Assembly: GCA_037442385.1 (NCBI GenBank) | Contig: JBBIQJ010000002.1 | Location: 1 to 45,963 of the forward strand | Direction of reading: 5' to 3' | Source of the DNA: Armatimonadota bacterium | GTDB taxonomy: Bacteria > Armatimonadota > Fimbriimonadia > Fimbriimonadales > GBS-DC | DNA length: 45,963 nucleotides | In this document: in pieces, positions 1 to 45,963 of the stretch | Layout of the letters: each line of letters opens with the position of its first letter | Numbering within the stretch: the first letter of the stretch is position 1 | The notes under the pieces: model-generated | What the model was told of the DNA's origin: nothing | The model's input: the letters and a program-made list of their open reading frames with translations, nothing else | Databases searched by the model: none | Position numbers and translations under genes: made by a program

Positions 1-33
1 AACCGAAACCGAGTTCTGGGAACACCTCGCGCT

Positions 34-70
34 GTTTCAATCCACACCCGCCCTTGGGGGCGGGTGCAAC
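34..70 (-). CRISPR. Single CRISPR-type 37-nt direct repeat at the window edge; nt 1-33 would be the adjoining truncated spacer
   Basis: The minus strand reads GTTGCACCCGCCCCCAAGGGCGGGTGTGGATTGAAAC. It is 37 nt with a 5' GTTGCA, an internal 9-bp palindrome (CACCCGCCC/GGGCGGGTG) and a 3' ATTGAAAC, the 8-nt crRNA handle typical of many type I/III repeats. Only one copy lies inside the window, so periodicity cannot be shown. Confidence 0.45.
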
Positions 71-176
71 GGTAGAGCTACGCACAAATTTTACCCTCTC
101 CGGACGGCGTTTGTCGCCAGGTGGCGGTTTCGGGCGAGCGATTTGAACTCACCCGTTTGCGCGTACCTCCTGCATA

Positions 177-186
177 ATTATACCCC
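177..186 (-). promoter_or_regulatory. Candidate -10 element (GGGGTATAAT on minus strand) directed toward the CRISPR repeat; nt 71-170 would be the leader
   Basis: The plus strand reads attatacccc. The same GGG-TATAAT motif precedes many genes in this window. It sits about 100 nt upstream of the repeat, in the orientation expected for a repeat ending in ATTGAAAC. Confidence 0.3.
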
Positions 187-337
187 ACTAGGGGTACGCG
201 CAGGGTATTTAGTGTGGCTAAATAATCGGGGGCGTCATTCGCGCAGAGCTGAGGGGTCCTGAGGGGGAGCAGGGGCAAGCGCGGCGAAAAGATAGCGCAT
301 GCGCTTTCGAGGCAGAAGAAGTATAATTTAGTGCGAG

Positions 338-1567
338 GTGATCCAAATGGCTTGTACGAAAGGGCTTTCCAAGCGAAGCGCGATGTATGTAGCGGTTGTG
401 GGAATGTGTCTCTCTACCTGTGCAGCTAGCCTCCCAGCGCAACAGCTCACATGGCTGGGCACCCTGGGCGGCAGCTACAGCGCTGCCGAAGCCATCTCTG
501 CAGACGGCTCTACCGTTGTGGGCTGGTCGTGGACAACCTCTGGGTATTCTTCCCATGCATTTCGCTGGAATCGGTTCACCTTGATAATGCAAGACCTCGG
601 AACCTTAGGAGGCGACTACAGCTGGGCTTATGGCGTTTCTGCAGATGGCTCAGTGGTCGTGGGGTGGTCCCCGCCTCTGAATAGTTCCCAGCATGCGTTT
701 CGCTGACAAAACGGCGTGATGACCAATCTGGGTACCTTGGGGGGCTATGCCAGCCAGGCTTACGCCGTGTCTGCGGATGGTTCCGTGGTGGTTGGGACTT
801 CTGTAACGGCACAGGGCAGTTCCAGGGCGTTCCGTTGGATTGAAGGTACAGGAATGGAAGATTTGGGAACGCTCCCCGATGGTACTTACAGTGTCGCGCG
901 CGGCATTTCTGCAGACGGAAGCGTGATTGCGGGTGTGTCTACAAACGCTGGTGGGAACTACCGCGCGTTCCGCTGGACCGAGAACGAAGGCATGCAAGAT
1001 CTGGGCACGCTGGGAGGTAACGAGAGCAGCGCCACTGCTGTTTCTGCGGACGGCACGGTGGTGGTCGGGTTCTCACGCAACCCCGCAGGAGCTTTTCGGG
1101 CTGTTCGCTGGACTCAGGACGGCATCGAAGATCTGGGTGCCGGGGAAGCCTACGCGGTCTCGGCAGATGGTTCCGTCATCGTCGGTCAATCTAATAGTCG
1201 AGCGTTCCGCTGGACCCCCACTAGGGGCTGGGAAGATCTGAATGTAGTCTACGCGCAGCTCCTGGGCGGCTCCGTGTTGAATAGAGCCACGGGCGTGAGC
1301 GCGGACGGGCGCTACATCGTCGGTCAGGGTTATAACGCCGCGACTGGGCGCTTCGAGGCTTTCCTGCTCGACACGGGACCATCCTGCTTATCGCATCAGG
1401 GCGATGTGAATGAGGATGGCTGCGTAGACGACGCGGACCTGCTCGTAGTTCTGTTTGCCTTCGGGCAGAGCGGTTCTGCACTGGGGCGCGAGGATGTCAA
1501 CTGCGATAGCGTGGTGGACGACGCCGACCTGTTGGTTGTGCTGTTCCATTTTGGCACAGGGTGCTAG
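338..1567 (+). pseudogene. HAF-repeat secreted protein with C-terminal double dockerin-like module, interrupted by an in-frame TGA at 704-706
   Basis: The N-terminus is signal-peptide-like (MACTKGLSKRSAMYVAVVGMCLSTCAASLPA). About 8 tandem HAF-type repeats follow (GTLGG..A.G[VI]SADGSVVVG.S...[HR]AFRW). ORFs 338-706 and 716-1567 share one frame and are separated only by a TGA at the consensus Trp position (HAFR*QNGVMTNLGTLGG). TATAAT lies at 322-327. Confidence 0.75.
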
Positions 1568-2850
1568 CTTCCTGACGCTGCCTCATCCCCCAGCGGGGGA
1601 GAGGCAGCCGCGACTGCTTCCATCAACGCCTTGAGACCCTCAAAACACCGCATTCCCCCTTGAAGCAGCTGGCTCCAGAGGGTGGTCGCCTGCCCATCCG
1701 TGTAGTCTCGCTCTTCGAAGGGGCGCTCGCAGAGGGCGTACACGGGCACACCCGCCCGCTGCGCCTGCAACGCCACCTCCAGATTGCGCAGGTTGCCGTA
1801 CCCGAACGGCACATCGGCAATCACCACCGCCTGAGCGCCGCACGCCATCTGGCATGCCCGCTGAAAGCTCTGCTCCGAGATGGGCGAGAACGCCGGCTCG
1901 GTGAGATGCTCCAGCTGGAGGGCGCGGGCAATCTCTTCATCCGTATCTAGCAGGTTCAACACGCCTGTGCAGACGCGCCAGCCCTGCTCCAGAAGCGCAT
2001 AGTAGAGTTCAGCGCCAGTGCCCCCGCCCGCAATCACGAACGCCCTTGGCGCGTTCGGTTCCAGCGTGAAATGCGTCTGGGGCGTCAGCGCAAACACCAG
2101 CGGCTTGCCCGTGAGTGGGTTGCGTCGCACCAGGGTGGGCGTGTGGTAGACCGACTCCAGAATCGCGGGTTCGAACACGGCGTCGGGAGCGCCGTATGCC
2201 ACAATCTGCCCCTCGCTCATCAACGCCACATGGTCGGCGTACTCGCTGGCGAGGTTCAGGTCGTGAAGCACCACCAGCACCCCCTTGCGCTGCTCCAACG
2301 CATACTGGCGAAGCGCGTGCAGAATCTGCACCTGGTGGCGCAGGTCTAAGTGGGCGGTGGGTTCGTCCAGCAGCAGGTAACTGGCTTGCTGGGCGAGGGC
2401 GCGGGCGAGATGGATTCGCTGGCGTTCGCCACCGCTGAGCGCGCCCACACGGCGTGTGGCGAGATGTGCGATTCCCGCAAACTCCATCGCCCGGTGGACG
2501 GCTTCCCAGTCGCGCGGACTGACGCCCCAGAACCCTTTCTGGTGGGGGTAGCGTCCCATCATCACCAGTTCGGCGACGGTAAAGCCCATATCGGGCGGCG
2601 ACTCCTGAGGCGCGTAAGCCACTTGCTGAGCGAAGCGCGCCGGGGGAATCTGCTCAAAGGGGTGTCCGTCCAGTAGGCACTGCCCGGAGTGGGGTCGCAG
2701 CACCCGCGCCAGCACGCGCACGAGGGTGGTTTTACCGCTGCCGTTGGGTCCAATCAGAGCCACGAGCGTGCCGCGCTCGATGGCGAGCGAAACTTTCCGC
2801 AGGATGGGGCGTTCGCCGTAGCCCGCTTCCACATGGATTGCCTGGAGCAT
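1564..2850 (-). CDS. ABC transporter ATP-binding protein (FepC/FecE/BtuD-like) with an extra ~170-aa C-terminal domain
   Basis: It carries Walker A GPNGSGKTT, signature LSGGERQR, Walker B LLLDEPTAHLD and H-loop VLHDLN. Residues ~256-428 (RAFVIAGGGTGAELYY...) have no ABC counterpart. Its start shares one nt with the trkA stop (TGATG). Confidence 0.85.
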   Translation of the reverse strand: MLQAIHVEAGYGERPILRKVSLAIERGTLVALIGPNGSGKTTLVRVLARVLRPHSGQCLLDGHPFEQIPPARFAQQVAYAPQESPPDMGFTVAELVMMGRYPHQKGFWGVSPRDWEAVHRAMEFAGIAHLATRRVGALSGGERQRIHLARALAQQASYLLLDEPTAHLDLRHQVQILHALRQYALEQRKGVLVVLHDLNLASEYADHVALMSEGQIVAYGAPDAVFEPAILESVYHTPTLVRRNPLTGKPLVFALTPQTHFTLEPNAPRAFVIAGGGTGAELYYALLEQGWRVCTGVLNLLDTDEEIARALQLEHLTEPAFSPISEQSFQRACQMACGAQAVVIADVPFGYGNLRNLEVALQAQRAGVPVYALCERPFEERDYTDGQATTLWSQLLQGGMRCFEGLKALMEAVAAASPPLGDEAASGS

Positions 2851-3515
2851 CAGCGTGCGGCGCCACGAAAGAGGCGAGCCAGCTGCTTCACATGCTCGGC
2901 AGGGGTCAGCGCCACAATCGTGTCGCCCGGTTGCAGGATTAGATTCGCCAGCCCCAGCGCCAGCTGCCCGTTGCGCACCACCACCGAGAGCAGGGTTTTG
3001 GGCGGCAACTCCAGTTCGCCGATACTTTTGCCCGCCACCTTCGATTCGGGCGTCACCTCAATCTCTACCACCTCAATCTCTCCCCGCATAATCGCGCCGA
3101 TAGGCAGTACCTCGCCATACTCCACTTCCTGCTCCAGAATATTGAAGATGAATCGCGTGCTACAGATGGTTTCGTGGATGCCGAGTCGGAAGAAGAGGGC
3201 TTCGTGGCGAGGGTCGCGCACGACTGCCAGCACGCGCTTAACTTTGAAAAAGTTCTGCGCAATCTGGCAGATGATGAGGTTGTCTTCGTCGTCGCCAGTG
3301 GCGGCGACCACCACATCGGCGCGTCGAGCGCCCGCTTCGTTCAGCACACGCACCTCGCAGGCGTCGCCATACATCACGCGCTCGCCCATCTCGTCCATCA
3401 GTTCCGCGGCGCGTCGGCGGTTTTTCTCGATCACCAGCACTTCATACCCATGTTGGTGAAGCGCCTTGCCCAGGTGATAGCCAATATCGCCTCCGCCAGC
3501 AATCAGCACATACAT
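2850..3515 (-). CDS. trkA: TrkA/KtrA-type K+ transport regulatory protein (RCK N + C domains)
   Basis: It has an N-terminal Rossmann motif (MYVLIAGGGDIGYHLGKAL), a DACEVRVLNEAG..ADVVVAATGDDEDN pattern and a TrkA-C-like C-terminal half. Confidence 0.8.
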   Translation of the reverse strand: MYVLIAGGGDIGYHLGKALHQHGYEVLVIEKNRRRAAELMDEMGERVMYGDACEVRVLNEAGARRADVVVAATGDDEDNLIICQIAQNFFKVKRVLAVVRDPRHEALFFRLGIHETICSTRFIFNILEQEVEYGEVLPIGAIMRGEIEVVEIEVTPESKVAGKSIGELELPPKTLLSVVVRNGQLALGLANLILQPGDTIVALTPAEHVKQLARLFRGAAR

Positions 3516-3521
3516 CGGGTT

Positions 3522-4346
3522 TTACCTCCGTGCCAATTCGTTGAGTTGCGCCACCCATTCCTTCAGGGGCGTCAACAGGTTATAGGCAGTGAAATCCAGG
3601 TGAACGGGAGTGATCGACACATAGCCGTGTGCGACGGCGTAGACATCGGTGCCTGGCTGGTCGCGGTCTTCGACCAGGCTGCCGCTGAGCCAATAGTAGG
3701 GTCTGCCCGCAGGGTCCACGCGGGTTTCGATGCGATCGGCGTACTGGCGTTTGCCGAGCGCGGTCGCCTGGAAGCCGCGAATGGCGTTCCAGGGCAGGTT
3801 CGGCACATTCACATTCAGGAAAGTGTGTGGGGGTAGCGGATGCTCCGTCAGCAGTGAGGCAATCTGCACCGCCGCCCGTCCTGCGGTTTCGTAATGCAGA
3901 ACGGGTGGCTCGGCGGGCGCCTCGTCCCCTGAGCGCGCGAGGGGCAGCGCTTCTTCCGCCGCAAGCGAAATCGCGAAAGCGTTCACTCCATGCACCGCGC
4001 CCTCAATCGCGGCGGCTACCGTGCCAGAATAAGTCAAATCCCAGCCCAGGTTCGGACCCGCGTTGATGCCCGACACCACCAGGTCTACCCGATGTTCCAT
4101 CACGGCGTGCGCACCCAGAGTGACGCAGTCGGTGGGCGTGCCGTTGGTGGCATAGGCAATCGTGCCATCCAGCAGATGCACGTGGTGCAGGCGGAGCGGT
4201 TTGTGGAGGGTGATGGAGTGTCCTGCGGCGCTTCGAGGGCGTTCGGGCGCGACCACAAACACCTCGCCCAGCGTGCGCAGATGCTGTGCCAGCACCCGAA
4301 TGCCCTCTGCGTAGACTCCGTCGTCGTTCGTGACCAGGATGCGCAT
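3522..4346 (-). CDS. surE: 5'/3'-nucleotidase SurE
   Basis: MRILVTNDDGVYAEGIRVL...VVAPERPRSAAGHSITL is the SurE N-terminal signature. The ATG at 4346 overlaps the sdhB stop (TGATG). Confidence 0.9.
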   Translation of the reverse strand: MRILVTNDDGVYAEGIRVLAQHLRTLGEVFVVAPERPRSAAGHSITLHKPLRLHHVHLLDGTIAYATNGTPTDCVTLGAHAVMEHRVDLVVSGINAGPNLGWDLTYSGTVAAAIEGAVHGVNAFAISLAAEEALPLARSGDEAPAEPPVLHYETAGRAAVQIASLLTEHPLPPHTFLNVNVPNLPWNAIRGFQATALGKRQYADRIETRVDPAGRPYYWLSGSLVEDRDQPGTDVYAVAHGYVSITPVHLDFTAYNLLTPLKEWVAQLNELARR

Positions 4347-5155
4347 CACTCTGCGCCCTCGCCCACAACCTTGTCAGGAATAATCCCCAACCACTTCTTG
4401 AGGCGATAGAGGGTGGTGTCGCGGTTCAACTCGGCAATCGCGCGGGTCAGCGGGATGCCTTTCGGGCAGACCTTCACGCAGTTCTGAGCGTTCCCACAGC
4501 CCGTGATGCCTTCGGGACCTGTCAGCACTTCCAGCCGCTCGTTCTCCAGCGTGCTGCCTGCTGGATGCAGATTGAACAGTCTGACCTGCGCTATGGGGGC
4601 AGGTCCAATAAAGGCGGAACGCTCGTTATACTGCGGGCACGCCTCCATGCAGCACCCACAGGTCATACAGCGGGCAAAGGCATAGCGCAGTTCGCGCACG
4701 CGGTCGTCAATGCGCGGACCCGGACCCAGGTCGTGATAACCGTCCACCGGGATCCACGCCTGAATCTTTTTGAGCGCTTCGAACATGCGCGAGCGATCCA
4801 CAATCAGGTCGCGCACCAGCGGGAACTTGCTCATCGGCTCTAAGGTGAGTTCTATCGCGTCGCCGCTGCGTGTGCCGACCTGATCAATCAGCGCGGCGCA
4901 CGCCTGCTGCACCATGCCATTGACCACCATCGTGCAGGTGCCGCATACCTGCTCCAGGCATGCGGCTTCCCATGCAGGGGGCGATACCTGCTTCCCCGTG
5001 CTATCCACAGGGTTGCGCTGGATGTCCATTAAGCAGGAAATCACATTCATATTGGGGCGATAAGGGAGTTCGAACACCTGCCAGTAGGGCTGGGCGTTCG
5101 GACCATCCTGACGCCGTATCTTGAGGCGAATGGTTCGGATAGAGCCGTTTTGCAT
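4346..5155 (-). CDS. sdhB: Succinate dehydrogenase/fumarate reductase iron-sulfur subunit
   Basis: There are three Cys clusters: CLEQVCGTC (2Fe-2S region), CMTCGCCMEACP (4Fe-4S) and CGNAQNCVKVCP (3Fe-4S). GGAGG sits at 5165-5169 upstream of the ATG. Confidence 0.88.
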   Translation of the reverse strand: MQNGSIRTIRLKIRRQDGPNAQPYWQVFELPYRPNMNVISCLMDIQRNPVDSTGKQVSPPAWEAACLEQVCGTCTMVVNGMVQQACAALIDQVGTRSGDAIELTLEPMSKFPLVRDLIVDRSRMFEALKKIQAWIPVDGYHDLGPGPRIDDRVRELRYAFARCMTCGCCMEACPQYNERSAFIGPAPIAQVRLFNLHPAGSTLENERLEVLTGPEGITGCGNAQNCVKVCPKGIPLTRAIAELNRDTTLYRLKKWLGIIPDKVVGEGAE

Positions 5156-5175
5156 GGCGATGAACCTCCATGCTG

Positions 5176-5184
5176 ATTATACCC
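5176..5184 (-). promoter_or_regulatory. -10 element GGGTATAAT for the sdhB operon
   Basis: The plus strand reads attataccc, 20 nt upstream of the sdhB ATG, with GGAGG in between. Confidence 0.45.
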
Positions 5185-5245
5185 TCTTGGTGGGTCATTG
5201 GGTTCGCCCCTTTAACTTTGGGGCGACAGTCTCAGGGTGTTTGTC

Positions 5246-5254
5246 GGGTATAAT
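5246..5254 (+). promoter_or_regulatory. -10 element GGGTATAAT for the divergent DUF697-like gene
   Basis: gggtataat lies 30 nt upstream of the ATG at 5285. Confidence 0.45.
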
Positions 5255-5284
5255 CTGCCATCACGCTTTGAGGGGGACAAAACG

Positions 5285-6109
5285 ATGGCGATCCGACAGA
5301 AGCTGAGCCAGCTGACCCACTGGTGGAACATTGTCAAAGAGCTGTCGCCGCGCCAGGTGGAGCAGGAGTTGCTGACCCCGTTTCGGATTGCGCTGGTGGG
5401 GCAACCGGAGCGCACGGAAGCCGTCTGGCGCGTGCTGACCGAGGGCGCAAGCCCCACGATGCTCCAGACCGCTGGCGAGTATGTGAAGCGATTGACCGCC
5501 CCCCCGAATGAAGAGTTTGACTTCATTCTGGCATGCGATGTGCTAGAAGTGCCACAAGATGCGGTGGAAGCGGTTGTGGATCACTTCCACAAGCACGAAT
5601 TCCCGTTGGTCGCCCTCGCGCGGGTGCTGCCGGGCACGCGCACGCTGGTGGTGAACCGCCTTATTGAGGATGTGGCGACTCTGAACGCCGGGCTGGCGAT
5701 GCTCTCGGCGGTACCGAGCGTTTTTCCGCTGCTGGGGCTGCTCGCGCCGCCGGCCGCGCTGGCAGATATCGTGGTGCTGACCAAGAACCAGCTGATGATG
5801 GTGTTGCGCGTCGCCGCGGCGTTCGGCAAAACGCCCGACTGGAAGCAGCGTCTGCCTGAGCTTTCTTCGGTGCTGGGCGCGGCGTTCGGATGGCGTGCGC
5901 TCGCGCGGCAGCTCGTAGGGCTGGTGCCAGGGGGGGTCGGGATGGTGGTCAAGGGCATGGTCGCTTACGCAGGCACGCTCACGGTGGGGCGCGCTGTCGC
6001 ATGGTTCTACGCTACAGGGCAGGCGCCGGGCAAGGCGGAACGCGCCCGGCTCTACCAGCAAGCATGGGAAGAGGCACGCGAAAAAAGCAAGGAATGGGGG
6101 CAACCTTAG
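5285..6109 (+). CDS. DUF697/YcjF-like domain protein (hypothetical)
   Basis: The C-terminal half (LADIVVLTKNQLMMVLRVAAAFGK...GAAFGWRALARQLVGLVPGGVGMVVKGMVAYAGTLTVGRAVAWFY) matches my memory of the DUF697 pattern. I chose the start at MAIRQK rather than the ORF-track 5237. Confidence 0.6.
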   Translation: MAIRQKLSQLTHWWNIVKELSPRQVEQELLTPFRIALVGQPERTEAVWRVLTEGASPTMLQTAGEYVKRLTAPPNEEFDFILACDVLEVPQDAVEAVVDHFHKHEFPLVALARVLPGTRTLVVNRLIEDVATLNAGLAMLSAVPSVFPLLGLLAPPAALADIVVLTKNQLMMVLRVAAAFGKTPDWKQRLPELSSVLGAAFGWRALARQLVGLVPGGVGMVVKGMVAYAGTLTVGRAVAWFYATGQAPGKAERARLYQQAWEEAREKSKEWGQP

Positions 6110-8559
6110 CACGGTTCGCGGCGCTGGCGCTGGCATGGGCGCTTAGTGGCTGGCATGCCACGGGACACGCGCCTTACAAACTTTCCCAGCTGCCCAGCGG
6201 TGTCCGCCTCGTGGTGGAGTCTGACCCCACCGCGCCGCTCGTGGCGATTGAAGTCTGGGTTCAGGCAGGCGTCGCCTGCGAAACGCCCGAAACTTCAGGC
6301 GTTGCCCACCTGCTGGAGCATCTGATTTTCAAAGGCACTGCCCACCACCCCCCAGGCGCGCTGGACAGGGTTTGCGAGGAGGCAGGGGGCATTCTCACAG
6401 CGACCACTGAACGCGACTGGGCGCGCTATTCGGTCAGCGTGTTGCCCGCGCACTGGCGCGATGTGCTGAAAACCCTGCTGGAACATCTGCATGCGCCTGC
6501 CATCCCGCCCGAAGAGCTGGAAAAAGAGCGCCAGATTATTTTGCAAGATGAGTACGCCCTGCACCACGCTGACCCTGTGCGCCCTGTGCGCTACCACATC
6601 TTTGAGCAGGCGTTTCCCGAACATCCCTACGGACTGCCGCTGCTGGGCCATCCTGAACGACTGCGCACCCTGAGCCGCGAGGCAGTCCTGGAGTTTCACC
6701 GCCGGCACTACCGCCCCGAGCGGATTGTGGTGGCGCTGGTGGGCAATCTTCAGGAGAGTGAGGCGCGTGCGGTCGTGGAGTCGGTCTGGGGACAGTCATC
6801 AGAAGGCAAGGCAGAGGCGAGCCTCCCTGTCGCTTTGCCCTGCCCCCCCAATCGCTTTCTCGAGGTCAACGGGGTGCTGGCGCGCTGTTTGCCTGCTCCC
6901 CCTGCCAGAGCCGCCGACGCGATGCTGGCGACCGAGATTTTGCGCCTCGTGCTGGCGGAGCCATATCTGGGGCTGCTCTATGCGGGCGAGCCGCCGAACC
7001 CATTCGGGCGCTGTGTGAGCGAATACTTGCCGCGCACAGAGTCGGGGCTGGTCTGTTTCTATTTCCTGCCGCCCGTAGAGTCCGATGAGAACTGGCAGGC
7101 GCGCGTGGTGGAGCGGTGGGCAGGGGCGCGAGAGCGCCTCAGGAGCCAGCAAGCGCGCCCGCTGATAGAGCAGGCGAAACAGTGGCTGATTCTGCGCCAC
7201 CGCCACGCGATGCGCAATCCCGCCGAGCGCGCGCGGCTGTACGCCCTCTACACCATGCTGAACCTACCCCATCTGCCTGCCGAATACGAAACGCGCGTGC
7301 GCCAGATAACGCCAGAGCAGGTGGAGGCGCTCGCCGAAAAACTTTTTCAAAGCGAACCGCCCCGCGACTGGAACCTGCCTTCCGGGAGCGAGCATGACAC
7401 ATCGCTTCAGCCTTCTCTGCCTTCACTCACCGCGCCCTCCAGGGTCGTGCGCCAGCGCTACGCGAATGGCTTGCGTGCGGTTGCCCTTCAGCAAGCCGAG
7501 CGCGAGACCGCGCTCATTCAGATTCTGATCCGCACCGACGCTTCTGACGCTTTCCCAGCAGGCACAGATGAGCTTACTGCCCGTATGCTGTTTACCACCA
7601 CGCGCAGCGAAACGCTCCAAACGATGGGCTACCGTATCGCGCTCTCAGGCGGCACGTTGCAGATTTTCTGGGAACCGAACCTGACGCGAGTCGTCGCCCA
7701 CGCGCGTCCGAACGCGCTGGGGAATGTGCTGTCCACCCTCGCCGAGGGGCTGGCGCGTTCCGAGTTCGAGGCGGAGCATTTCCAGCGGGCGGTACGGCAG
7801 GCGCTCTGGGAGCGACGCTGGTCGGATGGCACGCAGGAGTGGCGGCTCTATCAGCAGTTGAGCCAGTTTTATGCGGACGAGAACGCCCTGCGCCGTGTGT
7901 CTCTGGAGACAGTTCGCCGATTCTATCGCGCAATCTACCGCCCTGAGCGTGTGGTGGTGGTCGTGCTGGCGCCGCAAGCACCCGAAAGCGTGCTTGCGGA
8001 GATTGCCCGCTACCTGGGTAACGAATGGGGAGAGCCGGCACACTCGCGCTCCCGCTCGCCGCTGGAGCCGCCCACCCCGCGCCTGCAGATCGGCGCAATA
8101 GAATCGCAAGGTACGGTCTACGCAGGCTCCATGCAGACGCTACCCTGTGAGGGTGTGGAGCCGTACCTGCAGGCGCTGATACGCCACACGGCATTAAGCG
8201 AAGGCAAAGGTGCGCGCCTGTTTCGGGCATTCCGTGAAGAGCGGGGACGGGGCTACGGCGTTCGGGGACAGCTCGCTTTCACCGAAAAAGGCGCGATTCT
8301 GGGCGGCTTCGTGCAGTTCGGCTCCCTGACCTCGGATGAACGCAAAGCATTCACAGAGATACTTGACGTCCTCTGTACCGCGCCCCTCACGTCGGAAGAA
8401 ATCCGCCGCGCACGCGCCCTGCTGAAAGGGCAAGCCTATCGGAACCTGTATGATGGCGAGGAGTTCACGCGACGGCTCGGCACGGCGGAACTTTTCGGAT
8501 GGGGCTACGAGGTGGAAATGCGCCTGCCCGAAGCGCTCCCGAATCCAGAAAACCCCTAA
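6094..8559 (+). CDS. Double-length M16 (pitrilysin/insulinase) family zinc peptidase with signal peptide
   Basis: It has the HxxEH motif (GVAHLLEHLIFKGT). The start at MGATLARFAALALAWALSG is signal-like, with AAGGA upstream. About 822 aa corresponds to two M16 domain pairs. The ORF-track start at 5890 runs through the upstream gene. Confidence 0.85.
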   Translation: MGATLARFAALALAWALSGWHATGHAPYKLSQLPSGVRLVVESDPTAPLVAIEVWVQAGVACETPETSGVAHLLEHLIFKGTAHHPPGALDRVCEEAGGILTATTERDWARYSVSVLPAHWRDVLKTLLEHLHAPAIPPEELEKERQIILQDEYALHHADPVRPVRYHIFEQAFPEHPYGLPLLGHPERLRTLSREAVLEFHRRHYRPERIVVALVGNLQESEARAVVESVWGQSSEGKAEASLPVALPCPPNRFLEVNGVLARCLPAPPARAADAMLATEILRLVLAEPYLGLLYAGEPPNPFGRCVSEYLPRTESGLVCFYFLPPVESDENWQARVVERWAGARERLRSQQARPLIEQAKQWLILRHRHAMRNPAERARLYALYTMLNLPHLPAEYETRVRQITPEQVEALAEKLFQSEPPRDWNLPSGSEHDTSLQPSLPSLTAPSRVVRQRYANGLRAVALQQAERETALIQILIRTDASDAFPAGTDELTARMLFTTTRSETLQTMGYRIALSGGTLQIFWEPNLTRVVAHARPNALGNVLSTLAEGLARSEFEAEHFQRAVRQALWERRWSDGTQEWRLYQQLSQFYADENALRRVSLETVRRFYRAIYRPERVVVVVLAPQAPESVLAEIARYLGNEWGEPAHSRSRSPLEPPTPRLQIGAIESQGTVYAGSMQTLPCEGVEPYLQALIRHTALSEGKGARLFRAFREERGRGYGVRGQLAFTEKGAILGGFVQFGSLTSDERKAFTEILDVLCTAPLTSEEIRRARALLKGQAYRNLYDGEEFTRRLGTAELFGWGYEVEMRLPEALPNPENP

Positions 8560-8595
8560 ATCGGCTACAATTAGGGCTATGGACGCTCTCAAGGA

Positions 8596-9150
8596 ATGGG
8601 CGAAGGGTTTAATCCAGGCGTATGGACTTGGGGGGTTGTTCGGGATGTGTTCATGATGGGGTTGCTGCTGACCTCCGATCCGCCTTCACCGTTTCTCACC
8701 GCGCTTGTCTGTACGATAGGGAGCGTGCTGGGAGCGGCGTTGGGCTGGGCGATTGGGGCGTATGGAGGCTACCCGCTCTTGCATCGCTTCTTCAAGGAAG
8801 AGAAGGTGCAGGCGGTGGAGCGACTTTACCAGCGTTATGGGGTCTTCGCGATTTTGATGGCGGCGTTCACCCCCATTCCCTACAAAGTGTTCACGATTGC
8901 CAGCGGCGTGTTTCGGTACAACCTGCTGGGGATGTTGGCAGTGAGCGTGGTGGGGCGCGGGGCGCGCTTCTTTCTGGTGGCGTATCTGGTGCAGTGGTTC
9001 GGCGAGAGTATCCTCAAGCAGTTTGACCGCACGTTGCTGGTGGGTACGGTTTTGCTGATTGCAGGAGCGGCGGGTTATCTCTACTGGCGTTCGCGCCACG
9101 GCAAGGTACGCCTGCGCGGGCAACGGGAAATCCCGGCTGAGAAAGACTGA
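8596..9150 (+). CDS. DedA/YqaA (SNARE-associated) family membrane protein; 5' end uncertain (see finding)
   Basis: CTIGSVLGAALGWAIGAYGGYPLL...YGVFAILMAAFTPIPYKVFTIASGV...GRGARFFLVAYL is the YqaA/DedA pattern. Confidence 0.8.
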   Translation: MGEGFNPGVWTWGVVRDVFMMGLLLTSDPPSPFLTALVCTIGSVLGAALGWAIGAYGGYPLLHRFFKEEKVQAVERLYQRYGVFAILMAAFTPIPYKVFTIASGVFRYNLLGMLAVSVVGRGARFFLVAYLVQWFGESILKQFDRTLLVGTVLLIAGAAGYLYWRSRHGKVRLRGQREIPAEKD

Positions 9151-9232
9151 ACTTTAATGGCTATAGCAAGGCTCCCCTCCCTGCCATAATTCACCTCAAA
9201 ACCCGCATTTTTGCTTATAGGCATGCGAAACC

Positions 9233-9248
9233 TGGCACATGGGTTGCT
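9233..9248 (+). promoter_or_regulatory. Sigma-54 (RpoN) -24/-12 promoter
   Basis: TGGCACatgggTTGCT is an exact match to TGGCAC-N5-TTGCW, with GG at 9234-9235 and GC at 9246-9247. It lies about 40 nt upstream of the PEP-CTERM gene start at 9288. Confidence 0.65.
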
Positions 9249-9287
9249 ATGTCTAATCCCCAGACTTCAGAAATGGGGGTAAGAGCG

Positions 9288-9926
9288 ATGCGAAAAACAC
9301 TGCTTGGCTTGGGATTAGCGATTAGCCTGTGTGTGATTGCGAATGCCAGCCTGACGATAGATGACTTCACAACGGGCGCTTATTCGGTGAGTCTGATTTC
9401 AGGCTCCGATGTCAACACCCAGTTTGGCTCGATGCTGGGAGGCACACGGCAAACTGTCCTGCAGGTGCTTGCCAACCCGTTGAGTCGCCCCGTGGCACTG
9501 GATATCGGTTCAGGGCTGAGTGTGCTGGATAATGGGAGCCTTGCCCAGTCGCAGCTGACGCTGATTTATCTGCAGGGCGCCACCACGGTAGACCTGAGCA
9601 GCTACGACCGCCTGCGCCTGCACTTTGTGGGGAACGACCTGCCGATGAATATACAGGTTGCCTTCTACTCTCCCAGTGGGCAGGCGATGGGCACTTCTGC
9701 GGTTGCACCGGGTGTGGGATTCCACCACGATGTCCTGTTCAGCTCTCTGATGACCTTTGGCACGATGGGCTGGTCGCAGGTGAACTATATCTCCGTGCGC
9801 TTCGAGCCTGCACCGGGCGGCGACTTTGCGCTCTCGCAACTGGAAGTTGTGCCTGAACCTGCCAGCCTGATTGCGCTGATGACCGGCGTCGTCAGCCTGG
9901 TAGGGTATGTACGCCGCCGTAAGTAA
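9288..9926 (+). CDS. PEP-CTERM sorting-domain secreted protein
   Basis: It has signal peptide MRKTLLGLGLAISLCVIANA. The C-terminus VPEPASLIALMTGVVSLVGYVRRRK has the PEP motif, a TM helix and a basic tail. A GGGGG Shine-Dalgarno-like run precedes the ATG. Confidence 0.85.
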   Translation: MRKTLLGLGLAISLCVIANASLTIDDFTTGAYSVSLISGSDVNTQFGSMLGGTRQTVLQVLANPLSRPVALDIGSGLSVLDNGSLAQSQLTLIYLQGATTVDLSSYDRLRLHFVGNDLPMNIQVAFYSPSGQAMGTSAVAPGVGFHHDVLFSSLMTFGTMGWSQVNYISVRFEPAPGGDFALSQLEVVPEPASLIALMTGVVSLVGYVRRRK

Positions 9927-9955
9927 GTTTGCTTCATCCCCTCTGAAACCCTCCC

Positions 9956-9990
9956 TGCCATGCCTGCGGTAGTGCAGGCATGGCATTTTT
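9956..9990 (+). terminator. Rho-independent terminator after the PEP-CTERM gene
   Basis: The stem is TGCCATGCCTGC / GCAGGCATGGCA (12 bp) with a 6-nt loop, followed by TTTTT. Confidence 0.8.
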
Positions 9991-9994
9991 AAAC

Positions 9995-10003
9995 GGGTAT
10001 AAT
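9995..10003 (+). promoter_or_regulatory. -10 element GGGTATAAT for fadN-like gene
   Basis: gggtataat lies directly after the terminator, 57 nt upstream of the ATG at 10061, which has a GGAGG. Confidence 0.45.
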
Positions 10004-10060
10004 CCCCCCACAGGATTTTTGACTTGCGAGTCGAAAACACCCCGTAGAGGAGGTTATCCG

Positions 10061-12466
10061 ATGCTGAATGAACACAAAGCGACAGGCAAAGCTGCCGTTT
10101 TAGGGGCAGGCACGATGGGCGCTCAGATTGCGGCGCACTTAGCCAATGTTGGCTGGCAGGTGCTGCTGCTCGATATCGCGCCCACGCAACTGACCCCTGA
10201 AGAAGAAGCGAAAGGACTTATCCTACAGGACCGTGAGGTGCGCAACCGAATTGCGCGCACAGGCTTGGAGCGCGTTAGCAAACTCAAACCCGCGCCCTTC
10301 TACCTGCCCGAACTGGCGAGCCGAATCGAAATCGGCAACTTTGAAGACGATTTCCCGCGCCTCAAGGAAGCCGACTGGGTTATTGAAGCGGTCGTGGAAG
10401 ACCCTCAAATCAAGCGCGAACTCTGGACGCGCGTGCAGGACTATGTGAACCCCAACGCGATTCTTTCCACCAACACGAGCGGTCTCTCCATCCACGAGAT
10501 GAGCGAAGAGTGCCGCGACGACATCAAGCGGCGCTTCATGGGAACCCACTTTTTCAACCCCCCGCGCTACCTCAAACTGCTGGAGATTATCCCCCGCAAA
10601 GAGACCGACCCCGAGCTGGTGGAAGGCATGATTCGCTTCGCGGAGCGCGTGCTGGGTAAGCGCGTGGTGATTGCCCGCGATACCCCCGGCTTTATCGCGA
10701 ATCGGCTCGGCGTCCACGCCATGATGGTGGTCTTCCCCATCATGCAGGCGTTTGGCATGACGATTGAAGAAGTGGACGCGCTCACAGGTCCCATGATTGG
10801 GCATCCGCGAAGCGCCACCTTCCGACTAGCAGATATTGTGGGGCTGGATGTGATGGCGAGCGTCGCCAAAAACCTGCACGAGCGCCTTGAAACCCCCGAA
10901 GAGAAAGCCGTCTTCACTCTGCCCGAAGTGGTGCAACGCCTGATTGCCGACGGGCAACTGGGCGAGAAAACGGGCGCGGGCTTCTATCGGCGCCGGAAAG
11001 ACGGCACAATAGAAGCGTTAGACCTCAACACTTACGAGTATCGCCCGCGCCAGAAGCCCAAATTCCCTCATCTGGAGCCGCTGGAGAAGCTGCCGCTGGA
11101 AGAGCGCCTCAAAGCGCTGGTGAACCACGACAGCCGCGAGGGGCGGTTCCTGTGGCGCCTGACCGCCGAGACACTGACCTATGTCGCCCAGCACGCCCCC
11201 GCCCTCGCCGACGACCCGATTGCAATCGACCACGCCATCAAGTGGGGCTTCAACTGGGAGCTGGGGCCGTTCCAGATTTGGGACGCGCTGGGGGTCAAAG
11301 AGACCGCCGAACGGCTGGAGCGCGAAGGCAAACCCGTGCCTCCCGTGGTGCAACAACTGCTCGCCAAAGGGCGCACGGGGTTCTATGAGACCGCCGACAC
11401 GGGCGAAACCACGGTCTATGTCTGGATTGGCAGCGGACAGATTGCACCTTATCACCCCTCCGAGGAGTTTCTCACGCCGGGCAATATGGCGCGCCACTGC
11501 CCTGAAGTGGAACGCAACGCCGACGCTTCCGTGTACGACATGGGCGACGGCGTGTTCTGCGTGGGCATCCACAGCAAGATGAACACGCTCGGTCCTGGCG
11601 TGATGGAGATGCTCTACAAGGGGGTGGAGCGTGCCGAGCGCGAGGGCGTCGGGCTGGTCATCACAGGCATCGGCGAGCATTTCTCGGTCGGGTTCAACCT
11701 GCAGCTGTTTTTGATGATGATTGGCACGGGCGACTTTGACGAGTTGCTGATGGGCGGCAAAGCCTTTCAGGATTCGCTCTTGCGCCTGCGCCACGCGAAA
11801 GTGCCCACCGTCGCGGCAGTGTTCGGCTACACGCTGGGCGGCGCCTGCGAGCTAGCGATGCACTGCACCAAAACCGTTGCTAGCGCCGAAACCTATATCG
11901 GCTTGCCTGAAGTGGGGGTGGGCATCATCCCCGCAGGCGGCGGCACCAGCACGATGCTCTGGCGCGCGCTCAGCGACCTGCCCCCGAACGCCGACCCATA
12001 CCCTGCCATCCGCCGCGTGATGGAAACGCTCGGCTTCGGCAAAGTCGCCACCAGCGCGCTGGAAGGCGTGCGCTACGGCTTCCTGCGCGAAGGCGTGGAC
12101 CATATCGTGGTGAATCCCGACCGCGTGCTGTGGACTGCCAAGCAGGAGGTGCTTCACCTCGCCGAAGTCGGCTACACACCGATGGAAAAGCCGAAGGTGA
12201 TGGCGTATGGCGATACGGTGCTGAACCGCCTGCTGGTGGAACTGCACAACCTGAAGCGGGGCGGGTTTATCACCGAGCATGACTTCACGATTGCCTCGCA
12301 GATTGCCTATGTGCTTTCGGGCGGCGACCTAAGCCAGCCTGCCGAAATGCCCCTGAGCTACTTCTACGGGCTGGAGATTCAGGTGGTGGGCTACCTCGCC
12401 CAGCAACCCAAGACCTGGGAGCGCATGCGCCACATGCTCGAAACAGGTAAACCGCTGCGAAACTGA
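10061..12466 (+). CDS. fadN: 3-hydroxyacyl-CoA dehydrogenase / enoyl-CoA hydratase fusion (FadN-type, dehydrogenase N-terminal)
   Basis: It has an N-terminal NAD fold (AAVLGAGTMGAQIAAHLANVG), 3HCDH motifs and a C-terminal crotonase-like half (GLVITGIGEHFSVGFNL...GGACELAMHC). GGAGG lies 6 nt before the ATG at 10061. Confidence 0.85.
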   Translation: MLNEHKATGKAAVLGAGTMGAQIAAHLANVGWQVLLLDIAPTQLTPEEEAKGLILQDREVRNRIARTGLERVSKLKPAPFYLPELASRIEIGNFEDDFPRLKEADWVIEAVVEDPQIKRELWTRVQDYVNPNAILSTNTSGLSIHEMSEECRDDIKRRFMGTHFFNPPRYLKLLEIIPRKETDPELVEGMIRFAERVLGKRVVIARDTPGFIANRLGVHAMMVVFPIMQAFGMTIEEVDALTGPMIGHPRSATFRLADIVGLDVMASVAKNLHERLETPEEKAVFTLPEVVQRLIADGQLGEKTGAGFYRRRKDGTIEALDLNTYEYRPRQKPKFPHLEPLEKLPLEERLKALVNHDSREGRFLWRLTAETLTYVAQHAPALADDPIAIDHAIKWGFNWELGPFQIWDALGVKETAERLEREGKPVPPVVQQLLAKGRTGFYETADTGETTVYVWIGSGQIAPYHPSEEFLTPGNMARHCPEVERNADASVYDMGDGVFCVGIHSKMNTLGPGVMEMLYKGVERAEREGVGLVITGIGEHFSVGFNLQLFLMMIGTGDFDELLMGGKAFQDSLLRLRHAKVPTVAAVFGYTLGGACELAMHCTKTVASAETYIGLPEVGVGIIPAGGGTSTMLWRALSDLPPNADPYPAIRRVMETLGFGKVATSALEGVRYGFLREGVDHIVVNPDRVLWTAKQEVLHLAEVGYTPMEKPKVMAYGDTVLNRLLVELHNLKRGGFITEHDFTIASQIAYVLSGGDLSQPAEMPLSYFYGLEIQVVGYLAQQPKTWERMRHMLETGKPLRN

Positions 12467-12472
12467 GTGAAA

Positions 12473-12510
12473 ACGCCCCCCAGCCATTGCGGCTGGGGGG
12501 CGTCAGTTTT
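12473..12510 (+). terminator. Rho-independent terminator after fadN
   Basis: The stem is ACGCCCCCCAGCC / GGCTGGGGGGCGT (13 bp) with loop ATTGC, followed by CAGTTTTC. Confidence 0.8.
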
Positions 12511-12541
12511 CGGGTATCCTTATAACGCACGGAGGCGGAGC

Positions 12542-13135
12542 GTGACACGCGACCAGCTGGTCAGGATAGAGAATGATGTGGTGCGGGCGCTGGTTCACGC
12601 GCTGGAGATGGCGCATCCCCATCTGGAGGGACACAGCGAGCGTGTAGCCACCTATGCAGTAGCCATCGGCTGTGAGATGGGATTGAGCAAGCCCACCCTG
12701 CGCCTGCTCCGAATCGCGGGCGCCCTGCACGATATCGGCATGCTCGCCCTCCCCACACCCCTGCTCACCCGGACGAACCCAACCGCCGAAGAGTGGGAAC
12801 AGATTCGAAGCCACCCCACACTGAGCGTGCAACTGTTGCGGCGCATTCACCGTTTCAAAGACGCCCTCATCTGGGTGGAGTGCCATCACGAACGCTGGGA
12901 TGGGCGCGGCTATCCGTTCGGCTGGCGTGAAGAGCAGATTCCCCTGCCCGCGCGAATCTTAGCTGTCGCCGAGGCGTTTGATGGCATGCGCACTCCCATG
13001 CCCTACCGCGACGCGCTCTCCGAGCAGGAGGCGCTGGAACTCATCCAGCAAGGCGCGGCAACCCAGTTCGATCCCCTTGTGGTGAAAGCCTTCCTCAAAG
13101 TGCAACCCGTGATTCAACCTGTGGGAAGAGAGTAA
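12542..13135 (+). CDS. HD-GYP domain protein (putative c-di-GMP phosphodiesterase)
   Basis: Motifs HSERVA, ALHDIGMLALP and HHERWDGRGYPFG are present. I chose the GTG at 12542 (GGAGG at 12531-12535) because the ORF-track start at 12467 would include the fadN terminator. Confidence 0.8.
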   Translation: MTRDQLVRIENDVVRALVHALEMAHPHLEGHSERVATYAVAIGCEMGLSKPTLRLLRIAGALHDIGMLALPTPLLTRTNPTAEEWEQIRSHPTLSVQLLRRIHRFKDALIWVECHHERWDGRGYPFGWREEQIPLPARILAVAEAFDGMRTPMPYRDALSEQEALELIQQGAATQFDPLVVKAFLKVQPVIQPVGRE

Positions 13136-13458
13136 AAAATTGCCTCAGGAGTGTCGCCTGAGAACACAATCGCCCTTCAACAAGGAAAGCTGCGAGGCAC
13201 AAGCCGAAACTGGTGGGTTGAGTGGCGCTGGTGCAGGACAGAGCGTCGCCGTAGATAGCGGGTGAACCAGCATCGCTCGGAGGGACCTCCCTTTGGGACA
13301 TCCTCTTCCCTATAAGCAGGAGAGGCTCCATGCAGTAGGCCGAGTCAGGATAATTGCAAAATAACCGTGAAGCATCTGAGCCGATTCAGAAGCATCATTA
13401 CTACCTCTTCACCAACCTTATAACATACACGGCATCATTGCCGACGACAAGCCACTCA

Positions 13459-13626
13459 GACGGCTGAAGTCGCTCTGTCGCAAAGAACGGGGGATTCGTT
13501 GAACAGGACGCGGGAACCGCGTCCGTACGGGCATCCGTAGGGGCGCGGTCGCGCGCCCCACGCGGCAAAATTAACCGTGCCACGAGGTGGAATGCAAATC
13601 CTTGCGACAGAGCAGCTTTAGCCGTC
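13459..13626 (+). repeat. Copy 1 of a hairpin-rich palindromic intergenic element (MITE/REP-like)
   Basis: Terminal inverted repeats are GACGGCTGAAGTCGCTCTGTCGCAAAG ... CCTTGCGACAGAGCAGCTTTAGCCGTC. The core GAACAGGACGCGGGAACCGCGTCCGTAC is shared with the copies at 33784-33925 and 44241-44397. Confidence 0.8.
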
Positions 13627-13688
13627 TGGCACTGTCATAATCGCCCCTTACGCCAAAAAGCCAACCTTTCAGGTACACTTATAGCGCC

Positions 13689-14438
13689 GTGCTGGTGCAG
13701 ACCTACATTCACATTCCGGGCATTACGCAGGAGATTGAGGTGTCGCTCTGGCGTCAGGGGGCGAGCGATTGGGAGACGCTGCTGGAAACACCGGATCGCT
13801 GGCGCATTCCAGAGCCGTATCGAAGCGCCTTGATCGCAGGCGTGGAACGCTCCATAGAAGCCTTCGAAGAAGGCAATTACCCCTACTTCGCCACCCGACT
13901 GCCGCCGCGCGAACACTGGCGCGCCTACGAAGAGTACCGCCACGAAACCGCCTTTCTGGACATCGAAACCGATGGCGCCAACACTATCACCGTGATTGGC
14001 GTCTACGATGGCGAAGAGGTCTACCAGTTCGTGCAGGGCGACAATCTGGACGAGTTCCCCGATTTCATTCGCGAGTTTTCCATGCTGGTTACCTTCAACG
14101 GTCTCCACTTTGACCTGCCGATGATTAACCGTCAGTTCCCGTCGCTGGCATTTGACCAGTTGCATCTAGATTTGTGTCCCACTTTGCGGCGTGTGGGGTT
14201 GCGCGGCGGCTTGAAACGCATCGAGGAGCTGCTTGGGCTGGTGCGCGACCCCGATCTGGAAGGCATGGACGGCATGGACGCGATTCGCCTCTGGAAAGCC
14301 TACCGACTGGGGCATCACAGTGCGCTGGAGACGCTGTTGCGCTACAATCGGGAAGATATTGTGAACCTGAAGCCGCTGGCGAATCTCGCCTACACGCGCC
14401 TGCGCGAACGGCTCTGGCGCCAGGCGACAGCGCTTTAG
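13689..14438 (+). CDS. RNase H-fold (YprB/PolB-exonuclease-like) predicted 3'-5' exonuclease
   Basis: It has FLDIETDG (ExoI-like DxE), TFNGLHFDLPMI and LLRYNREDIVNL motifs. The GTG start lies 9 nt after TACACT. Confidence 0.7.
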   Translation: MLVQTYIHIPGITQEIEVSLWRQGASDWETLLETPDRWRIPEPYRSALIAGVERSIEAFEEGNYPYFATRLPPREHWRAYEEYRHETAFLDIETDGANTITVIGVYDGEEVYQFVQGDNLDEFPDFIREFSMLVTFNGLHFDLPMINRQFPSLAFDQLHLDLCPTLRRVGLRGGLKRIEELLGLVRDPDLEGMDGMDAIRLWKAYRLGHHSALETLLRYNREDIVNLKPLANLAYTRLRERLWRQATAL

Positions 14439-15703
14439 GCGTTCAGGGCAATATCGGTGCGGTAGTGCATGCCCTCAAAATGGATCTGGGCGACTGCCTC
14501 GTAGGCGCGCTGGCGTGCTTGCTCGATGGTGTTGCCCAAGCCAACCACATTCAGCACACGCCCGCCCGCCGTCAGATACCGACCCGACTCGAAGGCTGTG
14601 CCTGCGTGGAACAGCACCACATCGGGCATCTGTGCCACTGCCTCAATCCCCTCTATCGGGAAGCTCGTGCGGTATGCCCCTGGATAGCCGCCCGACGCTA
14701 GCACCACACACACAGCGCACTTCGAGGCGAACTGGGGACGCGCCTCGCCCAGACGCCCCTCAATGCTCGCCAGCATCACCTCCACGAGGTCGCTCGCCAG
14801 CAGGGGCATCAGAGTCTGCGTTTCGGGGTCGCCAAATCGGCAGTTGAACTCCAGCGTGTGGGGTTGACCCTCGCTTATCATCAGCCCGGCGTACAGCACG
14901 CCCTGATAGGGTGTGCCGCGCTCCGCCATCGTGCGCAGGGTAGGGAGAATAATCTGCTCGTGGACTTTTTGCAGGATGTCGGGTGTGGCGTCTGGGGGTG
15001 GCGCGTAGCAGCCCATCCCACCCGTGTTGGGACCGCGATTACCGTCAAACGCGCGTTTGTAGTCGCGCACGGGGGGCATCGGTTCGGCGTGTAGCCCATC
15101 GGTGAAGCAGAGCAGGGAGAGTTCGCGTCCGTAGAGGCGTTGCTCAATCACCACCCGCGCGCCTGCCTCGCCCAGCCCGCGCTGTTCCATAAGAAACTCC
15201 ACGGCGTCCAGCGCATCGGCGAGCGTCTCGCACACAAAAACCCCCTTGCCCAGCGCCTCGCCATCGGCTTTGACCACCAGCGGCTGCGCGGCGAAATGCG
15301 CGCGCAGGTAGGCTTTCGCTTCTTCGGGGTGGTCGAACACCGCGAACGGAGCGGTAGGCACACCCGCCTCTGCCATGAGCTGCTTGGCGAACGCTTTGCT
15401 CCCTTCCAGCATTGCGGCGGCGCGGCGCGGTCCAAAGCACGGGATGCCCGCCTCCGCCAGCGCATCGGCCAGCCCCGCAATTAGCGGTGATTCGGGACCC
15501 ACCACGACCAACGCCACCTGCTGGTCTCTGGCGAACTGAACGATTTCGGGGATGGCTTTGGGGGAAATAGAAACGCACTCGGCAACCTGGGCGATGCCGC
15601 CGTTGCCGGGCAGAGCGAACAGCCGGGAGCAGTGAGGACTTTGCGCAATGCGCCACGCCAGCGCATGCTCGCGTCCGCCACTGCCCACCAGCAGAATCCG
15701 CAT
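14435..15703 (-). CDS. purD: Phosphoribosylamine--glycine ligase
   Basis: MRILLVGSGGREHALAWRI opens a full-length ATP-grasp PurD pattern. The gene starts 3 nt after the rpsI stop. Confidence 0.93.
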   Translation of the reverse strand: MRILLVGSGGREHALAWRIAQSPHCSRLFALPGNGGIAQVAECVSISPKAIPEIVQFARDQQVALVVVGPESPLIAGLADALAEAGIPCFGPRRAAAMLEGSKAFAKQLMAEAGVPTAPFAVFDHPEEAKAYLRAHFAAQPLVVKADGEALGKGVFVCETLADALDAVEFLMEQRGLGEAGARVVIEQRLYGRELSLLCFTDGLHAEPMPPVRDYKRAFDGNRGPNTGGMGCYAPPPDATPDILQKVHEQIILPTLRTMAERGTPYQGVLYAGLMISEGQPHTLEFNCRFGDPETQTLMPLLASDLVEVMLASIEGRLGEARPQFASKCAVCVVLASGGYPGAYRTSFPIEGIEAVAQMPDVVLFHAGTAFESGRYLTAGGRVLNVVGLGNTIEQARQRAYEAVAQIHFEGMHYRTDIALNA

Positions 15704-15706
15704 GAG

Positions 15707-16102
15707 TTAGCGCTTGACGAACTGGAACCCGCGGCGTGCGCCGTGGCGTCCGTACTTCTTGCGCTCCTTTTCGCGGGCGTCGCGCGTGAGCAAGCCTGCC
15801 TGCTTCAGGGTCAGACGATATTCGGGGTTGACCTGCAGCAGGGCGCGCGCGATACCGTGTCGGACGGCGCCTGCTTGCCCCGAGATGCCGCCACCGCGCA
15901 CACTGGCTTTCACATCGTACTGCCCTTCCAGACCGAGCAGGCGCAGGGGCTGCTGCACAAGGCGCTCCAGCGCGAGCCGCCGCAGATACTCAGACGCCTC
16001 ACGCCCGTTAATCGTAATCTTGCCCGTGCCCGGCGTCAGCCACACACGCGCGCTTGCCGTCTTCCGACGCCCTGTCGCATAATAGCGAATCGGTTCTTCC
16101 AT
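15707..16102 (-). CDS. rpsI: 30S ribosomal protein S9
   Basis: It shows [15 protein letters not shown] and a C-terminal [17 protein letters not shown]. Confidence 0.95.
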
Positions 16103-16115
16103 AGGTTCACCTCAC

Positions 16116-16547
16116 TTAAATCTCGTAGGGCTGGGGCTTCTGCGCCTGATGCGTATGCTCACTGCCTGCGAAGATGCGCAGGCGCTTCAGCATGCGGGCG
16201 CGCAGCTTATTTTTGGGAAGCATCCCGCTGATAACGCGCCGCATCATTTCTTCAGGCTTCTCGGTCATCAGCTTCTCGCGGGTGTAGGCGCGTAGCCCCC
16301 CAGGATGCATCGTGTGATGGTACAGAACCTCTTGCATCTTCTTGCCTGTAAACACCACTTTATCCGCGTTCAACAGAATTACATGGTCGCCCACATCCAT
16401 GTGGGGGGTATAGATGGGCTTATGCTTGCCCTGGAGCAGGCGTGCGACCTGCGCGGCGACACGCCCTGCGGGCTTACCTGCCGCATCGATAACCCACCAT
16501 GTGCGCTTAATATCACTCGGCTTGGCGGTGTAGGTGCGTTGCATCAT
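16116..16547 (-). CDS. rplM: 50S ribosomal protein L13
   Basis: The sequence is MMQRTYTAKPSDIKRTWWVIDAAGKPAGRVA. GGAGG at 16556-16560 lies 8 nt before the ATG at 16547. Confidence 0.93.
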   Translation of the reverse strand: MMQRTYTAKPSDIKRTWWVIDAAGKPAGRVAAQVARLLQGKHKPIYTPHMDVGDHVILLNADKVVFTGKKMQEVLYHHTMHPGGLRAYTREKLMTEKPEEMMRRVISGMLPKNKLRARMLKRLRIFAGSEHTHQAQKPQPYEI

Positions 16548-17334
16548 CGGTTTCGCCTCCATTTTCCAGTTCGTTTTTTTCTATGCCCTGAGGGCTGGGC
16601 TTATATTTTACCCGAATCAGATACAGCCCCTGTGGGGGCGCCATCTGTGTGAAGGGGCGTTTGGGAGGATTATCTATCATGTCTCTGAGAAACGAGATGG
16701 GACGCTCGCCACGTCCCACCAGAGTCAGCGCGCCCACAATCAGGCGCACCATGCCGCGCAGAAACGCACTCCCCTCCAGCACGATTCGGGTGCCGTCGCG
16801 TGTCGGCTCCACCGCAGTACGATAAAGGGTACGAACGGTGTTCACATCAGGCGGGGTTTTTACCGAGAAAGGACGAAAGTCGTGGACGCCCTCGATCTGT
16901 TTGAGCGCTTCCGCCATCTGCTCGCGGTCTAAGGGATAGGGATAATGCCATGCGTAGCGGATGCGCCACACCGAAGGGTGTTCGCGCTGATAGAGCAGGT
17001 AGTGATACTCGCGGCTGTAAGCGGAATAGCGGGCGTGAAAGTCGGGCGCGGCGGTGCGAACATTGCGCACTTTGAGATCGTCGGGGAGTCTGCGGTTGAG
17101 TGCGCGATGGAGGGCGTTCAGGGGCACGGGGCGCGTGGTGTGAAAATTCACGACCTGCCCCCGTGCATGCACGCCGGCGTCGGTACGGCTGGCGCCCACC
17201 ACCTGAATCGGTTCGTTAAGGAGCGACTGCAGGCAGGATTCCAGCACGCCCTGCACGGTACGCATCCCGTGCTGACGGGCGAACCCATGAAACAGTGTGC
17301 CGTCGTACTCCACCAGCAGTCGCACATTGCGCAT
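16513..17334 (-). CDS. truA: tRNA pseudouridine(38-40) synthase TruA
   Basis: It shows MRNVRLLVEYDGTLFHGFARQ and the catalytic ASRTDAGVHA motif. The 3' end overlaps the rplM start by 35 nt. Confidence 0.92.
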   Translation of the reverse strand: MRNVRLLVEYDGTLFHGFARQHGMRTVQGVLESCLQSLLNEPIQVVGASRTDAGVHARGQVVNFHTTRPVPLNALHRALNRRLPDDLKVRNVRTAAPDFHARYSAYSREYHYLLYQREHPSVWRIRYAWHYPYPLDREQMAEALKQIEGVHDFRPFSVKTPPDVNTVRTLYRTAVEPTRDGTRIVLEGSAFLRGMVRLIVGALTLVGRGERPISFLRDMIDNPPKRPFTQMAPPQGLYLIRVKYKPSPQGIEKNELENGGETDDATHLHRQAE

Positions 17335-17337
17335 GCC

Positions 17338-17691
17338 CTACTCTACGAGTTCCAGCACCGCGGTTTCCACGGCGTCGCCACGGCGTCTGCCCACCCGCAC
17401 AATTCGGGTGTAGCCCCCCTGGCGCTCCCGATAGCGCGGCGCGATGTTGTCGAACAGGTGTTTGACCAGGCTTTCGTCGTTCAGAAACGCCCGCGCCTGA
17501 CGCCGCGCATGCAGAGTGTTCTGCTTGGCTAAGGTAATCATCTGCTCTGCGAGCCGGCGCGCCTCTTTCGCGCGGGGAACGGTGGTCTCGATGCGCTCAT
17601 GTATGAGTAGAGAGCGCACGAGGTTGCGGAGCATCGAAAGCCGATGGTCACTGGGGCGTCCTAACTTGCGGTATCCTGCTCCGTGGTTCAT
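17338..17691 (-). CDS. rplQ: 50S ribosomal protein L17
   Basis: [37 protein letters not shown]. Confidence 0.95.
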
Positions 17692-18662
17692 GACTGGCTT
17701 CGCCTCCTTGACGATTTTTGCAAACTCAGCCCCATCGAGGCGAGTTTTTCCTCCACCTCTCTGAGGGCGTTTTCCCCGAAATTGCGGATGCTACGAAGTT
17801 CCTGTTCGGTTTTACCTAGCAATCGATAGAGCGTGGTGATGCGTGCGCTCCGAAGAGCGTTCAGCACGCGCGTGGAGAAGCCCATCTCTTCCAGCGGGCG
17901 GTCGGGGACATTCAGCGGGACGCCAGGAGGCGGTTCGGGCGTTTCGAAGGCGCCCAGTTCGTCCTCGCTCCCCAGCGCCATAATGCGGTTGAAGTGATCG
18001 CGCAGGATTTCGGCTGCCTGAGCGACTGCCTCGCGAGGGTGGACGGCGCCGTTGGTCCACACTTCCAGAATGAGCCGGTCAAAATCGGTGCGATCGCCGA
18101 CGAGGGTTGGCTCCACCAGGAAGTTGACCCTGGTGATGGGCGTGTAGAGTGCGTTCGTACGAATCACGCCGATCGCGCCGCGCGTGCGTTCGGGTTTCAC
18201 CGCAGGGACATACCCACACCCACGCTCTACGGTAATCTCCACATTCAGCTGGGCACTGGGGTCGCTGAGCGTCGCCAGATACAGCTCGGGGTTCACAATC
18301 TCCAGATCGGCGGGGCACTCAATATCCACGGCGTGGACAACCCCCGGTCCCTGTCGGTTCAGGCGCAGAGTGTAGTGATCGCGCGGTTGCGCCGTGGTGG
18401 GACGCAACGCGAGGTTTTTGAGGTTCAGCAAAAAGTGGATGGTGTCTTCCTTAACGCCCGGGATCGGTTCGAACTCGCTCAGTACCCCCTCGATGCGGAC
18501 GCTGGTAACAGCGTAGCCAGGGATAGACGAGAGGAGCACGCGGCGCAGGGCATTTCCCAGCGTTGTGCCGTAGCCCCGCTCCAGCGGCTCAATCTCGAAC
18601 TTGCCATACTGATGATCGGCGCGCACCACCCGTACATGGGTTTCAACTGTATCCAGAACCAT
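17688..18662 (-). CDS. rpoA: DNA-directed RNA polymerase subunit alpha
   Basis: It has [28 protein letters not shown] and a C-terminal alpha-CTD ([22 protein letters not shown]). Confidence 0.95.
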
Positions 18663-18676
18663 TCCAGCGTGCCTCC

Positions 18677-19315
18677 TTATCGGCTATAGAACTCGATAAT
18701 TTTCTGCAGGTCGACGGGCGTCTGAATGTCGTCCGCCTCTGGGGCGCGCACGACGATTGCCTGCAGGCGGTTCGGGTCGTACTGAAGCCATGTGGGGCGT
18801 TGCCCGTTGGCTTCCGCGGCGCGAGCCAGCGCTTCTTTACCCAGCGTGGTATCGCGCTTCGACTCGTGCATTTCGATAACATCGCCCGGACGCACCTGAT
18901 ACGAGGGGATATTCACACGGCGCCCGTTGACCGTGAAGAACCGGTGCGAGACCATCTGTCGGGCTTGACCGCGCGAGACGGCGAACCCGAGGCGATAAAT
19001 CACATTATCGAGGCGCATCTCGAGCTGGCGCATTAGCACCTCGCCCGTAACCCCGCGGGCGCGTTGCGCGTTTTCGACATAGCGTCGGAACTGCGCCTCC
19101 CGAATCTGATACATCTGGCGCAGCTTCTGCTTTTCGCGGAGCTGCTCGCCGTACTCGCTCATTTTACGGTCGCGCGTGCGGGGCCCGTGCTGACCGGGCG
19201 GATAGTTGCGGCGTTCTAAGGCGCACTTTTTGGTGTAGCAGCGGTCGCCTTTGAGAAACAGTTTCTCGCCCGCGCGTCGGCACAAGCTACATTTCGAATC
19301 CCAGATAACAGACAT
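18677..19315 (-). CDS. rpsD: 30S ribosomal protein S4
   Basis: It shows [28 protein letters not shown] (zinc-ribbon type), [10 protein letters not shown] and an S4 domain. Confidence 0.95.
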
Positions 19316-19333
19316 ACTTGCGTTCCTCCTTCG

Positions 19334-19729
19334 TTACACACGCCGTCGTTTGGGCGGTCGGCATCCGTTGTGGGGCACAGGGGTTACATCCTTGATGCTG
19401 AGAATCTCCAGCCCTGCCGCCTGAAGTGAGCGAATCGCGGTCTCGCGTCCAGGACCGGGACCTTTGACTTCCACATCGACTTTGCGCACACCGTGTTCCA
19501 TCGCGGCGCGCGCGGCGCGCTCCGCCGCCAGCTGCGCGGCGAAGGGCGTGCCCTTCTTGGTGCCTTTGAACCCCACGGTGCCACCACTGGACCAGGACAG
19601 CACATTGCCCTGCTGGTCGGTGATGGTAACAATCGTGTTGTTGAAGGTTGCCTGAATATGAGCAACCCCATGCACCACATTTTTGCGTTCTTTTTTGACC
19701 TGTGTTTTGCCCGTTGATTTGCGTGCCAT
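19334..19729 (-). CDS. rpsK: 30S ribosomal protein S11
   Basis: [30 protein letters not shown]...[18 protein letters not shown]. Confidence 0.95.
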
Positions 19730-19741
19730 AGGCGTCTCCCT

Positions 19742-20125
19742 TTACTTCTTGGCTTTGCGGCGTCGCCCGGTGCTGACCGTCTTCTTGGGACCCTTACGGG
19801 TGCGGGCGTTGGTGCGGGTGCGTTGCCCGCGCACGGGCAGTCCGCGGCGGTGGCGCATGCCGCGATAGCAGCCGATTTCGATCAGTCGCCGGATGTTCAT
19901 CTGGATTTCGCGGCGGAGGTCGCCTTCGATGGTATAGTTGTTTTCGATCTCCGCACGCAGGCGGGCGACTTCCTCTTCGGTCAGTTCGCGGACGCGCTTA
20001 TTGGGGTCAATTCCCGTTTTTGCCAGAATTTTGCGTGCCGAACTCAGCCCAATCCCGAAAATCACGGGCAGGGCGTACTCTATTTTCCGATCGCGTGGTA
20101 AATCCACACCTGCAATACGAGCCAT
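19742..20125 (-). CDS. rpsM: 30S ribosomal protein S13
   Basis: [26 protein letters not shown]...[18 protein letters not shown]. Confidence 0.95.
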
Positions 20126-20136
20126 GCGTTTTCCTC

Positions 20137-20250
20137 CTAACCCTGGCGCTGTTTATGCTTGGGGTTCTCGCAAATGACGCGAACGACCCCCTTGCGCCGG
20201 ATAATCTTGCATTTGGCGCACATTTTCTTCACCGATGCTCGCACTTTCAT
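20137..20250 (-). CDS. rpmJ: 50S ribosomal protein L36 (37 aa; below the ORF-track cutoff)
   Basis: Manual minus-strand translation gives [43 protein letters not shown] lies upstream of the ATG. Confidence 0.92.
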
Positions 20251-20295
20251 GGTCTTCACCTCGTTCGCGAGCGCATGCGATGCTCGCGGGGGGAT

Positions 20296-20304
20296 ATTAT
20301 ACCC
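20296..20304 (-). promoter_or_regulatory. Internal -10 element GGGTATAAT between infA and rpmJ
   Basis: The plus strand reads attataccc, within a 141-nt spacer and 45 nt upstream of the rpmJ ATG. Confidence 0.4.
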
Positions 20305-20391
20305 TATCACGACATCAATTGCGAATCGCCCCGGCAGGAGACGCCGCCTCTCCGTTGCCGAGCGCCAGAAGAGCCAAGCAGTACCGTATTT

Positions 20392-20619
20392 TCAGGAGCG
20401 ATAACGGTACACGATACGCCCGCGTGTGAGATCGTAAGGCGAAAGTGCCACCTTCACGCGGTCGCCTGGCAGAATGCGAATGAAGTTAATCCGCATTTTA
20501 CCCGACAGATGCGCGAGAACCGTATGCCCGCCTTCAATTTCCACCTTGAAGGTGGTGTTCGGCAGACACTCCACGACGGTGCCTTCCACTTCGATCTCCT
20601 TGCCTTCGGTTTTCGCCAT
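20392..20619 (-). CDS. infA: Translation initiation factor IF-1
   Basis: [64 protein letters not shown]. Confidence 0.95.
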
Positions 20620-20641
20620 CGCATCACCTCCAATTAATATT

Positions 20642-21400
20642 TTACTCGATGGTCAAGATTTCTGCACCGTTTTCGGTGACCAGCACGGTATGCTCGAAGT
20701 GGGCGGCGGGTTTGCGGTCGCGCGTGATAATCGCCCAGTGGTCGTCGGCAATTTCCACTTCGGGACTGCCCATCACAATCATCGGTTCAATCGCCAGCAC
20801 CATGCCGGGCTGAAGTTTGACCCCTTTGCCCGGCTGCATGCCCCAGTTGGGGATGTCGGGCATTTCGTGCAGGAATCGTCCTACGCCATGCCCTGCCAGT
20901 CCCTGCGCAGGCTGGAATCCCCCCTGCTTCACATACGATTCGATTGCGTAGCTGATGTCGCCGGTGGTGTTGCCAGGTCGCGCGTGTTCGATGCCCACGC
21001 GGAGCGCCTCTTCGGTGTAGCGCACCAGACGCTTGCGCTGGTAATCGGTGTGTCCCACGATAACGGTGATGGCTGTGTCGCAGCAGAAGCCCTCATAGAA
21101 CACGCCGAGATCGAGCGAGACGATATCGCCCTCACGGATGACGCGCCCATCAGGCAAGCCATGCACAATCTGCTCGTTAATCGAGACGCACAGCACGCCG
21201 GGGTACAGGCGATACCCCTTAAACGCAGGAAAGCCGCCCATCTCCAGCACCAGCCGTTCCGCCAGCGCGTTCAGTTCGCCTGCGGTCGTGCGGTTTGGCT
21301 CAATCGCTTCCTTGCACGCCCGTAGCACGCGCGCGGCAATTCGCCCCGCTTTGCGGATGCGCTCCACTTCAAATGGGGTTTTCAAGCGAATCTGACTCAT
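20642..21400 (-). CDS. map: Type I methionine aminopeptidase
   Basis: It shows [24 protein letters not shown] and [20 protein letters not shown] chose the start at MSQIRLK. Confidence 0.92.
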
Positions 21401-21419
21401 CGTCGTTACGTCCTGCATA

Positions 21420-21451
21420 AGGATACCCGAAATGCCCGAATAGGGTATCCT
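21420..21451. promoter_or_regulatory. Symmetric divergent promoter region: AGGATACCC-N14-GGGTATCCT
   Basis: This perfect 9-bp inverted repeat places GGGTATCCT 19 nt upstream of the map ATG (minus strand) and 8 nt upstream of the rph ATG (plus strand). Confidence 0.4.
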
Positions 21452-21459
21452 ATACGCCG

Positions 21460-22194
21460 ATGACGAACCGAAGGATCGATGGAAGAGCGCCCAACGAAAT
21501 CCGCCCGATTCAGATTGAGTGTGGGTTCCACCCTTATGCGGAAGGCTCGTGCCTGATCAAAATGGGCAACACGCATGTGGTGATTACGGCGACGGTGGAA
21601 GACAAAGTGCCGCCGTTCCTGAAAGGCACAGGGCAGGGGTGGATTACGGCGGAGTATAGCATGATCCCCCGTGCGGGCAAACAGCGCAGTGCGCGTGAGG
21701 TCACGCGCGGCGCACCCACCGGGCGCACGATGGAAATCCAGCGCTTGATTGGACGCGCCATCCGCGCGGTGGTGGACCTGTCCCAGCTCGGAGAGCGCAC
21801 CATCACGCTGGACTGCGATGTGATTCAAGCCGATGGCGGCACGCGCACTGCCTGCGTTACGGGCGGCTTTGTGGCGTTCGTGGACGCATGCCGCTGGATG
21901 ATCGAGCAGGGCTATATGAGCCGCATGCCGTTTCAGGAGCGCGTGGCGGCGGTGAGCGTCGGCGTCGTGCGCAATATGGAACTGCTGGACCTGTGCTACG
22001 AGGAAGATGTGCAGGCGTCAGTGGACATGAATGTGGTGATGACTCATCAGGGGCGGTATGTGGAGGTGCAGGGCACCGCGGAGGGGGCGCCCTTCTCGCG
22101 GGAGCGCCTGCTCCGCTTGCTGGATCTAGCCCAGGTGGGTTTGAACGAGATTTTCAAAGTTCAGGAACAGGTGTTAGCGCCGCTTTTGCGATGA
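21460..22194 (+). CDS. rph: Ribonuclease PH
   Basis: It shows RIDGRAPNEIRPIQIE, GSCLIKMGNTHV, TAEYSMIPRAG and DCDVIQADGGTRTA. Confidence 0.93.
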   Translation: MTNRRIDGRAPNEIRPIQIECGFHPYAEGSCLIKMGNTHVVITATVEDKVPPFLKGTGQGWITAEYSMIPRAGKQRSAREVTRGAPTGRTMEIQRLIGRAIRAVVDLSQLGERTITLDCDVIQADGGTRTACVTGGFVAFVDACRWMIEQGYMSRMPFQERVAAVSVGVVRNMELLDLCYEEDVQASVDMNVVMTHQGRYVEVQGTAEGAPFSRERLLRLLDLAQVGLNEIFKVQEQVLAPLLR

Positions 22195-22946
22195 AACCGA
22201 TTGAACGCATTGTCTCGCTGGCGCCCTCCATGACCGAGATACTCTATGCGCTCGGCCTGGGCGAGCGTGTGGTAGGTGTTACGGCGCTGTGCAACTATCC
22301 CCCAGAGGCGCGCCAGAAGCCCAAAGTAGGCGACGCGAACATCAGTCCTGAAAAGGTGGTCGCGTTGAAACCTGACCTCGTGGTGGCACACGCGGTGCTG
22401 AACGCGCGGGTTATCCCGACCTTGCGGCGGCTCGGGCTGCGCGTGATGAGCGCGAACCCGAACACCTTTGAGAAGCTGTTCGACTTTATGCTCACGCTGG
22501 GGCGCACTTGCGGGGTGGAACCGCAGGCGCGTCAGGTGGTCAGTCGGCTGCGGGCGCGCGTGACTCGGGTGGCGGCGAGCGCCCGAAAGCATCGCAAGCG
22601 TCCGCGCGTGCTGTTTGCGATTTCTCTGGAGCCGCTCTGGGCGTCGGGGCGCGAGACCTTCGCCGACACGCTGATTCGGCTGGCAGGCGGCGAGAACGCG
22701 CTGGGCAGGGCATTTGCGGGGTTTCGCGCGGTGAGCCTGGAAACGGCGCTTGCCAGCCAACCCGAAGTGGTGATTTTAACCAGCGAAGGCAAAGCCAGCC
22801 TGCTGAAAGACTCTCGCTGGAGACGCACGCCCGCTGTGCAGAAGCAGCAGGTGTATGAGGTGAACCCCGATATCTTCTTGCGCGAATCGCCCCGATTGGT
22901 GGACGCGCTGGAGCAGTTGGCGCAAATCCTCGCGCGCGCCCGATAA
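22191..22946 (+). CDS. BtuF/FecB-like (cluster A, helical-backbone) substrate-binding protein without recognisable signal peptide
   Basis: MKPIERIVSLAPSMTEILYALGLGERVVGVT..CNYPPEA...KPDLVVA is the BtuF-type pattern. The ATG overlaps the rph stop (ATGA). The ORF-track extension to 21888 lies inside rph. Confidence 0.75.
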   Translation: MKPIERIVSLAPSMTEILYALGLGERVVGVTALCNYPPEARQKPKVGDANISPEKVVALKPDLVVAHAVLNARVIPTLRRLGLRVMSANPNTFEKLFDFMLTLGRTCGVEPQARQVVSRLRARVTRVAASARKHRKRPRVLFAISLEPLWASGRETFADTLIRLAGGENALGRAFAGFRAVSLETALASQPEVVILTSEGKASLLKDSRWRRTPAVQKQQVYEVNPDIFLRESPRLVDALEQLAQILARAR

Positions 22947-22990
22947 AGCAAAAGCCCCCCTTCCGTTAGAAGGGAGGCAAACCGTGCGAA

Positions 22991-23066
22991 TGGCTCCCGG
23001 GGCAGGACTCGAACCTGCAACCTAGTGGTTAACAGCCACCCGCTCTGCCGATTGAGCTACCCGGGA
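22991..23066 (-). tRNA. tRNA-Asn (anticodon GTT), CCA encoded
   Basis: The manual cloverleaf is TCCCGGG-TA-GCTC..GAGC-G-GGTGG-CTGTTAA-CCACT-AGGTT-GCAGG-TTCGAGT-CCTGC-CCCGGGA-G-CCA. Confidence 0.9.
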
Positions 23067-23078
23067 GCGTGCGCAGAA

Positions 23079-23108
23079 ATTATACCACATCGTCTCGCGA
23101 GTTGTCAA
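23079..23108 (-). promoter_or_regulatory. Consensus sigma-70 promoter for tRNA-Asn (TTGACA-N18-TATAAT, TGG extended -10)
   Basis: The minus strand reads TTGACAactcgcgagacgatgtggTATAAT. The -10 ends 12 nt before the mature tRNA 5' end. Confidence 0.7.
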
Positions 23109-23118
23109 GGGTTTGAGC

Positions 23119-24879
23119 CTATTCCTCCAGCGCCTCGCCAGCGCCGCGCGGGACGCGAATCGCATCCACCAGATGCTGGATGGCTTCGGGCGGAGGCGGC
23201 GTGAGGCGCGAAACAATCAGCGCCGTCGCCATATTCAACACCATGCCCACAATGCCAATTCCCTCGGCGCTGATCCCGAAAAAGTCTTTCAGGAGCGGCT
23301 GGGATGTGCCGAACAACTGGGGCGAGCGCATCAGCGCAATCAGGCAGATGGTGAAGGTCAGCCCCACGAGCATGCCTGCAATCGCGCCCTGCTTGTTCAT
23401 CCGTCGGTCAAAAATCCCCAGCAGGATAGGCGGGAACAGCCCTGCCGCTGCCAGCCCGAAAGCGAACGCGACCACCTGCGCCACAAACCCGGGCGGGTTA
23501 ATTCCCAGATACGCCGCCGCGCCCAGCGCGGGAATCATCGCGAGGCGCCCCACCAGCAGGCGGAGCCGTTCGGGGGCGCGTGGGTTCCAGATGCGGTAAT
23601 ACAGGTCGTGTGCGACGGCGCTCGCCATCGCGATTAGCAAGCCTGAAGCGGTGGAAAGCGCCGCCGCCAGCCCTCCCGCCGCCACCAGCGCAATCACGAA
23701 CCCTGCCAAACGTGCCACCTCCGGCGTGGACAGCACAATAATATCGTTGTCCACAAACACCTCGTTGGGGTTGCTCATGTCGGGTTTGTCAAAGTTCGGC
23801 TTGCCCCCCTCCATCATGAAGGCGTTGCCCTTCGCGACGGTGATGCGCCCGTCGCCGTTTTTGTCCACAAACGCCAGCAGGCGGGTCTTCTCCCACTTGG
23901 CAACCCACTCGATTTGGCGTACTTCGTTCAGGGATTTGCCGTGCAGGGTGCTTATCAGGTTGTAGCGTGCGAACATGGCGACGGCGGGCGCGGTGGTGTA
24001 AAGAAGCGCAATAAAAAGCAGCGCCCAGAACGCCGAGTAGCGCGCGGAACGCACATCAGGCGTGGTATAGAAGCGAATAATCACATGGGGCAGCCCCGCC
24101 GTGCCCACCATCAGCGCGGCAGTTACCGCCAGCACATCCAGCATCGGCTTACTCTGGAACGGCTGGGTGTATTCCGCAAAGCCCAACTCGGTCTGAATCT
24201 GGTTAAGTCGTTCCGGCAAATCGCTCACGACCAGTGCCAGCTGGGGGATGGGCATGCCCGTAAGTATGAAGGCAATCGCAAACGCTGGAATGAGGTAGGC
24301 GAGAATCAGCAGGGCGTACTGCACCGCCTGAGTCCATGTAACGCCCTTCATCCCGCCCAGCACGGCGAAGAAGGCGACCACCAGCACGCCCACTAACACC
24401 CCGAGCGCGATATCCACTTGCAGGAATCGGCTGAACACGATTCCCACGCCGCGCATCTGCCCTGCCACATAGACGAGCGAGATGAACAGCGTCGCCAGCG
24501 CCGCCAGCGCTCGCGCGGTATTCGAAGCGTAGCGGTCGCCAATAAAATCGGGCACAGTGAATCGGCGGTACTTGCGCAGGTAGGGCGCCAGCAGCAACGC
24601 GAGCAGCACATAGCCGCCTGTCCAGCCCATCAGATAGATGGCGCCGTCGTAGCCCATCGCGGAAATCAGCCCTGCCATCGAAATGAAGCTCGCGGCGCTC
24701 ATCCAGTCGGCAGCGGTCGCGGCGCCGTTGGCAACAGGTGGGACGCCACGCCCCGCGACATAGAACCCCTTCGTATCGCGCACGCGACTCGCGTAGCCGA
24801 TATACAGATAGAGCGCAAAACTCAACCCAACCAGCAAATAAGTCCAGAGCTCCGTACTCATCCCTGAGCCCTCACTCAT
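23119..24879 (-). CDS. actP: Sodium:solute symporter family, cation/acetate symporter ActP-like
   Basis: It shows FYVAGRGVPPVANGAATAADWMSAASFISMAGL and many TM segments. The ATG at 24879 overlaps the stop of the DUF4212 gene (ATGAGTGA); ATG 24861 is an alternative start. Confidence 0.85.
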   Translation of the reverse strand: MSEGSGMSTELWTYLLVGLSFALYLYIGYASRVRDTKGFYVAGRGVPPVANGAATAADWMSAASFISMAGLISAMGYDGAIYLMGWTGGYVLLALLLAPYLRKYRRFTVPDFIGDRYASNTARALAALATLFISLVYVAGQMRGVGIVFSRFLQVDIALGVLVGVLVVAFFAVLGGMKGVTWTQAVQYALLILAYLIPAFAIAFILTGMPIPQLALVVSDLPERLNQIQTELGFAEYTQPFQSKPMLDVLAVTAALMVGTAGLPHVIIRFYTTPDVRSARYSAFWALLFIALLYTTAPAVAMFARYNLISTLHGKSLNEVRQIEWVAKWEKTRLLAFVDKNGDGRITVAKGNAFMMEGGKPNFDKPDMSNPNEVFVDNDIIVLSTPEVARLAGFVIALVAAGGLAAALSTASGLLIAMASAVAHDLYYRIWNPRAPERLRLLVGRLAMIPALGAAAYLGINPPGFVAQVVAFAFGLAAAGLFPPILLGIFDRRMNKQGAIAGMLVGLTFTICLIALMRSPQLFGTSQPLLKDFFGISAEGIGIVGMVLNMATALIVSRLTPPPPEAIQHLVDAIRVPRGAGEALEE

Positions 24880-25129
24880 GCACATCGTATTCGCGGTCCA
24901 GCCGATCCATGCGCCAGGCATATAGCCAGATGAGCAACACGAACACATAGATACTGCCCTGCTGGGCAATCCAGAAGCTGAGCGGGAGCGTTCCGACACG
25001 AACCTGACTCAGTGGTTCCGCCAGCAGAATGCCCAGCCCATACGACACCAGTGCCCACACCAGCAACAGCGTCCGAATCAGACGCAGATTCGCACGCCAG
25101 TACGCTCGAACAGGGTTTTGGGGGTTCAT
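24872..25129 (-). CDS. DUF4212 small membrane subunit associated with ActP-type symporters (YjcH-like)
   Basis: This 85-aa, two-TM protein (YWRANLRLIRTLLLVWALVSYG...) lies directly upstream of, and overlapping, actP. Confidence 0.8.
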   Translation of the reverse strand: MNPQNPVRAYWRANLRLIRTLLLVWALVSYGLGILLAEPLSQVRVGTLPLSFWIAQQGSIYVFVLLIWLYAWRMDRLDREYDVHE

Positions 25130-25180
25130 GAAAGCGCAATTTCACCATTAGTGCGGCACTTTCCTGCCTTCATAACAGCA

Positions 25181-25209
25181 AAGCCCCATGCGCAACCCGC
25201 ATGGGGCTT
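25181..25209 (-). terminator. Rho-independent terminator after pseudopilin gene 1
   Basis: The stem is AAGCCCCATGCG / CGCATGGGGCTT (12 bp) with a 5-nt loop. The minus strand continues TGCTGTTATG. Confidence 0.65.
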
Positions 25210-25234
25210 GTTTGCCGCCAAAGAGGGCGAATGC

Positions 25235-26056
25235 TTACTGGCAGCTGAAGTCTTCCGAGTCGGTGATGTTGGTGCCCGGCACGCCGTGCAGGTCGTTGTA
25301 GGGCAGCTGGGGTGTGGACTGCACTGTTTCCAGCCCAGCGTCAGTATTGACCAACGGGATGTCGGTGCGCCAGCTGTAGTAGCGCGGTCGGGGTGAACCC
25401 GCCGGCGTGGTGAACTGTTGCGCGATGGTGTTGACCGCCGCGTAGCGCGTCCACTTGGCGTGCCCATCGGCGAAGTTAATCACCACACCCTCACTGTGCC
25501 GTGCGAAGCCCAGGAACAGGCTGAACGGCAGAGTGGAGGTCAGTGTTTTGACATAGCCGTCGAAGAACATAACCGTCTCGACGGGCGCTTCCATCGCTGC
25601 CATTTTGGTGACGGGCGTGTAGCGGTTGAGAGCAGTGCCACAGAAGTTCTCGCCGAACAGCCCGAGGTTGGGCGCATAGCCCGTGTAGCGGAAGGTGCCA
25701 CCGTAATTCAGCCCAATTGCCTGAAGCCGTGCCTGCCAGTCAATGCCGGGGCGATAGCTGGGACATGTGAAGATGTCTGCGTTCTTGATGTAGGGCGCCA
25801 GCACATCGTACACCGTAATCAGTGCAGGCTGGTTCTGCTGATTGCGCCCCAGATAGGCGCTCATCGGCATCGTCTCATCATAGTCGGAAACATATTGCAA
25901 CACTGCCAGAGCAATTTGCTTCTGGTTGTTCGTGCAGCTGGTCTGGCGCGCTTTCTCGCGTGCCTGCGCAAACACAGGGAACAGAATTGCCGCCAGGATT
26001 GCGATAATCGCAATCACGACCAGCAGCTCGATCAGTGTAAAGCCCTTGCGATTCAT
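25235..26056 (-). CDS. Prepilin-type N-terminal cleavage/methylation domain protein, DUF1559 / H-X9-DG family (pseudopilin-like) 1
   Basis: It has [41 protein letters not shown] and a C-terminal FADGHAKW motif. GGAGG precedes the ATG. Confidence 0.9.
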
Positions 26057-26095
26057 ACCGTTTATCGTACCTCCTTAGAGTCTGTCGTCTCCCAT

Positions 26096-26134
26096 ACAAA
26101 AACGGCAGGGTTCCCACTGAAGGGAACCCGCCGT
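26096..26134 (-). terminator. Terminator-like hairpin + T-run located between a -10 element and the pseudopilin-1 RBS
   Basis: The minus strand reads ACGGCGGGTTCCC-TTCAGT-GGGAACCCTGCCGT-TTTTTG. A GGGGTATAAT lies upstream of it at 26148-26157. Confidence 0.6.
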
Positions 26135-26212
26135 CATGGGTTTTGCTATTATACCCCATGAGACGGGATATCAAGTGGCTTGTCTCGCGGAATCGATGAA
26201 AAAACCCGTAAT

Positions 26213-27340
26213 TTAGCGAGCGATGAATTGTGGCGTGTGGCGATAAGCCTCAAATTGCTCGGCGACACGGGATTCGTCGGTGCGCCCTTTGTGCAGGTAG
26301 AGCCGATAGCGCAAAGTCAAGGTTTGCCCCACAGCCAGCAGATAGTCGCCTGTGCCAGCGGGTTTGTCTGGCTCAAAATCGTGAATCCCAAAGGGGTTGA
26401 CCGCAAACAGTCCGTAGTCGCGCACATGCCAGTGAGTCGGATGGCGGAAGTTGGTGGGGTGGTCAAAGATGGCAATCCCCACCATCTCACCCTCGACAGG
26501 ACCTGTGTAGTCGCACCATTCGGCGCGTTTGCCCCAGGCGTCTTTATTGCGTTGACCCTGCGCGTTGACAATCTGACCCCCCTCACCCCGCGTTACCTCC
26601 ATGCTGGACGCCACACGCACGCCGAAAGTACCCTCTTTGGTGTCGCCAAAGCGCACGGGTTCCTCTTTTGCTTTCAGGCTCACGGTGTAATCCAGCCAGC
26701 GTGCCTCGGGAGCGGCATAGGCGATAATCTCGGTGGTCTCTTCCAGCAGGGTTTTGCCATCAGGCGCTACCCAGTCGTTGCGCGCCACGATACGGCTCAG
26801 CACCAGCCCCGACTCCACGCGCACCAGCTCACGCGGCACGATTTTGCCCTTGCCCGCGCCTTCCGCCCAGAAGTCCACTCCATTGAGCGCGCCGTGCGTG
26901 AACCACACGGAGCGATGGTGGGGGTGATCCATCGATTCGCCCTGCACGACGCGCATCGGAAAATGGCGCGTGATGGGTTTCCCGTTCGCGCCGTAGAGGG
27001 GGTACAGATACGGCTTCGGCGCGCCTTGCAACACATAGGCTGTAAACGGCTTTCCCTGATAGGTAAGCTGCACGCTCTGCTCGGTGCGGGTATGTTCGAA
27101 CCCGTTGGGTCGCTGGGGATGGGGGCGCAGGGTGTAAAGTTTGCGTCCGCCTTTGGGCAGGTCGGGTTCTATCCAGACTAGCCACCGCTTGCCCTCGCGT
27201 TCCACCACCTGTGCGGCGACGGGCGTGGCGCCTTCCATCAGCGCCAGCGGAATTTCGGGCAGCCGACGCGGCAGCAGCATCCAGATGGGGCAGCCCTGAT
27301 AGCTTGCCTCCGTCGCCCGCACCTCCACACGCAGGAACAT
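26213..27340 (-). CDS. PmoA-family / DUF6807 protein
   Basis: MDHPHHRSVWFTHGALNGVDFWAEG and FDHPTNFRHPTHWHVRDYGLFAVNPFG match my memory of DUF6807. GGAGGA lies 7 nt before the ATG at 27340. Confidence 0.7.
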   Translation of the reverse strand: MFLRVEVRATEASYQGCPIWMLLPRRLPEIPLALMEGATPVAAQVVEREGKRWLVWIEPDLPKGGRKLYTLRPHPQRPNGFEHTRTEQSVQLTYQGKPFTAYVLQGAPKPYLYPLYGANGKPITRHFPMRVVQGESMDHPHHRSVWFTHGALNGVDFWAEGAGKGKIVPRELVRVESGLVLSRIVARNDWVAPDGKTLLEETTEIIAYAAPEARWLDYTVSLKAKEEPVRFGDTKEGTFGVRVASSMEVTRGEGGQIVNAQGQRNKDAWGKRAEWCDYTGPVEGEMVGIAIFDHPTNFRHPTHWHVRDYGLFAVNPFGIHDFEPDKPAGTGDYLLAVGQTLTLRYRLYLHKGRTDESRVAEQFEAYRHTPQFIAR

Positions 27341-27391
27341 GCTTTCGTCCTCCACACGCGAAAACTTCGCGCCAGTAGCCCCGACTCCTGC

Positions 27392-27901
27392 CTAAATCAG
27401 TCGCTCCAGCCACGCGCGGCTGCGGGCATCCAGGGCGGTGTAGTCCCGAATCTCATAGCGACTGCCGTCCACTGCCACAATCAGGTAGCGTACAGGCGAA
27501 AGCTCATGCACATTATCGCGCCAGTTGCGCACATAGAACACCCGCTCGCCGCGGTCGGTCTCCACTTCCCAGCGCAGTTGCCCGTACTCTTCGGTGAGCG
27601 AGTAGATTTTTTGGATAACGGGGATAAAGTAGCGTTGCTCCAGCTCCGTCTCCACAATCCCGCGGGAGGCAGGCGCCATGCCCTCCAGCGTGCGGAACAT
27701 GCCAATCTCTTTCCCCTCAAAGGTCATTACGCTGATATACTGGTCGGGATTGGAGAAGGGGAAGGCGCGTGCAAACTGCACATCTTCATGCACCTCCCCA
27801 TCCTCGAGCCGAATGCGGATGTGGCGGCTTTCGGGCACACGTTCCACCACCACCCGCGACGGGTCCAGCCAGCGCACTTCAAGTTGGCTCATTATTGCCA
27901 T
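27392..27901 (-). CDS. DUF1854 family protein
   Basis: [15 protein letters not shown]...GKEIGMF..L......[17 protein letters not shown]....[19 protein letters not shown]...........[33 protein letters not shown] follows the DUF1854 pattern. The start (ATG 27901 or 27892) overlaps the upstream stop (ATGGCAATAATG). Confidence 0.75.
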
Positions 27902-28701
27902 CGCTCCCAGAGCTGGGGGTACTGGTTCGGGTCCAGATTAATCTGCGAGCAGTAGGTGAAATCGTTGCGCTCGCATTCGCGCTCGGGCAAGCCGTAAAGC
28001 TGTTCAAAGGGCGTTACTTTGGTGTGCCCGTCCGCGAAGGTCACGACCACCAGCCCCATATGGCGTCCGTGCGGGCGCTGATGGAACGCCGCACCAGGGT
28101 TCAGCCCCTGCGCGGCGGGAAACGGCGAGTAGACCACGTTCATGTAGTAGCCATACTGGCGCCACAGGGGGTAGCTGCTGACCCCACTGGGGATAGCGTC
28201 CATCGTCAGCACATGGTTCGCGGGGCTGTTGAGCGCCGCCATATGTTTACTGGGAACCGTCCAGGGGCTGCCGCACGCCCACATGTAACCCATCGGCGAG
28301 GGGTAGGCCGCCCCGTAGCCAATCCGCCCTTCGCAAACCAATCGGCGCCCCGTCGCCTGCGACTCGTCGGGCGTCTTCGCGTCGGGGCATTTCGAGTAGA
28401 GGTTATTTTTGGAATAGGGTTGCAGCCAGTAAAGATAGCCGATGGAGGTGCAGCTCGTATACCCACCGCCACAGAAACCAGCAGGCGGAATGGTCGCAAT
28501 TTCGGCGAAGGGGTAAATCTCGTCGTAGTCCTGCACGTACATCATCGCCGCCAGCCCAATTTGCTTATTATTGCTCAAGCACATCGTCTGGCGGGCTTTG
28601 GCACGCGCCTGTGCAAACACGGGGAACAGAATTGCGGCTAAAATGGCAATGATTGCTATCACCACCAACAGCTCAATCAGGGTAAAACCACGCTGTTTCA
28701 T
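27892..28701 (-). CDS. Prepilin-type N-terminal cleavage/methylation domain protein, DUF1559 / H-X9-DG family (pseudopilin-like) 2
   Basis: It has [41 protein letters not shown] and a C-terminal FADGHTKV motif. GGAGG lies at 28710-28714, with a GGGGTATAAT at 28721-28730. Confidence 0.9.
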
Positions 28702-28779
28702 TTCCGTCGCCTCCATAAGCATTATACCCCAGTCTCATAAGGTTATTGCGTGCGGGGGATAGGGTATGCTATTTTAGAC

Positions 28780-29700
28780 ATGGCGCAGGGGCTTTCGGTT
28801 CCGAAGAGAATTCAGCGCGTGCTGGGCAGGTGGGGTTTGTACCTGGCGTGGGGGCTGTTTCGCTGGCTTCCGATGGGTTGGGCGATACGGCTCGGCGCCG
28901 GGGTGGGGCTGCTGGGCTATGCGCTGGTGGGGCGCTATCGACGGGTGGCGGAAGCGAATCTTCAGCGGGCGTTTCCGGAGTGGTCGCGGGCGCAGGCGTG
29001 CGCCACCGCCCGGCGCGTGTTCCGCAACTTCGGCGTCGCGCTGGCGGAATTTCTCAAAGCCCCTTCCATGAGCAAAGCCGAAATCGAGAAGCGCCTGCAG
29101 GTGGTTGGGCTGGAGCATCTCGACGCGGCGTTTCGAGAGGGCAAGGGCGTGTTGCTCATCACAGGGCACTTCGGCAACTGGGAGCTGATGGCGCGCTATC
29201 TGTGCATGCTGGGCTATCCTATCTGGGTGATTGCCCGCGACACAGAGGACCCCGCCACCACCGAACTGGTCACCCTGATTCGGGAGCGGAGCGGTTATAA
29301 GGTGATTCCGCGCGGTCAGGCGGCGCGCCCCGTGCTGAAGGCGCTTCGCAATAACGAGGCGGTGGGCATCCTGCCCGACCAGAACGCGGGCGATGTGTTC
29401 GTGGAGTTTTTCGGTCAGAAGGCAGGCAGTGTGGCAGGTCCGGCGGTGTTCCACCTGCGCACGGGCGCGCCGCTGGTGCCTCTTTTTAATGTGCGCCTGC
29501 CAGGGGATTATCACCGTGTGGAGATTTTGCCGCCGTTGCGTTTTGAACCGACGGGCGATATGGCTTCCGATAGCCAGCGCATTATGCAGGCGTTGCACGA
29601 TATTCTGGAGACCTATGTGCGGCGCTATCCTGACCAGTGGCTCTGGTTGCACGACCGCTGGAAGTCGGCTCGCAAGCGTGGCTTCGCCTGTGGCTCATAA
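28780..29700 (+). CDS. Lysophospholipid/lipid A biosynthesis acyltransferase (LpxL/HtrB family)
   Basis: It shows ITGHFGNWELMARYL (HX4-type acyltransferase motif) and GILPDQNAGD. I chose the start at MAQGLSV. Confidence 0.8.
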   Translation: MAQGLSVPKRIQRVLGRWGLYLAWGLFRWLPMGWAIRLGAGVGLLGYALVGRYRRVAEANLQRAFPEWSRAQACATARRVFRNFGVALAEFLKAPSMSKAEIEKRLQVVGLEHLDAAFREGKGVLLITGHFGNWELMARYLCMLGYPIWVIARDTEDPATTELVTLIRERSGYKVIPRGQAARPVLKALRNNEAVGILPDQNAGDVFVEFFGQKAGSVAGPAVFHLRTGAPLVPLFNVRLPGDYHRVEILPPLRFEPTGDMASDSQRIMQALHDILETYVRRYPDQWLWLHDRWKSARKRGFACGS

Positions 29701-30480
29701 CTGACCACCTGCCACCCGATACGCCTCGCCCGTGATGTATGCCGCCTCGTCTGACGCCAGAAACACCAGCAGGTTGCACACATCCTCGTAGGTACAGCCG
29801 CGCCCCAGGGGAACCTGCGCCTCGTAGTAGCGCTGCACCGCCTCTTGCGGGATGCCCCATTTGCGTGCGTACTGCTCAAACAGGCTCTCCTGCCACATCG
29901 GCGATTCGAACAGGTTGCCCGGACAAATGGCGTTCACCCGGATGCCGTAGGGCGCGAGGTCCATCGCGATGCTCTGGGTCAGCCCGATTCCGCCGAACTT
30001 GCTGGCGGCATAGGCGCTGTTTTTGTAGCTCCCCTTCAACCCCGACTTGGAGTTAATCTGAATAATCACGCCGCTCTTTTGCGCTTTCATCACTTTCGCC
30101 GCCTCGCGAGCGCACAGAAAGTAGCCTGTCAGGTTCACATCGAGTTGCCACTGCCACTGCTCCAACGTCATTTCGGTTAGTTCCGCGGCATGAATCACGC
30201 CCGCGTTCGCCACAAGAATCTCGAGTCGCCCGAAGGTCGCCACCGTGCGCTGAACAGTTTCGGAGACCTGCGCTTCGGAGCGCACATCGCAAAGCAGCGG
30301 CAGCACCTGACAGTTGGGGTAGGCTTGCTGAATATCCTGCGCCACGCGCTCCAGCTTCTCGAGCTGGATATCGCTGAGCGTGAGTCCTCTGCATCCTTCC
30401 GCGGCGAGGCGTTTTGCAATCGCCGCGCCCAGTCCCTGCGCACTGCCCGTTACCCATGCCACGCGCCCCGCCAGACGCAC
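29695..30480 (-). CDS. SDR family oxidoreductase, sorbitol-6-phosphate dehydrogenase (SrlD)-like
   Basis: It has VTGSAQGLGAAIA (TGxxxGxG), NAG, YAASK (YxxxK) and an SrlD-like tail (NLFESPMWQSLFEQYARKWGI..VQRYYEAQVPLGRGCTYEDV). Confidence 0.8.
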   Translation of the reverse strand: MRLAGRVAWVTGSAQGLGAAIAKRLAAEGCRGLTLSDIQLEKLERVAQDIQQAYPNCQVLPLLCDVRSEAQVSETVQRTVATFGRLEILVANAGVIHAAELTEMTLEQWQWQLDVNLTGYFLCAREAAKVMKAQKSGVIIQINSKSGLKGSYKNSAYAASKFGGIGLTQSIAMDLAPYGIRVNAICPGNLFESPMWQESLFEQYARKWGIPQEAVQRYYEAQVPLGRGCTYEDVCNLLVFLASDEAAYITGEAYRVAGGQL

Positions 30481-30482
30481 GC

Positions 30483-30809
30483 CTAACCCCCTGCTGGCTC
30501 AATCTGCACTGCTGTGCCGTAGACCAGAATCTCGGCGGAGTTTTGCGTGATGTTGCCCGAGACATACCGTACATTCACAATCGCGTTTGCGCCCAGCTTG
30601 ACCGCTTCTTCGATCATGCGCTGTTCGGCTTCGGCGCGGGCATGCGCGAGCATCTCGGTATACTCCTTCAGTTCGCCACCCACAATCTGGCGCAACGAAG
30701 CCAGAATGTCGCGCCCGAAGTGAGTCGCGCGCACCGTGTTTCCTTTGACAATCCCCAGCACTTTCGTTATCCGATAGCCGGGCACGTCCGCCAGATTCGT
30801 AATAATCAT
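30483..30809 (-). CDS. YbjQ/UPF0145 family protein
   Basis: MIITNLADVPGYRITKVLGIVKGNTVRATHFGRDILASLRQIVGGELKEYTEML...AIVNVRY. Confidence 0.85.
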   Translation of the reverse strand: MIITNLADVPGYRITKVLGIVKGNTVRATHFGRDILASLRQIVGGELKEYTEMLAHARAEAEQRMIEEAVKLGANAIVNVRYVSGNITQNSAEILVYGTAVQIEPAGG

Positions 30810-31047
30810 CTCGCACCTCCACGAATGGGTTCGCGGGCGCGACGCCGTTTCCTGCTCTGAGGGTATTCGGGAAGTGCCGTGCGGTTCTGCAAATCATTGT
30901 TCCGGTATCTGGCTCACTCGATACTCTGACCATGCATAGCAAGAAACAAAAAGGATTACTACAGACAAGAAGATAACGAGTAAAAACTAAAAATCGGGTC
31001 AGAAAATAGCCAGGCATCCCACGCCAATATATACCTGCTACCGTATC

Positions 31048-31452
31048 CTAAATAGGCTGACCCCTGTTCCACGCTTGGAGAGCTATCCAATAATCCAAGG
31101 CAGTAAACAATATAAGCACTATAAACCAGATTAGTCCCAGAACCCAGTCTTTGTCTCCCAGTGCATCGCCGTCATCGAAGTAACGCCCAATAAGCCAGCA
31201 GTATATCGCTGAAAATAGGCAAAACATAGGCCAGATGAGAACATATACAGTGGGGACTACGCATTTCCTTTGAGATATACCCGTGTTATAGATCGGGTCA
31301 GAAAGAGGCCAGGTCGGCTCATTCATCACCATTATTACCCTCAAGGGCGAGTCAAAGTAATAACGATGGCTCACAAAGAAATAAACATCAATGAAAATAA
31401 ATACAAAGAACGCTATAAAAGATATAATGACGCACTTTTTCCAAGTCTCCAT
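31048..31452 (-). CDS. Hypothetical 134-aa three-TM membrane protein in an AT-rich islet
   Basis: GGGAGGTG lies 8 nt before the ATG at 31452 (METWKKCVIISFIAFFVFIFI...). There are three hydrophobic segments. Spot counts of 60-nt lines give 37-40% G+C. I recognise no family. Confidence 0.6.
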   Translation of the reverse strand: METWKKCVIISFIAFFVFIFIDVYFFVSHRYYFDSPLRVIMVMNEPTWPLSDPIYNTGISQRKCVVPTVYVLIWPMFCLFSAIYCWLIGRYFDDGDALGDKDWVLGLIWFIVLILFTALDYWIALQAWNRGQPI

Positions 31453-31573
31453 TAAACATTCACCTCCCAGCTCAGGAGGTCCGCTCGCCATGGGACCCCC
31501 ACCATTTTCCTGCACCTGAATCCGCTATTTCCGCAGCTGTCAAGAGCAACTGTCCAATCAATGTTGAACCGCA

Positions 31574-31828
31574 TCAGCCTTTCAGGGGAAGCAGGCGCTC
31601 GCGGGCTAACTCCGCCGCATAAGCCAGCGCAACGCGAATGGCGGCAGGCGTTAGCGTCGGATAGCTCTGGAGCAGGTCGGCTTCACTTACGCCAGCTGCC
31701 AGATTGCCCAGAATGACCAACACGGGGATACGCGCCCCTTTGATGCACGCCTGCCCGTGGCAGATGGCAGGGTCGGCGGTGATGTACTCCTGCCACTTGA
31801 GCGGCTCAGATGCCATTGCGGCTTTCAC
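31574..31828 (-). CDS. DUF433 domain protein (antitoxin-like)
   Basis: ADPAICHGQACIKGARIPVLVILGNLAAGVSEADLLQSYPTLTPAAIRVALAYAA is the DUF433 pattern. TATACT at 31837-31842 lies just upstream. The start is GTG 31828 or ATG 31816. Confidence 0.75.
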   Translation of the reverse strand: MKAAMASEPLKWQEYITADPAICHGQACIKGARIPVLVILGNLAAGVSEADLLQSYPTLTPAAIRVALAYAAELARERLLPLKG

Positions 31829-32064
31829 CCTGTGGAAGTATACCTGATCCGTGACGGTGGCACATCAAGGGGCATCGAAACCAAATCACATCGCTGTCCA
31901 GCAGACAGCGATTCATCGGGGTTCCTCCCCGATATGCACGCCTGCTGCCAGCGCCTGCTGGGGGGGCTACTCGTCATCGGGCATGTCGCTCCAGACGTCA
32001 GCAAAGAGCAGGGTGGCTATCTGGCTTTCGTCGGCTTGGATAGGAATGAGCACCACAAGGAATT

Positions 32065-32074
32065 GGGCTATAAT
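32065..32074 (+). promoter_or_regulatory. -10 element GGGCTATAAT placed 6 nt before the ATG (leaderless mRNA predicted)
   Basis: The sequence is gggcTATAATagagctATG, with no room for a Shine-Dalgarno sequence. Confidence 0.5.
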
Positions 32075-32080
32075 AGAGCT

Positions 32081-33772
32081 ATGCGTACGCGACGACTGTT
32101 TTGGGCAGGCTTATGGTGTCTCACAGCGAGTTTGTATGGGCAGACTCTGGTTGACCCGAACCTCACCTACGATACGGTGGTCGCCTCGGGATTGAGCTTG
32201 CCCATCGCGATAGCGTTTCTGGAGCCTTCCAATCCGAACCGCTTTTTTGTGATTGAGAAAAACACGGGGCGCGTGAAGCTGGTGGAGAACGGCACGGTCG
32301 TGGCGACCGTGCTGGATTTGCCCGTCAACAACGCCAGCGAACGCGGGCTGCTGGGGATTGCGCTTCACCCCGACTTCGCCCAGAACGGTTATGTGTACCT
32401 TTACTACACGCGCTCCAGCACAGGTTCAGATACAGGAACCCAATCCGCATGGATTGATAACCGCGTGGAGCGCTACACATGGAACGGCAGTAGCCTTGTG
32501 AACCCCACCCTGATAGTTTCTTTCCCGCGCGATACCACCCAGAATAACGGACCCAATCACGACGGGGGCGTGATTCTGTTCGGTCCTGATGGGCGGCTCT
32601 ACGGGGTCACGGGCGACCTGAATCGGGGGCGGCTCACCAACGGGCGTATCGAGCAGAACACCAGCGCCACAGCGGTGGCGGGCGTGGGTGGAATCTTCCG
32701 CCTGAACCCCGACGGCTCCATCCCGCCCGATAACCCGTTCGTGTCGCATTCCGACCCGCGCATTCGGCGCCTGTGGGCGTACGGAATCCGCAATAGCTTC
32801 GGCATGGTGTTCGATACGCTCACCGCAAAGTTCTGGATGACCGAAAACGGTCCAAATGTATACGACGAGATTAACCTCGTGGAGCGCGGCTTCAACAGCG
32901 GCTGGCTCAAGATTATGGGACCCGATTCGCGGGATGCGGCGTACCCTGAAAACGGCAACACCGCCTACGACGCTACCGATCTGGTCTACCTCCCCAATTC
33001 CTACTACGCCGACCCGCTCTTCTCATGGCTGACCCCGATTGGCGTAACGAGTATCCAGTTTTTGCGCTCGGCGCGATTCGATTCGGATGTGCGCGATAAT
33101 GCGGTGGTGGGCGAATCGAACAATGGGCAGCTCTACTTTTTCAGGGTGAACGCCGCACGCGACGATTTCGTGCTTTCAGGCGCGCTGGCAGACCGTGTTG
33201 CCGACTCCTCTGCAGAACGCAACAGTCTTGCCTGGGGCACAGGCTGGGGCATCGTTACCGACCTCAAAATCGGTCCCGACGGCTATCTCTATGTGGTCTC
33301 GATGTTTGCCAATCGGGTCTATCGGATTCGCCCCGTGAATCCGCCTGAAGTGGTGAACGGTCAGGCGCGTCTGGAAGGGCGTGTGGGGATTCCTCTCGGA
33401 GTGCCGCTCCAGCTCACGCTCCTGCAGAACGGCAACCCGGTGCAAACCATCATGACGGCGCTGGACGCCTACGGGTGCTTCTCGGAGCGCGTGAACGCGC
33501 CGGGTGTTTACACGGTGCGAGCGAAGGCGGGCACTTATGTTTCCATCACAATCCCGAATGTGTCGGTTTCGGCGCAGGGGTTCGCCTATCTTCCTTTACA
33601 GTTCGCGATTAACGGCGATGTGAACGGCGACGATGTGATTGACGACGCCGACCTGCTCGCCGTGCTGTTCGCGTTCGGACAGAGTGGCTCGCCTGCCGAC
33701 CTGAACAACGACGGCGTGGTGGATGACGCCGACCTCCTCACAGTGTTGTTCAACTTCGGCAGCGGCGGATAG
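32081..33772 (+). CDS. PQQ-dependent/soluble aldose sugar dehydrogenase-like beta-propeller protein with C-terminal double dockerin-like module
   Basis: It has signal peptide MRTRRLFWAGLWCLTASLYG. ERGLLGIALHPDF..NGYVYLYYT, GPNHDGG and YGIRNSFGM are the sorbosone/glucose dehydrogenase patterns. The terminal 52 aa are GDVNGDDVIDDADLL...NNDGVVDDADLLTVLFNFGSGG. Confidence 0.8.
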   Translation: MRTRRLFWAGLWCLTASLYGQTLVDPNLTYDTVVASGLSLPIAIAFLEPSNPNRFFVIEKNTGRVKLVENGTVVATVLDLPVNNASERGLLGIALHPDFAQNGYVYLYYTRSSTGSDTGTQSAWIDNRVERYTWNGSSLVNPTLIVSFPRDTTQNNGPNHDGGVILFGPDGRLYGVTGDLNRGRLTNGRIEQNTSATAVAGVGGIFRLNPDGSIPPDNPFVSHSDPRIRRLWAYGIRNSFGMVFDTLTAKFWMTENGPNVYDEINLVERGFNSGWLKIMGPDSRDAAYPENGNTAYDATDLVYLPNSYYADPLFSWLTPIGVTSIQFLRSARFDSDVRDNAVVGESNNGQLYFFRVNAARDDFVLSGALADRVADSSAERNSLAWGTGWGIVTDLKIGPDGYLYVVSMFANRVYRIRPVNPPEVVNGQARLEGRVGIPLGVPLQLTLLQNGNPVQTIMTALDAYGCFSERVNAPGVYTVRAKAGTYVSITIPNVSVSAQGFAYLPLQFAINGDVNGDDVIDDADLLAVLFAFGQSGSPADLNNDGVVDDADLLTVLFNFGSGG

Positions 33773-33783
33773 CAGGAAAACCC

Positions 33784-33925
33784 GCTCTGTTGCAAAGCAC
33801 GGGGGATTTGGGAACAGGACGCCGGAACCGCGTCCGTACGGGCATGGGGAGGGCGCGGTTCCCCATGCCCCACGCGGCGAGGTCTGCCATGCCACAGGGG
33901 CGAATGTGCCTCCTTGCAACAGAGC
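33784..33925 (+). mobile_element. Copy 2 of the palindromic element, flanked by 10-nt direct repeats AGGAAAACCC (33774-33783 and 33926-33935)
   Basis: The TIRs are GCTCTGTTGCAAAG ... CCTTGCAACAGAGC, with shared core GAACAGGACGCCGGAACCGCGTCCGTAC. The flanking duplication was read directly. Confidence 0.7.
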
Positions 33926-33974
33926 AGGAAAACCCGCCCCTGCCGAGAAACTTTCTCCGTGAGGAGAGAAAGCG

Positions 33975-34814
33975 ATGCATGTTGGAATACTCACCGCGCC
34001 TTTCGGAAATGAAGCTCTGGAGAGGGTTTTCGAGTTCGCACGCCAGCACGGGTTCAAAACGCTGGAGCTCGCCTGCGGCTATGGTCATCCGCACCTGAAT
34101 CTGGAATCGCCCGATGTGGACACCCTTAAGCGTCTCATGGACAAAACGGGCGTGGGACTATCGGCGATTGCGTTCTATACCAACAACACGCATCCCGACC
34201 CCACCGAACGCCAGCGCAATAACGACGGCGTGCGTAAGGCGATTGAGATTGCCCACGCACTCGGCGTTTCGGTGGTCTGCACGCTCGCGGGGCACCCGGT
34301 GCCAGGTAAGAGCAAGATGCAGACCATCGAGGAAGACTGCGCTCAGGTGTTTCGTCCCCTCGCGGAGTACGCTGGCGAGCGCGGCGTCAATATCGCCCTC
34401 GAAAACTGGTTCGCCACCAACATCCAGGCGTTAGACCACTGGCAGCGACTGTTCGAGGTTGTGCCTCATCCCAACTTCGGGCTGAACTTTGACCCCTCCC
34501 ATCTGCTGTGGCAACAGATTGACTACATTAACGCCGTGTTCCTGTTCGGATCGCGGATTTTCCACACGCATGCGAAAGACACCGAGATAATGCGCCAGCG
34601 ACTGGAGTATGTGGGCAATCAGGGCACAGGTTGGTGGCGCTATGTGATCCCAGGGCTGGGGCAGGTGCGCTGGGGCGAGTATATCGGCGCGCTCCGTCGT
34701 GTGGGCTATAACGGCGTGCTGTCTATCGAACACGAAGATAGCGCGGTCGGACGCGAAGAGGGCTTCCTCATCGGCAAGCGCTATCTGGAGCAGTTTATCG
34801 CGGAGGTGCCTTGA
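33975..34814 (+). CDS. Sugar phosphate isomerase/epimerase (xylose isomerase-like TIM barrel)
   Basis: It shows GFKTLEL, VNIALENW, NFDPSHLLWQ and VLSIEHED, the metal-ligand pattern of AP-endonuclease-2/TIM family proteins. Confidence 0.8.
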   Translation: MHVGILTAPFGNEALERVFEFARQHGFKTLELACGYGHPHLNLESPDVDTLKRLMDKTGVGLSAIAFYTNNTHPDPTERQRNNDGVRKAIEIAHALGVSVVCTLAGHPVPGKSKMQTIEEDCAQVFRPLAEYAGERGVNIALENWFATNIQALDHWQRLFEVVPHPNFGLNFDPSHLLWQQIDYINAVFLFGSRIFHTHAKDTEIMRQRLEYVGNQGTGWWRYVIPGLGQVRWGEYIGALRRVGYNGVLSIEHEDSAVGREEGFLIGKRYLEQFIAEVP

Positions 34815-34817
34815 ACC

Positions 34818-35450
34818 ATGCGAACCACGCTGGCAATCATGCTTCTGCTGGGGCTGGGGTGGGCACAAAGTCTGCCCACGCCCCAGGCGGTGCTGAATCG
34901 GCTCATGCAGAAGGCGAAAGCCACTCGCGCCTACGCCTATCAGTGGGATTACTTCAAGCGCGACCCCAGCACAGGCAAAATGGGCGCCAGGCAGGTCTAC
35001 AAATTGGAGTTCCTCAAACCCCACTACCGCAAGCTCACCATCATCCAGCGCGACCTGTTCAGTAACGGCGCAGTGCTCATCTATAACCCCGACCAGGATA
35101 GCAAAGTGCATGCCCGCAAGGGGATTATCCACCGCACTTATGCTCCTGACGACCCCGAAGTCGCCGACTTTTTCCGAACCGATCTGGAGTGGATTGCAAA
35201 CGACCTCCAGCGGCTTTTTAAGGGAGCGAAAGCCGAACCCGTCCAGCGCGTGAAATACAACAACCGGGACTGCTTCCGAGTCGCCTTCGCCCCGAAAGAC
35301 GACCCCTACACGCGCGTCGTACTGTGGGTCGAGGTGAACGACTCGATGCCCATTCGGATTGAGTATTATGACTCAAAGGGACTCTACTCGGTGCGCGAGT
35401 ATACCGACTACTCGTTCCCCAATCTGAAAGTGGACGATTTTCGGATTTGA
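34818..35450 (+). CDS. Secreted hypothetical protein, possibly LolA-fold/DUF1571-like
   Basis: It has signal peptide MRTTLAIMLLLGLGWAQS and starts 4 nt after the upstream stop. The family call is weak. Confidence 0.55.
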   Translation: MRTTLAIMLLLGLGWAQSLPTPQAVLNRLMQKAKATRAYAYQWDYFKRDPSTGKMGARQVYKLEFLKPHYRKLTIIQRDLFSNGAVLIYNPDQDSKVHARKGIIHRTYAPDDPEVADFFRTDLEWIANDLQRLFKGAKAEPVQRVKYNNRDCFRVAFAPKDDPYTRVVLWVEVNDSMPIRIEYYDSKGLYSVREYTDYSFPNLKVDDFRI

Positions 35451-35457
35451 CAACCCT

Positions 35458-36018
35458 TTAGAAATCAAACAACTCTTTCACCTTGCACCGAAAGTCAGGT
35501 AGCAGGTCGCCTCCTGTGAGTTCCTCCTCTGCCGAGAGGGTGCGCACCTCAAACGGCGCGGTATACACATTCACGGTGCGCGTTTCTGGGAACAGCAGCC
35601 ATACCTGTTTGGCGCCCGACTCAAAATACTCCCCAATTTTGCGTAGCAGGTCGGCGACATCTTCGTTCGGGGAAACAATTTCCACGGCTAGATCAGGGGC
35701 GCCATGCTCAAAGCCTTTGGCGGGTTTGCCATCGGGGAGGCGCTCTTTGAGAGTGAAGGCGACATCGGGGCTTCGAATGTTGCCGTTCGCCATGCGAAAC
35801 CCTGCCTGCGAACCTGCTACATAGCCGCGCCCCTTTGCAGCAGGCACCATGCGAGCAATCAACTCAGCTCCAATCACATCGTGTTCATGTCCTGCAGGCA
35901 CTTCCTTGACCTCCCCGTCGACCAGTTCATATTTGCGCCCGTCGTCGGGCAGACGCAGAAACTGCTCCTCCGTAAGTCGGCGGGCTCGTCTGGATTTGTG
36001 CGCAACCGCTCTGGACAT
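35458..36018 (-). CDS. Uma2 family (DUF820) restriction-endonuclease-fold protein
   Basis: YELVDGEV...SPDVAF...APDLAVEIVSP...K...Y...G..QVWLL is the Uma2 D..(D/E)xK pattern. Confidence 0.8.
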   Translation of the reverse strand: MSRAVAHKSRRARRLTEEQFLRLPDDGRKYELVDGEVKEVPAGHEHDVIGAELIARMVPAAKGRGYVAGSQAGFRMANGNIRSPDVAFTLKERLPDGKPAKGFEHGAPDLAVEIVSPNEDVADLLRKIGEYFESGAKQVWLLFPETRTVNVYTAPFEVRTLSAEEELTGGDLLPDFRCKVKELFDF

Positions 36019-36341
36019 CCCCGAATCACCAGAGCAATTTTACCCCCAAATTGCCCAGTTTTGGCAGGAGCGAAACTCGCTTCCCCGCGAATTCGTAGTA
36101 TAATTGTATGGAGAAGCCCTGCATTGCAGGGAAGTGTCCTTGACAATTGGGTGTATCGCAGCGTCGCTCCCCACAAGGCGGTTTTCAACTGGCTCGGGAT
36201 TTATGGAACAATTTCCCCTGAAAGCATGGAACTCCCTGCAGGCGTCGCAGAGTCTAACCGATAATCATGGTGGGAGTGGCGACAGAGCCGTCCTGCGGGG
36301 GGCAATGTGTGATGCACCCGACCCAACAAGGGGGTAAAACG

Positions 36342-38270
36342 ATGAGCGCATCGGACTTCTTGCGCCAGATAGAAGAGCAGCGCCGTTTGGAAAAACAGAT
36401 TACATGGGAAGGCACTTTTCGGGACTATCTGGAGATTGTCCAGAAGAACCCGAAGGTGGCGAACCTGGCGCACGCGCGCGTCTACGACATGATTCTCAGC
36501 GCAGGCGTGGAAGAGCGTGGCGAGGGGCAACCACGCGAGTATCAATTCTTCACCTCAGAACTGTTCGGCATGGAGCGCACGCTCCAGCAGCTGGTGGAGG
36601 AATACTTCGCGCCCGCTGCACGCCGACTCGATGTGCGCAAGCGCATCCTGTTGCTGGTGGGGCCCGTCGGTGGGGGGAAGTCCACGCTGGTCACCATGCT
36701 CAAGCGGGGGCTGGAGCGCTATTCCCGAACCGACGAGGGCGCCGTGTACGCCATCAAAGATTGCCCTATGCACGAAGAGCCGCTCCATCTCGTGCCCGAA
36801 GAACTACGCGCCGACTTCAAGCGCCAGTTCGGCGTGCATATCGAGGGCGACCTCTGCCCCGTGTGCCAGTGGAAACTCAAGCACGAGTGGGGCGAAAACA
36901 TCGAGAATGTGCCTGTCGTGCGCATCAAATTCTCCGAGCGTGAGCGCGTCGGAATCGGCACCTTCAAGCCTTCGGACCCCAAATCGCAGGATGTCTCCGA
37001 ACTGACGGGGAGCGTGAACCTGAACCTGCTGACCCAGATTGGCGTGGAATCGGACCCGCGCGTCTACAATTTCGACGGCGAGCTGAACAAGGCGAACCGC
37101 GGCCTCATGGAGTTCATCGAGATGCTCAAGGCGGACAAGCGCTTCCTCTATGAGCTGAACACCGTCGCGGGCGAGCAGATGATTAAAATCGGGCGGTTCG
37201 CACTGATTTACACCGATGTCGTGGTGATTGCGCACACCAACGAGTACGAATACAACGCCTACTTCTCCAACAAGGAGAACGAGGCGATGATTGACCGCAT
37301 GTTTGTGGTCAAAGTGCCCTACAACCTGCGCGTCTCGGAAGAGATTCGGATTTATGACAAGCTCATCCAGCAGTCGCAGTTCAGCGACGAAACCCAGGAC
37401 CTCTCGAAAGTGCATATCGCGCCGCATGCGTTGCGGGTGGCGGCGATGTTCGCCGTGCTGAGCCGCCTGAAACCCCCCAAGAAGAGCGGGATGTCGCTGA
37501 TGACCAAGATGAAACTCTACGACGGCGAGCGTCAGGTCGGCGATTGGGACCAGCGCCATGTAAAAGAGTTGCGTGAGGAGTACCCCGACGAAGGCATGAA
37601 CGGCGTCTCACCCCGATTCATTCTCAACCGCCTCTCGGCGGCGATGGTCAAGGGGCGCCAGTGCATCACGCCCATCGATATCCTGCGCTCCATCCGCGAC
37701 GGGCTGACCGAATACACCAGCAACGAGGAGGAGCGCAAGAAGCTCCTCACTTTCCTGGACGATGTGCGCAAGGAATACGACGAACTCATCAAGAAAGAGG
37801 TGCAGCGCTTCTTCGTCTACAGCTACGAGGAAGCCGCCCACACCCTGCTGGAGAACTATCTCGATAATGTGGACGCCTACTGCAACAAGACCAAAGTGCG
37901 CGACCCCATCACGGGCGAGGAAGTAGACCCCGACGAGAAGCTCATGCGGAGCATCGAGGAGCAGATTGGCGTCTCCGAGAACGCCAAGCGCGAGTTCCGT
38001 GAGGGGATTATGCGCTCTGTGGCGTCGCTGGCGCGGCGCGGCATCCGCTTCGAGATTGGCAGCGACGAGCGCCTGCGCGAAGCCATTGAGCGCAAACTGT
38101 TCGCCGACCTCAAAGATGTGGTCAAGATTACCACCTCCGCACGCACGCCCGACCCCGAACAGCTGCGCAAAATCAACGAGGTGGTCAACCGCATGGTGGA
38201 ACAGGGCGGCTACTGCCCCATCTGCGCCAACGAGGCGCTCCGCTATGTGGGCACATTGCTGAACCGATAA
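36342..38270 (+). CDS. prkA: PrkA family serine protein kinase (AAA+ N-terminal)
   Basis: It shows LLLVGPVGGGKSTLV (Walker A), GLMEFIEMLKADKRFLYELN and full PrkA length (642 aa). AGGGGG precedes the ATG at 36342. Confidence 0.88.
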   Translation: MSASDFLRQIEEQRRLEKQITWEGTFRDYLEIVQKNPKVANLAHARVYDMILSAGVEERGEGQPREYQFFTSELFGMERTLQQLVEEYFAPAARRLDVRKRILLLVGPVGGGKSTLVTMLKRGLERYSRTDEGAVYAIKDCPMHEEPLHLVPEELRADFKRQFGVHIEGDLCPVCQWKLKHEWGENIENVPVVRIKFSERERVGIGTFKPSDPKSQDVSELTGSVNLNLLTQIGVESDPRVYNFDGELNKANRGLMEFIEMLKADKRFLYELNTVAGEQMIKIGRFALIYTDVVVIAHTNEYEYNAYFSNKENEAMIDRMFVVKVPYNLRVSEEIRIYDKLIQQSQFSDETQDLSKVHIAPHALRVAAMFAVLSRLKPPKKSGMSLMTKMKLYDGERQVGDWDQRHVKELREEYPDEGMNGVSPRFILNRLSAAMVKGRQCITPIDILRSIRDGLTEYTSNEEERKKLLTFLDDVRKEYDELIKKEVQRFFVYSYEEAAHTLLENYLDNVDAYCNKTKVRDPITGEEVDPDEKLMRSIEEQIGVSENAKREFREGIMRSVASLARRGIRFEIGSDERLREAIERKLFADLKDVVKITTSARTPDPEQLRKINEVVNRMVEQGGYCPICANEALRYVGTLLNR

Positions 38271-38275
38271 ACAGA

Positions 38276-38300
38276 GGGGCGGCAACCCACTTGCCGCCCC
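38276..38300. terminator. Bidirectional hairpin between convergent prkA and the 401-aa gene
   Basis: The stem is GGGGCGGCAA / TTGCCGCCCC (10 bp) with loop CCCAC. Confidence 0.65.
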
Positions 38301-38321
38301 AACTGTGTGCAATCTCCAGAT

Positions 38322-39527
38322 TCAGTGAGCTCTTTGGCAGGGGAAGGCATCTCCAACGGGTCCAATATTGGGTGGAATGGTGATCCCACCGCCGATGCCA
38401 GGAATAGTCTGCTCGAGACGGGTAACTGTCACCCAACAGACCCAGCGCTCGCACAGACGCACCTGCCCATTGACGCAGCAGAAAATATCCCTGATTTTGA
38501 TCAGGTCAAACACATAGACTTGACAGAAAATATCTACTCTCGTGTTCGTATTGTTAACAACGGTGATAGTGATACAACCTCCTATCTCGCCGACGATTTT
38601 AATGTCTCCCAGATCAACCCTTCCACCAGGCATTGGCAATCGAATGCCGAAGTTCGCAGCAAACTCCACTGCAGCACGACCACATAGGCGATAGGTTTTC
38701 GTACTCCCAACCTGGCTGTCAATCGAGCCACATCGCACAAGATTTCCGGTGCGCCTTCGGTTGACAACAATCCACTCGCCCTCGACTTGTTTGCGTCCGT
38801 TCACGAAGCCATCACAGTCTCTGGGGCGCCTCGGCATTGCTGAAGGGGGGATAAGAGAGGTTTTTGTTCCTGGGGGTACCCTTATCACTGCCTCAGCCCA
38901 CTTTGGCATTCCAGGTCGTTCCCTATCTGGCGCAGCCCCCTCGAAATCTCCATGCTCAAAGAGAATCCAGCCGAGATGCCCCTCAACGGGGAAGCCAACA
39001 GAGGCTATTGGGCGATTACTCTCGTCAACCATCGCAGGTAAGTCGCGTATGCTCATTGGGTCAATTACCAGATCGTCTTCGCTATCCACACCCATTTTTG
39101 TTGAGGCGAAATGGAGCGTACCCAAAAGACGCTCTTCGGAATCTGACTTGCGGGCATAAAACCAGAGATAGCCATGATTTGCGCCATCTTCATAAGTTGG
39201 CACTATAACCATAGACTGAGCAGAGCGCTCCAGTATCTTGCAGTTAGCAGCGACAATCACCAGCGTCTCACCTGTCTGGAGCCATTCTCGGAGATCAGGA
39301 GAAAACCGCACTGTGACAGCCCGTTCGGGTTCGAAGAGCAGGACGGGCAAACGTGCTTCCCCTGAAAATGGAATCTCTTCGCCGCCTAACCCCAAGCAGC
39401 AAAATGTTTTGACGCTCCATGAACCTGTTGCAGAAGCGAAAGCATTTGCCAGCATCTGGCTAGCAAACGCCAGCATAATCAACACGCCAGCCCGAATCGA
39501 CTTTTGCATCTGCCTCACTGTACGCAT
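38322..39527 (-). CDS. Hypothetical 401-aa secreted Cys-rich protein, no recognisable family
   Basis: It has a signal-like N-terminus (MQKSIRAGVLIMLAFASQMLANAFA). It is the only long ORF on either strand here, and its G+C is lower than the flanks (37-53% in spot counts). The C-terminal ~120 aa contain 8 Cys. Confidence 0.6.
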   Translation of the reverse strand: MRTVRQMQKSIRAGVLIMLAFASQMLANAFASATGSWSVKTFCCLGLGGEEIPFSGEARLPVLLFEPERAVTVRFSPDLREWLQTGETLVIVAANCKILERSAQSMVIVPTYEDGANHGYLWFYARKSDSEERLLGTLHFASTKMGVDSEDDLVIDPMSIRDLPAMVDESNRPIASVGFPVEGHLGWILFEHGDFEGAAPDRERPGMPKWAEAVIRVPPGTKTSLIPPSAMPRRPRDCDGFVNGRKQVEGEWIVVNRRRTGNLVRCGSIDSQVGSTKTYRLCGRAAVEFAANFGIRLPMPGGRVDLGDIKIVGEIGGCITITVVNNTNTRVDIFCQVYVFDLIKIRDIFCCVNGQVRLCERWVCWVTVTRLEQTIPGIGGGITIPPNIGPVGDAFPCQRAH

Positions 39528-39563
39528 CCGTGTTATCTGCCATAAAATCGTTTACACTTTCGT

Positions 39564-39677
39564 TTACAATCGTCGGGAAGCATTCAGTCGTTGCAGTATC
39601 GCGTCATAAAAGTCAACGAGGGCTTCTTGCGCCTCCTCGACTACCTCCAGAATTGTCAACGATTCGCGCTCGTCCAC
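39564..39677 (-). CDS. Possible 37-aa ORF (GTG start) or the 3' part of a frameshifted gene
   Basis: AGGAG lies 6 nt before the GTG. The product is (M)DERESLTILEVVEEAQEALVDFYDAILQRLNASRRL, and the frame is open further upstream without a start codon. Confidence 0.25.
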   Translation of the reverse strand: MDERESLTILEVVEEAQEALVDFYDAILQRLNASRRL

Positions 39678-39838
39678 TGGCTGCTCCTGTACGCACCGCG
39701 CAATATCCTCCAGTCGTAGAGTAGCAGCAACGGATCGCCCTGTATGACAGGGTAGGTAGGTTGCGCACGCAAATCCTGAAACATGTCCGCAACCTCTCTG
39801 CTATCGTACTCCAAGCGTCGCTTGTATTGATCTCGCAT
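39656..39838 (-). CDS. Small hypothetical ORF (60 aa) with strong expression signals
   Basis: GAGGAGG precedes the ATG at 39838, and a TTGACA-N18-TATACT promoter lies about 75 nt upstream. Confidence 0.45.
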   Translation of the reverse strand: MRDQYKRRLEYDSREVADMFQDLRAQPTYPVIQGDPLLLLYDWRILRGAYRSSQWTSANR

Positions 39839-39913
39839 GTTAGCCTCCTCTAATGCATTTGGTGGACGGACGGGGAGACCCCCGCCCTATCCACCCTCTC
39901 TGAGTGTAAATGG

Positions 39914-39943
39914 AGTATATCACATCGTTGACGGCTTTGTCAA
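39914..39943 (-). promoter_or_regulatory. Near-consensus sigma-70 promoter (TTGACA-N18-TATACT) with upstream phased T-tracts
   Basis: The minus strand reads CCCTTTTTTCGCCTTTTTTCGCGCGTACCCTTTGACAaagccgtcaacgatgtgaTATACT. Confidence 0.6.
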
Positions 39944-40243
39944 AGGGTACGCGCGAAAAAAGGCGAAAAAAGGGCAAATCGCATTCGAAAGGTTTACACT
40001 TCGGGCGTAAACGAATTTATGGCACAAAACACTCCGTCTGAGCTTTCTGTGGAGGGATCACAACTTACACTCTCCTTACTAACTTAACACCACAAACCGC
40101 CCTATCGTCACATCAAAGCTCTCTCCGCGTTCCACAAGCTTCACTGTACCCCGCGTCATCGGCTACACCTTGCCTTCTGTATTTCAGGGTTTACTCGCAA
40201 GCATCCAGCTCCTGCCCTTGTCTGGAGGTGAAGCAACGCCAGC

Positions 40244-40252
40244 GGGTATAAT
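40244..40252 (+). promoter_or_regulatory. -10 element GGGTATAAT for gyrB
   Basis: gggtataat lies 43 nt upstream of the ATG at 40296, with GGAGG in between. Confidence 0.45.
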
Positions 40253-40274
40253 CATGCTGAAACTCAATCAGTAG

Positions 40275-42347
<2,073 letters not shown>

Positions 42348-42372
42348 AAAGACAAAAGGTATACTCTCAACA

Positions 42373-42411
42373 GGCGTGCGCGTGTCTTTTGCGAAACAAA
42401 CACGCCGTTTT
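42373..42411 (+). terminator. Probable terminator after gyrB
   Basis: An outer stem GGCGTG/CACGCC encloses an imperfect inner stem and is followed by GTTTTG. Confidence 0.4.
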
Positions 42412-42437
42412 GCCATCTGTACCCAGTGGAGGTCGCT

Positions 42438-44204
42438 ATGAGAAAAATCGGTTTGTGGCTCGGTTTACTCACCGCTTTGGCGTTTGCCCTCGCGGATGTG
42501 CCCACCGCCTCGGTGAGCAACCTGCAATCGCATGTGAAGACGCTGGCGTCGCCTGAAATGGAGGGGCGTCTGGCGATTGCCCCCGGCGGACACAAGGCAG
42601 GTGAATACATCGCGCGCATGTTCGCCGAGTATGGGCTGGAGCCAAAGGGCACGCAGGGCTACTTTCAGGACTTTGAGATGACCCTCGGCTATACAACAGG
42701 CAAAGGCACCGCGTTCCGTGTGGAGTTCGCCAACGGCAACCGCTGGGAAGTGCCTGCCGACTCCTTCCGTCCCAGCAACCTGAGCGAGAACACCACCACC
42801 GAAGGCGAGGTGGTGTTCGTGGGGTATGGCTTGAACCTGCAGGAGCCAGCCTATGACGACTATGCGGGTGTCGAGGTCAAAGGCAAAGTTGTTGCGATTC
42901 TGCGCGGCGCGCCCGAATGGATGGATGCGGGCATGGCGCAGCGCGTGGCGCGAATCCCGAACAAACTCCGCACGGCGTTCGAGAAGGGCGCGGCAGGCGT
43001 GATTCTGCTGAACCTGCCCAATCAGCCCTTGCTACCGCTGGGTATGCGCGGGAGGGCGAGCGTTGTCTCCGGCGCGGTGATGAATGTCAATACGGAGGTT
43101 GCCAACCGCCTGCTCAAAACCGCGAACCTGACAGTAGAAGAGGCGGTCAAGCGCATCAACGAGACCAAACAGCCTGTCAGTGCCGCCCTGCCCGTAAAAG
43201 TGGTGATGACGGTTCAGCTGGAGCCGCGTAAGGGGATTGCTCGCAATGTAATCGGATTTTTACCTGGTGCGGACCCCAACAAGCGCGAGGAGATACTCGT
43301 GATTGGGGCGCACTATGACCACCTTGGCTACGGCGAGGTCGGCTCGCTGGCGTTTGAACCAGGCGAGATTCACTACGGCGCCGACGATAACGCTTCGGGC
43401 ACGGCAGGGCTTCTGGAGCTGGCGCGAATCCTCTCGCTCCAGCGCGAGAAGCTGCCGCGAAGCATCCTGTTTATCGCCTTCTCGGGCGAAGAAGAGGGTC
43501 TGGTTGGCTCCGCCTACTTCGTGCGCAACCCCACTGTGCCCAGAGACAAAATCGTGGCGATGCTCAATCTGGACATGATAGGACGCCTGCGTGAAGACCG
43601 CCTCTCCGTCAGCGGGCTGGGCAGCTCGCCTCAGTGGGAAGAGATTGTCAAGGCGGCCAACACCGACGGCTTGACTCTTAACCTGAGCCAGGCCAGCACC
43701 GGCGGGAGCGACCACACCTCCTTCTTTATGGCAGACATCCCCGTGCTGTTCTTCTTCACGGGCATGCATCCCGAATATCACCGTCCTGCGGATAGATGGG
43801 ACACGATTAACTACGAGGGTCAGGCGAAGGTGGTGGCGATAGTGGAGCGCGTGGCGCGCCACCTGGCACAACGCGAGGAGCGCATCGCCTTCAGCCGTCC
43901 CAGCCAGCCTGCGCCTGCGACGGGCGCCCGTGCGGGATTCCGCGTGCGGATTGGGCTTATCCCCGAATATTCGGGCGAGGCGAACGGCGTGTTGCTTGGC
44001 GGAGTTGTGCCTGGCTCACCTGCCGAAAAGGCAGGGCTTAAGGCGGGCGACCGTATCGTCGCCGTGATGGGCAAGCAGGTCAAGAGCATCGAGGAACTGA
44101 CCCAGCTCTACGATCAGATGGAGCCAGGCAAACCCGTGGAGTTCACTATCGTGCGCAACGGGCAGGAGATAAAAGTGCAGGTTGTGCCTGCCGCGCCGCA
44201 GTAA
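42438..44204 (+). CDS. M28 family aminopeptidase with PA domain and C-terminal PDZ domain
   Basis: It has signal peptide MRKIGLWLGLLTALAFALA and the M28 Zn ligands in GAHYDHLGYG, GADDNASGTAGLLELA and FSGEEEGLVGS. The PDZ tail reads GVLLGGVVPGSPAEKAGLKAGDRIVAV. GGAGG lies 5 nt before the ATG. Confidence 0.85.
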   Translation: MRKIGLWLGLLTALAFALADVPTASVSNLQSHVKTLASPEMEGRLAIAPGGHKAGEYIARMFAEYGLEPKGTQGYFQDFEMTLGYTTGKGTAFRVEFANGNRWEVPADSFRPSNLSENTTTEGEVVFVGYGLNLQEPAYDDYAGVEVKGKVVAILRGAPEWMDAGMAQRVARIPNKLRTAFEKGAAGVILLNLPNQPLLPLGMRGRASVVSGAVMNVNTEVANRLLKTANLTVEEAVKRINETKQPVSAALPVKVVMTVQLEPRKGIARNVIGFLPGADPNKREEILVIGAHYDHLGYGEVGSLAFEPGEIHYGADDNASGTAGLLELARILSLQREKLPRSILFIAFSGEEEGLVGSAYFVRNPTVPRDKIVAMLNLDMIGRLREDRLSVSGLGSSPQWEEIVKAANTDGLTLNLSQASTGGSDHTSFFMADIPVLFFFTGMHPEYHRPADRWDTINYEGQAKVVAIVERVARHLAQREERIAFSRPSQPAPATGARAGFRVRIGLIPEYSGEANGVLLGGVVPGSPAEKAGLKAGDRIVAVMGKQVKSIEELTQLYDQMEPGKPVEFTIVRNGQEIKVQVVPAAPQ

Positions 44205-44240
44205 ACGCTAACAGGCAGGTGAACCTGCAACGGGAGATTC

Positions 44241-44397
44241 GGCTCTGTCGCAAAGAACAGGGGATTCGCGGAACAGGACGCGGGAACCGCGTCCGTACCA
44301 GCATGCGTAGGGGCGCGGTCGCCGCGCCCCATGCGGTGAAATGAATCGTGCCACGAGGTGGAATGCGAAGCCTTGCGACAGCGCAGCTTTAGCCGTC
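44241..44397 (+). repeat. Copy 3 of the palindromic element (left arm shortened)
   Basis: It reads GCTCTGTCGCAAAGAACAGGGGATTCGCGGAACAGGACGCGGGAACCGCGTCCGTAC ... CCTTGCGACAGCGCAGCTTTAGCCGTC, nearly identical to copy 1. Confidence 0.8.
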
Positions 44398-44439
44398 CTG
44401 CTTCCGCCCCACGAAGCCGACCTGCGTCAGCTGAAGTAG

Positions 44440-44466
44440 CACGCGCATCCTGCGCGTGATTTTGGG
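44440..44466 (+). terminator. Rho-independent terminator downstream of copy 3
   Basis: The stem is CACGCGCA / TGCGCGTG (8 bp) with loop TCC, followed by ATTTTGGG. Confidence 0.6.
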
Positions 44467-44484
44467 CAGGAAGAATCCGCTTTT

Positions 44485-44494
44485 GGGGTACAAT
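44485..44494 (+). promoter_or_regulatory. -10 element GGGGTACAAT placed 6 nt before the tenA ATG (leaderless)
   Basis: The sequence is ggggTACAATcgccctATG. Confidence 0.5.
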
Positions 44495-44500
44495 CGCCCT

Positions 44501-45163
44501 ATGCGCTACACCGAGCAGCTCTGGCGGTCCATAGAGCCAATTTACGCAGCGATTTTGAAGCATCCGTTTCTCATCGGGTTGACCGACGGCAGTTTGCCCC
44601 ACGAAGCGTTCCAGTTCTATGTGATTCAGGATGCACACTACCTGCGGTACTACGCCCAGTGTTTGAGCCTCGCTGCCGCCAAAGCCCCTTATGACGACTG
44701 GCTAGTAACCTTCAACGAGCATGCGAAGACGGCGATTCTGGTAGAGCGTTCGTTGCACGAGGGCTTTTTCAAGGAGTTCGGGCTGACACCCGAGCAAGTT
44801 TACGCGGCGCCGATGGCGCCCACATGCGTGGCGTACACGCACTACCTGCTGGCGGTGTGCTACGCGCGTCCGTTCCATGAGGCGTTGGGGGCCATCTTGC
44901 CTTGCTACTGGATTTACTGGGAGGTCGGCAAGCAGTTAGAGAAACACGACTCGCCCAACCCACTCTACCAGCGCTGGATTGACACCTACGCCTCCGAAGA
45001 GTTCGGGAGTGTGGTGCGCGAGGTGCTGACGATGACAGACGCGGTGGCGGAGACGCTCACCGACGCCCAGCGTGAAGCGATGCGCACGCATTTCATCATG
45101 ACCAGCCGCTACGAATGGATGTTCTGGGACATGGGCTATCGCCAGGAACACTGGGCGGTTTAG
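44501..45163 (+). CDS. tenA: Thiaminase II / aminopyrimidine aminohydrolase TenA
   Basis: It shows HPFLIGLTDGSLPHEAFQFYVIQDAHYL, LPCYWIYWEVG and YASEEF, the TenA pattern. Confidence 0.85.
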   Translation: MRYTEQLWRSIEPIYAAILKHPFLIGLTDGSLPHEAFQFYVIQDAHYLRYYAQCLSLAAAKAPYDDWLVTFNEHAKTAILVERSLHEGFFKEFGLTPEQVYAAPMAPTCVAYTHYLLAVCYARPFHEALGAILPCYWIYWEVGKQLEKHDSPNPLYQRWIDTYASEEFGSVVREVLTMTDAVAETLTDAQREAMRTHFIMTSRYEWMFWDMGYRQEHWAV

Positions 45164-45327
45164 ACATCCCGTTGCGAGGATAGAGGGCGGGGCGTCTTGT
45201 CTTGCTTGGCGCAATGTGAAATCGGCAACGCCTGTGCGCTCCTGGCGGAGAACGCGGGCAGCCATTGTCGCAGGAGAGACCTGGTGGAGCGTCCTGTTGT
45301 CAAGGGGACAACAGGGTAGCAGAATAA

Positions 45328-45356
45328 GCAGAACCCCCCGATCCGGGGGGTTCTGC
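45328..45356. terminator. Bidirectional hairpin between convergent tenA and the dockerin-tagged gene
   Basis: The stem is GCAGAACCCCCC / GGGGGGTTCTGC (12 bp). A second hairpin CCTGTTGTC/GACAACAGG lies at 45293-45315. Confidence 0.7.
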
Positions 45357-45375
45357 CGAGAGAGAATGGCTACAG

Positions 45376-45963
45376 TTACGCGCCGCAGCCGAAGTTGAAC
45401 AGCACAATCAACAGGTCGGCATCGTCCACAGTGCCATCCTGGTTGATATCCGACGAACCGCAGAAGCCGGAGCAGCCGAAGTCGAACAGCACCTGAAGCA
45501 GGTCGGCATCGTCCACAGTACCGTCGCCGTTCACATCACCCTCGCAGCCGCCACCGCCTGCGCAACCCTGCTCGCTCACGAAGTAGGCGCCCTCCAGCTG
45601 GATCTGATAGGTTCCGCTTGCACTGGTTGTGCCTGTCCAGTCCGCAATCGGGTTCGTGTTATCTGCGCAGGAGAGCGCACTTGAACTCCACAACGGCGAA
45701 CCGTTCGCGTCTACAGGATCGCGGTTGTAGCGACTGATTGCCAGCAGGTAGGTGCCTGCCTGGGTGATACATCCAGGCGTGTTGTCGATGCGGGACTGTA
45801 AGCCGTTGTAGTCATCATTCCCCACAAGTCCTACTCCGTCGCAGGTGAACAGCCAGAGCTGGGTGTCAAACCCTGCGCTGCCCACTGTGGTGGCGACGAA
45901 GCTGGCGGGGTCGGTGATACAGATGACATACATATCCACGCCGTTGGCTTCCAGAGCACCGCG
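45376..45963 (-). CDS. Partial (5'-truncated by window) secreted protein: PPC-like pre-peptidase C-terminal-type domain + double dockerin-like module
   Basis: The frame stays open to nt 45963 (..RGALEANGVDMYVICITDP). FDTQLWLF..DG.GLVGNDD...AGTYLLAIS resembles PPC domains. The terminal 54 aa are GDVNGDGTVDDADLL...DINQDGTVDDADLLIVLFNFGCGA. Confidence 0.7.
   Translation of the reverse strand, partial: RGALEANGVDMYVICITDPASFVATTVGSAGFDTQLWLFTCDGVGLVGNDDYNGLQSRIDNTPGCITQAGTYLLAISRYNRDPVDANGSPLWSSSALSCADNTNPIADWTGTTSASGTYQIQLEGAYFVSEQGCAGGGGCEGDVNGDGTVDDADLLQVLFDFGCSGFCGSSDINQDGTVDDADLLIVLFNFGCGA

Follow-up and report, generated by a model that had tools for sequence, protein, structure and literature searches.

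A 45,963-nt stretch of DNA from a bacterium of the phylum Armatimonadota, referred to here as the window, holds three similar palindromic, hairpin-rich sequences, and the question they raise is what kind of element they are: structured RNAs belonging to the 3' ends of messages, toward which the initial annotation of the locus leaned, or copies of something that moves between genes. The evidence given below leads us to regard the three sequences, with good confidence, as copies of a non-autonomous DNA transposon, a MITE of ~144 nt that makes an 8-bp duplication of a palindromic target.

Copies in the window and modular build of the element

The initial annotation had described three same-orientation copies, and all three are found where it placed them on the + strand (13471-13614, 33783-33926 and 44241-44385 for the element proper). 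Over an alignable length of ~145 nt, copies 1 and 3 are 89% identical, copies 1 and 2 are 80% identical, and copies 2 and 3 are 77% identical. The near-identical 28-nt core (GAACAGGACGCGGGAACCGCGTCCGTAC) occurs three times in the window at no more than one mismatch, against 0 expected from 100 shuffles, and the proposed terminal inverted repeats (TIRs) are recovered as six matches to a terminal 14-mer, forming three inverted pairs, against 0.46 expected. The core hairpin, with its 8-bp stem and 3-nt loop, and the extended pairing of copy 1 are likewise as first described, and an nhmmer profile built from ~20 copies detects no fourth copy in the window. The features of the three loci are as follows.

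13460-13470: left flank of copy 1 (ACGGCTGAAGT), the left half of a split target palindrome; within it, the 8-mer GCTGAAGT represents the left duplication in degenerate form
13471-13614, + strand: copy 1, element proper, 144 nt, with left TIR CGCTCTGTCGCAAAG (13471-13485) and right TIR CCTTGCGACAGAGCA (13600-13614)
13506-13524, + strand: core hairpin of copy 1, GGACGCGG-GAA-CCGCGTCC
13615-13625: right flank of copy 1 (GCTTTAGCCGT), the right half of the split target palindrome
Neighbors of copy 1: an HD_5-domain gene with its stop 324 nt upstream and an RNase_H_2 gene 62 nt downstream
33775-33782: left target-site duplication of copy 2 (GGAAAACC), 2 nt past the TAG stop (33770-33772) of a GSDH/dockerin gene
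33783-33926, + strand: copy 2, element proper, 144 nt, with TIRs at 33783-33797 and 33912-33926
33817-33835, + strand: core hairpin of copy 2, with one mismatch; the second hairpin is of an alternative variant type
33927-33934: right target-site duplication of copy 2 (GGAAAACC)
Neighbors of copy 2: the GSDH/dockerin gene, with its TAG stop 10 nt before the element, and a sugar-phosphate isomerase gene 48 nt downstream
44241-44385, + strand: copy 3, element proper, 145 nt, with left TIR GGCTCTGTCGCAAAG (44241-44255) and right TIR CCTTGCGACAGCGCA (44371-44385)
44276-44294, + strand: core hairpin of copy 3
44386-44396: right flank of copy 3 (GCTTTAGCCGT), the right half of the canonical target palindrome
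44413-44458, + strand: modules of a second repeat family beside copy 3, namely GAAGCCGACCTGCGTCAGCT (44413-44432) and the hairpin CACGCGCA-TCC-TGCGCGTG (44440-44458)
Neighbors of copy 3: an M28/PDZ peptidase gene with its stop 36 nt upstream and, downstream, the hairpin CACGCGCA-TCC-TGCGCGTG with ATTTT, then a TenA-family gene

In copy 1, the right-flank 8-mer GCTTTAGC agrees with the left 8-mer at 5 of 8 positions; in copy 3, the left flank (44230-44240, ACGGGAGATTC) has lost its match to the target palindrome. By crude gene calls based on codon-usage scoring, all three copies are intergenic, and the open reading frames that overlap them are short mechanical ones only (the detailed check was made on copy 1). 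Each copy is sense to both of its neighbors, in agreement with the claim that the copies follow + strand genes; copy 1, however, does not stand directly behind its HD gene, being 324 nt past the stop and 62 nt before the next gene. For copy 3, a position between a stop codon and a terminator had been proposed, of which the position and the hairpin hold up but the terminator does not: the terminator scan made no call at 44440-44458, because the T run that follows the hairpin is short (ATTTT). A transposase had been reported to be absent from the window, and none was matched among the genes beside the three copies and the open reading frames at 38.3-40.6 kb. The CRISPR repeat at positions 34-70 of the window has no evident similarity to the element when the two are compared by eye.

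We scanned 185,579 species-representative genomes and a collection of metagenome contigs for the exact core pattern (23-25 nt). The representative genomes contain eight copies, all in one fragmentary MAG labelled uncultured Fimbriimonadales, and the metagenome contigs contain 35 loci with the core, many of them the same organism sampled repeatedly, which brings the number of distinct insertions in the metagenomes, the MAG and the window to ~30. Copies are found at a density of three in the 46-kb window and two to three per 120-250-kb metagenome contig. Viral contigs have no match to the core, and their TIR-only matches are those expected by chance. Relatives whose flanking proteins are ~80-90% identical (L045-L049) carry no copy in ~66 kb, and the family therefore looks lineage-restricted. 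The names attached to homologues of a window protein likewise assign the window to Fimbriimonadales, and the element has dispersed through the intergenic DNA of a group of bacteria of this order.

Compared across these copies, the termini of the family read (T/G/C)GCTCTGTYGCAAAG ... CTTTGCRACAGAGCA. Each window copy, like most of the other copies, has the 15-nt TIRs (NGCTCTGTYGCAAAG...CTTTGCRACAGAGCA, with tips TG..CA) at its two ends, and of the 311 informative cells in the terminal helix 293 are Watson-Crick pairs. Between the ends, the sequence is non-coding and modular, with a 5' arm (A), a hairpin unit (B) and a 3' arm (C). The B unit consists of the core hairpin GGACGCGG-GAA-CCGCGTCC and a second GC hairpin, and it may be absent, single, double or repeated ~7 times in tandem; canonical elements measure 140-147 nt, two-hairpin variants ~175-186 nt and the array variant ~540 nt. 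Both arms diverge strongly among subfamilies, and neither the arm pairing beyond the terminal repeat nor the last hairpin is conserved between them. The second hairpin is missing in locus L003 and present twice in L004 and L007. A single insertion sampled three times (L021, L034 and L039) has 6.8 tandem 66-nt units in an element of 540 nt. Two further loci (L024 and L042) are symmetrised, with a 5' arm, the core hairpin and the reverse complement of a 5' arm, and another two (L014 and L031) have the 5' half followed by unrelated DNA that contains no transposase-like open reading frame. Replication slippage or unequal recombination would account for the changes in B-unit number.

The modular build also bears on the earlier claim that the second hairpin of copy 2 has changed in sequence yet kept its pairing. 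What copy 2 has is a different hairpin variant, shortened by a small deletion and of the GGGGCACGG-TTC-CCGTGCCC type also seen in L004, L007 and L014, and its 3' arm finds its pairing partner in a segment further upstream; the apparent covariation thus reflects a difference in module and not compensatory change.

Target-site duplications, empty sites and the palindromic target

With the ends of the element set as TG...CA, the 8 bases outside each end were compared at 21 distinct sites. A perfect 8-bp duplication is present at 8 of these, against 1.3 expected by flank permutation (0 of 20,000 permutations reach 8; P < 5e-5), and two further sites match at 7 of 8 positions. The perfect duplications include 8-mers that depart from the target consensus, namely GGAAAACC at window copy 2 and AAATATGC at L011. 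The remaining 13 of the 21 sites lack a perfect duplication, and at L026, L004, L005 and L009 the flanks match better as inverted repeats; we tentatively attribute such imperfect and inverted flanks to decay and to recombination between copies, the latter of which would have left some copies with mismatched flanks.

It should be noted that copy 2 has a longer direct repeat, reaching 12-14 nt, and a left TIR that starts with CG, so that the boundary is ambiguous by a few bases. Duplication lengths of 12 bp and then 6 bp were also considered; neither suits the canonical copies, since their left and right flanks differ in a systematic way at positions 2 and 11, whereas ends of TG..CA with 8 bp fit all cases.

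An orthologous empty site is available for copy 2. Locus L035 aligns with positions 32183-43393 of the window in blocks whose nucleotide identity is 88-93%; the sequence flanking copy 2 aligns on either side at 88-91%, but the element is missing and GGAAAACC is present only once. The window reads GGATAGCA-GGAAAACC-[element]-GGAAAACC-CGCCCC, and L035 reads GGATAGCA-GGAAAACC-TGCCCC. Among homologues of the flanking genes in relatives, no clean empty site was obtained for copies 1 and 3, because synteny breaks at the element in these relatives. For an insertion shared by L011 and L035, the empty counterpart in the window is not clean, as the intergenic region differs by ~650 nt. A paralogous empty target is provided by the sequence ...TTAGGAACG-GCTTTAGC-CGTCGCTCTTTCGG..., which is unoccupied in L032 and L029 and is split by the element in L017, where GCTTTAGC is duplicated. 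Apart from having GCTTTAGC once and not twice, one unoccupied paralogue is identical, to the left and to the right, to the sequence that flanks the L017 insertion.

The preferred target is the center of a short palindrome, ACG-GCTGAAGC-CGT, with the center variants GCTTTAGC, GGTGAACC and GGTTCACC; the majority of the other insertions divide such a palindrome. Unoccupied palindromes of the form ACGG[CG]TNNN[CG]CCGT number at least 15 in the fetched loci. Copy 2, too, has a small palindrome as its target (GCAGG-AAAA-CCTGC in L035).

The 8-bp duplications, the empty orthologous site and the palindromic targets together lead us to identify the element as a MITE. It is short and non-coding, has TIRs, duplicates a target of fixed length, is polymorphic for insertion and occurs in dispersed copies, all the structural hallmarks of a MITE except a known partner. 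By the mechanism we propose, a DDE transposase, whose gene lies elsewhere in the genome or has since disappeared, would bind the terminal repeats and move the element in trans. A search for solo and paired TIRs around open reading frames, covering the window and ~330 kb of fetched loci, turned up no transposase gene with such ends, and a 1.9-kb segment specific to the window (38.3-40.2 kb) has no Pfam match; mobilization in trans and the assignment to the ISL3 family discussed below are therefore inferred.

Could the copies have been placed by segmental duplication, gene conversion or recombination of a palindrome with no transposition involved, or could they be recombination sites of the integron attC type? 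Several loci do have one flank in common and the other different, synteny in relatives breaks exactly at copies 1 and 3, and the window copies stand behind genes in one orientation, as attC sites would. The "recombinant" loci with shared left and different right flanks could, for their part, be chimeras of metagenome assembly. Duplication and conversion, however, do not leave independent sites flanked by 8-bp direct repeats that differ in target sequence from site to site (GGAAAACC and AAATATGC), nor do they yield precise pairs of filled and empty sites. Sites of the attC type have the core motifs RYYYAAC / GTTRRRY (R''/R'), a uniform orientation within the cassette array and an integrase nearby; by eye, the ends of the element (GCTCTGTYGCAAAG) contain no match to the core site, no integrase family occurs among the proteins scanned beside the copies, and orientation outside the window is mixed. 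We thus give these explanations hardly any credence.

Repeats of the REP/REPIN/BIME type, which owe their spread to the action of a RAYT (IS200/IS605-like Y1) transposase on single-stranded hairpins, resemble the element in several respects: it is intergenic, palindromic and hairpin-rich, it is found in mosaics with other small palindromic modules (see below), and its flanks are sometimes inverted in arrangement. The spread of REPs and REPINs is not known to leave a target-site duplication, and a REP is a palindrome of ~20-40 nt with a conserved 5' tetranucleotide. The element, in contrast, has TG..CA TIRs, a significant 8-bp duplication and clean pairs of filled and empty sites, and no RAYT gene was seen within the small parts of the genomes covered. 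Because the target duplication is present, we do not regard the element as a REP or REPIN, and consider an origin of this type very unlikely.

Orientation, folding and covariation

A structured cis-acting RNA (a 3'-UTR stabilizer, terminator or processing site) kept in sense orientation behind genes by selection would fit the sense placement of all three window copies relative to both neighbors, and the position of copy 3 between a stop codon and a hairpin with a short T run. The predicted folds are very stable as well (-97.7, -72.8 and -73.5 kcal/mol for copies 1, 2 and 3, with z-scores of -8.4, -4.0 and -3.3), each with a long terminal stem around several hairpins, and effects on the expression of adjacent genes are known for BOX and Correia-type repeats (PMC3049150). 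The minus strand, however, folds as stably as the plus strand (-92.4 and -70.9 kcal/mol), and three sense placements out of three have a chance probability of ~1 in 8. Over ~24 distinct insertions with crude codon-usage gene calls, we count eight sense and eight antisense placements in tandem-gene gaps, four to five copies between divergent genes, where promoters are expected, and one between convergent genes. The initial annotation had itself listed random orientation relative to genes among the refuting outcomes; orientation being mixed, this outcome counts against the RNA reading, and the pointers to a 3'-UTR or structured RNA do not generalize beyond the window. Target duplications and empty sites, moreover, indicate that placement results from transposition.

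Covariation points the same way. When 23 copies were scored against a hand-specified structure, 91% of cells were paired, which would seem to favor an RNA but is barely above controls, and the internal helices are almost invariant. The invariance of the core hairpin is an artefact that is silent on selection, because the copies outside the window were all found through the exact 23-25-nt core. In the same 23 copies, the second hairpin has no double changes, so that the internal hairpins are nearly devoid of the covariation that the initial annotation had proposed to look for; compensatory changes are confined to the terminal repeat, where the symmetry of putative transposase-binding sites would explain them equally well. 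Mismatches of the G-U and A-C kinds number 3 versus 7 in the TIR and 11 versus 4 in the second hairpin (6 of them from one inherited change), and hence reveal no consistent strand bias, such as an excess of G-U over A-C on the + strand. RNAalifold applied to the 23 copies gives an odd consensus in which two similar GC hairpins pair with each other, with no useful covariation. Rfam, searched with the window, two copies and seven loci, returns no match at the gathering score (in permissive mode, the top hits have E-values of 1.8-7 and scores well under the threshold), in line with the earlier statement that the element could not be assigned to a named RNA family.

Mixed orientation, equal folding of the two strands and almost no covariation, to which can be added the lack of conservation between subfamilies of the arm past the terminal repeat and of the last hairpin, mean that a dedicated 3'-UTR RNA is not supported, and we judge such an RNA to be very improbable. 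The initial annotation is thus partly supported: it was right about a repeated, palindromic, non-coding element with TIRs, but its leaning toward an RNA in the 3'-UTR is not borne out. Copies 2 and 3 are nevertheless probably read through by transcription, and a copy read through from either strand will form a very stable stem-loop in the mRNA; local effects of this on termination or stability are plausible but would be secondary. Recognizing the element as a MITE avoids its mis-annotation as small RNAs or terminators.

Known systems and a second repeat family

Among described mobile elements, the ends of the MITE most call to mind the ISL3 family, in which the inverted repeats of ISArsp7 and ISPst2 start with GGCTCTTCG and the direct repeats are 8 bp long (PMC6305408, Table 3); an ISL3-mobilised MITE with GGCTCTTCG-type ends is known from Microcystis aeruginosa (PMC11448079). 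The element shares with ISL3 and its MITEs the 8-bp target duplication, and the short, non-coding, intergenic and multi-copy character, and its terminal repeat resembles theirs in the beginning (G)GCTCT..TCGC (GGCTCTTCG in ISL3, GGCTCTGTCGC in window copy 3). Unlike ISL3 elements, which typically begin with GG, most copies here begin with TG, and the consensus TGCTCTGTYGC requires a 1-nt indel to align with GGCTCTTCG; the interior, unlike that of ISL3 MITEs, is GC-rich with a tandemly variable hairpin module, and the host belongs to the phylum Armatimonadota. Judged by sequence, the ends resemble those of ISL3 elements, which does not amount to membership of the family. An ISL3-family enzyme may have been the mobilizer, given the ends and the 8-bp duplication; we hold this assignment tentatively, as a possibility with somewhat more to doubt than to recommend it.

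In architecture, the element is closest to the pneumococcal BOX repeats, boxA-(boxB)n-boxC, in which conserved 5' and 3' arms pair around a variable number of tandem self-folding units, and, as with BOX, copies are found clustered with other small repeats and nested in them (PMC3049150). In contrast to BOX, it is GC-rich and resides in a very distant host; the comparison covers the architecture, no common origin is apparent, and none is expected from the composition and the host. In the element, moreover, the 8-bp duplication is clear and the palindromic target is defined. Insertion into short, multi-copy palindromic repeats recalls IS1397, ISKpn1 and ISPpu9/10, which are reported to insert into the center or loop of multi-copy intergenic REP/BIME palindromes (PMC1525189). 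Those are autonomous insertion sequences (IS3 and IS110 families), whereas here a MITE inserts, and does so into the palindrome that ends another small repeat.

The comparison can be extended to other intergenic repeats. The Correia elements of Neisseria and the ERIC/IRU elements of enterobacteria are intergenic inverted-repeat elements of 100-160 nt that occur in either orientation and form long stem-loops if transcribed, and Correia elements duplicate TA. Ours is likewise an intergenic, stem-loop-forming inverted-repeat element found in either orientation, but it differs in its terminal repeats, in its 8-bp duplication and in its tandem internal module, which the others are not known to have. 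As general background, repeats of up to 156 bp bounded by 26-bp inverted repeats have been described (PMC3049150).

Literature searches with the sequences and for MITEs of Armatimonadetes returned nothing relevant in the open literature searched. The MITE family is real, apparently undescribed and ordinary in kind, and not a new RNA gene. It introduces no new mechanism, since modular MITEs, ISL3-type MITEs and palindrome-targeted insertion are already known; what it adds is a family of mobile elements whose palindromic target is defined, in an under-studied phylum, the Armatimonadota, for which the open literature searched describes no MITEs. It also explains features of the Fimbriimonadales metagenome assemblies, namely contig breaks (one public contig, which carries the neighboring gene, begins only a few bases from where copy 2 has its left end), joins in which one flank is the same and the other differs, and breaks in synteny, and it provides presence/absence markers at the level of strains.

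The unoccupied target palindromes are the inverted termini of a second repeat unit of ~105 nt, which reads ACGGCTGAAGCCGTTCCTAT..GAAGCCGAC-CTGC-GTCGGCT..AGCCAGC-GGAG-GCTGGCT-TTGTTTATTAGGAACGGCTTTAGCCGT. This observation allows a more elaborate reading, a two-tier repeat system in which the element would home into the terminal palindromes of a second, REP-like family, the B hairpin would be under selection and many copies would have been co-opted for transcript ends; taken as a whole, we consider it speculative and rather unlikely. In such a system, the B hairpin, kept while the arms diverge and amplified to ~7 units, may be a protein-binding site or a module for RNA stability or termination, and its binding partner may be a host protein or a transposase protein.

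Modules of the second family lie right behind window copy 3. The hairpin at 44440-44458, taken by the initial annotation for a terminator, recurs in either orientation beside elements in other genomes, as does the GAAGCCGACCTGCGTCAGCT module. The intergenic regions of this lineage are therefore mosaics in which small palindromic repeats have inserted into each other, and in the pneumococcus the small repeats BOX, RUP and SPRITE are similarly found nested into one another (PMC3049150).

Target preference of the element and its neighbouring repeat family

The preferred target of the MITE is provided by the terminal palindromes of a second small repeat family, with a unit of ∼105 nt whose boundaries are formed by inverted palindromes (ACGGCTGAAGCCGTTCC) and which holds two hairpins, one with the stem GCCGAC/GTCGGC and the other with the stem AGCCAGC/GCTGGCT followed by a T run. 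This family, which may be REP-like or may itself be a MITE, is represented in the window at 44413-44458 and in a number of related loci (L016, L017, L023, L029, L032, L036, and others). Copy 3 of the MITE in the window is adjoined by modules of the ∼105-nt family, including the hairpin at 44440-44458.

Synteny and contig breaks at element copies

When window positions 13135-13689 are compared with L047, a relative without any copy of the MITE, synteny ends within the intergenic region that holds copy 1, and the upstream neighbour is a different one in L047. Likewise, in a comparison of the window from 44205 onwards with the syntenic relative L040 from ∼6577, synteny ends within the copy 3 intergenic region, and it is the downstream neighbour that differs in L040. 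Both elements are therefore located at rearrangement junctions.

Four separate metagenome contigs (L016, L020, L029, and L043) share a common left flank and the element, followed by four different right flanks; the right flank of L043 is identical to that of L023, which, together with L032, belongs with this flank comparison. Such an arrangement reflects either recombination between copies of the element or assembly chimeras formed at the repeat. At copy 2, a public Logan contig (SRR11582144_36609; L044) that encodes the window protein 33975-34814 exactly starts at window position 33777 (i.e., a few bases before the element), which points to this repeat as a place where assemblies from short reads are interrupted.

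Atypical insertions and derivatives in related loci

One pair of orthologous insertions (L001, 7331-7467, and L033, 3323-3464) lacks the left terminal repeat in both members; the stop codon of the upstream gene occupies the place where this repeat would be expected, and the other end is abutted by a convergent gene. At this site, the ends of genes appear to be provided or overlapped by the element. A symmetrised derivative is present in L024 (3024-3135) and L042 (2413-2524), in the order 5' arm, core hairpin, and reverse complement of the 5' arm of another subfamily, with an additional solo right end ∼110 nt further downstream.

Other repeats and a segment absent from relatives

Additional features in the window
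34-70, - strand: single CRISPR repeat, GTTGCACCCGCCCCCAAGGGCGGGTGTGGATTGAAAC, located right where the contig begins (Rfam CRISPR-DR9, 47 bits)
38322-39527, - strand: ORF of 401 aa, inside the segment 38272-40235
1400-1568: dockerin-like repeat pair, end of predicted gene 716-1567 (+)
33614-33773: dockerin-like repeat pair, end of predicted gene 31757-33772 (+)
45385-45537: dockerin-like repeat pair, within partial gene 45376-45963 (-)

A CRISPR array probably extends past the window edge, and comparison by eye revealed no evident likeness between the single CRISPR repeat and the MITE. A ∼1.9-kb segment (38272-40235) is missing from the syntenic relatives L035, L011, and L040, has a G+C content of ∼51% versus 57-62% nearby, and may be a strain-specific island; its ORF has no Pfam match. 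The units of the dockerin-like pairs, found in three separate stretches, are ∼70-80 nt long and 64-80% identical. Diverged repeats of 32-48 nt, spaced at 117-273 nt, span positions 476-1185, within and just upstream of the ORF at 716-1567, the product of which is probably a repeat-domain protein.

Follow-up and report, generated by a model that had tools for sequence, protein, structure and literature searches.

The stretch of DNA between prkA and gyrB in a Fimbriimonadales (Armatimonadota) lineage, which a preliminary description had read as one self-contained expression module, very probably consists of two unrelated parts: a resident gene for an orphan 401-aa protein and, just upstream of it, a 501-bp remnant of an IS481-like insertion sequence (IS). 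Throughout this report, the window denotes the whole stretch of 45,963 nucleotides that was analyzed. Everything from the promoter to the small ORFs of the supposed module lies inside the 501-bp insertion, and this insertion is absent from co-linear relatives. The coordinates of all features are collected in Table 1.

Table 1. Features of the prkA-gyrB interval and of related full-length elements; positions are those of the window unless another contig is named.
Feature	Position	Strand	Remarks
Hairpin with T-rich tail	38276-38300	minus	10-bp stem with 8 G-C pairs, then TCTGTTTATC
Resident orphan-family gene (ORF of the 401-aa protein)	38322-39527	minus	Between prkA and gyrB; signal-peptide-like N-terminus, predicted all-beta, Cys-rich
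Gene-proximal target-duplication copy	39526-39530		Gene strand reads CGGAT, which differs from CGGAG by one substitution
IS remnant	39531-40031	minus	501-bp non-autonomous IS481-like internal-deletion derivative, TGT…ACA termini
Gene-side terminal inverted repeat	39531-39556	minus	…TGTAAACGATTTTATGGCAGATAACA; second GTAAAC repeat before it
orfC remnant	39564-39716	minus	Last ~50 codons (RLEDIARCV…QRLNASRRL, then stop); contains the 37-aa GTG ORF 39677-39564
orfA' remnant (60-aa ORF)	39656-39838	minus	Codons 1 to ~44 homologous to the 90-99-aa orfA
RBS GAGGAGG	39850-39844	minus	Ahead of the 60-aa ORF
Leader stem-loop of the IS mRNA	39861-39895	minus	GGTGGA…TCCACC around CGGGGG-TCT-CCCCG
Sigma-70-type promoter of the IS	39914-39943	minus	TTGACA-N18-(TG)-TATACT, directed at the 401-aa gene
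Two T6 tracts	39971-39966, 39961-39956	minus	10 nt apart, just 5' of the -35 hexamer
Promoter-side terminal inverted repeat	40006-40031	minus	TGTTTTGTGCCATAAATTCGTTTACG, then the GTGTAAAC subterminal repeat
Distal target-duplication copy	40032-40036		CGGAG on the gene strand; same sequence as at empty sites, where it occurs once
Native gyrB/orphan-gene divergent intergenic region	40037-40295		Co-linear with L002
Full-length transposase ORFs	L074:1231-2577; L069:6272-7654		Pfam rve_3 2e-15, HTH_23 1e-9

Results

Ends, target duplication and empty sites of the element

The 501-bp element is bounded by 26-nt terminal inverted repeats that are 88% complementary, the core of which is expected to occur 0.03 times by chance. 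Its ends in the window, TGTTTTGTGCC…GGCAGATAACA (TGT…ACA), recur in L063, L064, L069 and L074; the promoter-side repeat is identical in L063 and L064 and shows two to three differences in the full-length copies L074 and L069. The element is flanked by a target duplication of 5 bp (CGGAG/CGGAT) whose two copies differ at one base; empty sites contain exactly one CGGAG. In contig L002, which is 96-97% identical to the window, gyrB, the 401-aa gene and prkA are co-linear save for a gap of ~506 bp in the pairwise alignment. The exact join of position 39525 to position 40032 was also found in assembled contigs of four other metagenomes, one of which (X3) comes from the same study and has a joint-spanning contig of 209 bp with zero mismatches to the window. 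The short (empty) allele was seen in L002, X3, X4, X7 and X10, and the filled site is present in runs X1 and X2.

Near-identical element sequence is confined to three runs of one study, with one insertion site for the 501-bp form. The depth of the element equals that of its flanks in the X1 contigs, and no second copy lies within the 46-kb window. A scan of genome contigs with the 18-nt repeat core returned 57 matches; one of them, in the Fimbriimonadales MAG L054, is a real related end, and the others have nothing in common with the element beyond ~25 nt. Taken together, these observations make us confident that the element inserted recently into the ribosome-binding site of the 401-aa gene, duplicating CGGAG, and it now separates the native intergenic region from that gene. 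The 501-bp form may have moved as a miniature element, or a full-length IS may have inserted and then been deleted in situ; the element, which lacks a transposase, was presumably mobilized in trans.

Expression signals and ORF remnants inside the element

The T-tracts, the TTGACA-N18-TATACT promoter, the leader stem-loop, the GAGGAGG RBS and the small ORFs of the preliminary description are all present, at or near the places given there. The promoter agrees with the consensus at 11 of 12 positions, carries a TG ahead of the -10 hexamer and is the sole 11/12 site in the 2.7 kb scanned; it is kept in four related elements from other sources (L063, L064, L074 and L069). The 78-nt leader has a folding energy of -30.6 kcal/mol (z = -2.6 versus shuffles), and a strong leader stem-loop occurs in all five related elements, with differing sequences and with energies of -29.5 to -44.6 kcal/mol (z -1.6 to -4.8). 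Searching the region against Rfam gave only sub-threshold chance matches, the leader hairpin corresponding to no known RNA family.

Homologues of the 60-aa ORF form a family of 90-99-aa proteins (family profile, E down to 1e-48) that bear the motif …DLRxQPTYPVxxGDPLLLLYD and that we call orfA; the last ~16 codons of the 60-aa ORF are out-of-frame read-through. Over 55 nt, the orfC remnant matches the 3' end of the L069 IS at 87% of its nucleotides, and it aligns with the orfC tails of L074 and L069. When aligned to full-length copies, the window element shows a deletion junction right after the …LLLLYD of orfA, joined to the orfC tail, and, read in this way, an internal deletion has joined orfA, at codon ~44, to the end of orfC in a different reading frame. 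An alternative description of the small ORFs as one ~97-aa gene with a simple frameshift was dropped after the full-length IS copies had been aligned.

Because the small ORF consists of a shortened orfA that runs on, in the wrong frame, into an orfC tail, it is not the partner of the 401-aa protein that had been proposed. None of the relatives of the 401-aa gene is preceded by this ORF, and any upstream partner that exists is an ECF σ factor. The check suggested at the time, namely whether the two genes co-occur, speaks against the partnership as well: homologues of the small ORF are always found with a transposase and never with a homologue of the 401-aa protein.

Full-length relatives and assignment to a family

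In every context longer than 1.1 kb (seven of eight places), the orfA homologue overlaps a transposase of 448-460 aa with HTH and rve_3 domains, and wherever the contig reaches that far, the transposase is followed by a 67-79-aa ORF (orfC), the whole unit lying between the same inverted repeats. The full-length element of ~2.0 kb is composed of orfA, the HTH+rve transposase and orfC; the HTH and DDE (rve) transposase ORF of these relatives has been lost from the window copy by the internal deletion. The best NCBIfam match of the transposase is IS481 (E 4e-37 and 2e-40, model positions 2-284 of 284), at a score of 128-139 bits that lies under the NF033577 cut-off of 224, and the next-best family is IS3 with 79-82 bits. 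Since the transposase falls below the curated IS481 cut-off even though IS481 is its best family, we call the element IS481-like and regard it as a distant lineage; its nearest annotated plasmid relatives are IS481 transposases with ~26% identity.

L064 is a second, independent non-autonomous copy, 619 bp long, which has CTCAG on both sides and interrupts an FG-GAP/CARDB gene. Some other copies have non-identical flanks (CTCAG/CTGAG and CTCAG/CTAAG), and the flanking 5-mers suggest a CTNAG target.

Predicted consequences of the insertion for expression

No terminator-like site was found between the IS promoter and the 401-aa gene. With the promoter directed at it and nothing resembling a terminator in between, the 401-aa gene is probably co-transcribed from the IS promoter. 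In the empty allele, no promoter resembling the sigma-70 consensus was found upstream of the gene, and the initiation region, as seen in L002, reads GGAGG-N6-GTG. As in this empty-site allele, the GTG at 39518-39516 is probably where translation natively begins; the ATG at 39527 arose by substitution in the gene-proximal copy of the target duplication. This G→T change, by converting the restored Shine-Dalgarno sequence from GGAGG to GGATG, would weaken initiation at the native GTG and create an in-frame ATG. The locus of the 401-aa gene was absent from all RNA runs searched.

Composition, selection and surroundings of the 401-aa gene

The 401-aa gene is real and under purifying selection, with dN/dS values of 0.23 and 0.20 in two independent pairs. 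Its composition had been contrasted with that of prkA as 37-53% against 63% G+C; the lower G+C holds, but the contrast in total G+C was overstated, the values being 52.2% for the 401-aa ORF and 50.1% for the upstream element versus 59.3% for prkA (gyrB, 59.7%; window, 59.9%). At third codon positions, the contrast is large (GC3 of 51.5% versus 81% in prkA and 77% in gyrB). Homologues of the gene are also close to 50% G+C in hosts of 56-62%, so that the atypical composition is found in three different host backgrounds. This foreign composition suggests that the gene was acquired horizontally in an older event, with which the rarity and patchy distribution of its family are compatible; horizontal acquisition, as originally proposed, is in keeping with the evidence for this gene, but not as a single cassette.

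A synteny comparison had been recommended as a check on whether relatives have prkA directly next to gyrB. Around prkA, the gene neighbourhoods of three relatives with PrkA identities of 83-95% differ, and both gyrB and members of the family are missing from them; a clean site predating the acquisition of the 401-aa gene could not be demonstrated. At the other end of the gene, a hairpin lies 5 nt past the prkA stop codon, and the same hairpin is found in L002. It had been called bidirectional; the hairpin itself is there, but it is not clearly bidirectional because it qualifies as a terminator on the minus strand only. It is likely to be the intrinsic terminator of the 401-aa gene.

A rare family of putatively exported Cys-rich proteins

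The ORF and its signal-peptide-like N-terminus are as previously described, but not the count of eight C-terminal Cys: of the 13 Cys in the protein, 10 fall within residues 238-397. Exhaustive searches of 1.84 billion cluster representatives, standing for ~15 billion predicted proteins, yielded about seven other family members, and the family is very rare and patchily distributed. The homologues P0001-P0005, P0008 and P0009 and the fragment P0006 have a common architecture and the invariant Cys, which number six in the comparison of all eight family members; the C-terminal domain has 6-8 conserved Cys. P0007, a tail-fibre-like protein of 877 aa, was rejected as spurious, with only five short repeat matches, weak Pfam phage tail-collar matches and none of the family architecture.

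By hydropathy, the sole strongly hydrophobic 17-residue segment falls at residues ~10-31 and is followed by ANAFA/SA; inspection by eye together with hydropathy gives K9, R12, the hydrophobic stretch GVLIMLAFASQMLANAFA and then SA, and comparable N-termini are found in all homologues. In accordance with the preliminary description, no domain was recognizable in the large protein. Neither the 401-aa protein nor its distant relatives had a match in Pfam, NCBIfam, PHROGs or PADLOC. The profile and structure searches that had been recommended likewise gave no significant match: those against PDB sequences were at chance level only (E ≥ 0.9), and Foldseek returned nothing at E ≤ 0.001 from PDB (searched twice) and BFVD, with top matches at TM ~0.1. 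Two AF2 models of moderate confidence, built from 5 and 8 sequences (pLDDT 63 and 69.4; pTM 0.39-0.45), are all-beta, with two very long strands at 331-352 and 355-375. On the basis of these predictions, the protein looks secreted, probably by Sec-type export, and is predicted to have an all-beta, two-domain structure; we infer that its Cys form disulfides and that it is a periplasmic or surface envelope protein.

Association with ECF σ genes

ECF σ genes are located upstream of the family member in L001 and L068: P0004 follows an ECF-type σ gene so closely that the stop codon of the σ gene overlaps its own start codon, and P0009 is likewise preceded by an ECF-type σ gene. The L068 σ scores 55 bits against TIGR02937 (cut-off 42.9) and passes Pfam Sigma70_r2, and tblastn detected no mutual similarity between the σ proteins of L001 and L068. 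The σ gene is dispensable, as L067, which is 99% identical to L068, is without it. Neither the window nor L002 has an adjacent co-oriented ECF σ gene, the divergent neighbour being gyrB, and in L065 no long ORF on the gene strand is present in the 282 bp preceding the gene. Among the loci with visible upstream sequence, the association is limited to two, the upstream regions in L003, L004 and L066 being too short to judge. Because two distant relatives lie directly downstream of ECF σ genes, an ECF-controlled envelope or surface protein is the most likely ancestral logic, which we put forward tentatively.

Discussion

The strong and seemingly autonomous signals beside the orphan gene had been read as pointing to a cassette and are instead what remains of the front end of an IS. 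The small ORF in the window should be annotated as an IS fragment and not as a partner protein. The original proposal, in which the whole of 38271-39943 is a single horizontally acquired cassette that brings its promoter and leader along and encodes both a small partner protein and a secreted effector or toxin, could draw on the facts that both parts are lower in G+C than the neighbouring genes, that all parts are co-oriented and no terminator separates them and that the large protein is without a known domain. We now give it almost no credence, because co-linear relatives keep the large gene and are missing precisely the promoter/leader/small-ORF segment, because that segment bears inverted repeats and a target duplication, because small-ORF homologues keep company with transposases and not with the 401-aa family, and because no toxin family was matched by sequence or fold. 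A two-allele polymorphism in itself carries no polarity, and the short allele might in principle be the derived one, a 506-bp segment having been precisely excised or deleted, in which case the window would represent the ancestral state. This is scarcely more credible: the empty form occurs in several diverged lineages (~97-98% identity) and in X3 of the same study, whereas the filled form is limited to runs of one study; the 5-mer is present in two copies in the filled allele and in one in the empty allele, as insertion predicts; the GGAGG-N6-GTG initiation region is intact in the empty allele; and the segment is demonstrably part of a mobile IS.

For the resident gene, two further readings have to be weighed. 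The signal-peptide-like N-terminus and the all-beta model with two very long strands would suit a beta-pore-forming toxin of the aerolysin or ETX-MTX2 type, or another secreted toxin, and the weak Foldseek matches repeatedly include aerolysin-type proteins (Cry35Ab1, the lamprey immune protein and Dln1) as well as NetF, which is of the haemolysin type. All of these matches are nevertheless non-significant (E ≥ 0.07, probability ≤ 0.1, TM ≤ 0.13), Pfam, NCBIfam and PADLOC have no match, an immunity or partner gene is absent, and the putative hairpin is short and Cys-locked; moreover, the two relatives behind an ECF σ factor indicate envelope physiology, which argues against a toxin. We consider the toxin reading very improbable, and the effector or toxin role first proposed is unsupported. 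Somewhat less improbable, though still unlikely, is that the 401-aa protein is an anti-σ or signal-sensing partner of an ECF σ factor whose gene was lost or moved in this lineage. The ECF-type σ genes directly ahead of P0004 and P0009 would accord with such a role, as would a single N-terminal hydrophobic segment with a large extracytoplasmic part. However, all members have only ~10-14 residues ahead of the hydrophobic segment, which leaves no room for a cytoplasmic anti-σ domain, and no zf-HC2- or RskA-type Pfam match was obtained; in addition, the two σ proteins are not detectably alike, L067 does without the σ gene, and no σ gene adjoins the family member in the window or in L002.

We speculate, in a scenario that may well prove wrong as a whole, that the 401-aa protein represents a new, extremely rare family (about eight sequences) of disulfide-rich exported beta-proteins without detectable relatives in fold, ancestrally paired with a dedicated ECF σ factor and moving horizontally among thermophilic Armatimonadota-like bacteria, and that a recent IS insertion rewired the gene in this strain, taking it out of ECF σ control and placing it under a strong σ70-type promoter of the IS, with a subsequent point mutation in the duplicated Shine-Dalgarno sequence retuning its translation. 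The coexistence of filled and empty sites in one subsurface community provides a clean allele pair, which could serve for testing whether an IS has driven promoter capture in this thermophilic, uncultured lineage of Armatimonadota. Two entities encountered here are poorly described, namely a distant IS481-like lineage in which two accessory ORFs are conserved and the leader is structured, and a very small family of putatively exported Cys-rich proteins of no known fold; neither alters current concepts.

The element resembles the IS481 family in the single HTH+rve_3 transposase of its full-length relatives, in its TGT…ACA ends and in its 5-bp duplication, which is within the range of 2-15 bp for IS481-family target duplications (PMC10045372). 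It differs in that the lineage carries two further conserved small ORFs, namely orfA (90-99 aa), which overlaps the start of the transposase, and orfC (67-79 aa), in that its promoter is close to consensus and a stem-loop is conserved in its leader, and in that the window copy is without the transposase. With MITEs, the window element shares its shortness, the presence of both inverted repeats and a target duplication, and the absence of a transposase; unlike typical MITEs, which are featureless, it retains the IS promoter and ORF fragments, and a single insertion of the 501-bp form was found, with X1 depth equal to that of the flanks. The resident gene can be compared with ECF σ-linked envelope genes, since an ECF-type σ gene directly precedes two of the distant family members; this link is seen at two loci only, and the 401-aa protein differs in having no anti-σ domain and the window in having no σ gene. 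IS-borne promoters that activate or rewire adjacent genes are familiar from IS1, IS2, IS10 and, in Bordetella, IS481. In the window, the promoter is an internal transposase-operon promoter reading through the IS end instead of a hybrid or outward -35, and the activation is a predicted one; as in those systems, the element contains a strong promoter that is directed at the neighbouring gene, and no terminator is predicted between the two.

A polymorphic insertion between the 401-aa gene and gyrB

The preliminary description treated the interval between prkA and gyrB (38271-39943) as a single expression cassette, comprising a secreted Cys-rich protein and possibly a small partner. Reading both strands of this region recovered all the features that it had listed in the sequence, and the hairpin behind the 401-aa gene, which had been called bidirectional, is present but qualifies as a terminator in one orientation only.

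Features of the region between prkA and gyrB (window positions)
Feature	Position	Strand	Remarks
T-tracts	just upstream of promoter	minus	two T6, 10 nt apart
Promoter TTGACA-N18-TATACT	39943-39914	minus	11/12 consensus positions; TG upstream of the -10 hexamer
Leader stem-loop	39895-39861	minus	78-nt leader: -30.6 kcal/mol, z = -2.6
60-aa ORF	39838-39656	minus	preceded by RBS GAGGAGG
37-aa GTG ORF	39677-39564	minus	frame differs from 60-aa ORF
401-aa ORF	39527-38322	minus
G+C-rich 10-bp hairpin with T-rich tail	38300-38276		terminator criteria met on minus strand only

The protein most similar to the 401-aa product, P0001 (96% identity), is encoded on a 3-kb contig, L002, which shares the gene order gyrB, 401-aa gene, prkA with the window, and alignment of the two places approximately 506 extra bases of the window between the 401-aa gene and gyrB. 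This segment starts with TGT, finishes with ACA and ends in 26-nt inverted repeats that are 88% complementary; the repeat core occurs at two places only in the window, both at the segment ends, against a chance expectation of 0.03. On the gene strand, the element is flanked by CGGAG…CGGAT in the window, and a single CGGAG is found in L002. The filled site was recovered at 100% identity in two subsurface runs of the source study (X1 and X2), and the empty site, in which 39525 is joined straight to 40032, in contigs of X3, X4, X7 and X10; a 209-bp contig of X3, also from the source study, crosses the empty joint with 0 mismatches to the window. The 506 bp skipped at empty sites correspond to the 501-bp element and one 5-bp duplicate, and near-identical 501-bp copies were confined to three runs, all from the source study. 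Judged from sequence comparison, the window allele is the derived state, and the insertion is recent and still polymorphic. The region is thus not a self-contained module, because L002 and the empty-site metagenome contigs keep the 401-aa gene without the segment carrying the promoter, leader and small ORFs. A natural filled/empty polymorphism at the ribosome-binding site of a gene is, modestly, new.

Predicted effect on the 401-aa gene

In the empty allele, the start region reads GGAGG, six nucleotides, GTG, and a search of the sequence ahead of the 401-aa gene revealed no promoter resembling the σ70 consensus. Duplication on its own would restore GGAGG beside the gene, but the gene-proximal duplicate in the window reads GGATG, not GGAGG, and because of this the native SD would be weakened and an in-frame ATG is added at 39527. 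Another possible start is M7, with GAGG ahead, which would leave the hydrophobic N-terminal segment intact. Co-transcription of the 401-aa gene from the IS promoter is likely, since this promoter faces the gene and no terminator is predicted to intervene. No RNA run was found to contain the locus.

A rare family of apparently exported Cys-rich proteins

The 401-aa ORF is, by its substitution pattern, a real gene, because dN/dS was 0.23 for the window gene versus L002 and 0.20 for the homologous pair L003 and L004; the adjoining prkA segment has 0 non-synonymous changes. Its G+C content of 52.2% (GC3, 51.5%) and that of the upstream 501 bp (50.1%) are lower than those of prkA (59.3%; GC3, 81%), gyrB (59.7%; GC3, 77%) and the whole window (59.9%), and the orphan family stays at ~50% although its hosts are at 56-62%.

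Four homologues came from word-indexed searching of 5.8 billion proteins. Profile searching, exhaustive over 1.84 billion cluster representatives, brought in P0005, P0008, P0009 and one fragment; one further profile match was rejected as a spurious repeat protein. In all true members, a hydrophobic N-terminus is followed by a beta-rich N-terminal domain, then by a linker rich in Pro (…APDRERxLPKWAEAExxxPPG…) and finally by a C-terminal Cys domain. Of the 13 Cys in the 401-aa protein, 10 lie at residues 238-397; Cys 238, 282, 318, 350, 351 and 359 are invariant, and the domain carries the motif FCCxNGxxxxCExxxC. Searches of Pfam, NCBIfam, PHROGs, PADLOC and PDB sequences gave no match to the family, and the all-beta AF2 models, with moderate pLDDT values (63 and 69.4), gave no significant Foldseek match in the PDB and BFVD. 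The view of the gene as an orphan, apparently exported, Cys-rich and compositionally foreign was borne out, and the profile and structure searches returned no homologue of known function; the suggested toxin role found no support. This very rare family, with a fold not matched to any known one, is also modestly new.

PrkA places the window in the Fimbriimonadales (Armatimonadota), near "bacterium HR15", and an identical PrkA is encoded on a 3.04-Mb contig; the locus occurs in metagenome runs from subsurface, hot-spring, sludge and sediment samples. Other genes adjoin prkA in relatives whose PrkA is 83-95% identical, and because neither gyrB nor an orphan-family member is found beside it there, the 401-aa gene is lineage-restricted on synteny. 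This comparison of prkA neighbourhoods demonstrated no pre-acquisition site.

Two distant members, P0004 (contig L001) and P0009 (contig L068), are encoded directly downstream of ECF-type σ genes, and the 401-aa protein could not accommodate an anti-σ domain on the cytoplasmic side. Our best functional guess, a tentative one, is that it might be an exported protein of the envelope or surface with a link to ECF σ factors. Contigs L067 and L068 are 99% identical, but just upstream of P0009 a segment of 861 bp that contains the gene for a 199-aa ECF σ factor (L068:5501-6361) is replaced by 120 unrelated bp (L067:7836-7955); therefore, the region upstream of the orphan family is variable in a second lineage too. 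Near the P0004 locus lies a 1646-aa SufB/SufD-type gene with several intein and LAGLIDADG homing-endonuclease domains (L001:12409-17349). Genes for Uma2-family endonucleases occur at distances of a few kb at most from three family members (window 35458-36018; L001:8425-9360; L067:11023-12117), which is probably coincidence because such genes are very common in these genomes.

Other copies of the element

A second non-autonomous derivative, of 619 bp (L064:2091-2709), shares its ends, promoter and leader stem-loop with the window element, and is inserted in an FG-GAP/CARDB surface-protein gene with CTCAG at both flanks; its cargo differs, being an ORF of 83 aa that matches DUF7091 weakly (E 0.014). 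In a Fimbriimonadales MAG (L054), an element end lies at the edge of a contig. On the minus strand of L063 (402-1934), a copy of the IS left end and promoter precedes an intact orfA of 98 aa. Behind it come a truncated HTH protein of 131 aa and, where the rve domain is expected, an HUH rolling-circle Rep of 232 aa (Pfam REP_ORF2-G2P, 1.5e-6); this arrangement may reflect a rearrangement that involved a small RCR replicon or an ssDNA element. In L073 (2821-2881), the left inverted repeat of a full-length copy is seemingly split or duplicated by ~35 bp (TGTTCTGTGCCATAAATTC-AGTGTAATCTCAGGCGTCATCAGGTCCATAAATTCGTTTACA).

The end-flanking 5-mers are CTCAG, CTGAG or CTAAG in nearly all copies (L054, L063, L064, L069, L071-L075), which suggests CTNAG as the target preference; the window has CGGAG. 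Left and right 5-mers are unequal in some copies (CTCAG/CTGAG in L074), as would be expected after inter-copy recombination or if the ends reach into the palindrome. In the hot-spring runs X5 and X6, short contigs matching the orfA part (39714-39765 and 39798-39830) have ~100-125x depth, compared with ~41x for the host locus; relatives of the IS are therefore abundant or multi-copy in these metagenomes.

Identity of the element and comparison with IS481

Over its first ~44 codons, the 60-aa ORF shows homology to proteins of 90-99 aa (the orfA family) with the motif …DLRxQPTYPVxxGDPLLLLYD…. In all contexts exceeding 1.1 kb (seven of eight places), orfA overlaps the beginning of the transposase gene, whose 448-460-aa product contains HTH_23/HTH_32 and rve_3 domains; this gene is followed by a 67-79-aa ORF (orfC) wherever the contig reaches far enough. 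The full-length units (2014 bp at L074:751-2764; ~2060 bp in L069) share their terminal inverted repeats with the window element. Multiple alignment places the deletion junction directly after …LLLLYD of orfA, whose remaining part is fused out of frame to the final ~50 codons of orfC (RLEDIARCV…SRRL*). Because this junction joins orfA to the orfC tail, both small ORFs are IS gene fragments, and the proposed small partner protein falls away.

The promoter (TTGACA-N15-18-TATAAT or TATACT) and an ATTTACA motif are kept in all five related elements, and the T-tracts were found in the window copy alone among those compared. A strong, G+C-rich leader stem-loop lies between the promoter and the orfA RBS in L074, L069, L063, L064 and the window; its sequence diverges among members and its structure is kept. 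It gave no match in an Rfam search and may be a regulatory or stabilising element.

IS481 is the best family for the transposase (E 4e-37 and 2e-40, entire model covered), with IS3 second, and among annotated plasmid proteins its nearest relatives, ~26% identical, are transposases of the IS481 family. The element resembles IS481 and its relatives in this match and in its TGT…ACA ends and short duplications, both reported for that group (PMC10045372), but differs in a score of 128-139 bits, under the NCBIfam cut-off of 224, and in the accessory ORFs orfA and orfC. It represents, as a modest novelty, a distant IS481-like lineage with accessory ORFs.
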